NCBI GenBank assembly: GCA_963674745.2
Contig: CAXXDV010000001.1
Span: forward strand, 2,048,001 to 2,112,000
Length of the DNA stretch: 64,000 nucleotides
Origin: Desulfosudaceae bacterium
Lineage (GTDB): Bacteria > Desulfobacterota > Desulfobacteria > Desulfobacterales > Desulfosudaceae
Direction of reading: 5' to 3'
Shown here: piece after piece, positions 1 to 64,000 of the stretch
How the letters are laid out: each line of letters opens with the position of its first letter
How positions within the stretch are numbered: position 1 is the first letter of the stretch
The notes under the pieces: model-generated
What the model was told of the DNA's origin: nothing
What the model saw: only the letters and a program-made list of their open reading frames with translations
The model's database searches: none
Made by a program: the position numbers and the translations under genes

Positions 1-1314
1 GGCCACCTGCCGTTTTCCGGCTTCACCCCGAAGCTGGCAGATCAGCTCAAAAAGCTGTGCCAACCCGGAGGCGCCGATGGGATGACCGCGGGACGTCAGG
101 CCGCCGCTGGTATTGATGGGAATTTTACCGTCAAGGCGGGTGGCGCCGGATTCGGCCAGCCGTCCGCCTTCCCCCCGGGGACAGAAGCCGAGGTTCTCGG
201 CCTGCACCAGCTCACCGTAAGCGGTGGCGTCGTGCACTTCGGCCATGCTCATGTCTTCCGGCCCCAGTCCGGATACCTCGTAGGCCTTTTTTGCCAGTCG
301 TTCGCCGATATCCGGCTTATCGGAATCAATTTCTCTGTTTTGGCCGGAACCCAGAATGGAGGCCCGTATCCGGACGGCCCGGGACGACAGGCCCAGGCGT
401 TTGACCACTTCCTCCGAGCAGACAATGGCGGAAGCCGCACCGTCACCGATGGGCGCGCACATGGAACGTGTCAGGGGAAAACTGACAATCCGGTCGGCCA
501 GAACCTTTTCCACCGGCACCTCAAAGGTATACTGGGCGTTTGGGTTCAGGGTGCTGTTGAAATGGTTCTTGGAAGCAATTTGGGCCAGCTGTTCTATGGT
601 GCTGCCGTACTTGCGCATGTGCTGGCGGGCGGCAAACCCGTATACATCCATAAACGGTGAATGATCCCCGGCGGAAAGCTTACTCATTTTTCTGACCGCG
701 TTATATCCCAGCCGTTCGCCCAGTTGAATGGCGACGGTGAGCTGGTCCTTGGTCTCTTTTATCCGGTCTTTGATGGGTTTTTTCCGCTTTTTCCCCCGGC
801 TGCCGTCGTCCACGGGCGGCTGGTATTTCTGTTTGAACGCTTCTAAGGCCTTTTTCTCTTCATCATTCAATGAATAAACGGACAGGCTTTCGGCGATCTC
901 CACGCAGTTTTCAAAATCAATACCGCCCAGGAATCCGGCGAATATGGCCGACTTGTTGGTGCTGTATAATTTTTCCGCGCCCACCGCCATGGTGACATCG
1001 TACAGCCCGCTGGCTACGCCCAACCATGCATGATGAAAGGCCGTAGACCCGCTGGCACAGGCATTCTCAACATTGGTAATGGGAATGGTATCAATGCCGA
1101 TGGGACGCAGGGCCACCTGGCCGCGGATACAATCCTGACCGCCGCCGTAGCCCCACCCGGAGTTTGAAAACCAGAGGGCCTGTATCTCCTTTTTTTCAAG
1201 CCCGGCATCTTCCAGGCAACCATGAACCGTCATGGCGGAAAGGTCCTTTATGCTTTTGTCAAGGTACTTGGCGAACTTGATCATGTGTGAACCGACAACA
1301 TAAACATCTCTCAT
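1..1314 (-). CDS. Thiolase family protein (SCP2/SCP-x-type), 3' end runs off the window
   Basis: Missing from the ORF track (no stop in window). Manual translation from ATG 1314 (GAGG RBS upstream): MRDVYVVGSHMIKFAKYL...NVENACASGSTAF...EVHDATAYGE...INTSGGLTSRGHPIGASG, which are thiolase motifs. Confidence 0.92.
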   Translation of the reverse strand, partial: MRDVYVVGSHMIKFAKYLDKSIKDLSAMTVHGCLEDAGLEKKEIQALWFSNSGWGYGGGQDCIRGQVALRPIGIDTIPITNVENACASGSTAFHHAWLGVASGLYDVTMAVGAEKLYSTNKSAIFAGFLGGIDFENCVEIAESLSVYSLNDEEKKALEAFKQKYQPPVDDGSRGKKRKKPIKDRIKETKDQLTVAIQLGERLGYNAVRKMSKLSAGDHSPFMDVYGFAARQHMRKYGSTIEQLAQIASKNHFNSTLNPNAQYTFEVPVEKVLADRIVSFPLTRSMCAPIGDGAASAIVCSEEVVKRLGLSSRAVRIRASILGSGQNREIDSDKPDIGERLAKKAYEVSGLGPEDMSMAEVHDATAYGELVQAENLGFCPRGEGGRLAESGATRLDGKIPINTSGGLTSRGHPIGASGLAQLFELICQLRGEAGKRQVA

Positions 1315-1368
1315 ATTATCACCTCGTTGTTTGCTTTGGGTCTTGGAAATGTCATTCTAAATTTTCAT

Positions 1369-1397
1369 TTTATAGCCTGCTGCATGCTGTTTGTCAA
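1369..1397 (-). promoter_or_regulatory. Sigma70-type promoter of the thiolase gene
   Basis: Minus strand TTGACA-17 nt-TATAAA, ~55 nt upstream of ATG 1314. Confidence 0.6.
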
Positions 1398-1559
1398 TCA
1401 AAATTCTACGATCGCAAAAGAAAAATGCAATACTTTGTTTTTTGGTAAAAACTGTTTTTTTATGGGGCAGGACAGGTCGCCGGAAACGGCACTGGCAGTA
1501 CGTGAAAATCCGAAGGGTGCCGTGCAACGCAGAGATTGGGCTTTTTAAGAAACCAGCAA

Positions 1560-2264
1560 TTATGCGGCAGTCATAAAGGGTGAAACGCCCAGGTAAATGC
1601 CGAAGCCGGCCATAAAAATCGCGCAGCAACCCAGGATACCGTAGTATACTTTCCGATTCAGTCGGCGCACCCCCCAGAAGGAAAGGACAGAAACAAGAAA
1701 ATACCAGGCCAGGTCACCGGCCTCGTGACCGATAAAAAAGGCCAGAAAACCCGACAGGTTGTTAAACGATACATTGAATTCCATCATAAAGGCAAAACCG
1801 ATGGTCGCCCACCATATCCACCAGTAAGGGTTGGACATGGACACCAGGGCGCCGCCCGCAACCGGGTTGCCCAGCAGGCGTTTGGTCCGGGCCGGGTTGC
1901 CGGTTGATTCCGGGGCCGGTACTTCATCATTAAACTCATCGGGTATTCGTTCCCGATACAAATCCCGAAGAATCGACAAGCCAAACAGGACCAGTACGAT
2001 GCCGCCGGTCACCCCGATCATTTTGGCGGTGATCTCTTTCTGCATAAAAGAGGAGAAATCGGCCAGCAGCAAAAGCAGAAGGATAATGGCCGCTTCAATC
2101 AGGGCATGCCCGGTAATGACCCATACGCCGACCAGGTAACCCCTTTTGCGTGCGCGGGCGGATTTGACAATAGTATAGGTCAATAACGGACCCGGAGCCA
2201 TGGCACCGGTCAAAGCGACCACAAAGGACAAACCCATAATAGTGAAGAAAAAAGGTGGTTCCAT
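1560..2264 (-). CDS. LysE family translocator
   Basis: ALTGAMAPGPL, GHALIE and NPYWWIWWATIG motifs; hydrophobic. Confidence 0.85.
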   Translation of the reverse strand: MEPPFFFTIMGLSFVVALTGAMAPGPLLTYTIVKSARARKRGYLVGVWVITGHALIEAAIILLLLLLADFSSFMQKEITAKMIGVTGGIVLVLFGLSILRDLYRERIPDEFNDEVPAPESTGNPARTKRLLGNPVAGGALVSMSNPYWWIWWATIGFAFMMEFNVSFNNLSGFLAFFIGHEAGDLAWYFLVSVLSFWGVRRLNRKVYYGILGCCAIFMAGFGIYLGVSPFMTAA

Positions 2265-2508
2265 CAGGATGCCAAATTGTCAAGAAATAGAATTTCTGTT
2301 TTCCAGGTAGTAAGCGGCCTGAATATTAAGCAGCGACTTTTCAGTAAAAACAGATGGTATTAGATATCATTCGGTTGAGCTGTTTAACTTCGGTGTTGAT
2401 GGTACCCGAGCGAGATCACAAAAATTATGCGCCTAAAACTTAACACCTAACACCTTAAAACCAGGAACTTTAATGTAACAAAAAAACTCAAATTGCCTAT
2501 AAGTTACA

Positions 2509-2580
2509 TAATCACTTAACCACTTAATCACTTAACCACTTAATCACATAACCACCTAAAACTTTAACACTCTAAAACGC
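2509..2580. repeat. Degenerate 8-bp tandem repeat (TAA[T/C]CACT)n
   Basis: taatcact taaccact taatcact taaccact taatcaca taaccacc taaaactt taacactc taaaacgc read directly; related 7-mers near 2434-2455. Confidence 0.8.
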
Positions 2581-2649
2581 TTTCCTGATAGCAGTTTCAG
2601 GGCTGGTGCCAAAAAACGGCCGTCCGGGACGACGCTGATCGGGGACGAG

Positions 2650-3192
2650 TCAAAACCGCTCATAATGGGTAAATTCTTCGATCTCCCGGCGTTTAGGGGC
2701 TTTGGATGGTTTGGCCGGATAACCGACGGGAATCATGGTGACCACTTCGTATCCTTCGGGCACACCGAGAACCCCGGCCACTTTGTTGTGATCAAACAGG
2801 CCCATGACAACCGCTCCCAGCCCCATGTCCTGGGCCTGGAGGCAGATATTCTGGGCGGCAACACCAATGTCGAACATGAACCAGTCGCCGAATTTGGTCG
2901 TGACGACATCCTTATAAAAACCGGAGCTTTTCAGCTTGGCGCACACGATCAGCACCACCGGTGCCGCAATCACCGATTTCTGGGCGGGATTGCCTTTGAG
3001 AACCGCTTCGGCAAGCTGTTCTTTTGTGGCCTGTTCACGAACCACGATGACTTCCCAGCACTGGGTGTTGGCCCAGGACTGGGCCCATTGGACCGATTCA
3101 AGCAGTTCTTTGACCGCTTCTTCGGAAACGGGTTTGTCCTCATATTTTCTGACGCTTCTTCTGTTTTTGATCGCTTCCATGACACAACTCAT
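2650..3192 (-). CDS. Nitroreductase family protein
   Basis: AIKNRRSVRKY, SWANTQCWEVIVV, DIGVAAQNICL, IPVGYP. Confidence 0.92.
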   Translation of the reverse strand: MSCVMEAIKNRRSVRKYEDKPVSEEAVKELLESVQWAQSWANTQCWEVIVVREQATKEQLAEAVLKGNPAQKSVIAAPVVLIVCAKLKSSGFYKDVVTTKFGDWFMFDIGVAAQNICLQAQDMGLGAVVMGLFDHNKVAGVLGVPEGYEVVTMIPVGYPAKPSKAPKRREIEEFTHYERF

Positions 3193-3234
3193 GACGCCCT
3201 CCTCTATTTTGACGGTTGCTCCAAATTACCCGGG

Positions 3235-3945
3235 TTATACCAGACGCCCCCGTTCGATATATTCCACATCTTCGACTTCAATGGCATGAACAATATGGCG
3301 GTTCATGCGGCGCTTCATTTCGCCGACGGTTTTTCTGTCTTTGTTGAATTTTTTGGCAAAGGTCATGGTTTCGTTCATCAAATCATCAAGGTGACAGGCT
3401 TTGGTGATGATATGATGCGCTTCACATTCCTCGGCGGTCAAGCGGGCGCCAAGGTATTGCATTTCGTCCATTTTATAAAGCGGAATGGCTGATTTGAGCA
3501 GTTCCAGCATGCCCGGCAGAAAGGGAATGCCCAGATCCACTTCCGGAAAGCAGAAAAAGCCCCGGTCGGACCGCATCAGCCGGAAATCAAAAGCGCACGA
3601 CAGGATAGCGCCGCCGGCAAAGGCATGGCCGGAAATGGCCGCGATGGTGATCATGGGGCTGGTCACCAGCCGTTTGAACATGTCGTTCTGTTTGTAAAGG
3701 AAGTTTTTAACCTCATCGACCTGACCGGCATTAATGAAACCGGACAGCCAGTCCAGGTCGATGCCGTTTGAGAATATTTTTTCATGAGAAGAGGTGACAA
3801 TCATGGTGAGGGCGCTGGTTTCGTTCTCAATCTTATCCATGACGGATAAAAACGCCTCCAGAAAGTCATTGTTGAATCGATTCTCGCCGTCGTTTAAAGA
3901 TACAACCGCCACCTCGTTTTCCAGCGTGTAGGTAACCTTGTCCAT
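3235..3945 (-). CDS. Enoyl-CoA hydratase/isomerase family protein
   Basis: FSNGIDL, AAISGHAFAGG, FCFPEVDLG crotonase motifs. Confidence 0.92.
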   Translation of the reverse strand: MDKVTYTLENEVAVVSLNDGENRFNNDFLEAFLSVMDKIENETSALTMIVTSSHEKIFSNGIDLDWLSGFINAGQVDEVKNFLYKQNDMFKRLVTSPMITIAAISGHAFAGGAILSCAFDFRLMRSDRGFFCFPEVDLGIPFLPGMLELLKSAIPLYKMDEMQYLGARLTAEECEAHHIITKACHLDDLMNETMTFAKKFNKDRKTVGEMKRRMNRHIVHAIEVEDVEYIERGRLV

Positions 3946-4038
3946 AGCTTCTCCTTGCGTATGATAGTCCGGAATTTAAGCCGTCAGATATAAAAAAATT
4001 TAACTATCATGAAAGCGTCTGAACGTCAATCTTGCAAC

Positions 4039-4080
4039 AAAAAACAAAACCCGCCCCATCACTGCGTGATGAAGCGGGTT
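4039..4080 (-). terminator. Probable intrinsic terminator after the HesB-like gene
   Basis: Hairpin AACCCGC..CATCA/TGATG..GCGGGTT followed on the minus strand by a T-rich tract. Confidence 0.65.
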
Positions 4081-4102
4081 CATGAATATATATTAGATTA
4101 GA

Positions 4103-4423
4103 TCAGCTGCAGCAGGAACCTTTATCGCCGCAACTGCCGCATCCCTGACCCAGATCAATACTGGACGAGATGGCAAATCCGTAATTGGTAAAATCAACCT
4201 TGACCGGTTTTGCCTTTTCCAGGAAAACCGTGTCAACGACAAACTGGTAATTACCAATATCATGGACCGTGTCAGTATCTTTTGGCTCATCCAGAGCCAT
4301 TGCAAAAGATGGTCCGCCTCAACCGCCTTCGTTCAGAAAGATTCTTATGGGAGAAACCTCTCTGTCCTTGAAATATTCGCCGATCTGCTCTTGCGCAGGG
4401 GCTGTCACTTCAACGTCACTCAT
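4103..4423 (-). CDS. HesB/IscA-like selenoprotein (106 aa, UGA at codon 35)
   Basis: AGGAGG RBS, ATG 4423: MSDVEVTAPAQEQIGEYFKDREVSPIRIFLNEGG-(TGA 4319-4321)-GGPSFAMALDEPKD...; the UGA occupies the conserved GGC/U position. The ORF track shows only the part after the UGA. Confidence 0.88.
4277..4310 (-). promoter_or_regulatory. Putative bacterial SECIS hairpin
   Basis: Just 3' of the UGA: ATCTTTT-gcaa-TGGCTC-TGGAT-GAGCCA-AAAGAT stem-loop with G in the apical loop. Confidence 0.7.
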
Positions 4424-4598
4424 TATAACCTCCTGAAAACATAAAATTAACCGGGATAAGTCCCTGGCCTGTCTTGTTAAAACGCCAGTTACTGTCCGGC
4501 AGTTTCAACGCTCTTTGTGTTATAAGTTAAGAATCAACCCACAGGTTGTCAACCATAATCTGTTAAGTGTTTGAAAATATTGAAATAACCTGAAGGGT

Positions 4599-5126
4599 TT
4601 ACATAACTTCATTCATAATCTGCTGATATGTATCAAAATCGTGTTTTGAGAACACCGCCAGCACAATTTTTTCAATGTCCGGGTATTTTTTAAGGCAATC
4701 ACATATGGTTGTTACGGCAATTCGGCAGGCTTTTTTTATCGGATAACCGTAGACACCGCAACTGATGGCCGGAAAAGCAACTGACGATAACTGATGATCA
4801 GCTGCCAGCGCCAGGCTGTTTTCGTAGCAGGCGGCCAGCAGGCGGGGGACCTCCGGGTTGCTCCGGCTGTATACCGGGCCCACCGTATGAATGACATGTT
4901 TTGCCGGGAGGTTATAGCCTTTGGTAATTTTGGCTTCTCCGGTGAGACATCCGCCCAGCGTCCGGCACTCGTCCAGAAGTTCAGGGCCGGCCGCGCGATG
5001 AATGGCACCGTCCACACCGCCGCCGCCCAGAAGGCTTTTATTGGCGGCATTGACAATGGCATCAACTTCCAGGGTGGTGATGTCGCCCTGCCAGATGTTG
5101 ATTTTATTAGGTTTTTGTTGGCTCAT
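4599..5126 (-). CDS. ymdB: Macro domain protein (O-acetyl-ADP-ribose deacetylase, YmdB-like)
   Basis: [49 protein letters not shown]; start taken at MSQQK. Confidence 0.9.
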   Translation of the reverse strand: [175 protein letters not shown]

Positions 5127-5280
5127 ATGGCTTTTCCACGTATATTTTTGAATCATATCATATTTATCGGAAAAAATCAAAAAAAATGAATTACGACGGC
5201 CTGTTGTCTTCCCGGTTGACTTGGCCGGCTGATTCAGGTATCAGGCATTAAACTTGAAATGAAAATAAGGAGATGTGATT

Positions 5281-5697
5281 ATGGAACAGACACTGTCGAT
5301 TATCAAACCGGACGCGGTCGAGCGCGGACTCATCGGGGATGTTGTCAAGCGGTTGGAAAAAGAAGGCTTTATCATTGCCGCCATGAAAATGATTCATATG
5401 ACCAAGGCCCAGGTTGAAGGGTTTTACGCCGTCCATCGGGAACGTCCCTTTTTTGGCAGCCTGACCGACTTTATGTGCTCCGGGCCTTGCGTGGTGATGG
5501 TGCTCAAAGGGGATGACGTTATTAAACGCTATCGGGATGTCATGGGCGCCACCAATTACAAAGATGCCGCCGAAGGCACCCTTCGCCGGGAATTTGCCAC
5601 GGACATCGAAAAGAACGTGGTTCATGGTTCAGATGCCCCGGACACGGCTGCCTTTGAAATCGGATATTTTTTCAACGCTTTTGAAATCGTCAAATAA
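5281..5697 (+). CDS. ndk: Nucleoside diphosphate kinase
   Basis: EQTLSIIKPDAV...NVVHGSD. Confidence 0.97.
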   Translation: MEQTLSIIKPDAVERGLIGDVVKRLEKEGFIIAAMKMIHMTKAQVEGFYAVHRERPFFGSLTDFMCSGPCVVMVLKGDDVIKRYRDVMGATNYKDAAEGTLRREFATDIEKNVVHGSDAPDTAAFEIGYFFNAFEIVK

Positions 5698-6455
5698 TGA
5701 CCCTGCCAGCCGTTTTGGAAAACACGGCCATTATCCTGGTACGGCCCCGGTTTCCGGAGAATATCGGGGCCTGTTGCCGGGCCGTCAGGAATATGGGCAT
5801 CGGCCGTCTGATTGTCGTGGCCCCTGAAAATTTCGACCGCCATCGGATTGAAAGAATGGCCACCCATGCCGCGGCCGACGTGGTAGAAGCCATTGCTGTT
5901 TGTGATACGGTGGAGGAGGCCGTTTCGCCGTTCACCTATATTGCCGGCACCACCGCCCGCCAGGGCAAGCAACGACAGATGGTGCTCTCCCCGGATCAAA
6001 TGGCCCGAAAACTCGTGTCCCTCGGTTCGGACAATAAAATGGCCATAATGTTCGGGCCCGAAGACCGGGGTCTGGAAAACAACGAACTCCGGTATTGCCA
6101 CAACCTGATCACCATTTCGACAGCGGAATTTTCTTCGCTCAACCTGGCCCAGGCGGTCATGATTGTCTGTTACGAAATTTTTCGTGCCGCCGCCACGCGG
6201 GAAGCGGAATTCCAGCCCCGCCTCGCCACCCACCACGAACTGGAAGGTATGTACGGCCATCTGAGAGACGCGCTGATCAAGATCGATTTTGTTAATCGTG
6301 ATAATCCCGATTACTGGATGAACAACTTCCGCCGGTTTTTTGCCCGTGTCGGCCTGACCGCCAAGGAGGTTCGGCTGGTTCGCGGTATCTGTCGGCAGAT
6401 CAACTGGTATGGGAATAAGCGCTATGAAGATGGCAAAAAAGAAAGCGCCCGCTGA
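5697..6455 (+). CDS. trmJ: TrmJ/LasT family SPOUT RNA methyltransferase
   Basis: PENIGACCRA, FGPEDRGL, SSLNLAQAV. Confidence 0.88.
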   Translation: MTLPAVLENTAIILVRPRFPENIGACCRAVRNMGIGRLIVVAPENFDRHRIERMATHAAADVVEAIAVCDTVEEAVSPFTYIAGTTARQGKQRQMVLSPDQMARKLVSLGSDNKMAIMFGPEDRGLENNELRYCHNLITISTAEFSSLNLAQAVMIVCYEIFRAAATREAEFQPRLATHHELEGMYGHLRDALIKIDFVNRDNPDYWMNNFRRFFARVGLTAKEVRLVRGICRQINWYGNKRYEDGKKESAR

Positions 6456-6501
6456 AAATTGTCTTTTGACCACCTCTGCAAGGCACAGGACGCAAATCCA
6501 T

Positions 6502-6525
6502 GTAGGGGCACGGCGTGCCGTGCCC
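6502..6525 (+). repeat. GTAG-type REP palindrome
   Basis: GTAGGGGCACGGC-GT-GCCGTGCCC between convergent genes. Confidence 0.75.
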
Positions 6526-6554
6526 GATCATCGCCGAAGGACGAAAGATTCAGG

Positions 6555-7949
6555 TTAGTGGCTTGCCCGGTATTCTGCCAGCGACGCCTGAATGTCTTCG
6601 ATCAGCTCTTTCGGGAAGATCCTTCCGGCCAGTTTTTTCTGGACTTTTTTACTGGCTTCTTTGATGACTTTCATATCTTCGGCTGAGAATATTACGGGGG
6701 TCATCCCGCATTTTGATTCAAAGGCCTTGATACATTTGGCTTCATAACTTCTGACCTGCTGCCGCCATTCGGGCTCAAGAGAATTGAACAGGGAAACAAT
6801 AATCTCCTGAACATTGAAGGCAAAGTTATCGGACGCCCCTGTCTGGGCCTGGATTTTGTCTTTGGTCTGGGTGCTGACGACAATGGCCGCCGGGGAATAG
6901 AACAGCGGTGGTTTGATAATATAATTGACATATTGATAGGCCTGCATTCCCAAAAACCAGGCCGCCGGGCCGGTGGCGGTGTCGGCCAGTCCGGTACTGA
7001 GGGCGGAGATTGCCTCGGGTACGGCCACGGGAATGGCATTGATCTTCAGCTCATCAAATAAAGTGGTCTCTACCACGCCGAACCAGGTATACGGCTTCTG
7101 CTTTCTGAGGTCTGCCAGCCCGGTTACTTTGTATTTTGAAAAAAAGTAGAAAAACCCGGTGTCAATCAGGGCACCCAGGATGTACCCCTTTTTTTCAAAG
7201 CCTTCATCCAGCCGTTTCCTGAATTTTTTCAGAATATAGTCAACTTCGTCGTAATTGTCGAACAAAGCCGGCATCAAGAGCGCCGACGCATCCGGAGAAG
7301 CCGTCAAAACGCCTACAGCCGTACAACCGCAGCCGTCAAGCTGGCCGACATCCATTTTTCTCAATATGTCGGCATCTTCTCCCATGACACCGCCGCCGTA
7401 TATTTTTAATTTAACCTTACCGCCTGTCAGTCGATCAAGTTCTGGAATCGCTACGGTTTCCGGTATGAGCAACCAGGGTGTGCCCGGAGGCGCCAGGGTG
7501 CCGACTTTGATCAGGATGGGGTTGTCTTTTTCAACCGGTGATGACCCCACGCGCCACAAAATTTTCTTGAAATCCGGCCACTCCATGACCGGAGAAAAAA
7601 GCGCGTTGATACGTTCCGGCATTTCGTTCAGAAGATATCGGGACGTCTTATGCTGATCCATCAGGGAAAGCAGGGCCGCTTCGACCATGGATTCAAGCTT
7701 GCTTTTTTGTAATTCACCGGTGTTCAAAAGGGTTTTTAACGCCTGCTGCTGCCGTGCCGCTTCAGGTCCGTCATCCTGACCGGCCCACAAGACCGTCAGG
7801 TTGTCTTTGATAAGGCGCTGCGCTTTCTGGTCGGAAACGCTTGCCGCTGTAACGGTTAATGCCTGGCCCGTGATAAATGTTAAAAGAAGGATGAAAAGGA
7901 AGCCTTTTCGCAAGGGGGCTTTTTTGGCCGGAAAATCAAAAACAATCAT
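6555..7949 (-). CDS. dctP: TRAP substrate-binding protein (DctP/TatP type) with N-terminal extension, paralog 6
   Basis: KVGTLAPPGTPW...KIYGGGVMGED..ILRKM.VGQLDG; signal peptide. Confidence 0.88.
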   Translation of the reverse strand: MIVFDFPAKKAPLRKGFLFILLLTFITGQALTVTAASVSDQKAQRLIKDNLTVLWAGQDDGPEAARQQQALKTLLNTGELQKSKLESMVEAALLSLMDQHKTSRYLLNEMPERINALFSPVMEWPDFKKILWRVGSSPVEKDNPILIKVGTLAPPGTPWLLIPETVAIPELDRLTGGKVKLKIYGGGVMGEDADILRKMDVGQLDGCGCTAVGVLTASPDASALLMPALFDNYDEVDYILKKFRKRLDEGFEKKGYILGALIDTGFFYFFSKYKVTGLADLRKQKPYTWFGVVETTLFDELKINAIPVAVPEAISALSTGLADTATGPAAWFLGMQAYQYVNYIIKPPLFYSPAAIVVSTQTKDKIQAQTGASDNFAFNVQEIIVSLFNSLEPEWRQQVRSYEAKCIKAFESKCGMTPVIFSAEDMKVIKEASKKVQKKLAGRIFPKELIEDIQASLAEYRASH

Positions 7950-7975
7950 CGTTCACCTCGGTATTTATAGTGTTT

Positions 7976-9403
7976 TTATGGATTATGGGTTTTTCTGTAA
8001 TCTGTCAGCGTTTGTTGAATATCACCTATCAATTCTGCGCTGAAAACCTTTCCGGTCAGTTTCTGCTGAACGGCTCGTTCCGCTTTTTTGATAAGCGCCA
8101 TATCTTCGGATGAAAATGTCAATGCCTGCATACCGCATTTGGTTTCAAACGCCTTGAGGCTTTTTGCTTCGTAAAGGCGTATCTGTCGCTTCCACTCCGG
8201 TTCCAGGGTAATGAATTCCGAAACCAGCATTTCCTGGAAATTTTGCGCAAAGACGTCAGTGACACCCAGATGCTTCTGCAGCCGGTCTTTAATATCGGTG
8301 CTGGTAATAACGGCCGCGGGAGAATAGGAAAGGGGCGGTTTGAGATAAAATCCGACGTATTGATACGCCTGCATACCCAGCATCCAGGCCGCGGGGGACA
8401 ATGTCGCGTCGAATTTACCGGAACTGAGGGCGGATACGGTTTCAGGGGATTTCACATGGACGGCCTTGAGGCCCAGTTCGTCATAAAAGGTGGTTTCCAG
8501 AATGCCGAACCAGGTCTGAATTTTCTGGTTTTTAAGCCCCTCCAGGCCGGACACATAATTTTTTAAAAAAACATTGAAAAAGCCGGTGTCAATCAGGGCG
8601 GCCAGAAGGTATCCTCTTTTTTCAAACGCCTCGTCCAGCCGTTTTCTGAATTTTTCACAGATGAAATCCACTTCTTCATAATTGTTGAACAGGCCGGGCA
8701 GTAACAGTACCGAGGCTTCGGGACAGGCCCCCAGGACACCCAGTGCGGTACAGCCGCAACCGTCCAGTTGACCGGTTTTCATTTTTTCCAGGACATCGGG
8801 ATCTTCTCCCATAACACCGCTGCCGTATATCTGGATCAGGATTTTTTTTCCGCTTAATGCTTCAATATCGGCAATAACCGTATCTTCCGGAAGGTTCAGC
8901 CATGGCGTGCCGGGCGGGGCCAAAGTGCCGACCTTTATTTTAAACGGATTATCTGGGTCGGCTGCCGATGACAATTCCTTCCAGATGATGCCGCGCATTT
9001 CTTTCCAGTTCAGGTGGGGTGAAAAGAGCGTGTTAAACTGTTCCGGCAGGGCTTTTAACGTATATCGTGACGTTTTATGACGATTCAGAATGGAAAGAAT
9101 CGTTGCTTCCATCATGCTTTCAAGCTCTGCTTTCTTGATTGCCCCGGATGACAGCATGCTTTTTAATGCTTTTTGCCGTGATATCAATTCCGGGCCGAAT
9201 GACCGTCCGGTCCATAAGTCTTCCAGGCTGTCACGCAGAATGTTTTGAAATTTCTGTTTGGCGATGTCCGTCGCCATAGCGGTGCGCGCCTGGCAGAAAA
9301 TCACCATTATCAGCACAAAGCACAGGATGGCCGGTGATCTTTTCATTTTCGTTCGACAATTAAAAACGGTCATAAGGCTTTCTCCGGTTATATAAGGCCT
9401 CAA
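7976..9403 (-). CDS. dctP: TRAP substrate-binding protein (DctP/TatP type), paralog 5
   Basis: Same motifs; true start probably the downstream MKRSP. Confidence 0.88.
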   Translation of the reverse strand: MRPYITGESLMTVFNCRTKMKRSPAILCFVLIMVIFCQARTAMATDIAKQKFQNILRDSLEDLWTGRSFGPELISRQKALKSMLSSGAIKKAELESMMEATILSILNRHKTSRYTLKALPEQFNTLFSPHLNWKEMRGIIWKELSSAADPDNPFKIKVGTLAPPGTPWLNLPEDTVIADIEALSGKKILIQIYGSGVMGEDPDVLEKMKTGQLDGCGCTALGVLGACPEASVLLLPGLFNNYEEVDFICEKFRKRLDEAFEKRGYLLAALIDTGFFNVFLKNYVSGLEGLKNQKIQTWFGILETTFYDELGLKAVHVKSPETVSALSSGKFDATLSPAAWMLGMQAYQYVGFYLKPPLSYSPAAVITSTDIKDRLQKHLGVTDVFAQNFQEMLVSEFITLEPEWKRQIRLYEAKSLKAFETKCGMQALTFSSEDMALIKKAERAVQQKLTGKVFSAELIGDIQQTLTDYRKTHNP

Positions 9404-9593
9404 TCCAACACAGTCTTTATAAAATCAATTATAGTAAAAAAGCTGTAAGTCAAAATGTCAAGAGACATTCGGATTGATGCCTTTCCGAATACCTGCCGGT
9501 GCTTTTGACATGTCAACGAGAAGGTACTGAAAGAATATCGTATCGGGCCGATTCATTTATTTGAAAGGCCCGGGCGGCCGGAATCAGTTCCGG

Positions 9594-10985
9594 CTATTGT
9601 CCGGCTCTGAATTCGGCCAGTGCGTTCTGAATATCATCGAGCAGGTCTTTGGGGAAAATTCTATCAGCCAGCTTCTGCTGCACGGCTTGACTTGCTTTTT
9701 TTACGGCCTGCTGGTCCGCTATCGCAAAAGTGATGCTTTTCATGCCGCATTTGGTCTCAAAGGCCTTGAAGCTTCGTTGCTCGAACACCCTGATCTGCCG
9801 TTTCCATTCAGGTTCAACCGCATTCCATTCAGACGACAGGACTTCTATCATGTTCCGTGCAAATACGGCTGATATGCCGGTCTGCTGCTGAATTCGTTCA
9901 AAGGTTTGGGTACTGACAATAACAACGGCGGGTGAATAAACCAGTGGTTGATCAAGATAAAAAAATGTGTATTGATAGGCCTGCATACCCAGCATCCAGG
10001 CCGCCGGCGCCACATTGACATCGGCCTGCCCGGTATTGAGTGCCGCGATGATCTCGGGAACACCCAGCGGTATGGGCGCAATCCCCAGTTCTTCAAGCAG
10101 CGTCTTTTCTATGATGCCGAACCAGGTGATAATGTTCTGGGCTCTTAACGCGGCCAGATCAGTGGGCTTATTTCTTGAAAACAGGTAAAAAAATCCGGTA
10201 TCAATGACCGCCCACAGGACATAACCCTGTTTTTCAAAGCCTTCATCAAATCGTTTTCTGAATTTTTCTAAAATATAATCCACTTCATCATAGTTTTTGA
10301 ACAAGCCGGGCAGCAGCATCACAGAAGCTTCAGGGCAGGCCTCCAGCACACCCAGGGCGGTGCAGCCGCAGCATTCAAGCCGGCCGTTGTCCATTTTTTT
10401 CAGGATGTCGGTGTCTTCACCCATGACGCCGCCGCCGTATATTTTGATCGAAATCTTGCCATCACTCAGCCGTTCTATTTCAGGAATGGCAATGTTTTCA
10501 GGTACGCTCAGCCATGGCGTGCCGGGCGGGGCCAGTGTACCGACCTTGATCCGGACAGGCGTATCTTTGTTAATCGGTGCGGTCAGTATCCGCCACATGA
10601 TCTCTCTGGCCGTGTTCCAGTTCATATGGGGTGCGAACAGCGCCTCGAAACGGTCAGGCAGGTCTTTTAAAACATAACGGGATGTCTCCTGGCGTTTCAT
10701 TATGGTCCCGAATGCTTTTGCCGTCATATTTTCAAGCTCGCCCCCGGTCACGTCGCCGTTTGTCAACATGCGTTTTAAGGTCTGTTGCCGCTGTTTTAAT
10801 TCCGGGCTGAATTCCCGGCCGGCCCACATGGCTTCCAGGCTGTCGGTCAATATGTTCTGAAACGCATCCCGGGTGGCTTCAGCTGCCATGGCGGGGCTTG
10901 ATGGCAGGAGCAGTATCACCAGGATGGCAAGACAGGCCGGTATCCATCCCCTGGTTTTGAAAAAGCAGTCATTCTTCAGAGCCAT
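9594..10985 (-). CDS. dctP: TRAP substrate-binding protein (DctP/TatP type), paralog 4
   Basis: Same motifs. Confidence 0.88.
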   Translation of the reverse strand: MALKNDCFFKTRGWIPACLAILVILLLPSSPAMAAEATRDAFQNILTDSLEAMWAGREFSPELKQRQQTLKRMLTNGDVTGGELENMTAKAFGTIMKRQETSRYVLKDLPDRFEALFAPHMNWNTAREIMWRILTAPINKDTPVRIKVGTLAPPGTPWLSVPENIAIPEIERLSDGKISIKIYGGGVMGEDTDILKKMDNGRLECCGCTALGVLEACPEASVMLLPGLFKNYDEVDYILEKFRKRFDEGFEKQGYVLWAVIDTGFFYLFSRNKPTDLAALRAQNIITWFGIIEKTLLEELGIAPIPLGVPEIIAALNTGQADVNVAPAAWMLGMQAYQYTFFYLDQPLVYSPAVVIVSTQTFERIQQQTGISAVFARNMIEVLSSEWNAVEPEWKRQIRVFEQRSFKAFETKCGMKSITFAIADQQAVKKASQAVQQKLADRIFPKDLLDDIQNALAEFRAGQ

Positions 10986-11011
10986 GATGTCATTCCCTTT
11001 TCTTTCGAAAT

Positions 11012-12484
11012 CTAATGTGTCGCCCTGTATTGGGCCAGTGCCCGCTGCATGTCATCAATAAGGTCACGCGGGAATATTTTGCCTGCCAGTTTCTGCTGGA
11101 CGGCCTTACTCGCTTTTGCAAGAACCTGTTGGTCCTGGGGTGAAAATGTCATGGCGATCATGCCGCATTTTGTTTCAAACGCTTTTAAGCTTTTTTCTTC
11201 GTAGAGCCTGATCTGGCGTTTCCATTCGGGCTCAATTATGCCCCACTCATACGTCATTATTTCCAGGATATTATGGGCGAAGGTGGCTGATTTCCCCGTC
11301 GTTTTCTGAATTTTTTCTATTATGTGACCGCTGACAATAACGGCTGCCGGTGAGTAAACCAGCGGCGGCTTAAGATAGTAGTTCGAATACTGGTAAGCCT
11401 GCATGCCCAGCATCCAGGCGGCAGGAGCGACGTTGATCTCGGCCTGGCCGGTTGTAAGGGCGGATACTGTATCCGGTACGGCCACGGGGATGGGGTTGAT
11501 CCCCAGTTCACCATAAAACGTTTTTTCTATGGTGCCGAACCAGGTAATGACTTTCTGTTTTCTGATATCTTCAAGACCGGCTGTTTTGTTTTTTGAAAAC
11601 ATGTAAAAAAACCCGGTGTCAATCAGCGCCAGCAGAATGTCTCCCTGATCTTCAAAACCCTTGTCCAGCCGTTTTCTGAATTTTTCAAAAATATAATCCA
11701 CCTCGTCATAATTTTTAAACAGACCCGGAAGCAGCAAAGCCGAAGCCTCGGGACAGGCCTCCAGCACGCCCAGGGCGGTGCAGCCGCAACACTCAAGCTG
11801 CCCTTCGTCCATTTTTTTCAGGACATCGGTGTCTTCTCCCATGACGCCGCCGCCGTAAATTTTGGTCAGAATCCTGCTGCTGCTCAATCGTTCTATTTCG
11901 GGGAACGCAATGTTTTCCGGTACACTCAACCAGGGGGTGCCCGGCGGGGCCATGGTGCCGACCCGGATTAATATGGGATTGTTTTGATCTATTGTGCTTA
12001 CCATCGCCCCCCACATGATTTCTTTGGCCGTTTTCCAGTTCATTACGGGCGAAAGAAGGGCGTCAAAACGGTCAGGGAATGTTTTAGCAGTATATCGGGA
12101 GGTCTTCTGACGATCCATGATGGCAGGAAACACCTTTTTCATCATGTTTTCAAGATCGGCCTTGCTCACCTGGCCGCTTGTCATCATGCCTGTCAGGGCC
12201 TTCTGCCGCTGCTTGAGCGCCGGGGTGAAATCACGGCCTGCCCATATGGCCTCCAGGCTGTCCTGCAATATGCTTTCAAATTCAGCCCGGGTGGCTGCCG
12301 ATACCGGGGCGACTAGCGCCTGCCCGGCGACAATAACCAACAGGATAACGAATATCCGCACCAGAGGCCTGACTGCTTCGCCATACATTTTTGTTATCGC
12401 CATTGTCACGCCTCCTTGTATATTGGTGTGGTCCGTTATGATAAGCATATGAAATAAAACAAATACTTTTTTAGTATCAGGCAA
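11012..12484 (-). CDS. dctP: TRAP substrate-binding protein (DctP/TatP type), paralog 3
   Basis: Same motifs; true start probably MAITK (~12403) after AGGAGG. Confidence 0.88.
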   Translation of the reverse strand: MPDTKKVFVLFHMLIITDHTNIQGGVTMAITKMYGEAVRPLVRIFVILLVIVAGQALVAPVSAATRAEFESILQDSLEAIWAGRDFTPALKQRQKALTGMMTSGQVSKADLENMMKKVFPAIMDRQKTSRYTAKTFPDRFDALLSPVMNWKTAKEIMWGAMVSTIDQNNPILIRVGTMAPPGTPWLSVPENIAFPEIERLSSSRILTKIYGGGVMGEDTDVLKKMDEGQLECCGCTALGVLEACPEASALLLPGLFKNYDEVDYIFEKFRKRLDKGFEDQGDILLALIDTGFFYMFSKNKTAGLEDIRKQKVITWFGTIEKTFYGELGINPIPVAVPDTVSALTTGQAEINVAPAAWMLGMQAYQYSNYYLKPPLVYSPAAVIVSGHIIEKIQKTTGKSATFAHNILEIMTYEWGIIEPEWKRQIRLYEEKSLKAFETKCGMIAMTFSPQDQQVLAKASKAVQQKLAGKIFPRDLIDDMQRALAQYRATH

Positions 12485-12508
12485 ATCCTCAAAATATTCA
12501 AGCCAATA

Positions 12509-13909
12509 TTAATTTTGCGCCCGAAAGGCTTCAAGGGCTTTTTGTATATCTTCCAGTAGGTCTGCCGGAAACGCCTGGCCGGCCATTTTTTTTTGCACGG
12601 CCTTGCTTGCCAGCTCAATTCGTTTTTGATCTTCCGGTGATAATGTTATGACCTTCATACCGCACTTGGTCTCAAAGGCCTGGAGGCTTTTTTGTTCGTA
12701 ATCTCGTATCAGGCTGTTCCACTTTGGTTCAAATGCGTTGAATTCAGAAACGATTATTTCTTGAATATTGTGAGTAAACGTCGAGGAAATCCCCAGTTGT
12801 TTTTGAAGCCTTTCGATCATGCCGGTGCTGACAAAAACAGCTGAAGGCGAGTAAAGCAGCGGCGGTTTGATATAATAGTTAACATATTGATAAGCCTGCA
12901 TGCCCAGCACCCACCCCGCCGGCGCCAGGGAAGCATCTGCCACGCCCAGGCTGAGTGACGAAACGATGTCGGGTACTGACACCGGCATGCCACGAATACC
13001 TATTTCCTGGTAGAGCGTTGTCTGAATGACACCAAACCAGGAAAGCATTCTCTGCTTCTTTAAATCTTCCAAATCGTTGATTTTGTTTTTTGAAAAAAAA
13101 TAAAAAAAGCCGGTGTCGACAAAGGCCCCCACAATGTATCCGCGTTCTTCAAACGCTTTTTCCAGGCGGTTTCTGAATGTTGAGATGATGTAATCGATTT
13201 CCCCATAGTTACGGAAAAGACCGGGCATCAACAGCGCCGATGTATCCGGTGCTGCGGCCAGAACACCCAGCGCGCTGCAGCCGCAGCCGTCAAGCCGGTC
13301 ATCTTCCATTTTCTGCATGACATCGGTATCGCTGCCCATAACCCCGCCGCCGTAAATTTTTACCCGGATTTTGCCCTGGCTCAATTTTTCTATTTCCGGC
13401 AGCAGTATCGTCTCGGGCGCGTTTAACCAGGGGGTCCCCGGAGGCGCCAGGGTACCGATTCTGACCAGTACGGGGTCATCTTCTTTGGCCACGGATGATA
13501 TCGCTCTCCACATGATTTTCCGGAAACCGTCCCAGTCCATATAAGGCGAGAAAAGCGTATTAATGTGTTCGGGAAGAGTTTTTAAAACATATCGCGTTGT
13601 TTTATGGGTGTTCATTATGGTGAGAAGGCTCTGCTCTGTCATGATCTCAAGCTCGTCTTTGCTTACACCACCTGTGGCCAGCATCTGTTTAAGTGTATCT
13701 TGCCGCCGCAACAATTCCGGGCTGGATGTCTGACCGGTCCATAAGACGGTCAGGCTGTCCTGCAATATGTTTTTAAATTCTGCCAGGGAATTGTCTGCTG
13801 CGCTTGTCAATGTCGGTTGCCCTGCCGCGAAAATCAGCATCAGGGCCAAAAAGCACACGGCCGACACCCGGTTCCGCCCGGTACGAATGTTGGAAATGGC
13901 CATGGTCAA
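12509..13909 (-). CDS. dctP: TRAP substrate-binding protein (DctP/TatP type), paralog 2
   Basis: Same motifs. Confidence 0.88.
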   Translation of the reverse strand: MTMAISNIRTGRNRVSAVCFLALMLIFAAGQPTLTSAADNSLAEFKNILQDSLTVLWTGQTSSPELLRRQDTLKQMLATGGVSKDELEIMTEQSLLTIMNTHKTTRYVLKTLPEHINTLFSPYMDWDGFRKIMWRAISSVAKEDDPVLVRIGTLAPPGTPWLNAPETILLPEIEKLSQGKIRVKIYGGGVMGSDTDVMQKMEDDRLDGCGCSALGVLAAAPDTSALLMPGLFRNYGEIDYIISTFRNRLEKAFEERGYIVGAFVDTGFFYFFSKNKINDLEDLKKQRMLSWFGVIQTTLYQEIGIRGMPVSVPDIVSSLSLGVADASLAPAGWVLGMQAYQYVNYYIKPPLLYSPSAVFVSTGMIERLQKQLGISSTFTHNIQEIIVSEFNAFEPKWNSLIRDYEQKSLQAFETKCGMKVITLSPEDQKRIELASKAVQKKMAGQAFPADLLEDIQKALEAFRAQN

Positions 13910-13951
13910 GCCTCCTTATGTTGATGTATGATAAAGGAATATATAATCGGT

Positions 13952-15367
13952 TTAATGCTGAGCCCTGTAGTTTTCGAGCGCCTTGTTTATTTTTTCGATA
14001 AAATCCTTTGAAAAAGCCTTGCCGGCCAGATTCAGCTGAATGGCCTTACCGGCTTTCTCGATTCGCTGCTGGTCTTCAGGGCTAAGCGTAAACGCGCATA
14101 TGCCGCATTTGGTTTCAAAGGCTTTCAGGCTTTTTTCTTCATAGGCTCTGATCTGACGGTTCCATTCCGGTTCAATCGCCATAATTTCAGCAATGATTAA
14201 TTCTTGAATGTTTGATGCCAGGGTATTGGATATCCCCACCTGTTTTTCTATTCTTTTTACGGTTTGCCGGGTGACAAAAATAGCCGTAGGTGAATAGAGC
14301 AACGGCGGCTTGCAGTAAAAGTTCGCGTATTGATAAGCCTGCATGCCCAGCATCCAGGCAGCGGGGGACAGGACGGTATCTCCGGCATCGGTGCCGAACG
14401 CCGAAACAACGTCAGGTACTGCAACGGGTATAGAATTGATTCCAAGTTCTTGAAACAGGGCCGCCTCAATCGCCCCGAACCATGTCAGTACCTTCTGCTT
14501 TTTTAAAGCCGGCAGCCCGCTTATTTTATTTTTTGAAAACAGATAAAAATATCCGGTATCAATCAGTCCGGCAAGTACGTATCCCCTTGCCTCAAAGGCT
14601 TTATCAAGGTCTTTTCTGAATGTTTTGCAGATGTAATCAATTTCGTCATAATTCTTGAATAAACCGGGCAGCAGCATTGCAGATGCTTCCGGAGAGGCTT
14701 CCAGAACACCCAGCGCAGTGCAACCGCATCCGTCAAGCCGGCCGGCGGTCATTTTTTTCAGGATTTCCGTGTCCTCGCCCATGACACCGCCGCCGTAAAT
14801 TTTTAAGCGGACTTTTCCCTGGCTTATTTTGGAAATTTTAGGGAAGAGCATCGTTTCAGGCACTTCAATCCAGGGGGTCCCCGGTGGGCCAAGGGTGCCG
14901 ATGGTGATCCGGACAGGGTCGGCTGCATCAACCGATGACACCAGTGCCCACCACATTATTTTTTCAAACTCCTGCCAGTTCATGACAGGTGAAAACAGTG
15001 TGTTGATCTGTTCAGGGAGCGCAGCCAAGATATATCGTGACGTTTTATACTTATCTACTATGGGAACAAGGGAAGATTTCACCATATTTGAAAGATCGGC
15101 CTTTCCCATAGGGTTTGATTTCAGCAGGGTTTTAAAGGCGTTTTGCTGTTGTTTAAACGCCGGCGTGTGTGATTTTCCGGTCCATAGCGCAACCAGGCAG
15201 TCATTTATGACGGCCTGAATGACCTTCGGAGTTGAATTTTCCGCCTTCGCAGCCGGCGAACCGGCGGCGACAATCATCATAATAATAAGACAGGACAGCG
15301 TCGGCAGTCGTTGAATTTGCAGATGAACTTTAGAAATGCTCATGAAGCCCCCCCCCCTTGAGTTCAA
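13952..15367 (-). CDS. dctP: TRAP substrate-binding protein (DctP/TatP type), paralog 1
   Basis: Same motifs; true start probably MSISK (15343). Confidence 0.88.
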   Translation of the reverse strand: MNSRGGGFMSISKVHLQIQRLPTLSCLIIMMIVAAGSPAAKAENSTPKVIQAVINDCLVALWTGKSHTPAFKQQQNAFKTLLKSNPMGKADLSNMVKSSLVPIVDKYKTSRYILAALPEQINTLFSPVMNWQEFEKIMWWALVSSVDAADPVRITIGTLGPPGTPWIEVPETMLFPKISKISQGKVRLKIYGGGVMGEDTEILKKMTAGRLDGCGCTALGVLEASPEASAMLLPGLFKNYDEIDYICKTFRKDLDKAFEARGYVLAGLIDTGYFYLFSKNKISGLPALKKQKVLTWFGAIEAALFQELGINSIPVAVPDVVSAFGTDAGDTVLSPAAWMLGMQAYQYANFYCKPPLLYSPTAIFVTRQTVKRIEKQVGISNTLASNIQELIIAEIMAIEPEWNRQIRAYEEKSLKAFETKCGICAFTLSPEDQQRIEKAGKAIQLNLAGKAFSKDFIEKINKALENYRAQH

Positions 15368-15592
15368 ATGGCTGACAAACGTTTTTGTCTAATTGTTTTT
15401 TCCGCGTTTTTCTTAACAGCTTCCATATATTCGTTAAGGCGGGTTTTTGAAAGCCGCCGTTCTACCCGGGTTGGAATCGGCATGGACGCCTCGATGATCG
15501 GCGCATAAAATAATCAGTAAAAGCAAAAACGGCCTGCGTCAGCATGACGCAGGCCGAAATGATCACGATCACCCACTGTTTTTTCATGTTTC

Positions 15593-15807
15593 TTAATGGG
15601 ATGCTCTGTATTCCGCCAGCGCCTTTTGAATCTGGTCGATCAGGTCTTTGAAAAAAGCCTTGCCGGCCAGTTTCTGCAAAACGGCTGCACTGGCCTTCTT
15701 GATGCGATCCTGGTCTGCGGGCGGAAGATTCATGGGTGTTTGGATGCCACATTTGTTTTCAAAGGCCCGCAGCGTTTTTTCTCATCGCTTCTGATCTGTT
15801 GTTTCCA
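15593..15807 (-). pseudogene. C-terminal remnant of a seventh DctP paralog
   Basis: WKQQIRSDEKK/(frameshift)LRAFENKCGI...DQDRIKKASAAVLQKLAGKAFFKDLIDQIQKALAEYRASH* matches the paralog C-termini; the rest of the gene is absent. Confidence 0.85.
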
Positions 15808-15950
15808 TGTAACCATCAGTTCCATAATGAAGCAGGAAAGCATCGACGATTTTTCAGTACCAGAACACAAATCAGGAAAGGCCATTATCACCTTATCCTT
15901 TTTGTGTTTTTTCAGAGCCTATGTCTGTATCTTCATTCTTTTCCAGAACC

Positions 15951-17261
15951 TCATAGCAGGTCCATGGGGTCAATCAGGTTTTTCTTGGTCGTAAATTTAA
16001 GCAGATACAGTGAAAAATCGGGAACGTAGGTTATTAAAATAAGCCCGATTACCAGGATAATGAAGAACGGAATAACCGATTTTAAAATTACCGGAAAAGA
16101 CTTGTTGAATTTTATCGAGGAGATAAACAGGCTCATACCGATTGGCGGGGTGACAAAGCCGAGCTCCATATTGGCCAGAAAGATGATGCCCAGATGAATC
16201 GGATCAACGCCATACTTTAAGGCAATGGGAACAATAATCGGCACCACGATGGCGCAAGCTGAAAATATGTCCATGGCCGTACCGACAAACAGGAGGAAAA
16301 TATTCAAAAGCAGGAGAAAGACATATTTATTGCTGACATGGTTGCAGATGATTTCAAACAATTGATCCGGAATGGACAGGGTCACAAACACATCCGTCAA
16401 CCCCAAAGCCATCCCCACAATGATCAGAATTGAGCCGTTCATGATCATGCTGCGACGAATAACGGTGATTAATTTGGTTACGGTCATATCCTTGGTGACA
16501 AACAGTTCGACCAGTAATACATAGACCGCGGTAACGGCGGCGGCTTCAGGGGCGGAGAAGATGCCGCCCAGGATACCGCCGACAACGAAAAAAGGCAGCG
16601 GCAATTCCCACATGATATCTCTGGTTGACGCCAGTATCTCAGAAAGGGAAATTTTTTTATGCCTGGTGTATTTAATGCCGAAGAAGAAAGAGTATATCCA
16701 CATCAATACCAGCAGGAGTAAGCCGGGAATAAGTCCGGCGATGAACATGTCTTCAACGTTCAGCGGTGTCTGCTGGCTGGCGATGACGCCATACAGAATC
16801 AGCGGCAGGCACGGCATAAACAGGGTGCCCAGGCTGCCGCCGGTGGTAATAAGCCCCAGGGTGAAGTTCTCGGGATAGTTGTCCTGGCGAAAAGCCGGGT
16901 AGAGGAGGGTGCCGATGGCCACAATGGTAATGGCACTGGCACCCGTGAAAGCCGTGAATATGGAACAGGCAATCAAGGCCACCAGGCACAACCCGCCGGG
17001 CATCCAGCCGATAAGCGAGTTGGTGAATCGCAGCATTTTTTCCGGGACCCGGCTTTCAGCCAGCAGATATCCGGAAAAAATAAAGAGTGGTACTGCCACA
17101 AACACCGGCATGGTGGTCAGCCGGTAAAAATCCGTAAACAGGGTAGCGGGTGCGATGCCAAGCACAACAAAAAAACTCGCAAAAGCCGCGCCGCCGATGA
17201 TAATAAACAGTGGTTCCCCGAAAACTGCCAGCAGGACAAGCCCTAATACAATAAAGCCCAC
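15951..17261 (-). CDS. dctM: TRAP transporter large permease
   Basis: FVAVPLFIFSGYLL, GGSLGTLFMPCLPLILYG, GVDPIHLGIIFLANMELGFVTPPIG. Confidence 0.93.
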   Translation of the reverse strand: MGFIVLGLVLLAVFGEPLFIIIGGAAFASFFVVLGIAPATLFTDFYRLTTMPVFVAVPLFIFSGYLLAESRVPEKMLRFTNSLIGWMPGGLCLVALIACSIFTAFTGASAITIVAIGTLLYPAFRQDNYPENFTLGLITTGGSLGTLFMPCLPLILYGVIASQQTPLNVEDMFIAGLIPGLLLLVLMWIYSFFFGIKYTRHKKISLSEILASTRDIMWELPLPFFVVGGILGGIFSAPEAAAVTAVYVLLVELFVTKDMTVTKLITVIRRSMIMNGSILIIVGMALGLTDVFVTLSIPDQLFEIICNHVSNKYVFLLLLNIFLLFVGTAMDIFSACAIVVPIIVPIALKYGVDPIHLGIIFLANMELGFVTPPIGMSLFISSIKFNKSFPVILKSVIPFFIILVIGLILITYVPDFSLYLLKFTTKKNLIDPMDLL

Positions 17262-17285
17262 GCCGTCTCCATTTCTGCTATCGCA

Positions 17286-17792
17286 TTATTGCTGTTTTTG
17301 TCTTTCTTTTATTTCGATTATATCCGTCAAAAAACAAACGAAAAACTTATAGGCCATGGAAAGAAAACAAACAGGGAAAATCAGTGTGATCACCCACTCC
17401 GGGGTGTGTATGGCCTGTTCTATTTTTCCCACGCTTTTGGTTACAAGTACATAGTGTGCGGCAAAGGAACAAAACATCAAGCAGGCCATGCTGGCGATAA
17501 ACGTCAACACCGCGTTCAAGTATTTATTATATGGAAATTTGAGAATCCCCTGAAAAAGGTCAATATTAATATGACTTCTTTCAAAACTCGTTGTCGCGAT
17601 ACTTGCCCCCAGCATGGCCAGTACCAGCAACGCCATATTATTGTAGACGGCCATCCAGATAATGGAAAAAGAAAAGAAATTTCGCAGGACGACCTGACTG
17701 AACGCGAAAACCGAAAGTGACAACAATAATATGACGATGGCCGTCAGTTCGATGTTGTATATAGCTTTTTCAATTTTATACAAAAGTTTCAT
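17286..17792 (-). CDS. dctQ: TRAP transporter small permease
   Basis: Four TM segments; QVVLRNFF, LGASIA..SHINID. Confidence 0.9.
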   Translation of the reverse strand: MKLLYKIEKAIYNIELTAIVILLLSLSVFAFSQVVLRNFFSFSIIWMAVYNNMALLVLAMLGASIATTSFERSHINIDLFQGILKFPYNKYLNAVLTFIASMACLMFCSFAAHYVLVTKSVGKIEQAIHTPEWVITLIFPVCFLSMAYKFFVCFLTDIIEIKERQKQQ

Positions 17793-17798
17793 TTTAAG

Positions 17799-18668
17799 TT
17801 ACCGGCTCCCCATTTTTTCCAGGTAAATTTCAGCCTTGTATTTGGCAATCTGATTTAACAGTTCCACTTCCGGCATCTGTCCGTCCGGGGTGTCGATAAT
17901 GCTCTGATAAATGGCCCTGGTATCGTTGTCGTCTGTAACATAAAACCGGGCGTAAAACACCTTGGAAAGGAGAAACTTACCATCGTTCATATCGGAAATG
18001 GTCTGGAACGCTTTTTTTGCTTTTTGTTTGTCGCCGCCGAAGGTGGCCGGCAGCATGCTGTTGACCGTTCCCACAAACAGATGGGCATAGCCGTAGAAAT
18101 AATCGCCGTCAACTTCAGCTACATGGTTGGCCATATTGTTCACCGCGGCCAGGTCGATGGCGATCATGGGATCACCGGCGTTCAGCAGCACATTGGCGCC
18201 CATGCAGGAGGCCGTCCACATCAGAACCGGAATGAATTTTTTGCTTTTGATTTTTTTGCAGGCCACACTGATGCTTTCACCTTTTTTAAGTGCATTGCGG
18301 AACCCCCGGTGATGTTTCAGCGCTTTTATCCCCAGTTCGGTCCCCCGGGTGTATAAGGTGGTCGCCTGTTCAGGATCTACATCTTCAACCATCATTCCCA
18401 GGCCGGTATAAGCTTTTGTCGCCATGATCAGCAACAGCATGTCGTCAGGAGCGGTTTCCAGCATTCCTTCGAGCAGCAGGAGCTGTCCCGGAAGCCCCTT
18501 TTTTACGAGATCAAGATTTTTTTGCTGGAAAAGTGCAACCTCGATATTCTCAATGGCAGGGTGTGCGATCTTAATCCCTGAGCGCATCATGGAAGTGCAT
18601 CCGGATACCATTACCAGAAGAGCGGCTACGGCACACATACACACCAATTTCTGTTTGAATGAGGTCAT
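17799..18668 (-). CDS. TRAP transporter TatT component (TPAT lipoprotein)
   Basis: Lipobox VSGC; DLVKKGLPGQLLLLEGML, A..LY.RG, YFYGYAHLF.G..LP..FGGD..KA pattern of the TP0956/TatT family; adjacent to dctQM. Confidence 0.85.
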   Translation of the reverse strand: MTSFKQKLVCMCAVAALLVMVSGCTSMMRSGIKIAHPAIENIEVALFQQKNLDLVKKGLPGQLLLLEGMLETAPDDMLLLIMATKAYTGLGMMVEDVDPEQATTLYTRGTELGIKALKHHRGFRNALKKGESISVACKKIKSKKFIPVLMWTASCMGANVLLNAGDPMIAIDLAAVNNMANHVAEVDGDYFYGYAHLFVGTVNSMLPATFGGDKQKAKKAFQTISDMNDGKFLLSKVFYARFYVTDDNDTRAIYQSIIDTPDGQMPEVELLNQIAKYKAEIYLEKMGSR

Positions 18669-18954
18669 GCTGGTCTCCCTTCCTTAACTTATGTTTTTTA
18701 TAAAAACCCGATCAAACCGGGAATGCTCCAAAATATGAGCTTGAACCCTTATGGTATCAGTTCATAAAAACGTGGTAACTATAACGGACAACAAACCGGC
18801 AGTCAAACCATTTCAGAAGATATCCCGAGAAGTTCGGTGTCTGCGTGCATTTTATAATTAATAAAAGTAAAACGTTTAATTTTTTAAATTGAATAATGTT
18901 CATTAACCGTATTTGTCAATAGTTTTTCGACTGAGCCCTGCCGGGGATAAAGGA

Positions 18955-18983
18955 TTGACATAAGCGGCTGTTTTTTCTATAAA
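18955..18983 (+). promoter_or_regulatory. Sigma70-type promoter
   Basis: TTGACA-17 nt-TATAAA, ~50 nt before ATG 19034. Confidence 0.65.
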
Positions 18984-19033
18984 GGACCCTGTCCGTATCA
19001 ATCAACCCCTTTTATTTATTGCAGGAAACAGCA

Positions 19034-22000
19034 ATGAAAAAATTTTTGGTGTTTGCTTTGATGATATGTGCCGTTATGCCGCTAGCGGCAGCCCCCCTGG
19101 AACGAAACGATGTCCCGGCCCCTTTAAAGCCTTGGATTGACTGGGTTTTGCATGGTGAAAAAGAGGATTTGTGTACGATTTTCTATAATGATGGTGACCG
19201 GTCTGTCTGCGCCTGGCCGTCATTTTTGAATCTGGAGGTCCAGAAATCAACGGCCCGATTCTCTCAGCAATGGCGGGTGTATTCGGAGGATACATGGCTG
19301 CTCCTTCCGGGTGGCAGCAACATGTGGCCGCAGGAAGTGATGGCCAATGGTACCACGTTTCCGGTGGGCGAAAGGGCCGGCCGGCCGGCGGTGTATATTA
19401 AAACCCCCGGAGAGTATTCGATTAATGGTGTGTTCAGTTTTGATCGTCTGCCGGAATGGCTTCGCGTACCCGAACAGACCGGTCTTGTTAACCTTTCCAT
19501 CAGGGGAAAGGATGTTTCTTTTCCCCGCCTGGATAGGGAAGGGCGGCTTTGGCTCAGTCAGGAGAAAGACAACCAGCCGGAAACCGAGAGCCGGGAAAAC
19601 CGGTTTCAACTCCAGGTTCACCGCCTGATTCAGGACGATATACCGCTTCGGATGATAACGCGGCTGGAGCTTTCCGTCTCAGGCAAGCATCGGGAGGTTC
19701 GCCTGGGCAAGGCCAATACGGAAGGGTTTATCCCCATGCGGATCAACAGCGACCTGCCTGTCAAGATTGACAGTGACGGTATTCTTGTGGCCCAGGTCAG
19801 GCCGGGTAAGTGGGCCATTGAAATTACGGCCAGGCACAAGGGGCCGGTAACGGAATTGGCGCTGGCCACGGTCGGCGGTTTTGATGTGAAGGAAGAGACC
19901 TGGGCTTTTGACGCCCGTCGCCATTTGCGCCAGGTCTCAATTGAAGGACCGTCCCAGATCGATCCCATGCAGACCACCGTTCCGGATGCCTGGCGACAGT
20001 ATCCGGTTTATCTCATGACATCGCAGGACACGATGACCTTTATCGTCAAGAAGCGGGGTGATCCCCAGCCGAAGCCGGATCAATTGAATCTGCAACGGAC
20101 CCTGTGGCTGAATTTTGACGGGCGGGGATGTTCCGTCAGGGATCACATCACCGGCAACCTGACCACCGGCTGGCGGCTGGAAGTAAATCCGCAGCAGGAG
20201 CTGGGGCGCGTGACGGTTAATGACCAGGAGCAGTTTATCACCCGCGCGGCGGACACCGGTAAGGTCGGTGTGGAAGTGCGCTTCGGGGAAATCAACCTTT
20301 CGGCCGAAAGCCGGATCAGCCGTTCGGGCAGGATAGCGGTGACGGGTTGGGACAGAGATTTTCAGTCGGTAAAAGGAACGCTAAACCTGCCTCCCGGGTG
20401 GTCGTTGTTTCATGCGGCGGGTATCGACAATATACGTCAGACCTGGCTGAAGCAGTGGAACCTGCTGGACTTGTTTCTTGTTCTCGTGGTTGCGGCTGCG
20501 GTTGCCCGGCTCTGCGGCGGCCGCTGGGGGATGGTATCCCTGATAACCTTGATTCTGTTGAATCATGAAGCGGATGCGCCCCGCTGGATATGGTTGCATC
20601 TGCTGGCGGCCATGGCGCTTTTGCGGGTGTTGCCCCGGGGAAAACTTCGTTTCCTGGTGGACTATTACCGTTTCGGCACGATTGTCTGCCTGGTGGTGAT
20701 CAGCCTGCCCTTCATGGTCTCCCAGTTCAAGTACGGTTTTTATCCTCAGCTGGAAAGGCCCTGGCAGGTCATGGGGCCGGGCGGACAAGCGGCGCAAGCG
20801 GTTGATGAACCGGTTCGGCGGTCGCGGACCATGACCGGGACGGCGTCGGAAATGCGGTTTGATAAGACGACCGGGTTAACAGCCGGTTTATATGATTCAT
20901 CTCCGCGAAAAGGGCTGTCTCCCCAGATGGGCATGATGGACATCGGGGCCAAAATCCAGACCGGACCGGGTATCCCCAACTGGAGCTGGAATCAGGTGGC
21001 CTTCTCCTGGAACGGGCCGGTGGCCAGAGGCGATCAGATGAAGTTTTTGTTCATATCCCCTGCGGCCAATCTGGTGCTGGCGGTGATGCGGGTATTGCTG
21101 CTGGCTGCCATGATTTTCGGGTTGACCGGGATCGGCTACGCGGCCGGAAAAGGGTTGGAATTCTCGAAGCTAAAACCCGGGCGTGCGGCCGTCTTTGTCT
21201 TTATTCTTATGATCTGTTGTCTGATGACGCCGCTAAAAGCCGATGCCGCTGACGCGTTTCCGTCTGATTCCCTGCTGAAAGAATTAAAGAGCAAACTCAC
21301 CGATAAGGAAGCGCCGGCATGCCTTCCCAATTGTGCTTCCAGCCCACGGATGCAGATGGTAATTGACAGTAAGTCATTACGAATCAGTATGGAAATCAAT
21401 ATCTTGTATGATGATGTGGCCGTGCCGCTGCCGGGCTCGGATCAGCACTGGCTACCGGAAAAGGTGCTGGTCGATAATCGTTCCGCGACTGATCTTTATC
21501 GTTCCCCTTCCACCGGCCAACTGTGGCTGCGTGTGACCAGGGAAGCCACCAGGTGGATTTACAGGGCCGGTTGCCGCGGCGTCAGACGGTTCAGTTGCTT
21601 TTGCCTTTAAAACCGCATTTTGTTGAAGCCCGGGCAGAGGGGTGGACGATAGACGGTCTGCATGAAAATGGTGTCGCCGACAACCAGTTGCAGTTTACCC
21701 GGATCAATCTGGATGATGGAAAGAAATCCGCCGGATTTTCCGGAGAGTCTTTTGACCCCCTGTTGCTGCCGCCGTTTCTGGAGGTGCAGCGTACGATATG
21801 TCTGGGGTTGGACTGGCAGGTGGAAACCAGGATCGAGCGCCTGACACCCGACGGGCCGGCCGTGGTGGCCGCTGTCCCCCTGCTGGAAGGCGAGTCGGTC
21901 ACCTCGGATATCCCCGTAGAGAACGGCCGGGTACTGATTAATCTGGGGCCGAACCAGCGGTCTTTCAGCTGGACATCCGCTCTTGAAAAAACCGACCGAC

Positions 22001-23172
22001 TGGTTTTAAAAGCGGCTGAAACACTGGAGTGGACCGAGGTCTGGCGGGCCAATGTCGGTCCCATCTGGCATGCCGACATAGAAGGGATTCCGGTTATTCA
22101 TCACCGGGACAGGGGCGGCAACTGGCTGCCGGAATGGCGGCCCTGGCCGGGTGAAGAGGTCGTTTTACACCTGACCCGCCCGGAGGGGATCGGCGGTCAG
22201 ACGCATACCATTGAAAACAGCCGGCTGGTGGTAAAACCGGGGCAGCGCATCATTCACACCGATCTGGAGCTGAACATCAGGAGCAGTCGGGGCAGCCGGC
22301 AGGTGATCACCCTGCCGGAAAATGCGGAAATACAGAATGTTGAGATTAACGGTCAATCTCAGACGATAAACGAAAGCGGTCGCAAAGTGACGTTGCCGTT
22401 GACACCGGGGCAGCAGAAGATCCGACTGACCTGGTGGGAAGACAAAGAGCTCGGCATTAAGTGGGTCACACCCCGAATCGACCTGGGGGTTTCCAGCGTA
22501 GACGCCTTTATCACCGCTCATATGCCCCAGGATCGCTGGCTGTTGTTATGCGGCGGACCCCACGTGGGACCGGCGGTGTTGTTCTGGAGTGCCGTTCTGG
22601 TTATCGTGCTGATGTCGGCCGGCCTGGGCAGGATTGCGATAACCCCCCTGTGGTTTCGGCACTGGCTGCTGCTGGGCCTGGGCTTGACGCAAACGTCGTT
22701 GCTGGCGGCGCTGCCGGTGGTGGCCTGGTTTTTAATGCTGGGTTACCGCAAAAGAAAGGGGCCCCAGCTTTCCCGCCTGGCCTTCAACGGAACCCAGGTG
22801 CTGCTGGTTTTTCTTACCGGTGCCGCCTTACTGGCGCTTCTGGCCGGCATCAAACAGGGGCTGCTCGGATACCCGGACATGCAGGTGGCCGGTAACGGGT
22901 CCGGCAATTATGTTCTTAACTGGTATGCGGATATCGCCGATAACACCCTTCCCCGGGCGTGGGTGATTTCGGTGCCGATTGCCGTATACCGCCTGTTTAT
23001 TCTGGCCTGGGCCCTGTGGCTGGCCTTTGCCCTTATGCGATGGCTGAACTGGGCCTGGGAGTGTTTCAGCTCCGGCGGGCTGTGGCGTCCTTTCAACCTG
23101 CGGCAAAGAATCGGAAAAAAACCCGGTGGGGCGGATGGAAACGGCACGCCCATCGATCTGGCGGATGGCTGA
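19034..23172 (+). CDS. Large (~1380 aa) exported/multi-pass membrane protein split by one frameshift near 21540
   Basis: ORFs 19019-21610 and 21523-23172 join if one G is added to the GGG run at ~21540 (LWLRVTR/GSHQVDLQG). Signal peptide and TM clusters. Function unknown. Confidence 0.7.
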
Positions 23173-23585
23173 TCCGGATATCAGGACACATCCGCGATGA
23201 ACAACACCAACCTTACATGTTTTATTCTCGTTCGTCCAACCCTTGCCTGACCGCGGGCGGAAATGGCCGAAAAGAAAAATCCTTATTCAACGTTCTGGAA
23301 ATTGATAAATGATTTGAATCCGATGACCGGGGACCGTTCGGCAAAGGTAAAAACCGTTTGTGTTTCTTGTGAGGGTGTGTTAGTTTATTAAATACGTCAG
23401 CAACAAAAATTCTCATTTAAATTGTTCAAATTCGTCGATTTTAGCCCGGATATTTATCGCGTTGATTTGGAAGCCTCTGTCAGACGCTGGGCGCAATACC
23501 TGCAGAGGGCTAGCCTTTATTCTGTTTTTTTGTTTATCGTTTATCAGGCGATGACTGCGGCCGATGGGTTCCCATATCGCCTGCC

Positions 23586-24677
23586 ATGGTCATTTTACTG
23601 CGTTCACGGAGGGACAGGGTGACCGGAAATTCAGAAAATCAGAGTCGCTTCTGCGGTTCCATAACAGGCAGAATGGCATTTCTTTTTCTGGCTGCTGCGC
23701 TGTTAACCGTCCTGGTGGCGTTAATATTCTCCAGGCATTCGAATATGGGTAGGCTGAGCGATGGGGGCAAGGCGTCCTTCTTTCCCCTGACAGTAGGCAT
23801 TAATAACAGTTTGAAATCCGCCCCGTTGGTCATTGCCGATAAAATCGGAGGTTTTACGCAGCAGGGGCTGGCGGTGACACTGTCCCGGGCGTCAACATCA
23901 GCGCTTCTCCTGGAAAGGATGCTGGCCGGAAAACTGGACGTCGTCTGCGTGCCCGAGCAATTGATCGCCTTTCTGGCCATGGAACGCAGCGACTTTCGGG
24001 TACTGGCTGTGTTGAACCGTAATCAGAGCCAGGAGCTGATTATCAATACAGACAAAAAGGTATACTCTCCCTTTGGTCTGAAAGGCCGGCGCATCGGGCT
24101 GGATATGGATAGTGCCGCGCCATATTTTCTTTATCGCAAACTGCTTTTTTACAATATCACTCTGGGAGATGTCGAGCTGATTGACCTAAAGCCGAACATG
24201 ATTCCGGACAAAATGGCCGCCGGTGAAATCGATGCGGCTATTGTCTGGCCGCCTTATTCCAGTCGGATTCGTCGGCAGCTGGGGACACGGGCGGTGTTTT
24301 CAAACGCCCATCTTGGGCGGGATATGTACTGGCTGCTGGTTGCCCGGGATGACTGGTGCCGCGATCATGAGCAAGTGCTGGAATATTTTTTTGTGGCGCT
24401 GGAAACGGCCTTTGTCTTCATGAAGGACTTTCCCGGTAAGGCCATGTCGATGGCGGGTGAATATTTCGATTCCCCGTCCCACCGTGTTTCAGAGGAGTGG
24501 GGGCTTTATCATTTTGATCTGGAACTGCCGCAGAGTCTGCTGTTTGCCCTGGAGCAGGAAGCCAGGTGGTGGCGGGAGTGGCATCAGGCAAACGGCAGGC
24601 TGCCTGATTTTTTCCTCCTGGTTGAAAGCCGTCCGTTGAAAAACACGTTTCCGGATAAGGTGACGATTATTCAATAA
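23586..24677 (+). CDS. SsuA/NMT1-type periplasmic binding protein
   Basis: N-terminal TM; LKGRRIG, GEIDAAIVWPP; lies directly upstream of a sensor kinase. Confidence 0.78.
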   Translation: MVILLRSRRDRVTGNSENQSRFCGSITGRMAFLFLAAALLTVLVALIFSRHSNMGRLSDGGKASFFPLTVGINNSLKSAPLVIADKIGGFTQQGLAVTLSRASTSALLLERMLAGKLDVVCVPEQLIAFLAMERSDFRVLAVLNRNQSQELIINTDKKVYSPFGLKGRRIGLDMDSAAPYFLYRKLLFYNITLGDVELIDLKPNMIPDKMAAGEIDAAIVWPPYSSRIRRQLGTRAVFSNAHLGRDMYWLLVARDDWCRDHEQVLEYFFVALETAFVFMKDFPGKAMSMAGEYFDSPSHRVSEEWGLYHFDLELPQSLLFALEQEARWWREWHQANGRLPDFFLLVESRPLKNTFPDKVTIIQ

Positions 24678-24692
24678 GAGACAGGTGCCGGT

Positions 24693-26960
24693 ATGCGGAT
24701 TCGAAAAATTATTTCATATATTGTCGTCATTGTTTTTCTGATTGTTGCTGTGTCCGTCGGCTCGGTTTTGTTTCTGTTCTTTGAGTACGAACAGGCACAG
24801 GTCCGGGAAAACGCTATCCGGAGTGTTAGCGGCACACTGGCTGATGTCTCTTCGGTCTTGAGTGAATTCCTTTTCTCTCCCACGCCCAGAAATAAACGCC
24901 AACTGCGCCTGGCAACATGGGCATTGACCGGCGGAATCAATCAGCTTGACCAATTTGTGGAGCTGACCCCTCGTGTTCACCTGCTCCATGACCGTCAGGA
25001 GGCCCTGGTCAACAATATCACCTGGCTTTTGCAATTTGAAGAGGTGGTGCCGGATGGGGACACCCTTAATCATCATACAAAACAGGCCAGAACGGAGGTC
25101 GGTGGACAGGCGCTTTTGACCGTCCGGGAGATAGCCGGTTATCTGTCGGAGATTGATGCCGGCCTCAGGCAGGATACGGCCGTCAAACAATTGACCATGC
25201 TGGGCTCATCATTTGCCGCCATTTGCCTTATCAGCGCCGTCATGGGGCTGATAATTGTCTGGATGCGAAAACGGCTTTTGCTTCCTGTCTTCAGGCTGCG
25301 GTTTGCCGCCGGAAAGATCGCTGAAGGGGATTATTCGATTGATACGGGCATCACCCGGTCCGATGAAATCGGGGAACTGGCGGCTTCTTTTGATACCATG
25401 AAGAATGCTATTCGTCAGCATATAACCGCCCTGGCGGAAAACGAGGAGAACATCCGGGCCACGCTTCATTCCATCGGTGATGCGGTTATTGCCACGGACA
25501 CCAGGGGAAATGTCACCCGTATGAATCCGGTAGCGGAACGGCTGACCGGATGGTCGAGGGAAGAGGGCGTGGGGCGGCCGGTAACAGATGTGTTTCGGAT
25601 TATCGATGCGAAGACCCGTGAACCCGCAACCGATCCCGTTACCAAAGTGCTCCAAACCGGCGGGACCGTCGGACTGGCCAATCATACCAGCCTGATCAGT
25701 CGGAATGGCCAGGAGCATCAGATTGCTGATTCGGGCGCGCCGATCAGGGGCAGGGACGCCGTCATCACGGGCGTGGTACTTGTTTTCCGTGATGTAACCG
25801 ACAGTTATTGTATGCAGGAATCGCTTCGGGAAAGCGAACAACGATACCGGACTTTTGTGGAAAGATTCAAGGGTATTGCCTATCGCGGTCGGATGGATTT
25901 CTCTGTGGAATTTTTTCATGGCGCGGTCGATGAACTGACCGGTTATTCGGAGCAGGATTTTGTTTCCGGCGGGATCCGTTGGGATGCATTGATCCACCCT
26001 GAGGATCTTGATCAGCTGTTTTCCGAAGACGAGGCCCGCCTGCATACGATTCCCGGATTTTCATATGAACGGGAATACCGGATCCGTCGAAAAGACGGTC
26101 AGGTCCGCTGGATACATGACAACATCCAGAATATTTGTGATGAAACCGGTCAGCCGGCTTTATTACAGGGCACGATTCATGACATTACGGATCAGAAAAT
26201 GGCCGAGAAATCACTGCTGCGGGCAAGGGACGAGCTTGCCAGATACGCGGCCGAGCTTGAATCGACCAACAGGGATCTGGAAGATTTCGTGTATATCGCG
26301 TCCCACGATCTCAAAGAGCCGCTTCGCGGCATTCACAACTATTCGTCTTTTTTACTGGAAGACTATTCCGATAAGCTGGAAGAAGACGGTCAGTCAAAAC
26401 TGCGCACGTTGATGCGCCTGACCCGGCGGCTGGAATCGCTGCTGGATGATCTGCTCCACTATTCCCGGGTAGGACGCCTTGAACTGGCCATGCGGCAGAC
26501 CGATTCCGGTGAACTGGTCCGGGAGGTGCTGGAAACCATGGAGAATCTGCTGGAAGACGATAATGTCAGCGTTGCCATTGCGGCTGACATGCCGCAGATT
26601 GTATGTGACCGGGCCAGTGTGGGAGAGGTTTTCCGCAACCTGATTTCAAACGCGGTAAAATACAATGACAGCCACGATAAGCGGGTGGATATCGGCGGGG
26701 AAAAAGAGAACGATGACGGCATGGTGGTGCTTTATGTCCGTGATAACGGTATCGGCATTCCGGATAAACACCGGGAAAAAGTGTTTAAAATTTTCAAGCG
26801 GCTGCACGGGCGGGATAAATATGGCGGTGGTACCGGTTCGGGGCTGACCCTTGCCCGTCGGATCATCGAACGGCACGGCGGGTCGATCCGCGTTACGTCC
26901 GAGTTCGGGCAGGGCAGTACATTCTGGTTTACGCTGCCCGGGAGGAAGCACGATGAGTGA
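24693..26960 (+). CDS. Sensor histidine kinase (HAMP, 2 PAS, HisKA, HATPase)
   Basis: DEIGELAASF, SIGDAVIATD, YIASHDLKEPLR, NLISNAVKY, DNGIGI, GSGLTL. Confidence 0.95.
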   Translation: MRIRKIISYIVVIVFLIVAVSVGSVLFLFFEYEQAQVRENAIRSVSGTLADVSSVLSEFLFSPTPRNKRQLRLATWALTGGINQLDQFVELTPRVHLLHDRQEALVNNITWLLQFEEVVPDGDTLNHHTKQARTEVGGQALLTVREIAGYLSEIDAGLRQDTAVKQLTMLGSSFAAICLISAVMGLIIVWMRKRLLLPVFRLRFAAGKIAEGDYSIDTGITRSDEIGELAASFDTMKNAIRQHITALAENEENIRATLHSIGDAVIATDTRGNVTRMNPVAERLTGWSREEGVGRPVTDVFRIIDAKTREPATDPVTKVLQTGGTVGLANHTSLISRNGQEHQIADSGAPIRGRDAVITGVVLVFRDVTDSYCMQESLRESEQRYRTFVERFKGIAYRGRMDFSVEFFHGAVDELTGYSEQDFVSGGIRWDALIHPEDLDQLFSEDEARLHTIPGFSYEREYRIRRKDGQVRWIHDNIQNICDETGQPALLQGTIHDITDQKMAEKSLLRARDELARYAAELESTNRDLEDFVYIASHDLKEPLRGIHNYSSFLLEDYSDKLEEDGQSKLRTLMRLTRRLESLLDDLLHYSRVGRLELAMRQTDSGELVREVLETMENLLEDDNVSVAIAADMPQIVCDRASVGEVFRNLISNAVKYNDSHDKRVDIGGEKENDDGMVVLYVRDNGIGIPDKHREKVFKIFKRLHGRDKYGGGTGSGLTLARRIIERHGGSIRVTSEFGQGSTFWFTLPGRKHDE

Positions 26961-27405
26961 AGAGACATCAAATATACTGATCGTTGAAGACAGTCCCGAG
27001 GATTTTGAAGCCACCGTCAGGGTGCTGCGTCGATCCGGCTTGAAAAATCCTATTTTTCAATGCATTGACGGTGATGATGCCTTGGACTATCTGTATCGTC
27101 GCGGCAGATACGCTGATCCTGAGGTGTCCCCACGGCCGGGAATCATTCTGCTTGATCTTAACATGCCGGGAACAGACGGCCGTGAAGTGTTGGAGGAGAT
27201 TAAAATGGACCCCCGATTACGACGTATCCCGGTAGTGGTATTGACCACTTCAGGTGATGAACGCGACATTAACATGTCCTATGACCGGGGTGCCAACAGC
27301 TACCTTCAGAAGCCCGTCGACCTGGAAGGTTTTGTCAGGGCCATTACCATGCTCAAGGGGTACTGGTTTGAAATAACCGTTTTACCGAAAGGAGACCAGG
27401 CATGA
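26953..27405 (+). CDS. Single-domain response regulator (Rcp1-like)
   Basis: ILIVED, ILLDLNMPG, VVVLTTS, GANSYLQKP; start MSEET. Confidence 0.92.
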   Translation: MSEETSNILIVEDSPEDFEATVRVLRRSGLKNPIFQCIDGDDALDYLYRRGRYADPEVSPRPGIILLDLNMPGTDGREVLEEIKMDPRLRRIPVVVLTTSGDERDINMSYDRGANSYLQKPVDLEGFVRAITMLKGYWFEITVLPKGDQA

Positions 27406-28121
27406 ATAATCTCTTTTCAGCCGGCGCATCGATTCGGGTTCTGGTGGTTGATGACGCCGACGAAGATCGGGAGGTCTGCCGCCGTTTTCTGGAAAACTGC
27501 CCGGTGTATGATTATAAATTGGAAGAGTCGGAGACGATTGAGGACGGGCTGAAAATATGCCGGAAGCGACCGCCGGATTGCGTTCTGCTGGATTACCGGC
27601 TGCCGGATGGTGACGGGCTGGAGTTTCTGGAAAAGATGTCCGGTGACGCAGGCATTGTGCCCCTGCCGGTGGTAATGATGACCGGCGTCGGCAACGAGGA
27701 GGTTGCCGTTCGTGCCATGAAGCAGGGGGCCATGGATTACGTGGTCAAGGGACGGATGGAAAACGAGGCCTTTTGCCGTACGGTTCAGGTGGCCCTGGAA
27801 AAAGCGTTTCTGATGCAGACCATCCGGCAGCAGCAGGATGAAAAAGACATTCTCATCGCGCAGCTTCAGGAAGCCCTGGACCAGGTGAAAACATTAAAGG
27901 GCATTGTGCCCATCTGTGCCAGCTGCAAAAAGATCAGGGATGATAAAGGCTACTGGCAGCAGGTGGAGACCTATATCCAGAAGCATTCTGATGCCGAGTT
28001 CAGCCATGGGGTCTGTCCGGATTGTTTACGGAAGTACTATCCCGAACAGGCCGAGAAAATATTAAAGGACATCGAAGACAATCAGCAAAAGCAGCATCGT
28101 TCCACGAAAAAAGACAAGTGA
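27402..28121 (+). CDS. Response regulator with C-terminal Cys-rich (CxxCKKIRD...HGxCxxC) domain
   Basis: VLVVDD, LLDYRLPD, GIVPICASCKKIRDDKGYW...SHGVCPDC. Confidence 0.9.
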   Translation: MNNLFSAGASIRVLVVDDADEDREVCRRFLENCPVYDYKLEESETIEDGLKICRKRPPDCVLLDYRLPDGDGLEFLEKMSGDAGIVPLPVVMMTGVGNEEVAVRAMKQGAMDYVVKGRMENEAFCRTVQVALEKAFLMQTIRQQQDEKDILIAQLQEALDQVKTLKGIVPICASCKKIRDDKGYWQQVETYIQKHSDAEFSHGVCPDCLRKYYPEQAEKILKDIEDNQQKQHRSTKKDK

Positions 28122-28125
28122 TGTG

Positions 28126-29037
28126 TCAGGGTTGATAACCATGGATGGTGACCCTGTTACGCCCCTGTTCCTTGCTGGTGTACATGGCGGTATCGGCTTT
28201 TTCAATCAGGGAATCCATTGTGTCCTCCGCAGAGGCGATGACCCCGCCCGCTGAAAGGGTTACACGTAAAATTTTGTTTTCCGGTTCGACGTGAGAATGT
28301 TCCACCAGCATACGTAACCGTTCAGCGGTATCATAAAGCGTCTGATGGTCAAGGTTTCGAAACACGCCCAGAAATTCTTCTCCTCCCCAGCGGCCGATGA
28401 TATCAGAGGAACGAATGGCGTGCCTGAAAGTGTCGGCCACGGTCTTCAGCGCGAGGTCGCCGATCTGGTGGCCAAGGGTGTCATTAAAGCGCTTGAAGTG
28501 ATCGATGTCCAGAAAAAGCAGGCCAAAGGGCATGTCAATTCTGAGCAGCAGCGATAATGATGTTTCGATGTGGGTTTCAACATACCGCCGGTTGGGCAGT
28601 TCCGTGAGGGGGTCGATCAGTGACAGTTGACGCAGCCGCGCGAGCTCTTCCTGCATGGCCTGCCAGGGGGTGTTGTCGGAAAAGATTTCAATCCCGCCAA
28701 TAATCTCTTCCCGGTCGTTTTTCAAGGGTGTCACCCGTACCATAACCGGTATCCGGTGGCCTGACTTATGATGCAGGAACACTTCCGCCTGGCGGGTTTG
28801 CCCGTCTTCCATGGTGGCGGCTAAGGGACACATGCCCTGGCACAGGCTGTTGCCCTCAGCATCGATATGGCTAAGAATGTTGTCCGAGCAACGGGATCCC
28901 ATAACTTCGTTGGCCGTAAATCCGGTCAGTTCCTCAGCCGCCTTGTTCCAGTACCGGATGCGGCGTTGCCGGTCAACGACGTACAGGCCTTCGTAAAGGT
29001 TGGCAACGATGGCCTCAAAGTTTATGTCGGTGAACAT
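28126..29037 (-). CDS. PAS-GGDEF diguanylate cyclase
   Basis: DPLTELPNRR, DIDHFKRFND, RWGGEEF; N-terminal PAS. Confidence 0.93.
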   Translation of the reverse strand: MFTDINFEAIVANLYEGLYVVDRQRRIRYWNKAAEELTGFTANEVMGSRCSDNILSHIDAEGNSLCQGMCPLAATMEDGQTRQAEVFLHHKSGHRIPVMVRVTPLKNDREEIIGGIEIFSDNTPWQAMQEELARLRQLSLIDPLTELPNRRYVETHIETSLSLLLRIDMPFGLLFLDIDHFKRFNDTLGHQIGDLALKTVADTFRHAIRSSDIIGRWGGEEFLGVFRNLDHQTLYDTAERLRMLVEHSHVEPENKILRVTLSAGGVIASAEDTMDSLIEKADTAMYTSKEQGRNRVTIHGYQP

Positions 29038-29161
29038 ACCAGCCCCCATTTGACTTATCCATATCATATCGCGGTTGACTTGCCATAAAATTTTATTGCG
29101 TGCGTCTGTTTGGCGTAAAGAGAAATACCAGGCGCAGGTGTTTTGATAAGGCTTTTAGATA

Positions 29162-29190
29162 TTGACTTTAATGAGGTATGTTAATAAAAT
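29162..29190 (+). promoter_or_regulatory. Sigma70-type promoter
   Basis: TTGACT-17 nt-TAAAAT upstream of 29325. Confidence 0.55.
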
Positions 29191-29324
29191 TATTAAATTT
29201 AGATGTTTGTTTGTAATGCCCTTTATTGCCGGAAAGGGGTGCGGCGACAGGCTTTGCCACGATGTTTTTTAACCCCTGTTTAGTTGTTCATCTTTAAGAG
29301 CGTCTTTTTTTAAAGCGGGTTTGC

Positions 29325-31457
29325 ATGAATGGAAAAAAAAATAATAAATTTGTTGAATTGTTTTTAGTCAGTTTTTTATTCCTGTTTCTCGAACTGGTTG
29401 TTATCCGCTGGCTTTCCGCAGAGGTTCCTATTTTTGCCTACTTTAAGAACTTTCCCCTGCTGGCCGCTTTTTTGGGGCTTGGGCTCGGTTGTGCCCTTGC
29501 GGACTATCGCCGGGACTTGGTCATTCTTGCGCCGTTTGCTTTTAGCCTGTTGTTTATAATTATTATTTTTGCGGAGCAATTAGAGCTGCACCAGATCGTA
29601 TTCCCGGAAAAATATATATTTGCCTGGGGCCGGACTTCCGAATCATGGAGTCCCGGTGAGGTCTGGCGTTCCATCCATCATCTGGCCGTAATTTTTTCTG
29701 TTTTTCTGCTGGTGATGTTCTCCTTTGCCTGTTTGGGGCAGCGGTTGGGGAAACTTATCAGAACCGGAGAGGCGCTCGTGGCATATAGTGTCGACATCGC
29801 CGGAAGCCTTACCGGAATCGTTCTCTTTTCCATCCTTTCTTTTCTGCAATTACCCCCCTTTGTGTGGTTGTCGACCGGTTATTTAATCCTCTTCATTTTG
29901 ATCAGAAAGTCTTTCCGGTTTTTGAGAATCCCTACGCTGATTTGTTTTTTGATTGTTATTCTTTTAGCGTCATTAATCGCTTCCGAGCGGCCGCTGCTGT
30001 GGTCGCCCTACTACAGAATCGAAATCAGTAATTTTATGGTCAAGAAGGCGGATCGGTATATACCGGCAGGGAAGCTTATTTCCGTTAACAGGGATATGCA
30101 CCAAACCCTTTATGACCTGTCTGATGAAATGGCAGAAGTCCTGCCCGATTTTGTTAACTCCAGAAGGCTCGAATACTATTTGCCATACATCATCAGCAGA
30201 AATTATGATTCCGTCCTGATTGTGGGGGCCGGGGCGGGTAATGATGCCGCTGCTGCCGTTAAATATAAGGCCCGGGTTATTGATGCGGTTGAGATCGATC
30301 CTGTGATCGCGGATTTAGGCAAGAGTTTGCATCCGGATAAACCGAATCTGGCGCCCAATGTTAATCTTATTATTGACGATGCCCGCTCATATTTCAAAAA
30401 GGCGAAGAAAAAATACGACTTGATTGTATTCAGTATTCTGGATTCGCATACGGCGCTTTCGTCTCTGTCTTCCCTGCGATTAGATAATTTCGTATATACC
30501 ACAGAGAGCATCAAGGAAGTATACTCATTGCTGAAGCCCAAAGGCCTCGTCGTTTTATCCTTTCACGAATGGGGGCATGAATGGATCGGGGAAAGATTGT
30601 TCAGGGTTTGTCAGGAGGCAATCGGAAAAGACATAATTGCTGCCAAGTATAGAGGGCGCATATACATAATTTTTGGCAAAAATACGAATTATGATTTGAT
30701 AAACCAGCGACTCGCATCCCTGAGGCTTGAAAGACCCACCGAAGTTTACAGTGAATCCAAAATAAAAGTAACCACGGATGACTGGCCCTTTCTGTACGCG
30801 CACCCAAACGGGCAACCGGTTGTTTATTATTTTGCGTTGCTTCTCATTGCTATTATCGCCCTTGTTCTTGTTCGTGTCGTCTCGAAGCCGGATTCCAGCG
30901 AGACACAAGTGAAATTTAAAATGGACTGGCAGATGTTTTTTCTGGGGGTCTCGTTTTTGCTGCTGGAAACAACAAGCTTGACCAGAACGGCTTTGCTGCT
31001 GGGGTCTACCTGGCTTGTCAACGCATTTGTATTTGCCGGTATCCTTATTATGATATTGTTGGCCAACCTGCTGGTCTTAAGGTTCCGGATTAATAAGTTG
31101 CTGATAAGTTATATTTTTCTGTGGGGCTCGCTGGTTTTTGTCTACTTGTTTCCGCTTGATGTGCTTAATCTCCTGTCCTTTGGTGCCAGAGGGGTCTTGG
31201 GTTCCATGATTGTCGCCTTACCGTTGCTCTTTGCCGGGATTGTATTTGCAATATCTTTTGCGCAAGTGAGAGATGCCAGCTTTGCGTTGGGATCAAATCT
31301 CCTGGGGGCGGTATTGGGCGGTATTCTGGAAGCGCTTTCACTGAGTGTTGGAATAAAAAACCTTCTTTTACTGGCGTTGGTTTCATACATTCTGTCCTAT
31401 TTGTTCATCAAGCTTAAACGCCCTCTTTTAGATAAAACAGATTTTGTTGAAAGCTGA
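29325..31457 (+). CDS. Membrane-bound spermidine synthase-like (class I SAM fold) protein
   Basis: TM blocks flanking VLIVGAGAGND, VEIDP, DDARSY, TDDWPFLY; AT-richer than neighbours. Confidence 0.8.
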   Translation: MNGKKNNKFVELFLVSFLFLFLELVVIRWLSAEVPIFAYFKNFPLLAAFLGLGLGCALADYRRDLVILAPFAFSLLFIIIIFAEQLELHQIVFPEKYIFAWGRTSESWSPGEVWRSIHHLAVIFSVFLLVMFSFACLGQRLGKLIRTGEALVAYSVDIAGSLTGIVLFSILSFLQLPPFVWLSTGYLILFILIRKSFRFLRIPTLICFLIVILLASLIASERPLLWSPYYRIEISNFMVKKADRYIPAGKLISVNRDMHQTLYDLSDEMAEVLPDFVNSRRLEYYLPYIISRNYDSVLIVGAGAGNDAAAAVKYKARVIDAVEIDPVIADLGKSLHPDKPNLAPNVNLIIDDARSYFKKAKKKYDLIVFSILDSHTALSSLSSLRLDNFVYTTESIKEVYSLLKPKGLVVLSFHEWGHEWIGERLFRVCQEAIGKDIIAAKYRGRIYIIFGKNTNYDLINQRLASLRLERPTEVYSESKIKVTTDDWPFLYAHPNGQPVVYYFALLLIAIIALVLVRVVSKPDSSETQVKFKMDWQMFFLGVSFLLLETTSLTRTALLLGSTWLVNAFVFAGILIMILLANLLVLRFRINKLLISYIFLWGSLVFVYLFPLDVLNLLSFGARGVLGSMIVALPLLFAGIVFAISFAQVRDASFALGSNLLGAVLGGILEALSLSVGIKNLLLLALVSYILSYLFIKLKRPLLDKTDFVES

Positions 31458-31480
31458 AAAATCCGGTCGCTCACATAGCC

Positions 31481-32906
31481 ATGCTGAATCCTGAATTAAA
31501 CAGAATCCCCGGCGATGTCCGTAAGGTTTACCTTATCGCGGCCTGCGGCACCGCCATGGCGGCCCTGGCCTGTATGTTAAAGGAGTTGGGATACCAGGTC
31601 ACGGGATCGGACCGGAATGTTTATCCGCCCATGAGCGACCTGCTGGCCGACCGGGGCATTGCCATTGCGGCCGGCTTCTCGGAAAACAATCTGGCCTATG
31701 GCCCGGATCTGGTGGTGGTGGGTAATGCCGTCACCCGGGACAATCCTGAAGCAAAAAAAAACAGCCGAATTGGAACTCCCCTATTGCTCCATGCCCCAGG
31801 CCGTCAACCATTTTGCGGCGGCGGGTAAAGAAATCCTGATGGTCTGCGGCACCCACGGAAAAACCACCACCTCGTCCATCCTGACCGGGATTCTTCATGC
31901 GGCCGGTCTTGACCCTTCATTTGTTATCGGCGGCGTGCTAAAGGATTTTGGCGGAAATTTCAGGCTGGGTAAGGGGCCGCATCTCGTCCTGGAAGGGGAT
32001 GAGTATGACACGGCTTTTTTTGACAAAGGGTCAAAATTTCTCCATTACCCGGCCAAAGCCACCATCCTGACCGGCGTGGAATTCGATCATGCCGATATTT
32101 TTGACGATCTGGCCGCTGTTAAACGGACGTTTGACCGGCTTCTGTCCGGCCTGGGACCCAACAGCACGGTTGTCGCTTTTGATGCCGATGCCAATGTTTC
32201 TGAACTGGTAAACAATCGGGCCTGCCGGATTATCCGCTATGGCGGTCATGAAGACTCCGAATGGCGACTGGGCCGGGTAACGGTCCGTCCCCCGCTGACG
32301 GAATTTGAAATCATTAAATCCGGTCGTGTGCTGGGCCTTTTTTCAACCCCGTTAATCGGTCGCCATAATCTCTATAATGCCCTGGCTGCCGTGGCCGTGG
32401 CCGACAGCGTCGGCGTATCAACCGATGCCATATCCCGCGGCCTGGCCGGTTTTGGCGGCGTAAAGCGGCGGCAGGAGGTGCGGGGCGTCAAAAACAACGT
32501 TATTGTAATGGATGATTTCGCCCATCACCCCACGGCTGTGGCCGAAACCCTGGCCGGTGTCAGAAGCGCCTATCCCGATGTCCGGCTGGTGGCGGTGTTT
32601 GAGCCCAGGACCAATACCAGTATGCGGGATGTTTTTCAGGCGGATTACGCCCGGGCCTTTGACGCAGCCGATATTATTTGTATCAGTCATCCCCCTCATC
32701 CAGAAAAGGCGCCGGAAGGACATCGTTTTTCTTCTGAACAACTGGCGGCCGATCTTACCGGCCGGGGAAAAAACGCCTTTTGTTTCAAAAATGCGGACAA
32801 GATCGTAGCCTTTCTCGCTTCCGAAGCCCGGCCCGGTGACCTGATTCTGGTCATGTCCAACGGCGGGTTTGACAATATCCACCACAAGCTGTTGACCATG
32901 TTGTAA
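31481..32906 (+). CDS. mpl: Murein peptide ligase Mpl (MurC-like), frameshifted at A9 run 31753-31761
   Basis: CGTAMAALA, GSD.NVYPPMS, GTHGKTTT, EGDEYDTAFFDK, DDFAHHPT, SNGGF; removing one A joins the two ORFs. Confidence 0.88.
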
Positions 32907-33226
32907 GTCCAGGGGTTTCGACCGTTGGCCTGTCTGGCGAAGGCTTTGGCTTTAAGGGGCCAAGGATCCCAGGGGCCGAGGGCTCAAGGGCTTGTTGTTG
33001 TAGTTCACTTGACCCCTATACCCCTGGAATCCTTGGGTCCTTCGTTTGTCACAACTGGTCGGAAGATGAACCGGAAGTATAAAAATGCGCATCCTGTTCA
33101 GGCGCCCTTGTGTTTTATGGCAGAATCAAATATTGTTACCCCCGTGAAAAAATGTCGTATTGAAACACAATTTTACAATACGGAAATTATTGTTTCTTAG
33201 TGTAGGCGTAAAAAAAACATAATTTG

Positions 33227-33350
33227 GATGGCAAAGTAAAAAGTTCAAGATCAAGACGCGCAAATCCTGAGGGATACAGCGTACATAGAAGTACGTGAAA
33301 TCCCGAAGGATGAAGCGCAACGCAGATATTGGACTTTTTAAGAAGCCATC
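33227..33350. repeat. ~124-bp palindromic intergenic repeat, copy 1
   Basis: GATGGC..GTAAAAAGTTCAA...GCGCAAATCCTGAG...GTACGTGAAAT..CGAAGGATG.AGCGCAACGC...CTTTTTA..GCCATC; homologous to 43393-43515. Confidence 0.8.
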
Positions 33351-33354
33351 TTAG

Positions 33355-34614
33355 TTGGAGAAATGGAACGTGAACATTAATGACAGGCCGCTTCGCGTCT
33401 GCCTGTTGAGTTATCGCAGCAATCCCCATTGCGGCGGGCAGGGGGTGTATGTCAGGAATTTGAGTTCCGGGCTGTCCCGCCTGGGTCACCGTGTGGAGGT
33501 CGTGTCCGGGCCGCCGGATCCGCAGTTGAAAGACGGGGTAAAGCTGACCCATCTGCCGACCCTGGATCTGTACAATCCGGAAAACCCCTTCCGCATGCCG
33601 TCCTTAAGAGAGCTGTCGGAGCCGATCAATTTCATGGAATGGCTCGGCGTGTCCACCATGGGCTTCCCCGAGATGTTCACCTTCGGCTTACGGGCCTACA
33701 ACTTTCTCAAAAAAAATCACCATCGTTTTGATATTGTTCATGATAATCAGAGCCTTTCCTACGGTGTCTGGGCCATTAAACGGAAAATGCCGACGGTCAT
33801 TACGATTCATCATCCCATTACCCGGGACAGGGAAATCGCCATCAAAAGCACCCGTTCTTCACTGACCCGGCTGAAGCATATGCGCTGGTACTCGTTTATC
33901 GGTATGCAGAAAAGGGTCTCCCGCACCTTTCCCCGGATTTTAACGGTTTCCGAATGCTCCCGGGCGGATATCTGCCGGGATTTTGATATCCCCCGACACC
34001 GCTTTGCCGTGGTGCCCAACGGCATCAATACCGAGCTGTTTTATCCCATCCCGGAGATCGAGCGGGAGCCCGACCGCATTATCGTGACCAATAGTGCCGA
34101 CACCCCGTTAAAGGGCCTTTATTACCTGTTGCGGGCCGTGGCACTGATTGCCGCCGAGCGGAGCGTCAAGATGACCGTGATCGGAACGCCCAAGGAAAAC
34201 GGTGGTGTTGTCCGGCTTGTGAAAAAACTGGGTATCGGCCCGCTGGTCAATTTCACAGGCCGTGTCAGCAATGAGGATTTTGTCAGGCATTACGCCCGTT
34301 CGACGGTGGCGGTGGTGCCCTCCGAATACGAGGGCTTCGGCCTGCCGGCCGGAGAGGCCATGGCCTGCGGGATTCCCGTGATCAGCACTTCCGGCGGGGC
34401 TTTGCCGGAAGTGGTGGGAGACGCCGGGATCATCGTTCCGCCCAAAGACGCGGACGCGCTGGCCAGGGCGATTGTGCGGGTGCTTGACAACCCGGCGCTG
34501 GCCAAAGAATTGGGACAAAAAGGGTATAAACGCGTACATCAGCTGTTTACCTGGGAAAATGCCGCCCGGGAAACAGTGAAGTTATATCGGGAGGTTATTG
34601 ATGGTTACCGCTGA
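33355..34614 (+). CDS. Glycosyltransferase family 4
   Basis: LLSYRSNPHCGGQGVYV, PSEYEGFGLPAGEAMACG. Confidence 0.92.
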   Translation: MEKWNVNINDRPLRVCLLSYRSNPHCGGQGVYVRNLSSGLSRLGHRVEVVSGPPDPQLKDGVKLTHLPTLDLYNPENPFRMPSLRELSEPINFMEWLGVSTMGFPEMFTFGLRAYNFLKKNHHRFDIVHDNQSLSYGVWAIKRKMPTVITIHHPITRDREIAIKSTRSSLTRLKHMRWYSFIGMQKRVSRTFPRILTVSECSRADICRDFDIPRHRFAVVPNGINTELFYPIPEIEREPDRIIVTNSADTPLKGLYYLLRAVALIAAERSVKMTVIGTPKENGGVVRLVKKLGIGPLVNFTGRVSNEDFVRHYARSTVAVVPSEYEGFGLPAGEAMACGIPVISTSGGALPEVVGDAGIIVPPKDADALARAIVRVLDNPALAKELGQKGYKRVHQLFTWENAARETVKLYREVIDGYR

Positions 34615-35317
34615 TTTCAGCCGACTGAAGATAGGGCCCGGATCCGTCATTCTGGATATCGGCTGCGGCGAAGGCCGCCATGTCTGCGCCGGGTATCAAC
34701 AAAAAGGCGTTACCGTGGTGGGCGCGGATCTGTGTTTTGATTCCTTAAAAGGCGCCAAGGGGAGACTGGAGTTCCATGACCAGCTCGGCGAACACGGGGG
34801 CGGTGCTTGGGGCCTGCTGCAGACGGATATTACCCGTCTGCCGTTTGCCGACGGTACCTTTGATCTGGTCATTTGTTCCGAGGTGTTGGAACATATCCCG
34901 GAAGACAGTGCCGCCATGCGGGAAATCATCCGGGTGGTCAAGCCGGGCAGCGACCTGGTGGTCAGTGTGCCCCGCTATTATCCCGAGCGGATCTGCTGGG
35001 CCCTGTCCGATGAGTATTTCAACGTCAACCAGGGTCATGTCCGGATTTACCGGCAAGACCAGTTGATAGGCCGCCTGGAAAAAATGGGCGTCAGGCAGTA
35101 TGCCCGGCATTTCGCCCATAGCCTGCATTCACCCTACTGGTGGATGAAATGTCTGTTCGGTCCGACCCGGACTGATTGCGTTCCGGTCAACTTGTATCAC
35201 CGGTTTCTGACCTGGGATATCATGAAAAAGCCGAAACTCACCAGGGCTGCCAGCCGTTTGCTGAATCCGGTCCTGGGCAAAAGCCTGGTGCTTTATTTTA
35301 AGAAACAGGCAGCGTAA
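34598..35317 (+). CDS. Class I SAM-dependent methyltransferase
   Basis: ILDIGCGEGRH, FDLVICSEVLEH, HSLHSPYWWMKC. Confidence 0.9.
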   Translation: MMVTADFSRLKIGPGSVILDIGCGEGRHVCAGYQQKGVTVVGADLCFDSLKGAKGRLEFHDQLGEHGGGAWGLLQTDITRLPFADGTFDLVICSEVLEHIPEDSAAMREIIRVVKPGSDLVVSVPRYYPERICWALSDEYFNVNQGHVRIYRQDQLIGRLEKMGVRQYARHFAHSLHSPYWWMKCLFGPTRTDCVPVNLYHRFLTWDIMKKPKLTRAASRLLNPVLGKSLVLYFKKQAA

Positions 35318-35340
35318 AAATCGCGCAGGCCGCGAATGCT

Positions 35341-35455
35341 GTAGGGGCAGGCCCCCGTGCCTGCCCGATAAAAGGGCACCCACAGGGGGGTGCCCCTACA
35401 GAGAGGTAGACGGCGCAGGCCCGGGGGTTGTAGGGGCAGGCCCCTGTGCCTGCCC
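35341..35455. repeat. Cluster of three GTAG-type REPs (direct, inverted, direct; BIME-like)
   Basis: 35341-35366, inverted 35374-35399, 35430-35455; further single copies at 6502, 37234 and 47742. Confidence 0.8.
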
Positions 35456-35521
35456 GATTTGATAAAAGCGCAGGTTAATCGGAAAAAATCATAAAAACCC
35501 CGGTTATAGGAGGTGCCGATT

Positions 35522-36970
35522 ATGATGATGACGGCGGAAGCATATGAAGAGAGTCTTCGCAAGCTGAATCTTAACGTTTACCTGTTCGGGAAAAAACTGG
35601 ATAATGTGGTGGATAACCCGATTATCCGGCCCTCCATGAACGCGGTTGCCAAAACCTATGAACTGGCTCATTTGCCGGAGCATGAAGATCTGATGACCGC
35701 CACGTCCCATCTGACCGGCCGGACCATTAACCGCTTTACTCATATTCATCAGAGCACCGCCGACCTGGTTAAAAAGACCCGCATGGGCCGCCTGCTGGGC
35801 GGGGCCACGGGCTGCTGTTTTCAGCGTTGCGTGGGCATGGATGCCTTAAATGCGCTGTCCATCGTTACCTATGATATCGATGCCGAACACGGCACCGAAT
35901 ACCACCGGCGGTTTAACCGGTACCTGGAATATGTTCAGGAGAACGACCTGACCTGCGACGGTGCCATGACCGATCCCAAGGGCGACCGTTCCCTGCCGCC
36001 GCACAAACAGGCCGACCCGGACATGTACATGCGGGTGGTACAGGTCAAGGACGACGGGATCGTTGTCCGCGGCGCCAAGGCCCATCAGACCGGGGCCGTA
36101 AACTCCCACGAAATTATCATTATGCCGACCATTGCCATGCGCGAGGCGGACAGGGATTACGCGATTTCGTTCGCCCTGCCCAGTGACGCCGAAGGCATCA
36201 CCTACATCATGGGCCGGCAGTCGTGTGACACCCGGAAGCTGGAAAAAGGGGTCATTGATCGGGGCAATTTTATTTTTGGCGGCCACGAAGCGCTGGTGGT
36301 GTTCGAGGACGTGTTCGTGCCCCATGAGCGGATCTTCATGCTCAGGGAGTATGCGTTCGCCGGCCGGCTGGTGGAGCAGTTCGCCGCCTATCATCGCCAG
36401 AGTTACGCCTGCAAGGTGGGGGTGGGCGATGTGCTCATCGGCGCGTCCCAACTGGCTGCCGAATATAACGGCGCGGACCGGGCCTCCCACATTAAAGATA
36501 AAATCGTGGAGATGAATCACCTGAACGAGACCCTGTTCTGCGGTTCGATCTCCTGTGCCGCTGCCGGCCATGCCGAGCCCAGCGGGACCTATGCCGTCAA
36601 TACGTTGCTGGCCAATGTGTTCAAGCAGAACGTGACCCGGTTCCCATATGAAATTGCGCGACTGGCTCAGGACATTGCCGGCGGGCTGATGGTCACCCTG
36701 CCGTCGGAAGACGATTTCAACGCGCCGGCTGTGGGTGACATGCTGAAAAAATACTTCAAGGGCCGGGATGACATACCGGTCGGACACCGGCAGCGGATCC
36801 TGCGATTGATCGAAAACCTGACCCTGGGAACTGCGGCCGTGGGCTATCTGACCGAGTCCATGCACGGTGCCGGATCGCCTCAGGCACAACGCATCATGAT
36901 TTCCCGGCTGGTCAATATGGATGAAAAGAAGAAAAAAGCCGGCAAACTGTGCGGCATTGATGATGAATAA
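35522..36970 (+). CDS. abfD: 4-hydroxybutyryl-CoA dehydratase (4-HPA 3-hydroxylase family)
   Basis: CCFQRCVGMDA, AMTDPKGDR, RGAKAHQTG, YHRQSY.CK, ESMHGAGSPQAQ. Confidence 0.85.
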   Translation: MMMTAEAYEESLRKLNLNVYLFGKKLDNVVDNPIIRPSMNAVAKTYELAHLPEHEDLMTATSHLTGRTINRFTHIHQSTADLVKKTRMGRLLGGATGCCFQRCVGMDALNALSIVTYDIDAEHGTEYHRRFNRYLEYVQENDLTCDGAMTDPKGDRSLPPHKQADPDMYMRVVQVKDDGIVVRGAKAHQTGAVNSHEIIIMPTIAMREADRDYAISFALPSDAEGITYIMGRQSCDTRKLEKGVIDRGNFIFGGHEALVVFEDVFVPHERIFMLREYAFAGRLVEQFAAYHRQSYACKVGVGDVLIGASQLAAEYNGADRASHIKDKIVEMNHLNETLFCGSISCAAAGHAEPSGTYAVNTLLANVFKQNVTRFPYEIARLAQDIAGGLMVTLPSEDDFNAPAVGDMLKKYFKGRDDIPVGHRQRILRLIENLTLGTAAVGYLTESMHGAGSPQAQRIMISRLVNMDEKKKKAGKLCGIDDE

Positions 36971-37237
36971 ATGACCGCTGACATGAAAACAGCGCGAATC
37001 AAATTCTGCGGAGGATGCAACCCCGAATATGACCGTGTGGCCGCAGCCGGACGTATCCGGCGGCATCTGGAGGCGGCCGGATACAGGGTCGAAACCGGCA
37101 GCGGAAAAGGCGACCTGGCGGTTGTTGTTTGCGGGTGCGCCTGCGCCTGTGCCGATGTGAGCGGGCTGAAGTGTGACCGAATGATTACGGTGACGGGAGA
37201 GGAAGAAGAGGCGAAATCATATCTCTACAGCGTGTAG
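36971..37237 (+). CDS. Small Cys-rich conserved hypothetical protein
   Basis: KFCGGCNPEYDR...VVCGCACAC; abuts the dehydratase gene. Confidence 0.7.
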   Translation: MTADMKTARIKFCGGCNPEYDRVAAAGRIRRHLEAAGYRVETGSGKGDLAVVVCGCACACADVSGLKCDRMITVTGEEEEAKSYLYSV

Positions 37238-37354
37238 GGGCGACCGGCGGGTCGCCCTCCGGCGGTGGCACCGGTTAAAGAGATAGCCGCTTGTCCGGAA
37301 TGACGGGTTGTTGGGAAAATATCTATATGACGTTAGGTGTTTTGAGGAAATTTC

Positions 37355-38086
37355 ATGGGATTTCAGCTGACCCGCAGGATCGATTATTTCCAGTCGGCCA
37401 CGGATGGTCATATCAAGCTGGATTCGCTGATGAAAATTCTGCAGAATGCGGCCCTTGAGCATGTCCATGAAGCGGATCGCGATTCCCGGGTGCTCATTTC
37501 CGAAGGGTTCGCCTGGATCCTCAACAAGGTCGCCCTGACCATTTTCAGGCATCCCTTTTACGGGGAAACCCTGACGGTCGATACCTGGCACCGGGGAACG
37601 AAAGGTTTCAAGTCTTACCGTGAGTATGAAATCCGGTCGGGCACGGAAAAGGTCGCCGCGGCCGCAAGCTCCTGGCTTTATCTTGACCTTGACCGGCGGC
37701 GGGTGATCAAAGTGCCGGTGGAGACAGATGCCCTTTACGGGGTCAGGCCGGACTTCGCCCTTGACTTTGATATCGAACAGTGGCGGCCGGACAAAAAGCT
37801 TGAGCCGGCCTTTATCATGGCTATCACCACCCGTCATTCGGATTACGATATGCTGGGGCATGTCAACAACGCCGCTTATTTCGATTACCTGGACACGCTG
37901 CTTCATCAGTCGAACAACGGTCTGGCCGGGGTAAAAGGTATCGCCATCCAGTATAACCGGGAAATCGGTGCCGATGTCCGGCGGATCCAGGCGGGTGTGT
38001 CCGGCAACGAAACCGGCGGCAAATCTTTTATTATTTATGATGAAAAACAGGTATACGCCTGCGGGGATATCTCGTTTGCGGGTTGA
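37355..38086 (+). CDS. Acyl-ACP thioesterase family
   Basis: Double hotdog fold; DYDMLGHVNNAAY. Confidence 0.88.
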   Translation: MGFQLTRRIDYFQSATDGHIKLDSLMKILQNAALEHVHEADRDSRVLISEGFAWILNKVALTIFRHPFYGETLTVDTWHRGTKGFKSYREYEIRSGTEKVAAAASSWLYLDLDRRRVIKVPVETDALYGVRPDFALDFDIEQWRPDKKLEPAFIMAITTRHSDYDMLGHVNNAAYFDYLDTLLHQSNNGLAGVKGIAIQYNREIGADVRRIQAGVSGNETGGKSFIIYDEKQVYACGDISFAG

Positions 38087-38136
38087 ACCCTCGACCCCTT
38101 GGCCCCTTGAACCCTTATTAAGGTTAGGAACTGAAA

Positions 38137-38949
38137 ATGGAGGATAAAATGCCCCAGACCATTATGAACGACATTCGCGCTTATCTGGACAAAAAAGACA
38201 TTCCCGTTCACGGTGTGGCCGACGCGGTTGAGCTGAACCGCATCGCGCCGGCGGGTTTTCGCCCGGAGGATATGCTGCCCGGTGCCCGTTCGGTGTTGAT
38301 CGTGGCCAAGCCTTTGCCTTTGTCGGTTTTCCAGACACCCAAAAACCATAAAATATATTCGTTCTACACCAGTTCATTTCATACTTACTACCAGGCCACC
38401 AACGAGGCGGTGAACAGCCTCTGCCTGATGATCGAAGACGCGGGATACGCGGCCCTGCCCATACCGTCCTACAGTCCCTTGAAATTTCATGATGGTGAGC
38501 CCCGTGGCCTGGTCAGCCTGAAACATATGGCCGTGGCTGCCGGCCTGGGGAAAATGGGCAAGAACACCCTTCTGATTCATCCCGAAGAAGGCAACATCCT
38601 ACGTCTGGGCGGGTTGATGACGACATTGGAACTGCCGGCCGACGGTCCCGGCGAGTTTCCCAAACTGTGCCCGGCGGGTTGTCATAAATGCCTGGATGCC
38701 TGCCCGGTAGGGGCCTTGTCGGAGAACGGCATCAATAAAATGCAGTGCATGGGAAACTGCATTGACCATCTGTTGATGCCGCCGCGATGGGCTTTATCCA
38801 TGATTCGCTGGCCGGTGGGTAAAAGCCGAATGCTGACCAATCTCATGGACCTGTTTGCGTTGAGTTTTTTTGAAAGCTACGGTGTGTCCTGCTTTGCCTG
38901 TCTCAAGGCCTGTCCCCATTTCCCGGGCAATCGGAAAGCAGCCGGCTGA
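38137..38949 (+). CDS. QueG-like Fe-S (epoxyqueuosine reductase family) protein
   Basis: SLKHMAVAAGLG.MGKNTLL, CxxCxxxCP and C-terminal CxxCxxxCP. Confidence 0.75.
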   Translation: MEDKMPQTIMNDIRAYLDKKDIPVHGVADAVELNRIAPAGFRPEDMLPGARSVLIVAKPLPLSVFQTPKNHKIYSFYTSSFHTYYQATNEAVNSLCLMIEDAGYAALPIPSYSPLKFHDGEPRGLVSLKHMAVAAGLGKMGKNTLLIHPEEGNILRLGGLMTTLELPADGPGEFPKLCPAGCHKCLDACPVGALSENGINKMQCMGNCIDHLLMPPRWALSMIRWPVGKSRMLTNLMDLFALSFFESYGVSCFACLKACPHFPGNRKAAG

Positions 38950-38979
38950 CCGGCGGATAACTTTTTACTGCTTAAAACC

Positions 38980-40509
38980 ATGTCAAAAAGAGAACGGTTT
39001 GTTTTTTTGTTTTTTTTTGTTTCCCTGCTGATAATCGGCATGGTTGTGGCTGATGATTACGGTGTGCCCTGGGATGAATACAGGCAACGGGCCACTGGCT
39101 TTTTCGCGTACAACTACCTGGTGAATGATGATGACGCCCTGTTTGATTATCAGGATAGATGCTATGGGACGGCTTTTGAGCTTCCCCTGGTTATGCTGGA
39201 AAAGGTTCTGGATCTGCAGACCACCCACACAATTTTTATCATGCGGCATTATGTCGTTTTTCTTTGTTTTTATTTTTCCTGCATGGCTTTTTATTTTCTA
39301 ACCAGAAAACTGTTCGGAAGCTGGCAGCTGTCCCTGGTGGCAGTCGGACTGCTGGTCGTCAGTCCGAGAATTTTCGCTCATGCGTTTTATAACTCCAAAG
39401 ACCTCGTTTTCATGTCCGTGTTTATCATTTCCTTTTATACCCTGACGGTTTTTATGGAGAGACAGACGTTTTTAAGCTGTTTGTTCCATGCCGCATCGTC
39501 GGCCTTTCTTATCGATATAAGGGTCGTTGGTCTGATGATTCCGTTTTTTACGGTTTTCTGGATAATTGTTCGATGTTTTCGGGACAGGATGATGATTGCA
39601 CTTTTGAAAAAAGGGCTGTTATATTTAGCCCTTTTAACCGGTTTAGTCATTTTATTCTGGCCTTATCTGTGGCGAAACCCTATGTCCAACTTCGTGGACG
39701 CGTTTATCACCATGAGCCATTATCCCTGGATGGATTTTATGCTTTACGGCGGGGAGTATATCAGATCCGATCGTCTCCCCTGGCACTACCTGCCGGTCTG
39801 GATATTGATTACCATTCCCCCGGCCTACTCATTGTTTTTTTTCGTGGGCGCGAGCGTCATTCTCTTCAGTTTTATTAAAAGCCCCAAAGGGTTCCTGTTG
39901 GAAACGACCGGCCTCTTTCTGGTTATGGCCTGGTTCTTCTGCCCTGTTATTCTTGTGATTGTCTTGAAATCCACCATCTACGACGAGTGGCGGCAACTAT
40001 ATTTTATTTATCCGGCATTTGTTCTCTTAAGCGCCGCCGGTATAAAAATGGTCTGGGAGTTGCCCGGGGGCTTTCGTCATATGTTAAAAACGGCGGCGTT
40101 TTTATGCCTGGCCGCAAACATGGTGGTGGCTTTGCATTTTATGGTCAGGTTCCACCCCCATGGCAATGTCTATTTCAATGTGCTGGCCGGTACGGATTAT
40201 AAACAGGTTAAGAATCGTTTTGAAATGGATTACTGGGGACTGGCTTATCGGCAGGCCCTGGAAAAGATTCTGGAGGTTGATAATAGAAAAAAGATCCTGG
40301 TTTTTTCCGTTAATTGTCCCGGTGTGTATAATTCACTGATTCTTCCGGAAAAAGAAAAGCGCCGGATTTGGTTTACAAATGATATGGATAAAGCGGATTA
40401 TTTTATCACCAACTACAGGCTGCACAGTAAACCTTATGAGTTGGAGAAAGAAATGTTCTCGGTCTACGTTAAGGGGGTGAAGATCGCATCGGTTTTCAGG
40501 TCGTTCTAA
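38980..40509 (+). CDS. ArnT/PMT-like (GT39) membrane glycosyltransferase
   Basis: DYGVPWDE, SPRIFAHAFYNSKD, many TM segments. Confidence 0.7.
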   Translation: MSKRERFVFLFFFVSLLIIGMVVADDYGVPWDEYRQRATGFFAYNYLVNDDDALFDYQDRCYGTAFELPLVMLEKVLDLQTTHTIFIMRHYVVFLCFYFSCMAFYFLTRKLFGSWQLSLVAVGLLVVSPRIFAHAFYNSKDLVFMSVFIISFYTLTVFMERQTFLSCLFHAASSAFLIDIRVVGLMIPFFTVFWIIVRCFRDRMMIALLKKGLLYLALLTGLVILFWPYLWRNPMSNFVDAFITMSHYPWMDFMLYGGEYIRSDRLPWHYLPVWILITIPPAYSLFFFVGASVILFSFIKSPKGFLLETTGLFLVMAWFFCPVILVIVLKSTIYDEWRQLYFIYPAFVLLSAAGIKMVWELPGGFRHMLKTAAFLCLAANMVVALHFMVRFHPHGNVYFNVLAGTDYKQVKNRFEMDYWGLAYRQALEKILEVDNRKKILVFSVNCPGVYNSLILPEKEKRRIWFTNDMDKADYFITNYRLHSKPYELEKEMFSVYVKGVKIASVFRSF

Positions 40510-41119
40510 GGCGTTGAAGCACACCCAGGGTCTTGACGCGGGAGTGGGGCTCAAACAGGCCTGAAGATAAGGCCAGTTTGTAAATTTCGTAAGGGGCCTG
40601 TCCGCCTTCGTCCGGGTTTTCAAAAATATCGTGAATCAGTAAAAATCCGCCCGGCATGATGTGTTTTGCCCAGCTTTCATAGTCGCCGGTGGCGGTTTCA
40701 AGGGAATGACCGCCGTCAATGAAAACCAGGGAAAGCGGGGTGCCCCAGGACCTGGCTGCTACGGACGAAGGACAGACAATGGGCACCACCGTATCGTCCA
40801 GACCGGCTTTTGCAATGGCCGACAGAAAAAGGGGCAGGGTATTGATGCGTCCGGTCTTGTAATCGTAAAGGGAAGGATCAAAATATTCTTCGCCGGGCTG
40901 CTGTTCTTCCGAACCTTTGTGATGATCAATGGAATAAAGAACACCACCGTTGTTCCGGCAGGCAATACCCAGGCAGACAGCCGATTTTCCGCAGTAACTG
41001 CCGATTTCCAGGCAGGGGCCGAGCCGGCTGGCTTCCAGCGCTGTAAGATACAGGTGGGCCGCTTCTTCCTCGTCCAGGAATCCTTTTATGTCGTCAAGCT
41101 GTCGGATATCGAAAGTCAT
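40496..41119 (-). CDS. Class I SAM methyltransferase (Methyltransf_24-like)
   Basis: LEIGSYCGKS, DHHKGSEE, FIDGGH, LIHD. Confidence 0.88.
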   Translation of the reverse strand: MTFDIRQLDDIKGFLDEEEAAHLYLTALEASRLGPCLEIGSYCGKSAVCLGIACRNNGGVLYSIDHHKGSEEQQPGEEYFDPSLYDYKTGRINTLPLFLSAIAKAGLDDTVVPIVCPSSVAARSWGTPLSLVFIDGGHSLETATGDYESWAKHIMPGGFLLIHDIFENPDEGGQAPYEIYKLALSSGLFEPHSRVKTLGVLQRLRTT

Positions 41120-43263
41120 GATTTTCTAATGTCGTCATAATCGGCCACTAATACTTCCCGCGGCTTGACGCCGTCCGACGGGCCGACCACGCCTTCCCTT
41201 TCCATGGTTTCCACTATCCGGGCCGCCCGGTTATATCCAATGCGCAGGTGCCGTTGGATGGAGGAGATGGACGCCTGCCGTGTTTTGGCCACCAGGGCAA
41301 CGGCTTCATCATATCGTTCATCGTAATCCCCGGTTTCCTCGTCGCCTTCCGGCCGGGGCGGCGCTTCGGTAACGCTTTCATCAAAATCCGGTCGTTTCTG
41401 TTTTTTCAGAAAATCAATCACCCGCAGGACCTCGTCTTCGGAGATAAAGGCGCCGTGAATGCGCTGGAGCTTTGCCGTTCCGGGCGCCAGGAAAAGCATA
41501 TCACCGTTGCCCAGCAGGCTTTCGGCGCCATTGGCATCCAGAATGGTCCGGGAGTCTGTTTTGGAGGACACCTGGAAGGATATCCGGGTGGGAAAGTTGG
41601 CCTTGATGACACCGGTGATAACGTTCACCGACGGCCGCTGGGTGGCGATAATCAGATGAATTCCGGCGGCCCGGGCCATCTGTGCCAGACGCGTCAGCGC
41701 CGATTCCACTTCCCGCGAGGCGACCGACATCAGGTCCGCGAATTCATCGATAATGATCACGATGTAAGGCAGGGTTTCATCTTCTGTCTCCCCGGCTTTT
41801 TTTTCCTTGACGATTTTTTTGTTGTACTGGGTGATGTTGCGGACTTTCCTTTCGGAAAGTTTTTCGTACCTGTCCTCCATCTCCCGTACGGCCCAGGAAA
41901 GGGCGTTGGTGGCTTTTTTCATGTCGGTAACCACCGGTGTGATCAGGTGCGGGATCTTGTTGTAAAGCGACAGCTCAATACGTTTGGGGTCGATCATCAG
42001 CAGTTTGACTTCATCCGGCCGGGCTTTGTAGAGCAGGCTGCAGATCATGGTGTTCAGGGCCACACTTTTACCCGATCCGGTCGAACCGGCCACCAGCAGG
42101 TGGGGCATCCTGTCCATTTCCACGGCCAGGGGTTCACCGACGATGTTTTTGCCCAGGCACAGGGTCAACCGTGATTTCTGCTTTTCAAAGCTTTCGGAAA
42201 CAATAATCTCTTTAATGCGCACAAATTCCCGTTCCATGTTGGGGATTTCAATGCCGATCACGGACTTCCCGGGAATAGGGGCCACGATGCGGATGCTCAT
42301 GGCCCGAAGCGCCAGGGCCAGGTCGTCCGCCAGGGTGACGATCTTGTTGATTTTAACCCCGGGCGCGGGTTCATATTCAAACATGGTGATGACCGGGCCG
42401 GGCGTAACAGCGGTGACCGAACCGTTGACACCGAAGTCTTCCAGTTTCTTTTCGAGCAGGCGCGACAGCATCTGCAGGCTGTCATTGTCAACCGAGGCGG
42501 GGCGGTCGTCCGGATCGTCCAGAAGCTTGACGGACGGCAGGGAAAAGGCGCCATCCTCATGCATGAACGAAAATTCTTCCTGCCGGGGACGGGGTATGGC
42601 TTTTACGGGCGCAGCGGTCGGCGTGTTGATTTTCAGCTCGCCGGTTTTTTTCGGCGGTTTTTTCTGTTGCGCGGCCAGGCGTTTTTCCGCTTTTAGTTTT
42701 CGCTCTTTACGGATGATACGGCGTGTTTTCAGTTTTTCGTAAAATGATCGCCCCAGATGCCAGCATGATTTAGAAAATTTGACCGGTGAAAAGCTCGTGG
42801 CCGTGATCAGGCCGATGAGCAGGAGGATAATCGTGATGAACAGGCCGCCATTGGGGCCGGCCATGCCGGTTAACATCTCCTGCAGAACGTCTCCGGTTAC
42901 GCTGTGGGCCGGATAGGCGATGAACAGCGTCTGGCCGGTCTGGAAAGATGCCAGACAGCCGGTGGCGATCATCAGCAGCAGGCCGCCCCAGGCGATGCGG
43001 ATAATGGCCCGGATATCCGTCCGGGTAATAATGCGTGTGCCGGCCAGCAGCAGGAGCAGGGGGACCCAGAAAGCGCCGATGCCGAATCCGGCCAGCAGCA
43101 GGCCGGCGGTATGTGCGCCAAGCGGCCCGAAGAAATTATGGATCTTTCCTGATGTTGAAGCGGCCATACCGACGGCGGGGTCCTCCGGGCTGAAGGTCAG
43201 CAGGCTGACCACGGTCAAGATGACAAGGAAAAAAAGCAGTATGCCGCTGATCTCTTTACGCAT
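41116..43263 (-). CDS. ftsK: DNA translocase FtsK
   Basis: PHLLVAGSTGSGKS, IDEFADLM, ATQRPS, gamma domain IQRHLRIGYNRAAR. Confidence 0.97.
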   Translation of the reverse strand: MRKEISGILLFFLVILTVVSLLTFSPEDPAVGMAASTSGKIHNFFGPLGAHTAGLLLAGFGIGAFWVPLLLLLAGTRIITRTDIRAIIRIAWGGLLLMIATGCLASFQTGQTLFIAYPAHSVTGDVLQEMLTGMAGPNGGLFITIILLLIGLITATSFSPVKFSKSCWHLGRSFYEKLKTRRIIRKERKLKAEKRLAAQQKKPPKKTGELKINTPTAAPVKAIPRPRQEEFSFMHEDGAFSLPSVKLLDDPDDRPASVDNDSLQMLSRLLEKKLEDFGVNGSVTAVTPGPVITMFEYEPAPGVKINKIVTLADDLALALRAMSIRIVAPIPGKSVIGIEIPNMEREFVRIKEIIVSESFEKQKSRLTLCLGKNIVGEPLAVEMDRMPHLLVAGSTGSGKSVALNTMICSLLYKARPDEVKLLMIDPKRIELSLYNKIPHLITPVVTDMKKATNALSWAVREMEDRYEKLSERKVRNITQYNKKIVKEKKAGETEDETLPYIVIIIDEFADLMSVASREVESALTRLAQMARAAGIHLIIATQRPSVNVITGVIKANFPTRISFQVSSKTDSRTILDANGAESLLGNGDMLFLAPGTAKLQRIHGAFISEDEVLRVIDFLKKQKRPDFDESVTEAPPRPEGDEETGDYDERYDEAVALVAKTRQASISSIQRHLRIGYNRAARIVETMEREGVVGPSDGVKPREVLVADYDDIRKS

Positions 43264-43392
43264 TACAGATCGTTTCCGTTCCGGGGTATTTTTTTAAAAA
43301 GTTAATCGTTACAATACCATACCCTTTTTTCGAATAATGGCAAAGCAAAAAGTCCAATATCAGAATTATATGGCACTCGTATAAAAAACTAG

Positions 43393-43515
43393 GCTGGCTG
43401 CGTAAAAAGTTCAACAACAAGGCGCGCAAATCCTGAGAAATGCAGCGTACTTAGTCGTACGTGAAATTTCGAAGGATGCAGCGCAACGCCGTGTTGGGCT
43501 TTTTACGCTGCCAGC
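43393..43515. repeat. ~123-bp palindromic intergenic repeat, copy 2
   Basis: Homologous to 33227-33350; a degenerate right half is also at ~1497-1557. Confidence 0.8.
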
Positions 43516-43517
43516 AA

Positions 43518-45167
43518 TCATAGCTCGACAATGATTGGTATCACAACCGGACGCCGTTTAATGGTAAACTTAAAATATTGTCTTAAGGCGATTTTCATTT
43601 TGGCTTCGATAATGGCCACCCGGTCCGGGACGGAATTGTCGATTTCTTCCACGATTTCAAGGATTACGCATTCCGCGTCCTGAAGCAGATGGCCGGTGAC
43701 ACCGGGAAAAACAAACCCCTTGGAAATAATTTCCGGACCATGAAGAATAATCCCGGTTTCCTCGTCAAAGATCATGACCACCACGACCAGACCGTGTTCG
43801 GATAATTCCCGGCGTTCCCGCAGGACCCGCTGGCCGACATCACCGACGCCCTTGCCGTCGACCAGCACCCGGCTGGTTTCAATCCGCCCGCCAAGGCGGC
43901 CGCCGTATTCGTCAAATTCGATAATTTTTCCGTTATCGGGCAGCAGCGTCCGGTCCTTTGGGATGCCCATTTCTTCGGCCAGCCGGATATGGTGTACCAG
44001 GTGGCGTCGTTCCCCATGAATTGGGATGAAATACAATGGGTTCACGATGTCGATCATTTCTTTGAGCTCGTCGGCAAAGGCGTGCCCGGAAACGTGGATA
44101 TCGGATATCTTCTCATAGATTACCCTGGCCCCGTCTTCACAGAAGTTATTGATGACACTGGCAATGGCTTTTTCATTGCCGGGAATGAACTTGGAAGAAA
44201 GGATAATGGTGTCATCGGGCTTGGTCTTGATCATTTTATTGTTGCCCGTGGCCATGCGGGCCAAAGAAGACATGGGCTCACCCTGGCTGCCGGTGGTAAC
44301 CACGATGATTTCCTCGTCGGGAAAATAGTCCACATCCTTGACGCTGATCTCCAGATGTTCCGGAATGGACAGGTATCCCAGGTTCCGGGCCGTTTGTGTG
44401 CTGACCTCGATACTTCTGCCGTCAAAGGCGATTTTGCGGTTGAACTTGACGGCAATGTCGACTATCTGTTGAATCCGCACGATATTTGAGGCAAACAGGG
44501 CGATGATGGCCCGGCCCGGACATTTGGAAATAAGCTTTTCCAGGGTGTCGCCGACCGTCCGGTCTGAAAGCGTGCGCCCTTCTTTTTCAACGTTGGTGGA
44601 ATCGGACATCAGCGCCAGAACACCCTTTCGTCCGTGATGAACGAACTTGTCCACATCCGTGTTCATCCAGGGGAAGTGGCTCTGGCTCAGTTTGAAATCA
44701 CCGGTATGAATGATCGTGCCCACCGGTGACTTGATGACGATCCCCACGCCATCGACCACGCTGTGGTTGACCCGGATGAAATCCAGGTCAAAAGGACCGA
44801 TTTTCAGGGTGTCTTCGGGTGAAATCCGGTTCAGCCGGGCGTTTTCCAGCAGCCCCCACTCGTTGAGCTTGTGCTTGATCAGTTCCAGGGTAAAGGGGGT
44901 GCCGTAAACAGGCACATTAATGGCTCTTAATACATAGGGGATGGCGCCGATGTGATCTTCATGTCCGTGGGTGACGACAATGGCCGCAAAATTGTCCCGC
45001 TTTGCTTTTAAATAGCTGATTTCAGGGATAACAATGTCCACCCCCAGCATATAATCTTCCGGGAACATCAGTCCGGCATCGATGGCGAAAACGGTGTCAC
45101 CGAATTCGATGGCCATCATGTTCAAACCGATTTCCCGGGTTCCCCCCAGGGGGATAATCTTTAACAT
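43518..45167 (-). CDS. rnj: Ribonuclease J
   Basis: IIPLGG.REIG.N, THGHEDHIG, HTGDFK, TGSQGEP, HVSGH. Confidence 0.96.
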   Translation of the reverse strand: MLKIIPLGGTREIGLNMMAIEFGDTVFAIDAGLMFPEDYMLGVDIVIPEISYLKAKRDNFAAIVVTHGHEDHIGAIPYVLRAINVPVYGTPFTLELIKHKLNEWGLLENARLNRISPEDTLKIGPFDLDFIRVNHSVVDGVGIVIKSPVGTIIHTGDFKLSQSHFPWMNTDVDKFVHHGRKGVLALMSDSTNVEKEGRTLSDRTVGDTLEKLISKCPGRAIIALFASNIVRIQQIVDIAVKFNRKIAFDGRSIEVSTQTARNLGYLSIPEHLEISVKDVDYFPDEEIIVVTTGSQGEPMSSLARMATGNNKMIKTKPDDTIILSSKFIPGNEKAIASVINNFCEDGARVIYEKISDIHVSGHAFADELKEMIDIVNPLYFIPIHGERRHLVHHIRLAEEMGIPKDRTLLPDNGKIIEFDEYGGRLGGRIETSRVLVDGKGVGDVGQRVLRERRELSEHGLVVVVMIFDEETGIILHGPEIISKGFVFPGVTGHLLQDAECVILEIVEEIDNSVPDRVAIIEAKMKIALRQYFKFTIKRRPVVIPIIVEL

Positions 45168-45225
45168 TCCCCGAAAGCCTTTTGTGCCACAGCCGTTTCG
45201 GCAGCGGAAATTATGCACCAGATAT

Positions 45226-45558
45226 TTAAGTGGTTATATCAAGTTTTTCAAAGATATCGTCAATCGTGGAGATGAACCACTCCCGCTGCCCGGCAGTCGC
45301 GTAAGCGATACAATTGCATCGTATGGCCGACTTTGTTCTGACCAGAAGCTCGCAGGTTATTTTGTTCTCATCGATCTCTACCGCAAAGAAAAATGGGCGG
45401 CAATTTTGATGATCGAGCTGGGTTTCGGAAAGCCGGTTTTCAGGAACGGTTATCCAGTACAGGTTTCCCATTTCCGGTGGCCCGAAAGCGTCTGTGAAAT
45501 AATCATTCAGGCGGCCTGCCTCGCCCGGGCGAAGCTCATCAATTACATACTGTTTCAT
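45226..45558 (-). CDS. Hypothetical protein
   Basis: Compact ORF co-oriented with rnj; conserved-looking RCNCIAYAT motif. Confidence 0.7.
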   Translation of the reverse strand: MKQYVIDELRPGEAGRLNDYFTDAFGPPEMGNLYWITVPENRLSETQLDHQNCRPFFFAVEIDENKITCELLVRTKSAIRCNCIAYATAGQREWFISTIDDIFEKLDITT

Positions 45559-45700
45559 GTCCGTTTAATTAGCATAAGTTGTGGTATTGTACAATATGGG
45601 AAAAAAAGTTGGGAAAAAAGATTGATATCCGGCTGTCATCGGCGATAAAATCGAAAGATTCCAGTCTGTGTAATCAGCTGTTATTTCAAGGAACAGGAAA

Positions 45701-46822
45701 ATGAATGATTCACGATCGCAGGACCTGTCCGCGTCTATTGACGGAAAATTGGATCAGTTACGTCGGGAAATCAACCGCACCGACCAGGACATACTGGCGC
45801 TTCTCAACCGGCGGGCGGAGCTGTGCGTGGCGGTCGGGCAGGTCAAGTCCGCCACTGATCAGACCATATTTAAACCGTTTCGTGAAAAAGAAGTACTTCA
45901 ACAACTGATCGGCAATAATACCGGCGTTTTGCCCGAGGATCACCTGCGGGCCATTTACCGGGAGATACTGTCCTCGTCCAGGAAGTTACAGCGGCCCCAG
46001 AAAATTGTCTACCTTGGACCGGAAGGCACGTTTTCCTATTTTGCCGGTGTAGAGCTGCTGGGCAGCAGCTCGGATTTTCAGGCCTGCGGCAGTCTGGCCG
46101 AGGTGTTCGCGGCCGTGGCCGGCAAGCGGGCCTCGCTGGGGATCGTGCCCCTCGAAAATGCGCTTTACGGCAGTGTGGGGCAGAACCTGGATTTTTTCCT
46201 GAAACACCCGGTCTTTATTCAGGCGGAAATATTTTGTCGCATCAGCCATTATCTGATGGGGGCGGGAGACGGGCTTGACGGAATCAGGGCGGTATATTCC
46301 CATGCCCGGGCCCTTGAGCAGTGTGCCGGGTGGCTGGACGCGCGCCTGCCCGGGGCCGAGCGCGTTCCTGTATCCAGCACGGCCGCTGCCGTCGGCAAGG
46401 TGGCCGACCGCAGGGATACGGCCGCCATCGGACACAGCAAGCTTGCCGATATGAGTTCCCTGAATGTACTCGCTGCCGGAATCGAGGACACACCGGACAA
46501 CTGGACGCGGTTTATCGTTATTGGCCCGGAACTGCCCAGGGGCAGCGGACGGGATAAAACATCGATGCTGTTTACCCTGCCGCACCAGTCCGGCGCACTG
46601 GCCCGGGTGCTGGCTGTGCTGGCTGGAAGCGACATCAATATGAAAAAACTGGAATCCCGGGCCATGAAGGCGGATCAATGGCAGTACCTGTTTTTTGCCG
46701 ATGTGGAATGTGATCTGGGTGACGATGAATATGCCGACCTGTTGCGGGAACTGGCAGAGAACTGTCATACCTTGAAGATCCTGGGCAGCTATCCAGCGGG
46801 ACGATATATGGATGACGTCTGA
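45701..46822 (+). CDS. pheA: Chorismate mutase/prephenate dehydratase
   Basis: [31 protein letters not shown] domain LESR. Confidence 0.95.
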
Positions 46823-46841
46823 ACGGGGAGAGATATCCATT

Positions 46842-47681
46842 ATGAAAACGATCGCCATCGTCGTTAAACCCGATCCGGAGGCCATCACCAATGCCGAGGC
46901 CCTGGAAAAGTGGCTGACGTCCCGCGGTGTGGCCGTTGTCCGGAAGTCACCTGAATCCCAACAGCCCGCTTCAGACGGCCTGTCCTGCGTGTTCGTTCTG
47001 GGAGGGGACGGCACCTTTTTAAGCGCGGCCCGCTGGATCGGTGACCTGGACATTCCTTTGATCGGTATCAAGTTCGGCCAGGTCGGCTTCCTGGCGGAAA
47101 CGGTCGAGGAAGACCTTCTGTCCGCTGCGGAAAAAATTCTGAGCAACAACTATACCCTTGAACAACGCATGCGCCTGCAAGTCACCATTTTTAAAAACGG
47201 CCGGGAGCACGTCCGGCAGGCGGTTTTAAATGACGTGGTCATCAATAAAGGGGCAGTGGCCCGTTTGGCGCACATTAAAACCCATATCGATGATTACTAT
47301 CTGACCACTTATCGCGGCGACGGGTTGATTGTTTCCACCCCTACCGGCTCAACCGCCTACTCCCTGGCAGCCGGTGGCCCGATTGTTCATCCCTCGGTGT
47401 CGGGCATTATTTTGACACCGATTTGTCCTTTTACGCTGACCAACCGGCCGCTGGTCGTGCCGGAAACCGTGCGGATCGAGCTGAGTCTGGCAAGGAAGCC
47501 AAAGGATATCATGGTTACCCTGGACGGGCAGGAAGGGTATGAGATTGATGAAAAGGATACTCTGGTCATTGAAAAAGCACCCCATCCGGTCAACATGATC
47601 ATTCTGCCGGGGCAGCGTTATTTTGACGTTCTGAAGACCAAGCTGCAGTGGGGTGGGGGACCGGGCAACCCGAATGTTTAA
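46842..47681 (+). CDS. nadK: NAD kinase
   Basis: [32 protein letters not shown]. Confidence 0.95.
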
Positions 47682-47799
47682 TGAGTGACCTTGAGCCCGG
47701 GCCCATGGCACCTTATGCTGTGTTGCATGCTTGTGACTGTTGTAGGGGCAGGCCCCCGTGCCTGCCCGCTCGTGAAACATCCGGAAAGGGAGGGCTACA

Positions 47800-48546
47800 A
47801 TGAAAGTCTTTTTTCACGACGATTTTTACCAGGTGTACACCTCCGATCCGGCGGCCGCGTCCGGCCGTATGGAGGCTATCGTCAGAGAAATCAAACCCCA
47901 CGTTACTTTTATCCAGGCGGAGATGGCCGATCATGACGATGTGGCGGCCGTGCATACCGCGGCCCACATCGACCATGTGCGGGACGAGGGGCTTTACCCC
48001 ATTTCCATGCTGGCCGCCGGCGGCGCGGTCCAGGCCGCGGAGACCGGGTTGACCGAGCCCTGTTTCGGTCTGATCCGTCCCCCCGGTCACCATGCCTCGG
48101 CCGGCTCAAGCTGGGGCTTCTGTTATTTCAACAATATGGCCGTGGCCCTGTCTTCGCTCAAGCGCCGGCAGATGATCGCCACCGCTTATGTGCTTGATAT
48201 CGATTTGCATTACGGCGATGGAACGGTCAATATTCTGGAGGACGAAGATTACGTGACCGTTCACAACCTGGAGTCCACCCGCCGAAAGGTCTACATGGAC
48301 GAAGTCCGCCGCGAGATGGACAACTGCCGGGCCGACATTATCGGCATTTCGGCCGGGTTCGACAACCATCGCGAGGATTGGGGCAGTGTGTTGGAAACCG
48401 AAGACTATCACGAGATCGGCCGAATGGCGGCCCTGGCGGCCGGGCGCAACGACGGCGGTTGCTTTGCCATTCTGGAGGGCGGATACAACCATGATATCCT
48501 TGGCCGGAACGTGCTGGCCTTGATCCAGGGGATGTCGGCCGCATGA
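47800..48546 (+). CDS. Histone deacetylase family protein
   Basis: RPPGHHA, GFCYFNN, DIDLHYGDG, SAGFD, LEGGY. Confidence 0.93.
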   Translation: MKVFFHDDFYQVYTSDPAAASGRMEAIVREIKPHVTFIQAEMADHDDVAAVHTAAHIDHVRDEGLYPISMLAAGGAVQAAETGLTEPCFGLIRPPGHHASAGSSWGFCYFNNMAVALSSLKRRQMIATAYVLDIDLHYGDGTVNILEDEDYVTVHNLESTRRKVYMDEVRREMDNCRADIIGISAGFDNHREDWGSVLETEDYHEIGRMAALAAGRNDGGCFAILEGGYNHDILGRNVLALIQGMSAA

Positions 48547-49334
48547 TGATCGTTGCCGATAACCTGCAGGTCACCAGTTCCCGGGTGGCCCGGGCCATTG
48601 ACAGCCGCGACGAGGAGGTGGTCCGCGCCATTGTCCGCCAGAGCCTTGCGGCCGGCGCTGATGCGGTTGACATCAATCCCGGGCCGCTGAACCGCGAGCC
48701 GGAAGACAAAATGGTTTTCCTGGTAGAGGCGGTGCAGTCGGAAACAGATAAACCGCTGCTGCTGGACACCACCAATCCCCGGGCACTGGCGGCGGGCCTG
48801 GCAATTGCCCGTAATCCGGTCATCATTAATGGCTTTTCCCTGGAGCCGGTCAAGCTGGAACATATTCTTCCCCTGGCCGCGCAATACAATGCCGATATTA
48901 TCGGTTATTTGCTTGATGCCGGGAGCCGGGTGCCGACCGACGCCGATGACTGCCTGGCGCTGGCGGCTGATCTGTTTGAAGCCTTTACTCAATCCGGCGT
49001 TTCGCCGGGTCACCTGATTATTGATCCGGTGGTCGCCCCCCTGATCTGGGAGAACGGCCTGCAGCACAACCGGGCGGTACTGGCCGTCATCCCCCGTCTG
49101 GCCGATTTGTTCGGGTTCCCGGTTCGGACCATTGCCGGTATTTCCAACCTGACCACCGGCCAGGCCGATTATGACAGGCGCATGCGCCTGGAACAGGCCT
49201 TTATTCCCATGCTGGCCGCTGCCGGCTTGGATATGGCCCTGATGAACATGCGCCACACCGCGTCAATCCAGTGCCTCCGGGCCTGTAATATCCTGATGCA
49301 CTCGGAGGTGTTTGCCTGGGAAGCGCTGGCGTAA
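48543..49334 (+). CDS. Pterin-binding protein (methyl-THF:corrinoid methyltransferase AcsE-like)
   Basis: GADAVDIN, PLLLDT, IIN, IIDP, GISN. Confidence 0.8.
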   Translation: MMIVADNLQVTSSRVARAIDSRDEEVVRAIVRQSLAAGADAVDINPGPLNREPEDKMVFLVEAVQSETDKPLLLDTTNPRALAAGLAIARNPVIINGFSLEPVKLEHILPLAAQYNADIIGYLLDAGSRVPTDADDCLALAADLFEAFTQSGVSPGHLIIDPVVAPLIWENGLQHNRAVLAVIPRLADLFGFPVRTIAGISNLTTGQADYDRRMRLEQAFIPMLAAAGLDMALMNMRHTASIQCLRACNILMHSEVFAWEALA

Positions 49335-49376
49335 CTAGGTAATGGGCCAATTCGGGTGCCTTTTGACGGTTTCGAA

Positions 49377-50186
49377 TCAACGGTGGATCACCTCTATCTC
49401 AAACAGCCGCGGCCACAGTTTACCCGTTACAAACAGCCGATCATTCTCCGCATCATAGGCGATCCCGTTGAGCACGGCATCGGGCTCCCCCGGATTGCAG
49501 ACCAGGGGCAGAAGGCCCGTCAGGTCAATCCAGCCGAGCACCTGACCCGAGACCGGTGAAATCCTGGCGATCCGGTCTGTACACCAGACGTTGGCGTAGA
49601 TCTCTCCTTTCACATACTCAAGTTCATTCAGCCGGCCGACCGGTAAACCCCCGTCTTTCACGGCGAGTCGCCCCAGTTCCCGGAAGCTTTCGGGATCAAG
49701 CAGGCGCAGGTGATGGCTTCCGTCGCTCATAATTAATCGGGTTCCGTCATGGGTCAGTCCCCACCCCTGACCGGGGTAACGGAACTTGCGCTGAAGATCA
49801 AAGGCGGCAAGGTCGTAAACAAAGGCAACATTCGATTGCCAGGTAAGCTGTATGAGCCGCTCTTTCCAGTCGGTCAGCCCTTCTGCCCAGTACCCGGCCT
49901 CTATCCGCCTCTCCTGGACAACCGCTCCTGTTTCTATTCTGACTTTCCGAAGAGAGGAGAGCCCTCTGCGGCCGGTGCTTTCGTAAAGAAACCCATTGCG
50001 GTAGAGCAGCCCCTGTGTGAATGCTTTGGGGTCATGGGGGTAGGCGTTCACCACGCGATACCCGTATACTGGGGCTTCGTCCCGGGCGGCCGGTTGCCCG
50101 CCCGGAGCATGGCCTGGCAGACATATCAGGACAATGAGGCTCAAGACCCCGGTCCATTCAAGCGTTCTTAACATAAGACATACCAT
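49377..50186 (-). CDS. Glutaminyl-peptide cyclotransferase
   Basis: YPHD..AFTQGL, LYESTG, QLTW, LNELE, LNGIA, TGKLWP. Confidence 0.92.
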   Translation of the reverse strand: MVCLMLRTLEWTGVLSLIVLICLPGHAPGGQPAARDEAPVYGYRVVNAYPHDPKAFTQGLLYRNGFLYESTGRRGLSSLRKVRIETGAVVQERRIEAGYWAEGLTDWKERLIQLTWQSNVAFVYDLAAFDLQRKFRYPGQGWGLTHDGTRLIMSDGSHHLRLLDPESFRELGRLAVKDGGLPVGRLNELEYVKGEIYANVWCTDRIARISPVSGQVLGWIDLTGLLPLVCNPGEPDAVLNGIAYDAENDRLFVTGKLWPRLFEIEVIHR

Positions 50187-50234
50187 TGCCTCACCCCTGC
50201 GAGTCCATAGTAAAGGCGTCGACCAGAGACCTTT

Positions 50235-51131
50235 TTATCCCTTAACTCTTTGCAGATAAATACTGCCGCCGGAATTCCTGGCGCACAGGGGCATATTTTG
50301 TTGAATATAATCCTTAAACGTCACGCCGATAAAATGATTAAAGAAATGAATCTTCCAACTGTCATTGTAAGCCAGAAAGGAATGTAGAAAATAGCACTCG
50401 TTCCAATATCTGCCCTGCTTTAACCAATCTGACGGGTATTCGAATGGGTAAAAAATGTCATGGAAATGAACAAATGTCCCGGGTGAAAGCGTCGGCAGTA
50501 CTTTATTGAAAAGATATTGAACATCACTCCCCGCTTTAAGAACATGGCTGGAATCAATAAACAACAGGTCGCCAGGGCCGAGTTCGCTGAATTCTGATAT
50601 GGGAACAGACTGAACTTCACGTTCGAGAATATCAACCTTCTCGTGCCCCCTGATCAAGGACCGTAACCTGTCCGGATACGGTTCAATGCAGGTCAATTCT
50701 ATACTTTCCTCTCTTAGGATGTCCACGGTATCAAGGATTACGGCGGTGGAATAGCCCGACCCGACCTCAATTATTCGTTTTGGCCGATGCGCTCTTAAGA
50801 AGCAATAGAGGAAAATGGCATCAGCATAACAGAACCAGGATTGATTAAAGGCGTATCTGTTGTTTTCTGACGCTTTCTCTGTGAAGGGCATTTCCCCATA
50901 GAACGCGGCGAAACTCTCAAGAACTTTTTTCTGATGGTCGACATTGAGATCAACATCAACCAGAGATGACTGGGCCTCAGAGAAAACTTTTAAATAAGAC
51001 GCTACCTGGTCGACATGTGGTACTGGAGAGTGGTAATGCCCGGGCAGATACATCAGGAAACTACGGGAACTCCGGATGTAACCAAGAAGCTGATGGAGTG
51101 TGTTTAATAAGTTCATGTTAGTATTTTCCAA
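50235..51131 (-). CDS. Class I SAM methyltransferase (Methyltransf_24-like)
   Basis: IIEVGSGYST, LFIDSSH, HFHDIF. Confidence 0.85.
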   Translation of the reverse strand: MENTNMNLLNTLHQLLGYIRSSRSFLMYLPGHYHSPVPHVDQVASYLKVFSEAQSSLVDVDLNVDHQKKVLESFAAFYGEMPFTEKASENNRYAFNQSWFCYADAIFLYCFLRAHRPKRIIEVGSGYSTAVILDTVDILREESIELTCIEPYPDRLRSLIRGHEKVDILEREVQSVPISEFSELGPGDLLFIDSSHVLKAGSDVQYLFNKVLPTLSPGTFVHFHDIFYPFEYPSDWLKQGRYWNECYFLHSFLAYNDSWKIHFFNHFIGVTFKDYIQQNMPLCARNSGGSIYLQRVKG

Positions 51132-51374
51132 AAAGGATAACGCGCTTGAAGAAAAAATCGGTTTTGGCCAGGCATTTTTATGTCTTTTTTAAAAAAGAGT
51201 TTATCAGAAAAATTAAGGGGTTACTTTTTTTTTGGAGAGATTCGTTTGTTTGTTTAGAATTTACCATTGTATGTTTAACGTCTTACGGTTAGCTTTGGCG
51301 CGACTTGCCTGAGCGAAGCGAAGATTGCAAGCCGTGGACATCAGCTATAACGCATTGTTGGGCCAATATTAATA

Positions 51375-51704
51375 TTAAAAGGCGAATAATCTTTGAAGGA
51401 TTGAAATAACATCCGACTGGCTTTTTGAATCTATTGTGCCAAGCTTTTTTATCAGTCGTGTTTTATCAATTGTTCGAAGCTGATCTAACACAATTTGCCC
51501 CTTTTTCTTTTGAAAAGTACAGGAAACACGAGTTGGATATTCTTTTTGGGCAGAAGTCAGTGAGGCAATGATCACTGTTCGGATGTTGCGATTCATTTCA
51601 TCGGGAGAAATAACCAAGCCAGGCCTTGTCTTTTGGATCTCTGAACCAATGGTTGGGGCAAGGTTAACCAAATAAACATCAAAACGTTTCACTACCATTG
51701 CCAT
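51375..51704 (-). CDS. mazF: PemK/MazF family toxin (cassette)
   Basis: VNL.PTIGSEIQKTRP.LVISPDEMN, DQLRTIDK.RL. Confidence 0.93.
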   Translation of the reverse strand: MAMVVKRFDVYLVNLAPTIGSEIQKTRPGLVISPDEMNRNIRTVIIASLTSAQKEYPTRVSCTFQKKKGQIVLDQLRTIDKTRLIKKLGTIDSKSQSDVISILQRLFAF

Positions 51705-51943
51705 TCTTCCTCATCCCATGTATGAGAAATGTTATCATCAATGATTGGCTCGTCATCATTCTTTTCTCCCATGGCTTTGAAAGCGGCATCCCATCCATCA
51801 CGAACATCTTTAACCGGTCGAATGATAATTTGATTTTTTTCAACCTCAATTTCAACATCATCCATAATGCCTGTTTGATCAAGGATGGGTTTTGGGATTC
51901 GCAAGCCTTGGGAGTTGCCAATTTTAATTATATGCGCTCTCAT
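51692..51943 (-). CDS. mazE: AbrB/MazE family antitoxin (cassette)
   Basis: IKIGNSQGLRIPK; overlaps the toxin start. Confidence 0.93.
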   Translation of the reverse strand: MRAHIIKIGNSQGLRIPKPILDQTGIMDDVEIEVEKNQIIIRPVKDVRDGWDAAFKAMGEKNDDEPIIDDNISHTWDEEEWQW

Positions 51944-51965
51944 TTGATTTCTCCTTCGTCATTTG

Positions 51966-52004
51966 ATGTAAATACATTGTAATTACATTGGCGGCAAAAG
52001 TCAA
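51966..52004 (-). promoter_or_regulatory. mazEF promoter with overlapping palindromic operator
   Basis: TTGACT-17 nt-TACAAT; TGTAATTACA and ATGTA-TT-TACAT palindromes overlap the -10. Confidence 0.75.
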
Positions 52005-52141
52005 GAGCTGGTTCAAGAGGCATCCAACGTCTGAAGCCAATGGCAGCCAGGGCTTCCACCGACTTCCTTAAAGATGTTTGTTGTTCAATTCTCGTGGTTG
52101 TACAACAAAGCCCGCTCGGGCTGTTTTTTTTGGCTGACTTG

Positions 52142-52498
52142 TTAGCCCCTGTTTTTTCCAGAGGGGGCTACGGATTTTCGTAAAACACTAATACAGAAAT
52201 TATTAAGGCTGTCTCCGGACTGTAATGCCTTTATTGCTAAAGCCTTGTGAAGATCACTTCCCGTACGCAATTGAAACTTGCCAGAATATCGTTTATCGCT
52301 CGTGGAGGGTGGTAAAGGCCGGCCGTCTTTTTTATAAGTGACGATCCATTCATCAACTATACGGCAGAGTTGACGATAAACTTTTTCTTCGTTGTCTCCG
52401 TGGCAACACTTACCGATCCATCCCGGCACAGAACCGACATAGCATTTATCTTCATCTGACCACTCAACAATTTTCAAATAACGATCTCTATCTTTCAT
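52142..52498 (-). CDS. hicB: HicB family antitoxin (cassette)
   Basis: VEWSDED.CYVG..P, YSGKF.LR...LH..L RHH tail. Confidence 0.9.
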   Translation of the reverse strand: MKDRDRYLKIVEWSDEDKCYVGSVPGWIGKCCHGDNEEKVYRQLCRIVDEWIVTYKKDGRPLPPSTSDKRYSGKFQLRTGSDLHKALAIKALQSGDSLNNFCISVLRKSVAPSGKNRG

Positions 52499-52689
52499 TA
52501 TTTGGCCTCCTCAATCTTCTGCTTGACAATTTTTTCCTGATAAGGCTTTGCATCATCACCAAGTTGACCTGAGACTGTGACAGCAACGCCTTTTTCATGT
52601 AAGAAATTTTGATGGCTACCTTTTCCGCCCCGATTAACAAAACCGGCATTCTCAAGGTCTTTGATTAGTTGACGAAGTTTTCTTGGCAT
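52498..52689 (-). CDS. hicA: HicA family toxin (cassette)
   Basis: LE.AGF...GKGSH..F.H. Confidence 0.9.
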   Translation of the reverse strand: MPRKLRQLIKDLENAGFVNRGGKGSHQNFLHEKGVAVTVSGQLGDDAKPYQEKIVKQKIEEAK

Positions 52690-52694
52690 GATTT

Positions 52695-52723
52695 ATGGTA
52701 CTGCTTTGGTACCACACTGTCAA
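52695..52723 (-). promoter_or_regulatory. hicAB promoter (probably leaderless)
   Basis: TTGACA-17 nt-TACCAT, ATG 5 nt later; TGGTACCA palindrome in the spacer. Confidence 0.7.
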
Positions 52724-52737
52724 GCAATTTGACTTGT

Positions 52738-53215
52738 TTATACGGTTTCCCCTATTACCTTATTCATCTTTATACATTCAAGTTGAGTCCCATCAGGCAA
52801 CTCATGAAAATCTGTTCCGTTTTCAACATAACCATGGCGTATGTAAAAGTCCGACGCATTGATTGTAGAACAGAGATGCAGTTGATGAATATTTTTTTCC
52901 TAAAGAGATCGCTTTGAGTTTAAATAAAATTTTTCTGCCTATCCCTATCCCTTTTGAATTTGGGTGTACATAAATCGCACTTATTTCTTTATTCTTTATG
53001 TCAAGAATACCAAACCCTGACAAATTGACTTCTTGTTCCGCAACGATAATGACTTTTTCTTGTATAGCACTCTCGTAAATTTCAGGAAGAAGAATATTTG
53101 TCCATTTATCTATGCTTTCCGGGCTGTAATAGTCCTTGCACAACCATCGAATGGAGGCTTTGTGGCATTTTGATATTTCTTCTAAATCATATGTTGTCGC
53201 CAGTCGTATCTGCAT
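52738..53215 (-). pseudogene. GNAT acetyltransferase cassette gene, frameshifted at A7 run (52892-52898)
   Basis: IYVHP..KGIGIGRKI; removing one A continues ...GKNIHQLHLCSTINASDFYIRHGY...MNKVIGETV*. Confidence 0.8.
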
Positions 53216-53346
53216 TTTTTTTACGTATAACGTCTTCAGCCAAAGGGCGCCAGGGCTTCCACTAACTTGCCTAAAATTAATTTATGTTCAATCCCCATGG
53301 TTGTTCGAAACCCGAGTGCCCTGGCTGTCCACTTGAGCTTCTTGGT

Positions 53347-54056
53347 GTGTGCCGGGCACGGCACATGTTCTTAAAAGTGAGCCAAGGCTATCATATATTT
53401 GATAATTTTGGCAAGTCTTAGACCCAGCCTGATGGAGGCGAAGGGTGTAGCGGTAGTGCAACGGGGTACCGGTGACGGTGCTTCGGGAGGAAGCCGCCCT
53501 GCTGCGGCAGGGTACCGCGAAGGTACGGGATGACGCACAGGAATCGAGTATAAGGCGCGCACGCCGGGACGAGTCTGCACAACAAGGCAAAGTCCTCTAT
53601 CCATCTTAAGGCGTGTCCGTAAACTCGGCATTTACGTACCGAAAGACACGTGCTTACCCCGGGAGATCTCTCCTGTGCCGTACAACGGCTGAGGGTCGGG
53701 TAACCGGCCCTGACCGCAGGGGAGAAGTCAGCAGAAGGCATAGTAGCCGGCGGAAACGAGCCGGGCCTCCCTTAAGCGGGAGAAGTATACCCGGAGGACT
53801 CACCCCGGTGAAGGCCGGAACGGTGCCCGGACCGAATGGCACGGGTAAATGGTGGTGGCAAGTAAGGGAGTATCTCTTACGGGGATAATGCGGCAGCTGC
53901 CGAAATTCACGTAGCGAGCTTTCTCTGAAAACCCGGTGGAACTGGTGGGATAACTCACAGCCGGTCTCATCAGTACCAGCCGAACCGCCTTGGTACGTGA
54001 TCCGTATGCCAGGTGGTGTGGGAGGGGGTAGCCGTGAGGCTACTCCCTATCCCAAT
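53347..54056 (+). mobile_element. ORF-less group IIC-attC intron (710 nt) inserted inverted in an attC
   Basis: 5' GTGTG; CTTACCCCGGGAGATCT and GAGAAGTCAGCAGAAGGCATAGTA landmarks; domain V GAACCGCC..GTACG..CCGTATGCC.GGTGGTGT (CGC triad) at 53982-54020; domain VI ending CCTATCCCAAT. Removing it restores CTTGGT|TATAAG. Confidence 0.9.
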
Positions 54057-54065
54057 TATAAGGAT

Positions 54066-54512
54066 TTAATATGGGTTCTTATATGGTCCCTCCCAGATTC
54101 CCGACAAAACGATCGTTGCTGTAGAAGCACTACGAGTTCTGAAAGTTGCATATCCAGTCTCTCCAGGCTCCAATTTGGGATATATCAGTCGTGTCTTTTC
54201 CCCAACTACTTGTCCATCTTGATCAAGCTCGACGAAGAATACTTCACTTGGGAGTGGTAACTTGCCATTGTATGAAACTCGGCAAGTAAGCCCAGAGATA
54301 GGGTGACAATTATTGATGGTGAATATCTTCTGCAAGTCTCCAGTCAGTTTCATAACGGGAACGCACCAGCCATCCTCGTTGGGGACCATTCCGTACTTAC
54401 TGCAATCTTGGGGATCATAGACTCCTGAGCAGCTTAATACAGCAGAGAAAAGGAGTGCTGAAGCAACCCTGAAAATCAACCTCAAATATTTTATTTCTTG
54501 TCTTTGTTGCAT
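54066..54512 (-). CDS. Hypothetical lipoprotein (cassette)
   Basis: Lipobox VLSC; fills the cassette. Confidence 0.75.
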   Translation of the reverse strand: MQQRQEIKYLRLIFRVASALLFSAVLSCSGVYDPQDCSKYGMVPNEDGWCVPVMKLTGDLQKIFTINNCHPISGLTCRVSYNGKLPLPSEVFFVELDQDGQVVGEKTRLIYPKLEPGETGYATFRTRSASTATIVLSGIWEGPYKNPY

Positions 54513-54729
54513 ACCTTATAACGTCTCAAGCCAATGGAAACCAGGGCTTCCACCAGCTTGGTTAAAGATTATGGTTGTTCAGTTCCCCTAATTTTTCAAA
54601 ACCAGAGTGCCCTGGTTGTCCACTTGAGCTTGATTGTTGAACGAAGCCGCTACGCGGCGGATTAATAAAAAACAAGGTATACTCCAATACGTGCTCAATT
54701 ACGGGCACCCCCAATAAAAGGAGTATACC

Positions 54730-55634
54730 ATGAACGATTCGGAAGTAAAACGTTTCAACCGGCTTTATGAGCGGCACCTGGAGTTGCTCAAGCTTCAGGG
54801 GATGAGTCCGAGGACCATTGATCTCTATGCCCGTTCAGTCCGCCGCATTCGTAACCATTTTGATTGTTGTCCCGACCATTTACGTCCGGAACAATTGGAA
54901 GGTTATTTCTCTCAGCTGGTGGATAGCCATTCCTGGAGCACGGTCAGGGTTGACCGTAACGGCTTGCAGTTCTTCTGGCGGTATGTGCTCGGAAAGGACT
55001 GGGAATGGATCAAGATCGTCAAACCGCCGAAAGTCAAAACCATACCGGACATTCTTACCGTTTCCGAAGTTGAACGGATCATCGGCAAAACCAAGAAATT
55101 GCGTTACCGGGTATTTCTGCTGACAACCTATTCCATGGGATTGCGTCTGGAAGAGACGTTGTCCCTTCAGATCGGGGACATTGATGCTGAACGCAAAAAG
55201 GTCCATATCCGCCGGGGTAAAGGTCATAAGGACCGAATGCTGCCATTGCCGGATCTTACGTTGGAGGGCCTGCGGGAGCTTTGGCGTAAGCATCGTCATC
55301 CTAATTTGTTATTCCCCAATTGCAAGGGTTCTTTAGAAACCATCCGGGCGGCCACCAACTTTATGGATAAAGGCGGCTGTCAGAGGGCCATGAAAGTGGT
55401 CGTCGCCGAATGCGGCATTAAAAAAAAGTATCCATTCACTCCCTGCGTCACAGTTTTGCCACCCACCTGCTTGAACGCGGCTTAAGCCTCCGTCACATCC
55501 AGGCCCTGCTTGGCCATGCCAGTCCCTCCACAACAGCACGTTATACGCATCTAAGCGATATAACGGAGCAGGACAGCCTGACTGTCTTAAATGAGTTGAT
55601 AAATACAATCCATGTTGATTTTAGAAAGGTATGA
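54730..55634 (+). CDS. Tyrosine recombinase (~300 aa) requiring a -1 frameshift at 55422-55428
   Basis: Frame 0 has YSMGLR and GKGHKDR and stops at 55485. The -1 frame continues [17 protein letters not shown]...IQALLGH.S..TT.RYTH and ends at TGA 55634, overlapping the transposase ATG. Confidence 0.88.
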
Positions 55635-56686
55635 TTATGGAACTGGCATCAATTATTGATCAGTACGCTGACAGGTTTATGGAAAAGCACGGCCAAAAAG
55701 CCTTGCCGGGGCATCTTAAAGCCTTGCGTGCCATACGCAGGTGCCGCACTCCTGCCTCCGGAGAATTTCACGTTCAGTGCCCCGGCTGCCAACATGGACA
55801 ATGGAAACCAATGTCCTGCGGGCACCGGAGCTGCCCCAAATGCCAGAATCATGAGGCCAGTCAGTGGATCGACCGGCAGCAGGAGAAACTGCTTCCGGTG
55901 CTTTACTTTATGGCGACGTTTACGCTGCCGTTTGAACTCCGTCCGCTGGCCTGGAACAATCAGCGGGATGTATATTCAATCTTCTTTTCCTGCGTGTCCG
56001 AAACACTCAAGGATTTTGGCTTAAACCCGAAGCAAATGGGCGCAGAAATCGGTTTGACCATGGTTCTGCATACGAACACCCGAAGTCTGGATTATCATCC
56101 TCATATCCATGTGGTGGTGCCCGGCGGCGGGATTGATAAGCGCCGGCGACAATGGAAAAAGAAAAAAGGAAAATATCTGTTTAATGAGTTTAACCTGGCC
56201 ACGGTCTTTCGTGCCCGTTTTCTGGCCGCTTTAAGAAAAGCCGGCCTTTATGTGCCTAAAAATACACCTGCAAAATGGGTCGTGGATTGTGAAAAGGTCG
56301 GTAACGGGCTCCCGGTCATAAAGTACCTGTCCCGGTACTTATACCGGGGTGTAATCAGTGAAAAGAATATTGTGGCCAATGAAAATGGCCGGGTCACCTT
56401 CAGGTACACTGAAAGCGGCACCGGCCATACCCGTTATCGTACGCTTGACGGAGAAGATTTTCTCCAGCTCATTCTGCAGCATGTCCTGCCCAAGGGCTTC
56501 CGCAGGGTGCGCGATTACGGGTTTCTTCATGGCAACGCCAAAAAGACGCTGCAACTGGTGCAATTGATCCTGCATGTCCGGCTTGGAATAAAAACCCAAC
56601 GCCCGAGACCTGCTGTAAAGTGCCCCCGTTGCCACATCCCGATGGTCATCAAAGGGTTCCGTTACGCGGCCTGGAAGCCGGGATAA
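55631..56686 (+). CDS. IS91-family (HUH/Y2) transposase with Zn-binding N-terminus
   Basis: CRT..G...C..C...[39 protein letters not shown]. Confidence 0.95.
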
Positions 56687-56880
56687 AACGCTGACCCGGT
56701 TATGACCCGGCACAACAAAAAACAGGAGGCAATCACACCCATGAACAAAATTGTCTTTTTAAAACCTGCCTTCAGGTTAAGGGATCCCTGCGTCCTGCAA
56801 AAAAAGCACTTTCCAGGTTCACGCCTTTTGCCCTCTATCCCAAATTAAATATTTTCTTATAGTGAAAGTTCAGCGGGCTT

Positions 56881-56941
56881 GTTCAACCCCGGATAAGATC
56901 GTGGCTCGTTACCTCGCACGATCTATCCTTGTTCGTTATGA
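56881..56941 (+). other. Short (61-bp) attC site in + orientation belonging to the element
   Basis: R'' GTTCAAC; arms GGATA[A]GATCGTG[G]C / GCACGATCTATCC with two unpaired bases on the R'' arm; R' GTTATGA. Confidence 0.8.
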
Positions 56942-57069
56942 TTACCCCTTTCGCTACACAGAAAAAACCATGCGATATCAAAAAATTACACGCTTACAAA
57001 ATTTTGTTTAAAAGAATAAATTAAAAAGATTTTGTTATTGGAACAAAATTGCATTATCAGCGAATTTTA

Positions 57070-57285
57070 CTAAATGTTTTCCCAAATGTCATATCCAATA
57101 AAAATTATTATTAGAACACAAAACAAAAGAATTATAATTTTTCTTCTTCGTAGACATTTCGGGCATCGATAAACATATTTATATCTTTCTGTCAGCGACC
57201 AATGATTAAGCACAAGCTCAACATCTTTTTCAGATACTTCAATTCCGCAGGAGGCACATTTCATGTCATTTTTTGCTTTAATCAT
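57070..57285 (-). CDS. Small CxxC..CxxC protein with C-terminal TM (cassette, copy A)
   Basis: CASC...CPKC plus hydrophobic tail; duplicate at 59561. Confidence 0.7.
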   Translation of the reverse strand: MIKAKNDMKCASCGIEVSEKDVELVLNHWSLTERYKYVYRCPKCLRRRKIIILLFCVLIIIFIGYDIWENI

Positions 57286-57416
57286 AACGTCTTCAGCCAA
57301 AGGGCGCCAGGGCTTCCTCTGACTGACTTAAAGTCGGTTGATGTTCAATTTCCCGAGGATGTTCAAAACCCGAGTGCCCTGGCGATCCTTTTGCGCTGAA
57401 TTGTTGAGTGTAAATT

Positions 57417-57782
57417 TTATTTGTTTGGTTCTATAAAATCATCAACTTCAATATGAATATCCCGGCAACCAAGGAATTCCTCATCTACTTCGTATATATT
57501 TAATATACCACCATATTCAGCAGTGAGTTCACCATCCCAAAAGATAGCTTGAATTTCGATTAACACGTGATCTCCGACATGGATTGTTTCTTTTTCCTGA
57601 TTAACTATTACATCTTCGTTATGATAATCATTATCTTCTACAGCATAGTATATACTTACTTCTCTGTCTGTATCATTGAAAACTCTTACGCAAAAATTTT
57701 GCGGGTCATCAAAATCGAACGGATCAGTGCAGCCAAACATTATCAAAAAAATAACCGGTACTAATTTAATGAAAATATTCAC
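57417..57782 (-). CDS. Hypothetical acidic lipoprotein (cassette)
   Basis: Lipobox MFGC; fills the cassette. Confidence 0.75.
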   Translation of the reverse strand: MNIFIKLVPVIFLIMFGCTDPFDFDDPQNFCVRVFNDTDREVSIYYAVEDNDYHNEDVIVNQEKETIHVGDHVLIEIQAIFWDGELTAEYGGILNIYEVDEEFLGCRDIHIEVDDFIEPNK

Positions 57783-57929
57783 TCTACACTCAACGTCTCC
57801 AGCCAGAGGGCGCCAGGGATTCCACTGACTGTCTTAAAGTTGGTGAATGTTAAATCCCCCCGGTTGTCCAACAAAGCCCGCCCTGGCGGTCCTGCTGGGC
57901 TGGATTGTTATGATTTAGGATATTATTTT

Positions 57930-58274
57930 TCAATCCACCCATTCAACTTTTACTTTAGTTCCTCTAAGACCTTCAAAAAACCCGCCGACTAAGGCCCATG
58001 CGGTTTTTTGGTTCCCTTGTCTTGTTTTAACTTTTATCCAAAAAATTCGTTGTCTCCAAACAAGTTTAAAAAAAAATGGATTCATTTTTAATCTTGGATA
58101 TTTGAAGTCTATTAAAGCATATCCATTATTACTTGCCCAGATTTCGAGTATTTTTTTACCCTTTTTCGAGTTATAATAATGTTCAAATATAAACAATATA
58201 AGGAGAATAGATATCGGAACATTACATAATGATAGTAATATTAAAAGATCATTGTTCATATGCAGAAAAATCAT
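57930..58274 (-). CDS. Hypothetical membrane-anchored protein (cassette)
   Basis: Fills the cassette; the track's upstream extension lies in attC. Confidence 0.7.
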   Translation of the reverse strand: MIFLHMNNDLLILLSLCNVPISILLILFIFEHYYNSKKGKKILEIWASNNGYALIDFKYPRLKMNPFFFKLVWRQRIFWIKVKTRQGNQKTAWALVGGFFEGLRGTKVKVEWVD

Positions 58275-58390
58275 AACGGCGGCAGCCAAAGCAGCCAGGG
58301 CTTCCACTGCCTTTATTAAAGTTGTTTGCTGCTCAATTCCCCCGGCATGTTCAAAAACCGAATGCCCTGGCTGTCATTTGGGCTGCTTGG

Positions 58391-58677
58391 TTAAGTGCCC
58401 GCATTATTCAGAAAGCCTTTAACGACAGCATGGGCAAATCAATTAAAATGATTTTTTTCTTTTTACGCCTTGTCCATCATGAACTTATGAAAACGGGTAG
58501 GTCTCTTTTCATCCGGACAAATAAAGGCGCAAAATCAAACAGTCCCGCCAGATCAAAATACAGCTTATCTTTACTGATTGAAAATATCAATCTGGTGACA
58601 ATTTCCATAGTGGCAACGAAGATCATTTTTCGTCAAAATTCTTTTTTTATTTTTTCCCGTACAGATTAAGTGCACTT
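58391..58677 (-). other. Cassette without a substantial ORF (diverged second copy from 63834)
   Basis: Bounded by GTTAAGTGC/GCACTTAAC; only a ~49-codon minus-strand ORF found. Confidence 0.75.
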
Positions 58678-58798
58678 AACGTCCGCCACCACCGGCGAGC
58701 AGGGTTTGCGGACTTCCTTAAAGTGAGTTTAACACCAAACTATGCCAGGACAAAAGCAGCCCGCCCCTGCGAGTCCGGGTGAGTGGCATTGTTATCTT

Positions 58799-59287
58799 TC
58801 AGTTTTTTAATATTTTTGATTCTATTAATTCATTTTTTAAAATCATAAAAATTCCTGCTACTACCGTAAAACCATGTGCAAATGAATTACTCCAATAGAA
58901 ACCTCCTCCCGAGCGAATTGGTAAAAGGAATAAATCTCTGATTAAGGAGGACGTTCCACTTGTGAAAAAGTATATGCCTAAAAGAATAAGCCAAAAGGAT
59001 AGATTAGAGTAATTGGGGTCGCTTTCATCTGTCTTGGGTGTTACTTTAGAATCTCCGGAAATAAAATTTGATATTTTTTCGGCCTTCGAAATTAAGAGGA
59101 TTGCAACAATAATATAAAATATCGGGAGAAAAGAAGCCCAAATATTATATAGCACAGGATTCTTGATAAACTTTTCCTGATTGATAGCAAATGAAGAGAT
59201 TAATCCAGAAAATGCATATGGTATTTGAACTAAAAGATAAAGGCCGTAAATACGTGTTGCAATTTCAATGGCTTTTTTTGTGCTCAT
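58799..59287 (-). CDS. Hypothetical 4-TM protein (cassette)
   Basis: AAGGA RBS, starts MSTKKA. Confidence 0.75.
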   Translation of the reverse strand: MSTKKAIEIATRIYGLYLLVQIPYAFSGLISSFAINQEKFIKNPVLYNIWASFLPIFYIIVAILLISKAEKISNFISGDSKVTPKTDESDPNYSNLSFWLILLGIYFFTSGTSSLIRDLFLLPIRSGGGFYWSNSFAHGFTVVAGIFMILKNELIESKILKN

Positions 59288-59560
59288 AGAGTTCCTTGAA
59301 GAAAGATAACGGCGGCCGCCAATGGGAGCCAGGGCTTCCACTGACTTGCCTTAAAATTGGTTGCTATTCAACTTCCCCCGAATGTTCAAACCCCGGGGTG
59401 CCCTGGCTATCCTTTGCGCGGCCTTGTTATGATTACCCCTTTCGCTACACAGAAAAAACCATGCGATATCAAAAAATTACACGCTTACAAAATTTTGTTT
59501 AAAAGAATAAATTAAAAAGATTTTGTTATTGGAACAAAATTGCATTATCAGTGAATTTTA

Positions 59561-59776
59561 CTAAATGTTTTCCCAAATGTCATATCCAATAAAAATTATT
59601 ATTAGAACACAAAACAAAAGAATTATAATTTTTCTTCTTCGTAGACATTTCGGGCATCGATAAACATATTTATATCTTTCTGTCAGCGACCAATGATTAA
59701 GCACAAGCTCAACATCTTTTTCAGATACTTCAATTCCGCAGGAGGCACATTTCATGTCATTTTTTGCTTTAATCAT
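59561..59776 (-). CDS. Small CxxC..CxxC protein with C-terminal TM (cassette, copy B)
   Basis: Protein identical to 57070-57285. Confidence 0.7.
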   Translation of the reverse strand: MIKAKNDMKCASCGIEVSEKDVELVLNHWSLTERYKYVYRCPKCLRRRKIIILLFCVLIIIFIGYDIWENI

Positions 59777-59828
59777 AACGGCGGCAGCCAAAGGGCGCCA
59801 GGGCCTTCTCTGACAGCCTTTAAGAAGG

Positions 59829-60281
59829 TTACTGTTCAGTTTTCTTCGAATGTTCCAAAACCCGAGTGCCCTGGCGATCCTCTTGCGCTGCCTGGTTAGT
59901 TTTCTTTTTATTTCTTATGGTTAGAATCATTTTATATAAATCCTCCATCTGCTCACCTGCCCATGGATACATACGATAATTTTTTGATCTGGGTAATATG
60001 CTATTGGCTATGTCGAAGCAATTGCAACTATCGATGTCAATTTGAAAATTCATTATGACCATTGATTTGGTTTTATTATCATAAATTTTGAGATCGGCCC
60101 ATGAACGGGGCCATTCACTGTTTCTCTCTACATAGAATGTTGTTTGTTTAATAACATCGGCAGTTTTATATTCTGGGTCGACGTTGAAAATTATTGCAGA
60201 AAAATGGCCAAACAAATAGGCAACAAAGATTGATAAAATCCATAAAACAAAAATCAAAATTTTTTTCTTTTTGCCTGTCAT
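59829..60281 (-). CDS. Hypothetical membrane-anchored protein (cassette); stop lies deep inside attC
   Basis: MTGKKKK plus TM segment. Confidence 0.7.
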   Translation of the reverse strand: MTGKKKKILIFVLWILSIFVAYLFGHFSAIIFNVDPEYKTADVIKQTTFYVERNSEWPRSWADLKIYDNKTKSMVIMNFQIDIDSCNCFDIANSILPRSKNYRMYPWAGEQMEDLYKMILTIRNKKKTNQAAQEDRQGTRVLEHSKKTEQ

Positions 60282-60407
60282 TTCGAGCTTGCTCTCATGA
60301 AAACTAACGTCTTCAGCCAAAGGGCGCCAGGGCTGTCTCTGACTGACTTAAAGTCTGTTGATGTTCAATTCAGCACGGCTGTTCAAAAGCCGAATGCCCT
60401 GGCGATC

Positions 60408-60896
60408 CTATTGCGCTGAATTGTTCGGTGCCTTAAGGGTTTCTATAGATTCCAGCAATTCTTTTATAAATTGATCAAAATTATTCTTGTTTGAGCCGTT
60501 ATTACCGATATTAAAAGCTATTAAACCATTATCCATTTTGAATTGATAGAATTCTATTTTCCCCCAATTGATAATTGCAAGGATTGCGCATAGTAGAGGT
60601 ATAAATAAGAAGAACATATGTGCTAAAAAGGGGAGCCCTCCGCCTTCAAAATAAAAAATAAGTTCGGCAAACAAAGCAATTGGTAAAGACCCAACAAATA
60701 TGCCTGCCGAATATTTAAAGGTTTCAGTTCTGATCCAAACCTTATCATATATGGGGTCAATCTTCTTGAGGTCTAATTTGGCTTCAGATTTTTCACCCCA
60801 AGATCGTTTGCTCTTAAAAATTAGAAAATCATCGTTTATTTCAAAGTCTCTAACAGTTCCATTGAAACGATGTGAGTATTTTTTGATTTTGTTCAT
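60408..60896 (-). CDS. Hypothetical 2-TM protein (cassette)
   Basis: Fills the cassette; ends ...PNNSAQ in attC. Confidence 0.72.
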   Translation of the reverse strand: MNKIKKYSHRFNGTVRDFEINDDFLIFKSKRSWGEKSEAKLDLKKIDPIYDKVWIRTETFKYSAGIFVGSLPIALFAELIFYFEGGGLPFLAHMFFLFIPLLCAILAIINWGKIEFYQFKMDNGLIAFNIGNNGSNKNNFDQFIKELLESIETLKAPNNSAQ

Positions 60897-61039
60897 AATA
60901 ATTGTGCACCGAACGTCCGCCACCACCGGCGAGCAGGGTTTGCGGACTTTTTAAGGGTTAGTTCAACACCACACTATGCTAAAAATAAGGCAGGCCGCCC
61001 CTGCGAGTCTGTGTGAGTGGCGTTGTTATGTGCCTCTAA

Positions 61040-61378
61040 TCATTCGTATTTCTTATATGCACGCCAATGTGTATCACAATTCAAGCATTTGCTATGGAAA
61101 ACGCCTAAATATCTCCAACTAAAACCGAACAATTCTCCACAGACAGGACAAGTACTGTATTTACTTGCAAGGCTGGAAATGAACAGCGCTACAAGATATG
61201 GCAAAAAAAATATAGCCATGATTATTCCAAAGTAGAATCCATTGAAAAGGATATCGCTAAATAATGCCACAATAATAAAATACGGGAATGTGCAACCAGC
61301 AAGAATCCAGTTGGTTTTTCTCGCAAGCCTAATTTTTCGTAGTTCCTTTGCAATTTTTCTATTGTCTTCTTCACCCAT
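61040..61378 (-). CDS. Hypothetical 2-TM protein with CxxC..CxxC (cassette)
   Basis: CPVCG...CLNC. Confidence 0.72.
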   Translation of the reverse strand: MGEEDNRKIAKELRKIRLARKTNWILAGCTFPYFIIVALFSDILFNGFYFGIIMAIFFLPYLVALFISSLASKYSTCPVCGELFGFSWRYLGVFHSKCLNCDTHWRAYKKYE

Positions 61379-61527
61379 TATTCTTTGGCACATAACGTCG
61401 GCCGCCAATGGGAGCCAGGGCTTCCACTTACTTGCCTTAAAGGTTATTAAAGTTCGTTTTTCCCCGAGTTTTCAAAAACCGAATGCCCTGGCTATCCTTT
61501 GCGCGGCCTGGTTAAGTGTCTTAAATA

Positions 61528-61848
61528 TTAATACAATTCGAATAAAACCAAACTGACAATAAATACGTGAACTATCCCAACGCCGAATACAGAATAAAGG
61601 CTGATCTTAAAATTATGTTGGCAAAGCATTCCACATAAAAAATAACAAAATGAAGAGACCAACCAAAAGGCCCAGAAAAATATTATATTATACAGGCGAT
61701 CTAAGGTTACGCCACGAGCACCATTTTCATAAAGTCCATAGTGTATGAGAAATTGTATACCTCCGACAATAATGCCTGAAGCCAACAAAAATAAACTGCA
61801 GGTGATTAATGCTCTTTTACAATATAGGGTTATTTTATCTCCAGCCAT
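61528..61848 (-). CDS. Hypothetical 3-TM protein (cassette)
   Basis: Fills the cassette. Confidence 0.68.
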   Translation of the reverse strand: MAGDKITLYCKRALITCSLFLLASGIIVGGIQFLIHYGLYENGARGVTLDRLYNIIFFWAFWLVSSFCYFLCGMLCQHNFKISLYSVFGVGIVHVFIVSLVLFELY

Positions 61849-61979
61849 TATTTTACACTTAACGCTCTGGTTCACCGGGCGGGCGGCGAACCACGAAAAC
61901 CGCCGAAAGGCGAAAAAGGTTGAAAAATAGCACCACTCAAAAGTGCGGCGCTGTAGCCCGATCCGTGTGCAACCAGTTG

Positions 61980-62426
61980 TTATCTTTTAATTTTATATGT
62001 TTGTAAAACATTTTTACATTCTAAAATTAAACCTGACAAATAGCTTTGGTCGATCTCGAATATAAATTCATGGTTTTGCAAAAGATGATCAGGCGTAAGG
62101 CTAACTTTCATTTCCATTTGACCAAGCTTATTTGCTTCTATACTCATGTACAATTCAGGTTCCATACATGAAAGCTCGGCTTTACCTGAAAGAGTTTGAT
62201 AAAGTTTTTCTGTAGATTCAAGCAATTGGTTTATTTCGGACAAATGGAGTATGTTGCCGGACACCCAAACATAAGATTGTTTTGACTCACATTTAGCCGT
62301 AATATTTACCCAATTCCCATCCCAAAAATCTTTTGAATCTGGAAACTGTCGTCTGTGTATCCATATTTCCAATCCAGCTATTTTAATGTCTGGTTTTTCT
62401 AAATCTTTTGGGAAATCTTTCATCAT
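61980..62426 (-). CDS. WapI-like immunity protein (cassette)
   Basis: D.WDGNW...EPEL...F.IDQSYL pattern recalled from WapI-like proteins; not verified by search. Confidence 0.6.
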   Translation of the reverse strand: MMKDFPKDLEKPDIKIAGLEIWIHRRQFPDSKDFWDGNWVNITAKCESKQSYVWVSGNILHLSEINQLLESTEKLYQTLSGKAELSCMEPELYMSIEANKLGQMEMKVSLTPDHLLQNHEFIFEIDQSYLSGLILECKNVLQTYKIKR

Positions 62427-62552
62427 ATTCTTAAAGATAACGTCCGCCACCACCGGCGCGCAGGGTTTGCGGACTTCGCTAAAGTAAGTTAAACACCAAA
62501 TTACGCCAAAACAAAGGCCGCCCGCCCCTGCGAGTCCGGGTGAGTGGCGTTG

Positions 62553-62843
62553 TTATATTCCAGTTTTTATTTTTATGAAAATAATTGCTGCCAGCAGCCC
62601 TATCATAGCACCAAAAATTATCGACAAATACCATTTTGAAATATTCGTGAATTTTATAATTAGTGCCGGAAAGATCGAAATCAGGATTATTTTGAATAGA
62701 CCTGAAATTAAATAAGGCCAATCCATAAAACCGTAATGCTTGAGCATAGTCAAAAAGAAAATGGAAAATAAACAAATTGTGCTTGCAAAATAAGCAAGTA
62801 ATGCTTGTTTTGAATGAGCTAAAAATTTGCTTTGATCATCCAT
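62553..62843 (-). CDS. Hypothetical 3-TM protein (cassette)
   Basis: Fills the cassette. Confidence 0.68.
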   Translation of the reverse strand: MDDQSKFLAHSKQALLAYFASTICLFSIFFLTMLKHYGFMDWPYLISGLFKIILISIFPALIIKFTNISKWYLSIIFGAMIGLLAAIIFIKIKTGI

Positions 62844-62988
62844 AAATTTTCTCTTGTGGAATATAACGTCCACGGTGTGAGGCCGCAAGGGGAACAGGCC
62901 ACCCGCAGAAAACTCGTTTATAAAAATAATTGGTAAGAGCCAAAACCGACCGCCCCTTGCGGTCCTTTACCAACGTGTTGTTATGCAA

Positions 62989-63279
62989 CTATCTATAATT
63001 TCGAATTTTTTTGCGTTGCGCTGTATATTTCCACCATTCCTTTGGTTCTCCACCATTCATAAAATCCGTTATAGAAAGAAAAACATCAATCACGCAGGGG
63101 TCATGCTTCTGACCAGTAACTCTACATAGATCATCATACATCGTATAAGCAGATTTACCCTTCAATTTTTCGGGCTTGTCTATATTTATTCGTTTTAAAT
63201 CCTTGGCGATAGCTTTTCCTATGTTTGGAAGATCTGTTAACTCGATGACATTGTCGCGTTTTACTTTGTTTGGATTCAT
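62989..63279 (-). CDS. Helix-hairpin-helix protein (Cdd1/mitomycin-resistance-like; cassette)
   Basis: LTDLPNIGKAIA.DL, HDPCVIDVF, WWK. Confidence 0.8.
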   Translation of the reverse strand: MNPNKVKRDNVIELTDLPNIGKAIAKDLKRINIDKPEKLKGKSAYTMYDDLCRVTGQKHDPCVIDVFLSITDFMNGGEPKEWWKYTAQRKKIRNYR

Positions 63280-63413
63280 ATGAAAAGTTGCATAACGCCC
63301 GCCACCACCGGCGAGCAGGGTTTGCGGACTTCTCTAAAGTGAGTTCAACTCCAAATTACGCCACAACAAAAGCCGCGCGTCCCTGCGAGTCCGTGTGGGT
63401 GGCGTTGTTATCT

Positions 63414-63653
63414 CTAAATGTTATGCTTTTTTTTAACTTCTGAGATTCTATCCCAAACTGCTTTTGAAACTGAATCTTGGGATACTTGATCGAAAATGTT
63501 ATTTAGTACCCGTTTTTCATCATCATCAATAATATTATCGGCCATTGCTAATCCAAGCAGATAATTGATTTCTCCAATATCCAGCGTACCATCATCAGTG
63601 AAACATTTAATAGAGTCGAGGGCAATTCTTAAATGACTTTCAAGTGGTGACAT
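63414..63653 (-). CDS. Small hypothetical protein with TerB/EF-hand-like acidic motifs (cassette)
   Basis: DDGTLDIGE, ADNIIDDDEK; start MSPLES after AGAAAGG. Confidence 0.65.
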   Translation of the reverse strand: MSPLESHLRIALDSIKCFTDDGTLDIGEINYLLGLAMADNIIDDDEKRVLNNIFDQVSQDSVSKAVWDRISEVKKKHNI

Positions 63654-64000
63654 TTGATTGTACCTTTCTCTCCAAGAGGGTTGTCGGTTAAAGCGCACTT
63701 AATATTATAAGAGAGATAACGTCTGCAGCCAAAGTAGCCAGGGCTTCCAGTGACTGACTTTAAGGTGGTTGATGTTCAATTTCCCCCGAATGTTCAAAAA
63801 CCGAATGCCCTGGCTATCATTTGGGCTGCTTGGTTAAGTGCCCGCATTATTCAGAAAGACTTTAACGACAGCATGGGCAAATAAAATAAAATGATATTTT
63901 TCTTTTTACGCCTTGTCCATCATGAACTTATGAATACGGGTAGGTCTCTTTTCATCCGGACAAATAAAGCCGCATTATCATTTGGCCGCGCCAGTTCGAA

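What the first reader, a model, noticed from the sequence alone, without database searches (positions are those of the whole stretch)
53347..54056. ORF-less group IIC-attC intron with an apparently intact ribozyme scaffold
Seen: precise 5' (GTGTG) and 3' (AAT) ends, domain V/VI and domain I-III landmarks, but only ~150 nt where the RT ORF should be and no recognisable RT remnant. It is inserted at TTGGT|T of R'', opposite to the cassettes. Established: IIC-attC introns target TTGT/T in attC and normally encode an RT/maturase. Inference: a non-autonomous mini-intron mobilised in trans. The candidate EBS1 loop (ACAACAAG, ~53579) fits TTGT better than this TGGT site. Its insertion also disrupts excision of the 54066-54512 cassette.
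Basis: partly seen in the sequence, partly recalled or inferred. Interest (0 to 1): 0.72.

Follow-up and report, generated by a model that had tools for sequence, protein, structure and literature searches.

The report
ORF-less attC-homing group II mini-intron
This is a structurally intact 710-base self-splicing-type intron that has lost its own enzyme gene, sits in an integron recombination site, has five near-identical sister copies in the genome, and belongs to a widespread family of such gene-less introns.

Summary
Confirmed. Window 53347-54056 (+) is a 710-nt group IIC-type intron with exact ends. It lies in the R'' end of an attC, antisense to the cassettes.

- **Scaffold:** It keeps 136 of 140 and 67 of 71 family-consensus base pairs. 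The CGC domain V, the bulged A, EBS1 and EBS3 are all present.
- **Domain IV:** A 129-nt RNA stub replaces the RT gene.
- **Copy number:** The genome holds six copies that differ by 2-8 nt, each behind a different attC hairpin at (T/G)GT|T. This rules out a single dead remnant.
- **RT partner:** One RT-encoding relative is present (DI-III 94% identical, DV identical). Its RT gene carries an in-frame TAA where intact homologues read through.
- **Family:** Similar ~680-920-nt ORF-less forms with the same covarying domain IV stub occur in 8 other genomes of the order (relatives are named Desulfobacterales). The signature also matches 115 metagenome stretches.

Best reading: a non-autonomous, SINE-like attC-homing retroelement mobilised in trans, probably stalled in this genome now.

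Known precedents exist for each part: IIC-attC introns, Thermosynechococcus ORF-less introns and HYER ORF-less IIC ribozymes. My searches found no description of an ORF-less IIC-attC family. Earlier notes of this scan report ORF-less attC introns in other phyla, none similar in sequence.

The parts
53228..53346 (+). 5' exon: attC read on its bottom strand, up to the GT of the R'' complement (...CTTGGT)
   Evidence: An nhmmer attC profile hit at C1:2101224-2101346 (window 53224-53346) ends at profile position 127 of ~142, exactly at the intron. It folds as a hairpin as ssDNA.
53347..54056 (+). ORF-less group IIC-attC intron, 710 nt, GTGTG...AAT
   Evidence: Six copies share identical ends.
53352..53662 (+). 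Domain I
   Evidence: RNAalifold consensus of 17 relatives, columns mapped to the window. RF02001 covers 53466-53653.
53579..53582 (+). EBS1 (ACAA) in loop GCACAACA 53577-53584. Position 53581 is A here and C (giving ACCA) in 4 of the 6 copies.
   Evidence: Loop position comes from the Rfam alignment. The loop type covaries with the insertion register, GT| versus GTT|. The polymorphism is shown.
53622..53622 (+). EBS3 (A), pairing with the first 3'-exon base T
   Evidence: This column separates A (3' exon T) from U (3' exon A) in 17 of 17 aligned introns. In metagenome elements it gives 14 Watson-Crick pairs plus 1 wobble of 19 with the motif.
53663..53729 (+). Domain II
   Evidence: RF01998 starts at 53690.
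53736..53817 (+). Domain III
   Evidence: and the RF01998 alignment.
53824..53847 (+). Conserved hairpin between domain III and the domain IV stub, also present in RT-encoding relatives
   Evidence: helix 2.
53850..53978 (+). Domain IV stub replacing the RT ORF. Closing helix 53850-53853/53975-53978, IVa 53857-53933 (SD-like AGGGAG, ACG at 53879-53881 in place of the start codon, nested hairpins), IVb hairpin 53935-53971.
   Evidence: Of the 31 pairs in helices 3-8, 16 show changes on both sides. The 5' part is homologous to domain IVa of RT-encoding relatives. Contigs of RT-encoding relatives diverge at 53851 and rejoin at 53977 (table 7).
53984..54017 (+). Domain V, with CGC triad at 53986-53988 and a 5-nt loop
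   Evidence: Helix 9 has 14 pairs, 3 of them with compensatory changes. It is 100% identical to the RT-encoding copy. RF00029 scores only 13.7 bits.
54020..54053 (+). Domain VI, with bulged A at 54049, 7 nt from the 3' splice site
   Evidence: Helix 10 has 14 pairs, 6 of them with compensatory changes.
54057..54063 (+). Start of the 3' exon (TATAAGG), the rest of the R'' complement
   Evidence: Intact attCs in the window read (T/G)GTT followed by RRRY-like bases at this place.
54066..54512 (-). Cassette ORF (148 aa, no Pfam family) whose attC carries the intron
52823..53215 (-). Next cassette downstream (GNAT acetyltransferase)

Best explanation
The feature is a non-autonomous group IIC-attC intron. 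It is a complete ribozyme (domains I-VI) in which a 129-nt structured RNA stub has replaced the reverse transcriptase gene in domain IV.

Like its RT-encoding relatives, it recognises the folded bottom strand of an integron attC site. It reverse-splices between GT and T of the R'' complement. Recognition uses a short EBS1 (ACAA or ACCA) for the last exon bases and a single EBS3 base (A) for the first 3'-exon base (T). Conversion to DNA needs a reverse transcriptase made by an autonomous relative (inferred). The stub keeps the 5' part of domain IV, which in other group II introns is the protein's main binding site.

In this genome the family copied itself to at least six attC sites recently. 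The only cognate RT gene now carries a premature stop, so the copies are probably stranded at present.

Shown here: identity, intact structure, multi-copy state, target rule, RT-encoding relative, family-wide conservation. Inferred: transcription, splicing, RT binding and trans-mobilisation.
For: **Identity**
- Rfam RF02001 scores 121 bits and RF01998 41.8-49.8 bits.
- Domain V carries the CGC triad, and a bulged A lies 7 nt from the 3' end.

**Integrity**
- The window copy keeps 136/140 and 67/71 consensus pairs.
- Across the family, 55 of 140 and 27 of 71 pairs show compensatory changes.
- In the DIII-end-to-DVI alignment 96.7% of cells are paired. Slid controls give 34-46%, and 0 of 500 shuffles reach the observed values.

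**Mobility**
- Six 710-nt copies differ by 2-8 nt.
- All six sit behind different attC-like hairpins, with different 3' flanks, at TGGT|T (5 copies) or TTGT|T (1 copy).

**Target rule**
- The EBS1 loop type tracks the insertion register in all 29 elements listed.
- EBS3 and IBS3 covary in 17 of 17 aligned introns.

**Partner**
- A ~1932-nt relative lies on contig C3. Its DI-III is 94% identical and its DV 100% identical.
- It encodes RVT_1 + GIIM, 49% identical to the ltrA of a class 1 integron intron.

**Domain IVa retained**
- The stub aligns with the SD/start/first-codon region of RT-encoding relatives.

**Family**
- Complete ORF-less copies occur in 8 other genomes of the order.
- 115 metagenome stretches match the ORF-less signature.
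- Of the 80 fetched, 31 are complete elements (25 distinct) of 676-859 nt, and 25 of the 31 sit after GTT.

**Precedent**
- Thermosynechococcus ORF-less introns are mobilised in trans by driver IEPs (PMC2882425, passages read).
Against: - The only cognate RT gene in this 99.96%-complete, 3-contig genome has an in-frame TAA between the RT and X domains. Six of ten homologues examined are uninterrupted 446-aa ORFs with C, Y or D at that position.
- GIIM is found at only two places in the genome, both in broken genes.
- The other intact intron RT (458 aa, two copies) is only 35% identical.
- Among the 9 genomes with complete ORF-less copies, an uninterrupted close RT (59% identity) was seen in one, G331. 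Most of these genomes are drafts.
- There is no evidence of transcription or splicing in this organism. No contig joins across an empty site.
- No promoter above chance was found.
- The window copy's ACAA mismatches its TGGT site at position -3.
Confidence: 0.8

Rival explanations
1. Dead deletion derivative. The element is an inert relic of an RT-encoding intron. Its copies were spread by DNA-level events (cassette duplication, integrase-mediated movement, homologous recombination), not by retrohoming.
For: The cognate RT is broken. Decayed short forms with RT remnants or DI-III deletions do exist in relatives, such as G006:C58 at 884 nt and G036 at 768 and 1075 nt. Recombination inside introns does occur. 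An earlier scan note (e1-3827142) describes such a dead remnant in another genome.
Against: All six copies have exact ends. Both flanks and the attC type differ between copies. The scaffold is as well paired as in RT-encoding relatives. Domain IV stub helices covary across genera, and EBS1/EBS3 track their target sites. Neither pattern is expected of neutral relics.
Confidence: 0.07
2. Protein-independent ribozyme of the HYER type. The ORF-less RNA cuts, or reverse-splices into, folded single-stranded attC DNA without a cognate RT. It persists for that activity, either selfishly or through an effect on integron recombination.
For: It is an ORF-less IIC ribozyme, as HYERs are described (PMC12990946, PMC11754743, passages read). 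An intact close RT was seen in only 1 of 9 genomes with complete copies. The structure is conserved.
Against: New DNA copies need reverse transcription. The stub keeps the region homologous to domain IVa of RT-encoding relatives, which suggests continued dependence on the protein. Draft assemblies may hide RT genes.
Confidence: 0.1
3. Host-adopted element. The insertion is kept because it fixes the neighbouring cassettes in the array by disabling the attC, or because it supplies an outward promoter for the downstream cassette.
For: The insertion splits the R'' box from the rest of the attC. Outward promoters are described in IIC-attC introns (PMC3001079, abstract and passages).
Against: The promoter scan found no more sites than shuffled sequence (2 found against a mean of 2.9), and none faces the downstream cassette from the intron's 5' part. 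Multi-copy spread to unrelated cassettes fits a selfish element better. No excision data exist.
Confidence: 0.03

Closest known systems
Group IIC-attC introns (S.ma.I2 and relatives; Quiroga 2008 and Leon & Roy 2009 as cited in PMC3001079, PMC7923331, PMC4424553)
   Same: Class C ribozyme with a CGC domain V. Insertion in the bottom strand of attC at the R'' box, consensus TTGT/T, antisense to the cassettes. The RT of the co-resident relative is 49% identical to the ltrA of an intron in a class 1 integron.
   Different: There is no IEP gene, only a 129-nt covarying RNA stub. Most sites here are TGGT|T. Part of the wider family inserts one base further on, at GTT|R.
ORF-less TeI3 introns of Thermosynechococcus elongatus (Mohr et al. 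2010, PMC2882425)
   Same: ORF-less derivatives that keep domain IVa, outnumber their ORF-containing relatives, sit at sites matching their EBS, and are mobilised in trans by related IEPs.
   Different: They are a different intron class, recognise targets by long EBS/IBS pairing rather than a DNA hairpin, and are confined to one genome. Here the ORF-less form is spread over many genera, and in this genome the cognate RT is broken.
HYERs, ORF-less group IIC introns with hydrolytic endonuclease activity (Liu et al. 2024 Science; known to me only through PMC12990946 and PMC11754743)
   Same: Group IIC ribozymes that lack a protein-coding region, about 0.6-0.7 kb long, with a short target-recognition sequence.
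   Different: I found no statement that HYERs target attC. Sequence kinship was not tested because the paper and its sequences are not held. Activity of this RNA is unknown.
ORF-less bacterial group II introns in general (Simon et al. 2008, as summarised in PMC4424553)
   Same: It lies in a genome that also holds a closely related RT-encoding intron.
   Different: The review calls such introns rare and short-lived in bacteria. This lineage is structurally conserved across genera and common in metagenomes. Its DV/DVI scores only 13.7 bits on RF00029, below the 24-bit limit used in one census (PMC8919778 methods passage).

Membership tests
Group II intron, class C ribozyme | Six-domain fold with conserved domain I-III architecture | tested here: met
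   RF02001 matches over its full model at 121 bits, and RF01998 over its full model. The window copy keeps 136/140 consensus pairs.
Group II intron, class C ribozyme | Domain V with a CGC catalytic triad (instead of AGC) and domain VI with a bulged A | tested here: met
   CGC lies at 53986-53988 and the bulged A at 54049. Both helices are supported by covariation. The CGC criterion comes from a PMC7923331 passage. RF00029 itself scores only 13.7 bits.
Group IIC-attC introns | Insertion in the attC bottom strand at R'' (TTGT/T), opposite to cassette transcription | tested here: met
   The site is CTTGGT|T behind an attC-profile hit that ends at the intron. Cassette ORFs lie on the other strand, and the array's intI is at C1:2117407-2118342. 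This site is TGGT, not TTGT.
Group IIC-attC introns | Encodes an IEP that falls in the IIC-attC clade of class C RTs | tested here: not met
   The element has no IEP gene. The RT of its relative has RVT_1 + GIIM, and is 49% identical to an integron intron's ltrA and 61-64% identical to Bacillota class C RTs. No RT phylogeny against named IIC-attC members was made.
Non-autonomous (trans-mobilised) ORF-less intron | Several near-identical copies at distinct target sites that fit EBS/IBS rules | tested here: met
   Six copies differ by 2-8 nt. EBS1 and EBS3 covary with the sites.
Non-autonomous (trans-mobilised) ORF-less intron | A functional related IEP in the same cell | tested here: not met
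   The cognate RT has an in-frame TAA. The other intact RT is 35% identical.
Non-autonomous (trans-mobilised) ORF-less intron | Splicing and retrohoming that depend on the IEP supplied in trans | not testable with these tools
   This needs mobility and splicing assays.
HYER ribozymes | Group IIC intron lacking a protein-coding region | tested here: met
HYER ribozymes | Protein-free hydrolytic cleavage of DNA/RNA; sequence kinship to HYER1-6 | not testable with these tools
The HYER sequences and the Science paper are not held.

The most novel reading that the evidence does not exclude
The window copy belongs to an old, selection-maintained lineage of ~700-nt ORF-less ribozymes that home to folded integron attC sites. 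The lineage is a SINE-like parasite both of integrons and of the autonomous IIC-attC introns. It is common in sediment Desulfobacterales and often sits in genomes with no intact cognate RT. It exchanges ribozyme segments with resident autonomous introns: the ribozyme tree rejects one ORF-less clade although the domain IV stub is shared. By recombination inside intron copies it re-pairs cassettes with foreign attC sites. In its boldest form, the RNA may attack single-stranded attC DNA without any protein, as HYER ribozymes do with their targets.
Probability: 0.25. Interest if true: 0.8.

Novelty: new variant of a known kind. Interest (0 to 1): 0.6.

Why it matters
[quoted passage not shown] This lineage has a conserved, covarying domain IV stub. 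It was found in 9 genomes of one order and in 115 metagenome stretches. Censuses based on domain V would miss it, because it scores only 13.7 bits on the Rfam DV/DVI model.

**Experimental use.** It offers a compact natural ribozyme that reads a DNA hairpin plus about 4 bases. That makes questions about class C target recognition, RT trans-action and protein-free activity directly testable.

**Integrons.** Insertions split the R'' box. Identical copies in several arrays are substrates for recombination. One case here shows the same cassette joined to different attC sites in two genera, with the break inside the intron. That fits the proposed role of IIC-attC introns in cassette formation.

Tried and rejected
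- **Promoter/terminator scan of 52700-54700:** 2 promoter-like sites against 2.9 expected and no terminators. This gives no support for an outward promoter.
- **Plasmid collection, blastn 'distant':** only DV-VI (about 75 nt) matches known integron introns. No ORF-less relative turned up in 26 records.
- **Sequencing runs:** 23 were listed and 4 were laid. All are contigs.
  - No contig bridges the whole stretch or joins 53346 to 54057.
  - The three best runs hold many variant relatives, so nothing can be said about empty sites or expression in this organism.
  - The RNA run holds only a 90-95% relative.
- **Single origin of the ORF-less forms:** the ribozyme tree needs at least 4 changes, and the AU test rejects one clade (p 3e-58). 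I named the group after seeing the tree. I could not separate recombination from repeated deletions.
- **EBS1 variant against site type:** ACCA sits in 3 TGGT and 2 TTGT sites. ACAA sits in 5 TGGT and 5 TTGT sites (plus one CCACACA loop in TTGT). There is no association.
- **Papers:** Simon et al. 2008 (PMC2525955) is not held. Liu et al. 2024 was not found in the library.
- **Earlier scan notes:** none for this genome fitted, and none were similar in sequence.

Full report
**1. Observation**

Rfam places two group II models inside the interval on the + strand. RF02001 covers 53466-53653 (121 bits, full model). RF01998 covers 53690-53767 at gathering threshold and extends to 53816 in the local search (41.8-49.8 bits). 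The DV/DVI model RF00029 reaches only 13.7 bits at 54004-54056.

The sequence starts GTGTG at 53347 and ends AAT at 54056. No ORF in the interval resembles an RT. Only GC-rich frames of 130 aa or less occur, on both strands.

**2. Surroundings**

The window from about 52020 to its end is an integron cassette array. A profile built from nine attC sites in the window finds 167 hits in the genome, in several arrays. The array of the window runs from C1:2100022 to C1:2116431. An integron integrase above the TIGR02249 cut-off follows it at C1:2117407-2118342 (+), outside the window.

The cassette ORFs lie on the - strand. They are a 148-aa protein with no family, a GNAT acetyltransferase, HicAB and MazEF. 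The intron is on the + strand, which is the bottom strand of the attC.

The attC-profile hit at window 53224-53346 stops at profile position 127 of about 142, exactly at the intron. The 3' exon begins TATAAGG. Intact attCs in the window read (T/G)GTT followed by RRRY-like bases at this place. The insertion therefore lies between GT and T of the R'' complement. It is in the twentieth of 21 profile-detected attCs, counted from the integrase.

**3. Copies**

The assembly is 5.55 Mb in 3 contigs and 99.96% complete. It holds six 710-nt copies at 99-100% identity:

- C1:2101347 (the window copy)
- C1:1482610
- C1:1484849
- C3:1853775
- C3:1852232
- C3:1848265

It also holds a stretch that matches positions 1-511 at 94%, and one that matches 631-680 at 100%.

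The six copies differ pairwise by 2-8 nt. All have the same ends. Their 5' exons end TGGT (5 copies) or TTGT (1 copy), and their 3' exons start with T. Both flanks differ between copies. Four copies lie behind attCs of the 120-nt family. Two lie behind shorter attC types. All flanks fold as long imperfect hairpins as single-stranded DNA. A single dead remnant is excluded.

**4. The RT-encoding relative**

The two partial matches belong to one intron of about 1932 nt on the - strand of C3, ending at 1857065. It also sits behind an attC, at TTGT|T. Its DI-III is 94% identical to the mini-intron and its domain V is identical. The distal stem of domain VI differs but still pairs.

It encodes a protein with RVT_1 (154 bits) and GIIM (76 bits). 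That protein is 49% identical over 408 aa to the ltrA of an intron in a class 1 integron on an E. coli IncC plasmid.

The reading frame is cut by a TAA after codon 310, between the RT and X domains. I examined ten close homologues from named Desulfobacterales and other MAGs. Six are uninterrupted 446-aa ORFs. Nine have C, Y or D at that position, and the tenth is frameshifted there.

tblastn and a GIIM search find no other cognate RT in the genome. The other RTs are:

- two identical copies of an intact 458-aa RT (35% identity) in a different intron type (RF02005), lying in cassette arrays in the cassette orientation
- one frameshifted RT of a third type

**5. Structure**

I aligned DI-III of 17 relatives, ORF-less and RT-encoding. 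RNAalifold gives 140 pairs, of which 55 have compensatory changes. The window copy forms 136 of them. The RT-encoding introns form 134-140.

For the end of DIII through DVI I aligned 12 ORF-less members from 9 genomes. This gives 71 pairs, 27 with compensatory changes, and the window copy forms 67. In this alignment 96.7% of cells are paired, against 34-46% when partners are slid by 1-3 columns. None of 500 shuffles reaches the observed values. Helix 1 of that fold (3 invariant pairs) conflicts with the domain III closing stem seen in the longer alignment and in Rfam. I discount it.

Mapped to the window:

| Element | Coordinates | Note |
|---|---|---|
| DI | 53352-53662 | |
| DII | 53663-53729 | |
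| DIII | 53736-53817 | |
| Hairpin | 53824-53847 | |
| DIV stub | 53850-53978 | |
| DV | 53984-54017 | CGC at 53986-53988, five-base loop |
| DVI | 54020-54053 | bulged A at 54049 |

**6. Domain IV**

The stub is not random filler. Its helices 3-8 hold 31 pairs, and 16 of them change on both sides across the family.

Its first 80 nt or so align with the start of domain IV in RT-encoding relatives. The aligned features are the SD region (AGGGAG here), the start codon position (ACG at 53879-53881, where relatives have ATG or GTG), and the hairpin formed by the first codons.

In contigs of sequencing runs that hold RT-encoding relatives, the sequence leaves the mini-intron at 53851 and rejoins at 53977 (table 7).

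Domain IVa is the main IEP-binding region in subgroup IIA introns, and it is retained in the trans-mobilised Thermosynechococcus ORF-less introns (PMC2882425, passages). That it serves the same role here is inference.

**7. Target recognition**

The Rfam alignment puts the EBS1 loop at 53577-53584. I listed 29 elements with their flanks. Loops reading CACAACA or CACCACA go with insertion after GT. Loops reading CAACACA go with insertion one base later, after GTT.

Elements of the first group have T as the first 3'-exon base. Those of the second group mostly have A. One column, window 53622, is A in all ten aligned introns with a T exon and U in all seven with an A exon. This fits EBS3. Among independent metagenome elements that carry the motif, 14 of 19 pair by Watson-Crick rules and one by wobble.

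Four sister copies carry ACCA, the A-to-C change at 53581. Across relatives, ACAA sits in 5 TGGT and 5 TTGT sites, and ACCA in 3 TGGT and 2 TTGT sites. The -3 pair is clearly dispensable.

**8. The wider family**

In 40 related genomes, nine have matches. In a sample of 400 further genomes of the order, 102 match the DIV-DVI query, most of them only in DV-DVI. Contiguous matches through the ORF-less stub are listed for nine genomes besides G000; 20 matches were not listed.

Complete ORF-less elements of 678-921 nt with the same stub were extracted from eight other genomes: G208 (2 copies), G071 (4), G115, G028, G331, G282, G083 and G346. Decayed forms also occur, with RT remnants or with deletions in DI-III.

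RT relatives carry the names Desulfobacter, Desulfobacteraceae and Desulfobacterales. This places the order.

A signature pattern was scanned against metagenome contigs: the end of DIII, a gap of 100-130 nt, then the start of DV. It matches 115 stretches. Of the 80 fetched, 31 are complete elements (25 distinct) of 676-859 nt, and 25 of the 31 lie after GTT. For 24 distinct elements with at least 80 nt of upstream sequence, the upstream DNA folds better than shuffles. The median z is -2.25, and 13 have z below -2.

**9. RT partners elsewhere**

Among the nine genomes with complete ORF-less copies, only G331 shows an uninterrupted close RT (59% identity, residues 17-438). The others:

- G000 has the TAA.
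- G071 has pieces with stops.
- G208 has pieces, plus an intact RT at 45% identity.
- G115 has a 57-aa piece at a contig end.
- G028, G083, G346 and G282 have none at E <= 1e-40 above 36% identity.

All but G000 and G071 are drafts of 50 or more contigs, so absence is not shown. Cassette transfer can carry a passenger intron into a genome that lacks an RT. One cassette flank of a G000 copy is 97.6% identical over 676 nt to G009.

**10. Origin of the ORF-less forms**

On a tree of DI-III plus DV-VI (28 rows), the ORF-less elements do not form one group. At least four changes are forced by well-supported branches. An AU test rejects holding them together (p 3e-58). I defined the group by domain IV, but I ran the test after seeing the tree. 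Some ORF-less copies group with the RT-bearing intron of their own genome, as in G208.

There are two possible explanations. ORF-less and autonomous introns may exchange ribozyme segments. Alternatively, similar deletions may have arisen several times under the constraint of keeping domain IVa. I could not decide between them.

**11. Recombination example**

The copy at C1:1482610 shares DV-VI plus about 590 nt of 3' flank at 97.6% with an 1824-nt RT-remnant intron in G009, a genome of another genus. Their DI-III are only 83-88% alike, and their 5' attCs are unrelated. The simplest reading is a crossover inside the intron that re-paired a cassette with another attC. This is the kind of event proposed for cassette formation by IIC-attC introns (Leon & Roy 2009, known to me only from reference lists).

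**12. Expression**

Nothing can be said for this organism. One metatranscriptome contig of a 90-95% relative joins the intron's 3' end directly to its 5' end (tables 5 and 5c). This would fit an intron RNA circle. It could also come from DNA in the library or from tandem copies. It is a weak hint only.

**13. Comparison with what is known**

- IIC-attC introns insert at R'' (TTGT/T) in the bottom strand, antisense to cassettes, and are defined as a clade by their IEP (PMC3001079, PMC7923331, passages).
- ORF-less bacterial group II introns are called rare. They usually lie beside related RT-encoding introns (PMC4424553).
- The Thermosynechococcus case shows trans-mobilisation experimentally.
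- HYERs are ORF-less IIC introns with protein-free nuclease activity. I saw only secondary accounts.
- Four full-text searches found no description of an ORF-less IIC-attC family. Subscription papers and the HYER paper's supplements were not visible and may bear on this.
- Earlier notes of this scan report ORF-less introns at attC sites in other phyla. These notes are unchecked, none is similar in sequence, and I did not test them.

**14. Verdict**

The element is a structurally intact, multi-copy, non-autonomous IIC-attC intron of a widespread ORF-less lineage. In this genome its presumed driver RT is now a nonsense pseudogene. I class it as a new variant of a known kind, with interest 0.6.

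Noticed in passing
G000:C3:~1855134-1857065 (-), locus L011 ~11135-13066: An RT-encoding IIC-attC intron (~1932 nt). Its 446-codon RT/maturase frame is cut by one in-frame TAA after codon 310. Intact homologues read C, Y or D there.
   Followed up: yes
G000:C1:~2271000-2273130 (L009 ~720-2830) and C3:~2339000-2341000 (L010): Two identical copies of a different, apparently intact group II intron (RF02005 at 111 bits, DV 33.9 bits, 458-aa RT). They lie inside cassette arrays in the same orientation as the cassettes. GIIM is not detected in this RT.
   Followed up: partly
G000:C3:~1849530-1851730 (+), L011 5534-7731: A third intron type (RF02012 plus RF00029 at 66 bits) with a frameshifted RT. 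It lies between mini-intron copies on the opposite strand.
   Followed up: no
Whole genome G000: There are 167 attC-profile hits in at least eight arrays or clusters, and three integron integrases above the TIGR02249 cut-off (C1:2117407, C3:2348261, C3:27977). This is an unusually integron-rich genome.
   Followed up: partly
window 54730-56686 (+): An IS91-family transposase (Y2_Tnp, Zn_Tnp_IS91) is preceded by a 251-aa tyrosine-recombinase-like ORF, inserted between two attCs. The same recombinase-like ORF recurs at three other array sites, each with a further 70-aa matching piece that contains a TAA.
   Followed up: no
L003 (G000:C1:1481110-1484819) versus L013/L035 (G009:C6): The same 3' flank (97.6% over 676 nt, including DV-VI) is joined to different DI-III segments (83-88%) and to unrelated attCs in two genera. 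The likely cause is recombination within the intron.
   Followed up: partly
window 53346/54053 junction in coded RNA run X21 (a 90-95% relative): A 244-nt metatranscriptome contig joins the intron's 3' end head-to-tail to its 5' end. This could be an intron circle, tandem copies or DNA carry-over. In DNA-type run X1, one contig shows two introns separated by about 7 nt.
   Followed up: no
window 6555-15721: Six tandem repeats of about 1.4-1.6 kb at 60-75% identity, probably a repetitive gene or gene family.
   Followed up: no
window 56935-57234 and 59426-59725: An exact 300-nt direct repeat, 2491 nt apart, within the cassette array. It looks like a duplicated cassette segment.
   Followed up: no
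G071 (complete genome of the same order): More than 40 copies of another group II intron RT (31-35% identical to the query) lie alongside four ORF-less attC mini-introns and a decayed cognate RT.
   Followed up: no

Follow-up and report, generated by a model that had tools for sequence, protein, structure and literature searches.

Adaptive and resistance genes are mainly stored in, and exchanged through, integron arrays. The ISfinder collection includes members of the IS91 family that carry a "phage integrase" gene upstream of the transposase gene, e.g., ISShvi3, and the role of this recombinase is called unknown. In CTX-phi and its kin, single-stranded DNA produced by HUH rolling-circle replication folds into a mimic of a recombination site, which undergoes an Xer-type single-strand exchange that is resolved by replication. 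As for the ends of IS91-family elements, terIS lies upstream of the genes, with one subterminal palindrome beside the cleavage tetranucleotide, and oriIS lies downstream, with one or two palindromes (PMC13181058). ISShvi3 is reported from a Shewanella integron, where it occupies the variable region "adjacent to an attC site"; the same study states that it detected no IS interrupting attC sites, and it gives no target rule (PMC9229058). Two groups of elements are described as homing to attC in the orientation opposite to that of the cassettes: the IS1111-attC group of the IS110 family and the group IIC-attC introns (PMC9229058, PMC3001079). The former has a DEDD transposase and the latter a ribozyme and a reverse transcriptase, whereas the element analyzed here combines an HUH transposase with a tyrosine recombinase. 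Only two kinds of attC-specific parasites were found in the searchable literature, and our literature search found no description of a target rule for the R'' box of attC.

An IS91-family insertion sequence with an upstream tyrosine recombinase gene

The window, a stretch of 64,000 nucleotides from a Desulfosudaceae bacterium, contains at positions 54637–56935 of the + strand an autonomous IS91-family insertion sequence of 2,299 bp, which belongs to the branch with an upstream tyrosine recombinase gene. It reads TTGAAC...TTGTTCG and has the same limits in all four copies present in the genome, which are 97–100% identical; its relatives measure 2,283–2,428 bp in 34 of the 36 loci with both ends. 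The left boundary (54636|54637) reads ...GATTG|TTGAACGAAGCCGC, and the right boundary (56935|56936) reads ...GTTCAAC (56881–56887)-CCC-GGATAAGATCGTG (56891–56903)...CACGATCTATCC (56917–56928)-TTGTTCG|TTATGATT. The initial annotation had placed the start at G|TTGAAC and an attC-like hairpin at the terminus, both of which recur in the four copies, and had extended the unit to 56941, taking in six bases of the flank. GTT is present at both junctions, as would result from a target duplication of 3 bp or from a crossover core common to the two, and the exact cut position within the shared G-T-T is ambiguous from sequence. A mere 29-nt remnant of the right end is found elsewhere in the genome (C3:1912977).

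The two genes, already proposed to encode a tyrosine recombinase and an HUH transposase, match the corresponding domain families. The recombinase gene (54730–55634, + strand, with the stop codon TGA at 55632–55634) matches Phage_int_SAM_4 and Phage_integrase over 54730–55485, and the Phage_int_SAM_4 N-domain is also present in IntI. Frame 0 (54730–55485) encodes 251 residues without the catalytic His/Tyr, while a −1 shift at the slippery heptamer A_AAA_AAG joins 233 and 68 residues into a 301-residue protein, regaining the stretch that ends in ...RYTHL. This heptamer (55422–55428, + strand) is in the zero frame, with its adenines within the A8 run 55420–55427, and is present in all four copies. 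A −1 shift is needed at the same A run in 24 of 29 classifiable relatives from independent assemblies, and one related locus holds an unsplit 301-residue homologue (L038:3099–4001). No stimulatory RNA structure was found 3' of the slippery site (fold z-score −0.13), and transcriptional slippage on the A8 run is a possible alternative to frameshifting. Differences between the copies fall mostly at third codon positions of the recombinase gene. The A_AAA_AAG site would add a tyrosine recombinase to the mobile-element genes that are controlled by recoding.

The recombinase scores 176 bits against the XerA profile, 161 against XerD, and 141 against IntI, so that it is no nearer to IntI; it scores Xer-like, yet lies below both the Xer and the IntI cut-offs. 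The match to IntI (TIGR02249, cut-off 265 bits) moreover falls in two stretches, and by this profile the protein is not an integron integrase. When aligned with the genome's own IntI, it shows 31% identity with 46 gap columns, which are mostly located at the extra residues of IntI. Indeed, about 26 residues are missing at the site of the IntI extra domain, and the match to PDB entry 2a3v is split in two as well. A preprint assigns IS91-borne recombinases to an "Integron-like" subgroup that lacks the IntI insert and, by homology, is the nearest to IntI (10.1101/542381). A placement as the sister of IntI was tried and not retained: a 20-row tree groups the element recombinases (SH-aLRT 94) and the IntI proteins (99), with the branching between the three groups compared unresolved.

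The stop codon of the recombinase gene overlaps the start of the transposase gene in the sequence ATGA at 55631–55634. The latter gene (55631–56686, + strand) encodes a Y2 HUH transposase with an N-terminal zinc-binding domain (PF14319, Zn_Tnp_IS91, 1.4e-27; PF04986, Y2_Tnp, 4.4e-48), which matches NF033538 over its full length with 389 bits for a cut-off of 125. Homologous transposases begin with MELAS, and the corresponding position here is 55637. The gene is followed by a noncoding tail (56687–56870, + strand), conserved across the right ends compared, which contains a Shine-Dalgarno sequence, a short ORF, and the motif ..AAATATTTTCTTATA.. (AAAAAGATATTTTCTTATATA in the relatives). A search of the window against Rfam returned a group II intron alone, with no match in this tail.

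The left end (54637–54662, + strand) is composed of TTGAAC followed by the palindrome GCCGC-TAC-GCGGC and is found in 44 of the 80 related loci, namely all those whose sequence extends into the left flank. On the bottom strand it reads GCCGC-GTA-GCGGC-TTC-GTTC-AA, resembling the terIS of the IS91 family. Judged on its sequence, the architecture matches the terIS/oriIS plan, with the palindrome and GTTC upstream of the genes and a 12-bp hairpin downstream of the transposase gene. The right end begins with a subterminal inverted repeat (56871–56887, + strand, AGCGGGCTT-GTTCAAC), in which GTTCAAC fits RYYYAAC as an R''-like box. The left TTGAACGAAGCCGCT and the right AGCGGGCTTGTTCAAC are imperfect inverted repeats, which bears out the extended complementarity noticed in the initial annotation, and the halves of the R box covary between left and right, as testified by 32 concordant loci out of 36 (GTTCAAC/TTGAAC in 25 and GTCCAAC/TTGGAC in 7). 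The terminal hairpin (56891–56928, + strand) has a 12-bp stem with one bulged A on the 5' arm and a predicted single-stranded folding energy of −11.9 kcal/mol (z −2.5). Among the relatives, 97.4% of 648 stem cells are paired, 5 of the 12 pairs have changed on both sides, and none of 500 shuffles matches this. Non-Watson–Crick cells of the C·A type on the + strand, equivalent to G·T on the bottom strand, number 10 versus 3 in the stem and 3 versus 0 in the R box. The element is closed by the tail TTGTTCG and the right crossover (56929–56937, + strand, G 56935 | TT 56936–56937), and its last four bases are TTCG in 48 of 59 relatives.

Like IS91, IS801, IS1294, and IS1294b, the element combines Y2_Tnp with Zn_Tnp_IS91 and has two dissimilar ends, with a small palindrome by GTTC upstream and a larger palindrome downstream, as well as an overlapping accessory ORF. 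Apart from the GTT at both junctions, which may itself be a 3-bp duplication, it shows no target duplication. It differs from them by its tyrosine recombinase with a frameshift site, by the covarying inverted repeats formed by the left end and the subterminal right end, and by its target, which is the structured R'' of attC instead of a bare CTTG/GTTC. Its orientation is strict, and its motif nTTG|TTA is not the CTTG or GTTC of the tested members, although NTTG^ resembles CTTG. ISShvi3-type members are described with the same two-gene layout. Joining the right end to the left end yields an attC-like site of 61 nt composed of GTTCAAC, the bulged stem, and G|TTGAAC. By inspection and folding, the joined ends fit the description of attC (RYYYAAC, GTTRRRY, a bulge on the '' arm, 57–141 nt), with the bulged base missing in 5 of 54 relatives.

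Insertion at one nucleotide of attC, antiparallel to the cassettes

In the window, the left end abuts a resident attC of about 120 nt (54517–54636, − strand, repeat family D8), with R' at its low end (TATAA|CG on the + strand) and R'' at its high end. G 54636 is both the last base of this attC and the left crossover base; in the predicted fold, the 3' arm of the + strand has two more unpaired bases. The cassette ORFs of this array lie on the − strand, with intI to the right on the + strand. The genome carries three IntI genes above the TIGR02249 cut-off, two of which are located to the right of arrays that hold copies of the element, on the element's strand and with the cassette ORFs on the other strand. 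Two of the four copies lie in arrays adjoining an intI gene, and the other two (L002 and L003) are far from any IntI gene. Since the three IntI genes, the direction of the cassette ORFs, and the relative inserted next to aadA1 (described below) all agree, the end that was hit is R'' and the element is antiparallel to the cassettes.

All four copies read attC-G|TTGAAC...TTCG|TTA, in four different attCs and with four different right flanks. They occupy one nucleotide of attC, after the G of G|TT and with TTA next, which is more than chance would give because four copies share one nucleotide in four different attCs. The element homes to one position alone, the AAC/GTT within the inverse core box (R''), and is always antiparallel to the cassettes, as had been proposed from the window alone and as the other copies and the relatives agree. 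The insertion leaves the attC and the R' crossover point intact. This position keeps the cassette mobilizable together with the element, and the element can therefore ride cassettes. Relative to fork direction, GC skew divides the copies 1:3, and no lagging-strand rule is visible in this sample (n = 4).

The cassette whose attC was hit (56936–57290, − strand) has an ORF at 57070–57291 that ends 135 nt from the element. The segment 56935–57290 corresponds to 59426–59781 over 355 nt with one mismatch, and the identity begins at the G of G|TT. The second copy of the cassette (59427–59781) joins a long attC directly, with neither the short hairpin nor the element, just as the initial annotation had reported; the hairpin absent from this element-free copy belongs, as also claimed, to the element and not to the neighboring cassette. 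A duplicated cassette in an array where insertions are tolerated could suggest that one insertion was spread by cassette duplication or that the association with attC reflects insertion tolerance. We hold such an absence of targeting to be extremely improbable: the four attCs and the four right flanks differ, the element is missing from the second copy of the duplicated cassette, insertions in unrelated taxa, and one in a class 1 integron, use this nucleotide and orientation again, and the one-base precision goes beyond what tolerance alone would give. Logan contigs from four runs covering 54000–57600 contained no 56935-to-54637 joint, such contigs being blind to rare forms, and none that skips the element to give an empty site, the listed joints having sides of about 22 nt within attC repeats. 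The array also contains a group II intron, which starts from the equivalent end and strand of the attC at 53226–53347.

Relatives and their targets

The comparison set comprised 80 related loci from several phyla, 36 of them with both ends. The homologues of this set agree with what the initial annotation had expected of them: the GTT start and the terminal fold are kept, and the insertions are positioned at attC ends in inverted orientation. The target consensus is nT(T/G)G|TTAKRY; within the flank tetranucleotide, the second base is T in 43 of 45 sites and the fourth is G in 42 of 45. An AAC...GTT hairpin of at least 16 bp ends 25 of the 43 left flanks of at least 60 nt, versus 103 of 700 control GTT sites drawn from these loci, according to a crude metric that 15% of the control sites pass and that misses short or branched attCs (L041 and L098). 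The remaining 18 of the 43 left flanks fall below the hairpin threshold, which counts against the main model set out below. Where the site is of the attC type, the longest open frame in the adjoining 900 nt runs antiparallel to the element in 15 of 15 cases on the right and 13 of 13 on the left. Several targets are not attCs, including two REP-like hairpins ending in ..CCCGA|TT. A more distant recombinase-bearing clade (G049) lies in non-attC DNA, and a copy on a Photobacterium plasmid has no obvious attC at its left flank.

The same position and orientation of attC recur in independent insertions across unrelated hosts. On an E. coli IncC plasmid, a relative separates the aadA1 stop codon from the remainder of the aadA1 attC, ahead of qacEdelta1 and with intI1 on the strand of the element, i.e., within a class 1 integron. 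The family, which spans several phyla, has already reached a conjugative plasmid and, on it, a resistance integron of class 1. Plasmid annotations of the close relatives give only "IS91 family transposase" or "site-specific integrase" and no named IS. The family is abundant: among 8,000 scored database proteins, 7,991 match at E < 1e-10; matches at E < 1e-60 were obtained in 22 of 151 sampled genomes of the order, about half of them being close relatives. Passenger cargo was considered for L124 and discarded, as the 5-kb spacing of its ends is due to another IS that sits inside the tail and has two ORFs, of 551 and 286 residues, on the minus strand. In the related locus L074, three elements of two subtypes are arranged head to tail and joined as ..TTCG|TTGGAC.., which shows that the element's own right end can serve as a target.

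The initial annotation had called the unit a candidate self-mobilizing integron cassette. If it were a true cassette, the host IntI would move it through the terminal hairpin, with the element's own enzymes limited to copying or to other tasks. The G|TT crossover, the folded imperfect hairpin, the RYYYAAC/GTTRRRY boxes, and the bulged base are indeed shared with cassettes, the 61-nt joint answers to the formal description of attC, and the genome offers three IntI genes, with two of the four copies in intI-adjacent arrays. A true cassette is nevertheless very unlikely. Every scored insertion is at R'' and antiparallel (the four copies, the class 1 case, and the 15 right and 13 left flanks), the orientation that IntI disfavors, whereas R' and the cassette direction are expected of IntI. 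In addition, the bulge is dispensable, as seen in the five relatives without it, the recombinase lacks the IntI insert, L002 and L003 are distant from IntI genes, some targets are not attCs, and the ends fit the IS91 ori/ter plan, in that the bottom strand upstream of the genes reads a small palindrome and then GTTC. The element is not a cassette mobilized by IntI but a member of the IS91 family, from its recombinase-bearing branch, that homes to attC.

Possible routes of insertion

We tentatively favor, at somewhat less than an even chance, a route by which an HUH-generated single-stranded circle with a folded joint would be integrated as a single strand at AAC/GTT by the element's own recombinase. 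As in IS91, the Y2 transposase would nick the element and peel its bottom strand off as a single-stranded circle, and the hairpin formed by the joined ends of this circle would have the same polarity as the bottom strand of an attC. The Xer/IntI-like recombinase would then carry out a single-strand exchange at AA|C, its partner being the R'' side of a resident attC, either as the attC top strand or as a double-stranded R''–L'' half-site, and replication would complete the insertion. Full-length recombinase would arise only after the −1 frameshift, and the frame-0 product, which comprises the DNA-binding part without the active site, could act as a brake. This division of labor, with the HUH enzyme making single-stranded DNA and the recombinase integrating it, is compatible with all the observations. 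When the junction is modeled, its top strand folds at −19.5 kcal/mol, a value matched by none of 200 shuffles; the bottom strand prefers local hairpins (−21.6 kcal/mol), which counts against the proposed route. Also unfavorable to it are the targets that are not attCs, the relatives without the bulged base, and a recombinase that neither the profile scores nor the 20-row tree bring nearer to IntI. The likeness to CTX-phi and its kin would be one of functional analogy, as these use the host XerCD and dif, whereas the element carries its own recombinase and targets attC. The scheme offers a testable job for the recombinase gene of IS91-family elements, and the element would be a natural system that joins HUH and tyrosine recombinase chemistry on folded single-stranded DNA.

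The ends also suit a scheme with the transposase alone, which would cut a short motif at the base of a hairpin, in attC as well as at the element's own ends, and insert a bottom-strand circle, with the recombinase being accessory. This is a possibility that we rather doubt, and we are equally reserved about its corollary that the recombinase would be a terminus-recognition, regulatory, or multimer-resolving protein in the place of orf121. IS91-family elements devoid of a recombinase transpose with TnpA alone (PMC13181058), and an upstream accessory gene that overlaps the transposase start mirrors orf121 of IS91, which improves terIS cleavage and damps transposition (PMC13181058). The palindrome-TTC-GTTC on the bottom strand is arranged as in IS801 and IS1294, and GTTC at the left end, or GTCC in the TTGGAC variants, corresponds to the tetranucleotides of IS801, IS1294, and IS1294b. 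The top strand has NTTG^ in the flank and TTCG^ at the terminus, which are similar to the CTTG target and the CTCG cleavage site of IS91. IS91 also has the T rule, seen here as the T at the second flank position in 43 of 45 sites. Reading a hairpin together with a cut site close to it is common among HUH enzymes, according to the Replitron paper. However, the target tetranucleotide varies much more than that of IS91 when read on the strand that IS91 uses (RYYY or YYAA), and the transposase-only scheme leaves unexplained why a recombinase of the IntI-like group is present in exactly those IS91 relatives that use a GTT crossover and target attC. It likewise has to accommodate a recombinase that travels with the element under purifying selection and with regulated expression.

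Returning to the recombinase-mediated route, its integron-like form, a two-enzyme pathway in which the nearest relative of IntI would insert the attC-like joint of the HUH circle, single-stranded, at the top-strand R'', appears conceivable but doubtful. If true, the element would be a third kind of attC parasite, new in mechanism, and a living model of the origin of integrons, with IntI and the cassette/attC principle domesticated from such an element, or the reverse. Exchange at R'', as between the two copies of the neighboring cassette, would then also reshuffle ORFs relative to attCs.

The element and its copies in the source genome

The IS91-family element occupies positions 54637–56935 (+ strand, 2,299 bp). 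It begins with TTGAACGAAGCCGC directly after a resident attC of about 120 nt (54517–54636, ending ...GAGCTTGATTG) and ends in ...GTTCAAC-CCC-GGATAAGATCGTG...CACGATCTATCC-TTGTTCG, followed directly by the right flank TTATGATTACCC. Its transposase frame (351 aa, Zn_Tnp_IS91 and Y2_Tnp domains) scores 389 bits as an IS91-family equivalog, for a cut-off of 125. The recombinase frame (251 aa, Phage_int_SAM_4 and Phage_integrase domains) remains under the cut-offs of the archaeal XerA (176 bits), XerD (161), XerC (146) and integron-integrase (141) models; its best solved relatives are Xer proteins, with the IntI4 match split into two pieces, and it is 31% identical to the source genome's own integron integrase, with 46 gap columns located mostly at the extra domain of IntI. 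The accessible text of a preprint on tyrosine recombinases assigns those borne by IS91 elements to an 'Integron-like' subgroup, as the nearest homologues of IntI but devoid of its insert (10.1101/542381); our own small tree speaks neither for nor against this placement.

A search of all contigs revealed four copies of the element, 97–100% identical, the others being located at C1:1738331–1740637 (−), C1:2281096–2283434 (−) and C3:2332130–2334469 (+), where C1 and C3 are contigs of the source genome. In the orientation of the element, each copy has on its left a different attC ending in G (..GATTG, ..GCGTTG and, twice, ..GAATGG), and on its right TTA followed by unrelated sequence. As judged from these flanks, each of the four copies was inserted independently, always at the same nucleotide of an attC. 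The differences between copies are patchy and mostly spaced at three-base intervals, which points to purifying selection on both genes and recombination among variants. An isolated 29-nt remnant of the right end, at C3:1912977–1913005 (locus L009), consists of one half of the hairpin and TTGTTCG|TTATGC (the bar marks the junction).

All four copies have a recombinase frame that ends 55 nt past a run of eight A; the catalytic half lies in the −1 frame and terminates at a TGA overlapping the start of the transposase gene. In frame, the run is ATT AAA AAA AAG, which includes A_AAA_AAG, a slippery heptamer familiar from dnaX and IS3-family elements. Motifs classified 29 of the 59 relatives with enough upstream sequence: 24 require a −1 shift at this run (A8G or A9), one requires +1, and in four the gene is unsplit. 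The unsplit recombinase of locus L038 has 301 aa, matching 233 + 68 codons of the element here. A homopolymer sequencing error is unlikely, since the split is seen in independent assemblies. No outstanding RNA fold was found downstream of the slippery run, which makes RNA polymerase slippage an alternative.

Integron context and the attC end used

Three genes of the source genome exceed the curated cut-off of the integron-integrase model: C1:2117407–2118342 (+), 5.4 kb past the right edge of the window, C3:2348261–2349205 (+) and C3:27977–28915 (−). The array in the window covers 52023–63841 and continues beyond; many more attC clusters exist in the genome (e.g., C1:1.48–1.51 Mb, C1:2.27–2.29 Mb and C3:1.82–1.83 Mb), some with no intI nearby. 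With intI at right on the + strand and all cassette ORFs of the window on the − strand, the array reads from right to left, so the attC end bearing the element is R'', the inverse core, between the stop codon of a cassette and the attC of that cassette. The C3 copy has a matching layout, with + strand attC ends between the element and intI. In the folded attCs, unpaired bases are in excess on the 3' arm when the element's + strand is considered, as expected if this is the bottom strand of the attC. A relative on an E. coli IncC plasmid (recombinase 55% and transposase 43% identical) serves as external calibration. It is inserted in a class 1 integron, with aadA1 on one side, qacEdelta1 on the other and intI1 on the element's strand; its right flank is the reverse complement of the aadA1 end, and its left flank is the remaining 52 nt of the aadA1 cassette attC, ending ..GAATTG|TTGAAC. 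The gene directions, the C3 layout and the aadA1 case all agree with the insertion at R'' of a resident attC proposed in the initial annotation.

The sequence description in that annotation was borne out on inspection of the window. Self-comparison shows that the flanking cassette is duplicated (56935–57290 and 59426–59781, 355 nt, one mismatch); the second copy is joined directly to a long attC and lacks the short hairpin, which is therefore part of the unit, as had been claimed. While target and hairpin ownership stand, the description of the unit as an integron cassette does not, given a position and an orientation that IntI avoids. Mobilisation of the element as a cassette by the host IntI, which normally crosses over at the G|TT of R', is for the same reason very unlikely, every scored insertion showing this avoided position and orientation.

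The two copies of the cassette body bear different attCs (54517–54636 and 59305–59426), and their identity has sharp limits: on the R'' side it starts precisely with the G of G|TT, and it ends just past AAC|G of the upstream R'. These limits, with the different attCs, imply that an exchange at R'' has taken place. A 285-nt repeat of 88% identity (58273–58557 and 63716–64000) spans an attC and adjoining sequence. The 5' part of a group II intron (53348–53816, +; RF02001 121 bits, RF01998 42–50 bits), starting ..CTTGG|TGTGTGCC, adjoins attC 53226–53347 at the end and strand also used by the IS91-type element. No reverse-transcriptase ORF follows it, so that the intron would be short and ORF-less or else truncated; in appearance it is of the group IIC-attC type.

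Relatives and target rule

Of 8,000 scored database candidates, 7,991 match the transposase at E below 1e-10; the best 120 are 72–100% identical and lie mostly on contigs of 1.1–4.5 kb. When one genome per species was scanned, 109 relatives were confirmed and 80 loci were kept, belonging to Desulfobacterota, Gammaproteobacteria, one Cyanobium, one actinobacterial bin and others. By motif searches, 44 of the 80 loci have a recognisable left end, 59 a right end and 36 the two together, the loci without a found end being cut by contig ends or divergent; the element measures 2,283–2,428 bp in 34 of these 36. The left-end consensus is G|TTG(A/G)ACGAAGCCGC-loop-GCGGC and that of the right end CGGGCTTGT(T/C)CAAC-N-GGATAAGATCGTGG...CACGATCTATCC-TT(A/G)TTCG|TT.

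Taken over 45 left and 54 right flanks, all distinct, the target sequence is n-T(43/45)-T/G(41/45)-G(42/45) | TT-A(42/54)-K(50/54)-R(46/54)-Y(38/54), its TT being preset by the search pattern, and as a consensus corresponds to a GTTRRRY core with neighbouring bases. A hairpin closed by AAC...GTT, with at least 16 bp in one unbranched stem, ends 25 of the 43 left flanks of at least 60 nt, versus 103 of 700 other GTT sites of the same loci, some of which are neighbouring attCs. Twenty-four of these hairpins are attC-like (49–122 nt) and one is the end of another element. In every evaluable flank of the 24 attC-type sites (15/15 right, 13/13 left), the opposite strand carries the longest open frame within 900 nt, and this frame often has its start or end 2–40 nt from the site. 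That there would be no targeting, and only cassette duplication or tolerance of insertions in arrays, is in the face of this pattern highly improbable. Targets other than attCs comprise two GC-rich hairpins ending ..CCCGA|TT and several sites without a recognisable feature; a more distant recombinase-bearing clade (transposase 37% identical, two copies in genome G049) has the same end architecture but lies in ordinary DNA. Another IS, with two minus-strand ORFs (551 and 286 aa), lies within the tail of a related element at L124:4372–6884 (genome G054), where it separates the transposase gene from the terminal hairpin.

A full-text literature search found no statement of attC targeting by IS91-family elements. 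The nearest one, in the accessible text of a study of Shewanella integrons, describes IS91-like elements including ISShvi3 in the arrays, one 'adjacent to an attC site', and the same text reports that no IS interrupting attC sites was detected (PMC9229058).

Folded ends and possible routes of movement

The 12-bp terminal stem is paired in 97.4% of 648 cells, compared with 91.7% in shuffles, none of 500 reaching the observed value, and slid partners give only 25–51%; both sides change at 5 of the 12 pairs (e.g., C-G 27 vs U-A 22) in an alignment of 55 rows, one of them a mis-specified row (L004). Five of 54 distinct relatives have a hairpin without the bulged A. The heptamer that precedes the stem covaries with the left end over 36 loci: GTTCAAC/TTGAAC in 25, GTCCAAC/TTGGAC in seven, C/A combinations in three and another in one. 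When modelled as joined, the ends give the 61-nt GTTCAAC-stem-G|TTGAAC, whose top strand folds at −19.5 kcal/mol (0/200 shuffles as stable), with competing local hairpins on the bottom strand at −21.6 kcal/mol. Non-Watson-Crick cells are mostly C.A on the + strand, thus G.T on the bottom strand (10 vs 3 in the stem, 3 vs 0 in the heptamers), a hint, from small numbers and related sequences, that the bottom strand is the one that folds. We infer from these features that the element ends act as a folded site. A Methyloprofundus chromosome (L074:1–5256) has a head-to-tail row of three elements, belonging to two subtypes, with the junction ..CCTTGTTCG|TTGGAC..; this indicates that the right end of a resident element serves as a target in the same way as the R'' end of an attC. 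In the middle element the transposase frame is broken; the two upstream elements are of another hairpin subtype (GGTTCAGATTGTGG..), also present in genomes G059 and G078.

According to the accessible part of one source, IS91-family members produce no target duplication, insert next to CTTG, GTTC or GTCC at oriIS, the downstream end, and have at terIS, upstream of the genes, one subterminal palindrome beside a cleavage tetranucleotide, CTCG in IS91 and GTTC in others (PMC13181058). The element appears to fit this plan: the bottom strand of its left end reads GCCGC-GTA-GCGGC-TTC-GTTC-AA, with GTCC in the TTGGAC variants, and its large hairpin lies downstream of the transposase gene. In a top-strand view, the flank NTTG^ resembles the CTTG of IS91 and the terminus TTCG^ (48/59) its CTCG. 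What the sequences show is the identity of the element, the position and orientation of its insertions, the conservation of its folded ends, the use of right ends as targets in tandem and selection on both genes. Since G-T-T is present at both junctions, cut register and acting enzyme are not readable from the sequence, and we infer all the chemistry of movement. Our tentative preference is that the transposase would produce a bottom-strand circle and that the element's recombinase would integrate the folded joint by single-strand exchange at AA|C of R''. It is also quite possible, if somewhat less probable, that the two steps are both carried out by the transposase alone, with the recombinase as a terminus factor or a regulator; in the same partial source, orf121 upstream in IS91 sharpens terIS cleavage and damps transposition (PMC13181058). 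Some other explanation is unlikely.

In L035, L079 and L045, the last 7–19 nt of the right end are tandemly repeated (e.g., ..ACATATCCTTATTCGTT twice in L079), perhaps as traces left by imprecise termination or by re-initiation. Past the end of the transposase gene (56687–56870), the element and its relatives share a conserved Shine-Dalgarno sequence and an ORF that is very short (ATGAAATAG in many relatives and 48 codons in this element), then a small hairpin and a strongly conserved motif, AAAAAGATATTTTCTTATATA; one possibility is that this region is an origin or nick site.

Follow-up and report, generated by a model that had tools for sequence, protein, structure and literature searches.

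A conserved frame break at an A-run divides the tyrosine recombinase gene of an attC-targeting IS91-family element: a probable case of programmed recoding

In the window (the whole stretch of 64,000 nucleotides analysed here), the tyrosine recombinase gene of an attC-targeting IS91-family element is split at an A8G run, and the last part of its active site is encoded in the −1 frame (Table 1). Purifying selection is equally strong on the in-frame and the out-of-frame half. As the genome contains 1322 A/T runs of at least eight nucleotides, a single A8 run is unremarkable here; it is the conservation of the frame break, not the A8 run as such, that lies above chance expectation. Programmed recoding of either kind, transcriptional or ribosomal, very probably accounts for this arrangement. 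The proposal of the preliminary description that slippage at the A-run controls access to the catalytic half of the recombinase is strongly supported by the comparative evidence, as is the programmed nature of this slippage.

Table 1. Features of the element and its insertion site (positions refer to the window).
Feature	Position	Strand	Remarks
Resident integron attC site hit by the insertion	54519..54635	−	Array read on the − strand; attC-like repeat family
GTT junction triplet, left end	54636..54638	+	With the next four bases GTTGAAC
Left end with hairpin GCCGC-TAC-GCGGC (54646-54658), recombinase leader and Shine-Dalgarno	54639..54729	+	Identical in 4 copies
Recombinase N-part, frame 0 (233 codons)	54730..55428	+	SAM-like core-binding domain and first part of catalytic domain; PF13495, PF00589
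A8G slip site (putative)	55420..55428	+	A_AAA_AAG in phase; unchanged in 4 genomic copies
Recombinase C-part, −1 frame (68 codons and TGA)	55428..55634	+	HSLRH, LGH, RY nucleophile; PF00589
Frame-0 tail of the short product (251 aa), 18 codons followed by TAA	55429..55485	+	From translation
IS91-family Y2 HUH transposase	55637..56686	+	NF033538 389 bits versus cut-off 125; Pfam Zn_Tnp_IS91, Y2_Tnp (PF04986, PF14319)
Right end, attC-like hairpin	56881..56934	+	GTTCAAC (56881-87), GGATAAGATCGTG (56891-903), loop, CACGATCTATCC (56917-28), TTGTTC (56929-34)
GTT junction triplet, right end	56935..56937	+	Followed by the rest of the target core box (ATGA) and the resident cassette

Results

Frame break and identity of the encoded proteins

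In the frame of the recombinase ORF (54730-55485, forward strand), positions 55417-55431 read ATT AAA AAA AAG TAT; A8 (55420-55427) is followed by G 55428, and direct reading of the sequence confirmed that the heptamer A_AAA_AAG (55422-55428) lies in the correct phase, as described before. The run splits the gene: frame 0 stops after 251 codons, and the −1 frame proceeds as VSIHSLRH...LGH...RYTH... up to the TGA at 55632-55634. A TAA (55419-55421) closes the −1 frame just 5' of the A-run, so that this frame opens only inside the run. Independent translation of the C-terminal half was considered and dropped, since the −1 frame contains no ATG, GTG or TTG until near its end.

The catalytic residues of tyrosine recombinases are R, K, HxxR, H/W and Y. 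This set is present in the locus, with GLRLEE and GKGHKDR in frame 0 and HSLRH, LGH and RYTH in the −1 frame, and it is united in one protein only after a −1 shift; translation bore out the earlier observation that the HSLRH, LGH and RY motifs are confined to the −1 frame. The Pfam model Phage_integrase (PF00589; cut-off 27.1 bits) matches the N-part with 52 bits (positions 3-124 of 172) and the C-part with 55.9 bits (positions 128-169), and the frame-0 product also matches Phage_int_SAM_4 (PF13495). The protein is not an integron integrase according to the IntI model TIGR02249 (cut-off 265 bits): its parts score 89.3 and 52.6 bits and the continuous relative P0068 scores 155, compared with 415-429 bits for the three true intI genes of the genome. 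Of the 315 positions of this model, 8-179 are matched by the N-part and 259-307 by the C-part; the unmatched positions 180-258 reflect the absence of the IntI additional domain, in agreement with Smyshlyaev et al. (10.1101/542381; this preprint, PMC9229058, Antonov et al. 2013 and Atkins et al. 2016 are cited here and below for the sections drawn on).

The translation of the adjoining transposase shows HPHIH and YLSRYLY. In its conserved start, the recombinase stop is followed after 2 nt by an ATG (at 55637 in the window), and the Shine-Dalgarno sequence reads AGGAGG/GAAGG; in the window copy, the ATG at 55631-55633 is an alternative start that overlaps the TGA (55632-55634). Such an ATGA overlap was found in 7 of 76 scored sequences, four of which, the window copy included, have the usual 68-codon half. 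No conserved occluding RNA structure around the transposase start was detected with RNAalifold. The overlap of stop and start reported in the preliminary description therefore holds for the window copy and not as a conserved trait. Its further suggestion, that rare full-length recombinase couples translation of the transposase, describes something possible that is not indicated, because the overlap is restricted to few copies and the conserved start has a strong Shine-Dalgarno sequence of its own without occluding structure.

Genomic copies and read assemblies

The four genomic copies of the element are 98-99% identical, all contain A8G and show no indel from 54636 to 56858. Read support was sought in 24 runs, all present as contigs, which drop rare variants; alignment of X1, X5, X16 and X17 confirmed A8. 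The inspection of reads that had been called for was possible at contig level: X1 (1011-nt contig, 55339-56349) and X5 (412-nt contig, 55266-55661) are independent read assemblies that include the A-run with 0 gaps and show no length variant there, although contigs can hide minor variants. X16, the one RNA-library contig to cover the A-run, derives from a relative (55387-55543) and likewise has 0 gaps; it is silent on minor forms, and the dominant RNA form is consequently unedited.

Conservation of the break and selection on the two halves

The recombinase matched 4051 database proteins at E ≤0.001, the best 120 of which (72-99% identity) were examined. Among these 120, 96 are exactly 251 aa long and two (P0068, P0095) are continuous full-length proteins in which the A-run is interrupted (IHKKV). 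Proteins with 48-53% identity to the recombinase are continuous, at 300-308 aa. The alignment of homologous genes proposed beforehand comprised 80 related genome loci, 71 of them scorable for frame: 60 require a −1 shift at the A8-A9 run, six require +1 and five are in frame. A continuous reading frame with A9 or A6, the observation that the preliminary description had set against its own claim, is overall not what reads and close homologues display (A8 in X1 and X5; 5/71 loci in frame). All 66 frame-broken loci of the clade carry A8 or A9, and the in-phase heptamer is present in each of the 60 −1 loci (A_AAA_AAG in 50, A_AAA_AAA in 10). The protein does not need the first Lys codon, in place of which in-frame relatives encode H, T, Q or R.

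Run length is not entirely fixed. The ATT-type loci comprise 44 with A8G (−1) versus one with A9G and none with A10, and three independent A9-to-A8 changes were found among the T-type loci. The in-frame variants L014 (A10G), L036 (A9G) and L078 (A9G) indicate that the A-run also changes at the DNA level; L078 and the A8G locus L085 stem from one MAG and are 3% apart (p-distance table). The six loci requiring +1 are scattered singletons beside A9 relatives in the same table and may be dead copies. A cultured carrier, Desulfocicer vacuolatum DSM 3385, has a −1 locus with A9G (L043). Damage elsewhere in the gene was seen as insertions just 3' of HSLRH (L017, L029, L038, L067, L075, L084) and as a deletion (L025).

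The dN/dS ratio is 0.099 for the C-terminal half in the −1 frame and 0.096 for the N-terminal half; the frame-0 reading of the C-terminal DNA, which served as control, gave 1.64. Between the four genomic copies, variable sites of the N-part fall in synonymous codons in 26 cases versus 3 in non-synonymous ones, and all seven variable sites of the C-terminal half are synonymous in the −1 frame. Variation 3' of the A-run peaks at third positions of that frame (0.19, 0.10 and 0.48 for the three positions). The frame-0 tail is under no protein-level constraint according to the control value, yet its stop, 18 codons after KKK, keeps its position in 56/60 sequences, and the Leu codon that gives rise to this stop ends in A or G in 59/60 cases versus 287/582 for other Leu codons.

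A second broken lineage

A second lineage (P0155-like), 40% identical to the first, carries a frame break of its own, again at the Lys-Lys site. Ten of its 11 loci need −1 and one needs +1; the runs are mostly A7 and occur in two phases, TTA AAA AAA G and CTT AAA AAA AG, so that three loci (L099-L101; CTT AAA AAA AGA) are without the canonical in-phase heptamer. In a midpoint-rooted FastTree phylogeny of 35 hand-picked sequences, based on the N-terminal half, the two broken clades are separated by in-frame lineages (FastTree local support 0.87-0.97 at the nodes), and the second break is apparently of independent origin. Some in-frame relatives are nested within the broken clade, from which it follows that the break is dispensable.

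RNA context and tRNA genes

No conserved 3' stimulatory structure was found with RNAalifold in 55 sequences from −30 to +110 (−2.5 kcal/mol; the hairpins seen have just 3 bp and lie over 50 nt from the run), no conserved 5' structure in 50 sequences from −100 to +5 (−1.7 kcal/mol), and no Shine-Dalgarno-like element 5' of the A-run in the consensus. The host genome encodes two tRNA-Lys(CUU) and one tRNA-Lys(UUU).

Element ends and attC target

The left flanks of the four copies are only loosely alike, within the attC-like repeat family of the array, and flanks in other genomes are likewise imperfect palindromes. The right flanks differ among copies (GTTATGA, GTTATGT, GTTAGAA), and the right flank in the window is identical to what comes after the uninterrupted attC at 59398. 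The neighbouring attC of the window holds a group II intron at the corresponding position.

Elements of the IS91 family lack DDE-type terminal inverted repeats, make no target duplication and insert beside a fixed tetranucleotide (GAAC/CAAG). The present element begins with GAACGAAG... and ends with ...CTTGTTC, with GTT adjoining it on either side, and the left box of 20/66 loci has GGAC and not GAAC. The left box GTTGAAC, which we take to fit the core-site consensus GTTRRRY, or its variant GTTGGAC is present in 64/66 loci; the native attC boxes in the window differ from GTTGAAC (GTTGAGT, GTTAAGT, GTTATGA and others). The left-end hairpin is kept in 66 loci with a variable loop. The right-end box covaries with the left one (GTTGGAC with GTCCAAC in 8/8), and compensatory changes occur in the right-end stem (GATTGTG with CACAATC in 6/6). 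In terms of box pairs, 20 loci have GTTGAAC/GTTCAAC, eight have GTTGGAC/GTCCAAC, six are mismatched and none shows the opposite mismatch (two rows were read by eye). The element thus begins with TTRRRY after the core-site G and terminates in an attC with complementary outer boxes, as an integron cassette does (left G/TTGAAC; right GTTCAAC, imperfect stem, TTGTTCG/TT; the slash follows the core-site G). It is an IS91-family, attC-targeting cassette mimic, which a tyrosine recombinase may excise and integrate through a circular form; the read contigs yielded no usable joint.

Discussion

Expression of the split recombinase

The full product of the gene would be a tyrosine recombinase of about 301 aa, the last 68 residues of which, with HxxR, H and the Tyr nucleophile, are encoded in the −1 frame. 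Standard decoding would give rise to a 251-aa protein that has the core-binding domain but no more than half of the catalytic one and should be unable to cleave DNA, while the full-length enzyme would depend on slippage at the A-run in a minority of expression events. As main route we propose slippage of RNA polymerase, by which some transcripts would gain one A and carry A9 in place of A8; ribosomes slipping by −1 on the in-phase A_AAA_AAG would provide an alternative or additional route to the same protein. The effect would be that the catalytic recombinase of the element is held low, at a level set by the element itself. It is plausible that the 251-aa form dominates and binds DNA; the conserved frame-0 stop is the only hint that this form may matter.

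Programmed recoding is preferred to error or decay on account of the four genomic copies and two read assemblies, the 60/71 loci, the 96/120 proteins of 251 aa, the dN/dS ratios and the second lineage. That the break is mere damage, either a sequencing or assembly error or the mark of a decaying pseudogene, is scarcely credible: the abundance of A/T runs in the genome would favor it, as would the related loci that are truly broken elsewhere (after HSLRH, or by the deletion in L025), but errors or decay would not leave an out-of-frame half with a dN/dS of 0.10, nor the same break in many assemblies and in a second lineage. The caution of the preliminary description about homopolymer errors or decay is, in our judgement, thereby refuted for this A-run. 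Very improbable, too, is the view that the 251-aa protein alone is functional and the 68 codons are conserved otherwise, e.g. as a nucleotide-level signal for the transposase gene. The conserved position of the frame-0 stop and the biased Leu codon from which it arises are what this view would explain; the third-position variation of the −1 frame is that of a translated gene, the HxxR, H and Y motifs are intact, in-frame relatives make the same protein continuously, and the downstream stretch is without conserved RNA structure. Phase variation, in which replication slippage at the DNA level serves as an ON/OFF switch and assemblies capture mostly OFF and rarely ON (A9) alleles, draws on the differing run lengths of the close relatives L078 and L085, on the in-frame loci L014 and L036 and on the three A9-to-A8 changes. 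It is nevertheless improbable, given that one OFF state prevails among the ATT-type loci, that 4/4 diverged genomic copies share this state, where recent copies should often be ON if only ON alleles were mobile, and that X1 and X5 show no length variant, even if contigs may mask minor ones.

The route of recoding is a more balanced matter, and we give RNA polymerase slippage about an even chance of being the main one. We lean to it because the runs in the clade always comprise at least eight A's and ribosomal stimulators are missing, and because of the tRNA-Lys(CUU) genes, the +1 minority and the phase shifts of the second lineage. On E. coli work, A7-A8 is short for efficient polymerase slippage, which counts against this route. 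A-runs of more than seven are listed as transcriptional slippage sites, and a non-conserved direction of the shift is regarded as a mark of transcriptional realignment (Antonov et al. 2013); here, every broken locus of the clade exceeds seven A's (66/66), with the A7 of the second lineage being borderline, and +1 is needed in 6/66 broken loci and in 1/11 of the second lineage, possibly in dead copies. Since the heptamer requires only six A's, the 66/66 runs of eight or nine would favor the transcriptional route. A second tRNA-Lys has been linked with the use of polymerase slippage in Thermus (Atkins et al. 2016), and by the same reasoning the two tRNA-Lys(CUU) genes of the host should make AAG a poor slip codon. 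Ribosomal −1 frameshifting on A_AAA_AAG/A_AAA_AAA as the main or only route, in the manner of IS3-family OrfAB and dnaX, is a real though rather doubtful possibility. It would agree with the in-phase heptamer in all 60 −1 loci of the clade, with the −1 direction in 60/66 broken loci and 10/11 of the second lineage, with the TAA that reduces the overlap of the frames to a minimal window, and with the unedited run in X16; it is opposed by the missing 3' stem-loop, pseudoknot and 5' Shine-Dalgarno-like element, by the two tRNA-Lys(CUU) genes, by runs that exceed the need of the heptamer at a position tolerant of other residues, by L099-L101 and by the loci that require +1. The preliminary description had placed the ribosomal route first and admitted transcriptional slippage as a possibility; the latter point stands, whereas the order is rather reversed by the present evidence.

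Comparison with known systems

The arrangement resembles OrfA/OrfAB of IS3-family elements (IS911, IS150, IS3), where an A_AAA_AAG heptamer in a mobile-element gene separates an upstream frame for a short DNA-binding product (DNA binding being plausible here) from a catalytic part added by slippage, with the low output set by the element itself, as proposed here. Unlike in the IS3 family, the recoded enzyme is a tyrosine recombinase instead of a DDE transposase and is encoded by an accessory gene instead of the transposase gene, the frames overlap only within the A-run, and a conserved 3' structure such as the three-way junction of IS911 (Atkins et al. 2016) is missing. With E. coli dnaX (tau/gamma) it shares the in-phase A_AAA_AAG and, as proposed, two products from one gene; the upstream Shine-Dalgarno-like element and downstream hairpin of dnaX (Antonov et al. 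2013) are not conserved here, and the shift shortens the protein in dnaX but would complete it in the recombinase. Transcriptional realignment in transposases of the IS630, IS1 and IS5 type and in Thermus dnaX (Antonov et al. 2013, Atkins et al. 2016) is comparable in its A-run of 7-10 in a mobile-element gene, in relatives that need −1 or +1 and in the lack of ribosomal stimulators; the present host, like Thermus, has two tRNA-Lys species. Unlike in these systems, slippage is here predicted from the sequence, the A8 and A9 runs (with A7 in the second lineage) are among the shortest of those cited, and the gene family is a different one.

Gene pair, gene order, transposase family and location at attC are those of IS91-family elements in which a tyrosine recombinase gene precedes the transposase: the 'TRs found in IS91 and IS3 transposons' fall in an integron-like subgroup (Smyshlyaev et al., bioRxiv 10.1101/542381), and ISShvi3 adjoins an attC site (PMC9229058). 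The recombinase is nearest to integron integrases yet without their extra domain, as are the IS91-associated recombinases; a frame break is not mentioned for the latter in the sections cited, and the relatives at 48-53% identity are continuous. Like group IIC-attC introns and IS1111-attC elements (PMC9229058), the element occupies one fixed attC position, opposite to cassette orientation; unlike them, it combines an HUH-Y2 transposase with a tyrosine recombinase, and its cassette-like ends would, on circularisation, create a site of attC type.

A-run recoding is already familiar in mobile DNA, but its use on a tyrosine recombinase, IS91-associated or other, was not found described in the literature searched. 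The terms 'integrase', 'Phage_integrase', 'Phage_int_SAM' and 'Y2_Tnp' are absent from two supplementary files of Antonov et al. 2013, another file of which may list such a cluster. Strings reading 'IS91' in the sections of Atkins et al. 2016 and Antonov et al. 2013 that were used belong to IS911 and were rejected.

Biological meaning

On insertion-sequence transposases A-run recoding is a classic throttle; here it would act on a tyrosine recombinase whose active site is cut in two. Speculatively, and with appreciable doubt, the data can be read further: a slip-prone A-run precisely between the part with the Lys-bearing beta-hairpin and the HxxR helix may have arisen two or more times among the integron-like recombinases of IS91 elements that target attC, where it would create a two-product rheostat composed of an abundant non-catalytic 251-aa protein recognising folded attC-like sites and a rare full-length recombinase responsible for integration or excision of the cassette-mimicking element. 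In such a rheostat, the 251-aa protein could tag or protect the cassette-like end of its own element, or could be a competitor of the host's integron integrase, and selection on this short protein would explain why the frame-0 stop is conserved.

The element is very widespread, with most of the 4051 database proteins annotated as plain 251-aa 'integrases'; such genes would be systematically mis-annotated as short integrases or pseudogenes. The broken, reverted and second broken lineages provide a natural comparison, by which transcriptional slippage could be weighed against the ribosomal kind in hosts that have one tRNA-Lys species or two, and the split recombinase may offer a handle on the self-limitation of a parasite of integron attC sites.

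Division of the recombinase domain by an A-run

The recombinase ORF of the window (54730-55485, frame-0 product of 251 aa) reads ATT AAA AAA AAG TAT in its own frame at 55417-55431; the in-phase heptamer A_AAA_AAG and the -1 frame position of the HSLRH, LGH and catalytic RY motifs are thus as stated in the preliminary description. The Pfam Phage_integrase profile is matched at positions 3-124 by the frame-0 product and at positions 128-169 by the -1 piece: a single recombinase catalytic domain is therefore split in two, an N-part up to the run and a C-part beyond it. Since the -1 frame is shut by a TAA directly before the run (55419-55421) and has no start codon except near its end, only a change of frame at the run or immediately past it gives access to the C-part.

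Features of the element and of the adjoining cassettes (window positions)
Feature	Position	Strand	Basis or remark
HicB, cassette gene	52142-52498	-	Pfam
HicA, cassette gene	52498-52689	-	Pfam
GNAT acetyltransferase, cassette gene	52823-53215	-	Pfam
Group II intron	53353-53770	+	Rfam D1-D4 models at 53466-53653 and 53690-53767
Element	54636-56937	+	adjoins one end of attC; GTT on both sides
Element left end, TTGAAC; left region	54636-54658	+	sequence
A8 run and G	55420-55427, G at 55428	+	sequence
Heptamer A_AAA_AAG, in phase	55422-55428	+	sequence
Frame-0 tail after the run, 18 codons, then TAA	TAA 55483-55485	+	sequence
C-part, -1 frame (VSIHSLRH...LGH...RYTH), 68 codons, then TGA	from 55428; TGA 55632-55634	+	sequence translation
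Element right end, attC-like hairpin starting GTTCAAC	56881-56937	+	sequence

Sequencing error and gene decay

The 2.3-kb unit occurs four times in the genome, at 98-99% identity; in the alignment of these copies the run is identical and 54636-56858 is free of indels. Among the copies, the variable sites of the N-part lie in synonymous codons in 26 cases versus 3 in non-synonymous ones; in the C-part, read in the -1 frame, none of the seven variable sites changes an amino acid. Two contigs assembled independently from two public runs under the same organism label, X1 (1011 nt, 55339-56349) and X5 (412 nt, 55266-55661), cross the run gap-free, with no inserted or missing letters listed at it; at the level of read assemblies, the frame break of the preliminary description is borne out. 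A/T runs of eight or more number 1322 in this genome, i.e. A8 runs are common, and such a run by itself means little; the weight rests on its conservation. For 47 sequences needing a -1 shift, the median dN/dS was 0.099 for the C-part in the -1 frame (163 pairs) and 0.096 for the N-part (66 pairs), versus 1.64 for the C-part DNA read in frame 0 (198 pairs). Decay of the recombinase gene is excluded by these C-part values, and the initial caveat, drawn from other homopolymer indels of the window that look like errors or decay, is answered for this run by them and by the agreement of copies and contigs. The out-of-frame half is therefore translated, so that programmed recoding and a DNA-level switch are the explanations still standing.

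The four copies differ unevenly, in copy-specific blocks (55167-55265, 55721-55885, 56316-56595; copies c4, c3, c2) that look as though diverged copies had recombined or undergone gene conversion.

Conservation and origins of the frame break

The best 120 database matches (72-99% identical to the N-part) include 96 proteins of exactly 251 aa and 15 more of 242-252 aa. Fifteen of the 120 were inspected by sequence: eleven proceed from GIKKK into the frame-0 tail and end, among them ORFs that owe their greater length to an extended N-terminus or an internal duplication (P0025, P0062, P0064, P0084, P0107); P0068 and P0095 (301 aa) are continuous with an interrupted run, P0019 is continuous through the run and disrupted afterwards, and P0120 is back in frame seven residues on, having lost HSLRH. 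At the DNA level, 80 loci were collected from one-per-species genomes, mostly Desulfobacterota MAGs; three stop short of the run and six are cut, interrupted or deleted just past it. Of the 71 scorable loci, 60 need -1, as does the break of the preliminary description, six need +1 (run one A shorter than in the nearest relatives) and five have a continuous ORF (L014 with A10G, L036 and L078 with A9G, L063 and L070 with the run broken up). The -1 loci read ATT AAA AAA AAG (44), ATA AAA AAA AAG (6) or ATT/ATC AAA AAA AAA T (9), L038 being the sixtieth. As the nearest complete relatives among 50% clusters (48-53% identity, 300-308 aa, e.g. GIQKKLTVHSLRH) are continuous, the break is derived, a trait of one highly successful clade.

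Directly after the HSLRH codons, L017, L029, L038, L075 and the protein P0019 carry a foreign piece starting TATG[C/T]CGAG; in L038 it ends with the palindrome ATGCCGAGCTCGGCAT and resembles a small element with inverted repeats that prefers a site within this conserved stretch. Other sequences interrupt the same spot in L067 and L084. L025:2388-2500 derives from the element by an internal deletion: C-part and transposase are missing, and the A-run directly abuts the right-end hairpin.

Outside this clade, P0155 (255 aa, 40% identical) ends soon after GIKK, and its metagenomic relatives (L093-L103) are broken at the same Lys-Lys site; 10 of the 11 need -1 (A7G in L093-L097 and L099-L101, A8G in L098, A9T in L102). 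Twelve more distant metagenome loci have neither a run nor a frame break; four further ones have no C-part. P0171 (258 aa) may represent a third broken lineage. In a FastTree phylogeny of 35 hand-picked N-parts, the two broken clades are separated by the in-frame P0125, P0127 and P0128 (local supports 0.87-0.97), and the in-frame P0068, P0095, L070 and L063 are nested within the first; this thinly sampled, midpoint-rooted tree suggests at least two origins of the break and some reversions.

The short product and the transposase start

The frame-0 tail has no protein-level conservation (frame-0 dN/dS as given), and its stop (window 55477-55485), built from the Leu-Ser codons (G-L-S) of the -1 frame, is kept 18 codons past KKK in 56 of the 60 sequences formed by the window and 59 loci. 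A or G is the last base of the stop-making Leu codon in 59/60 (four different codons) and of other C-part Leu codons in 287/582, a contrast inflated by the relatedness of the sequences; it is read as a hint that the short protein, or the point where it terminates, is of importance. The ATGA overlap with the transposase start is present in the window as initially described and in 6 of 75 readable loci (7/76 in all; four of the seven, including the window, have the usual 68-codon half). The conserved layout, in contrast, is recombinase stop, two bases and transposase ATG (window 55637). An AGGAGG/GAAGG Shine-Dalgarno sequence lies within the end of the recombinase gene, and no conserved structure was detected around the transposase start: the transposase looks able to initiate independently, and translational coupling, although possible, is not supported in the form originally proposed.

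The element in its cassette array

The downstream gene encodes an IS91-family Y2 HUH transposase (NF033538, 389 bits; Pfam agrees). The recombinase is nearest to integron integrases, yet far under their cut-off and with profile positions 180-258 unmatched, and so fits the "integron-like subgroup" to which the recombinases of IS91 and IS3 transposons are assigned by Smyshlyaev et al. (bioRxiv 10.1101/542381). Left (GTTGRAC) and right (GTYCAAC) terminal boxes covary (L007-L086 range: 20 GTTGAAC/GTTCAAC, 8 GTTGGAC/GTCCAAC, 6 mismatched, none with the opposite mismatch), and compensatory changes are seen in the right-end stem, where GATTGTG goes with CACAATC in 6/6. Since pairing of the two boxes would require a circular junction, the element has the appearance of a cassette mimic. 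Its right flank in other genomes is a canonical core (e.g. GTTAGGC, GTTATGC, GTTCGGC). An IS91-like element, ISShvi3, has been reported beside an attC (PMC9229058).

From about 53240 to 64000 the window consists of integron cassettes in an array whose reading direction is the - strand, with nine attC-like repeats of common core [G/A]TGCCCTGG (53316, 54607, 57374, 58362, 59398, 59866, 60394, 61483, 63805); a full intI gene, one of three above cut-off in the genome, lies 5.4 kb past the right end of the window (G000:C1:2117407-2118342). The neighbouring small ORFs 54066-54512, 57070-57300 and 57417-57782 had no Pfam match. The cassette right of the element (56938-57400) nearly duplicates one 2.5 kb on (59420-59870; ORFs 57070-57300 and 59561-59791, both -), which thereby supplied the uninterrupted form of the target attC. 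The group II intron, which appears to start with GTGTG directly after ...gagcttcttg of the attC at 53316, shares attC position and strand with the IS91-type element one cassette further on.

Candidate routes of the shift

That the break is programmed is well supported. A slip at the A-run, whether ribosomal or transcriptional, would yield the same full-length protein (IKKKV...). The ribosomal -1 shift favored by the preliminary description agrees with the canonical in-phase heptamer in 60/60 -1 loci of the first clade and with the predominance of the -1 direction. Several points favor RNA polymerase. All 66 broken first-clade loci have 8 or 9 A's where the heptamer requires six, the two extra ones coming from a Lys codon at a site occupied by H, T, Q or R in in-frame relatives; the second lineage has its run in two different phases, with CTT AAA AAA AGA lacking a canonical in-phase heptamer. 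Whereas dnaX has an SD-like element and a hairpin and IS911 a structured 3' stimulator (Antonov 2013; Atkins 2016), no conserved structure was found from -30 to +110 or from -100 to +5 around the run, nor an SD-like element in its consensus. Of the host's tRNA-Lys genes, two are for tRNA-Lys(CUU) and one is for tRNA-Lys(UUU); Atkins 2016 explains by the single tRNA-Lys of E. coli why A_AAA_AAG is shifty there, and connects polymerase slippage in Thermus with the two tRNA-Lys of that organism. Shift direction, according to Antonov 2013, is kept in ribosomal-frameshifting families and not in transcriptional-realignment families; here, +1 is needed in 6/66 broken loci of the first clade and 1/11 of the second lineage, although the former, scattered singletons beside A9 relatives, may be dead copies.

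The one RNA-library contig crossing the run is unedited, and for polymerase to slip efficiently, runs of A7-A8 are short. Taken together, we lean towards RNA polymerase slippage as the main route, at about an even chance, and regard ribosomal frameshifting in that role as the less likely alternative; the programmed slippage of the preliminary description is well supported, its ribosomal preference less so. Heritable phase variation is very improbable, and error or other explanations share the remainder.

Recoding at A-runs is textbook knowledge for insertion sequences; for tyrosine recombinases or the IS91 family, no account of it was found in the literature searched. The element that carries the break is itself little described. 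In databases, the frame break causes widespread mis-annotation of these recombinase genes.
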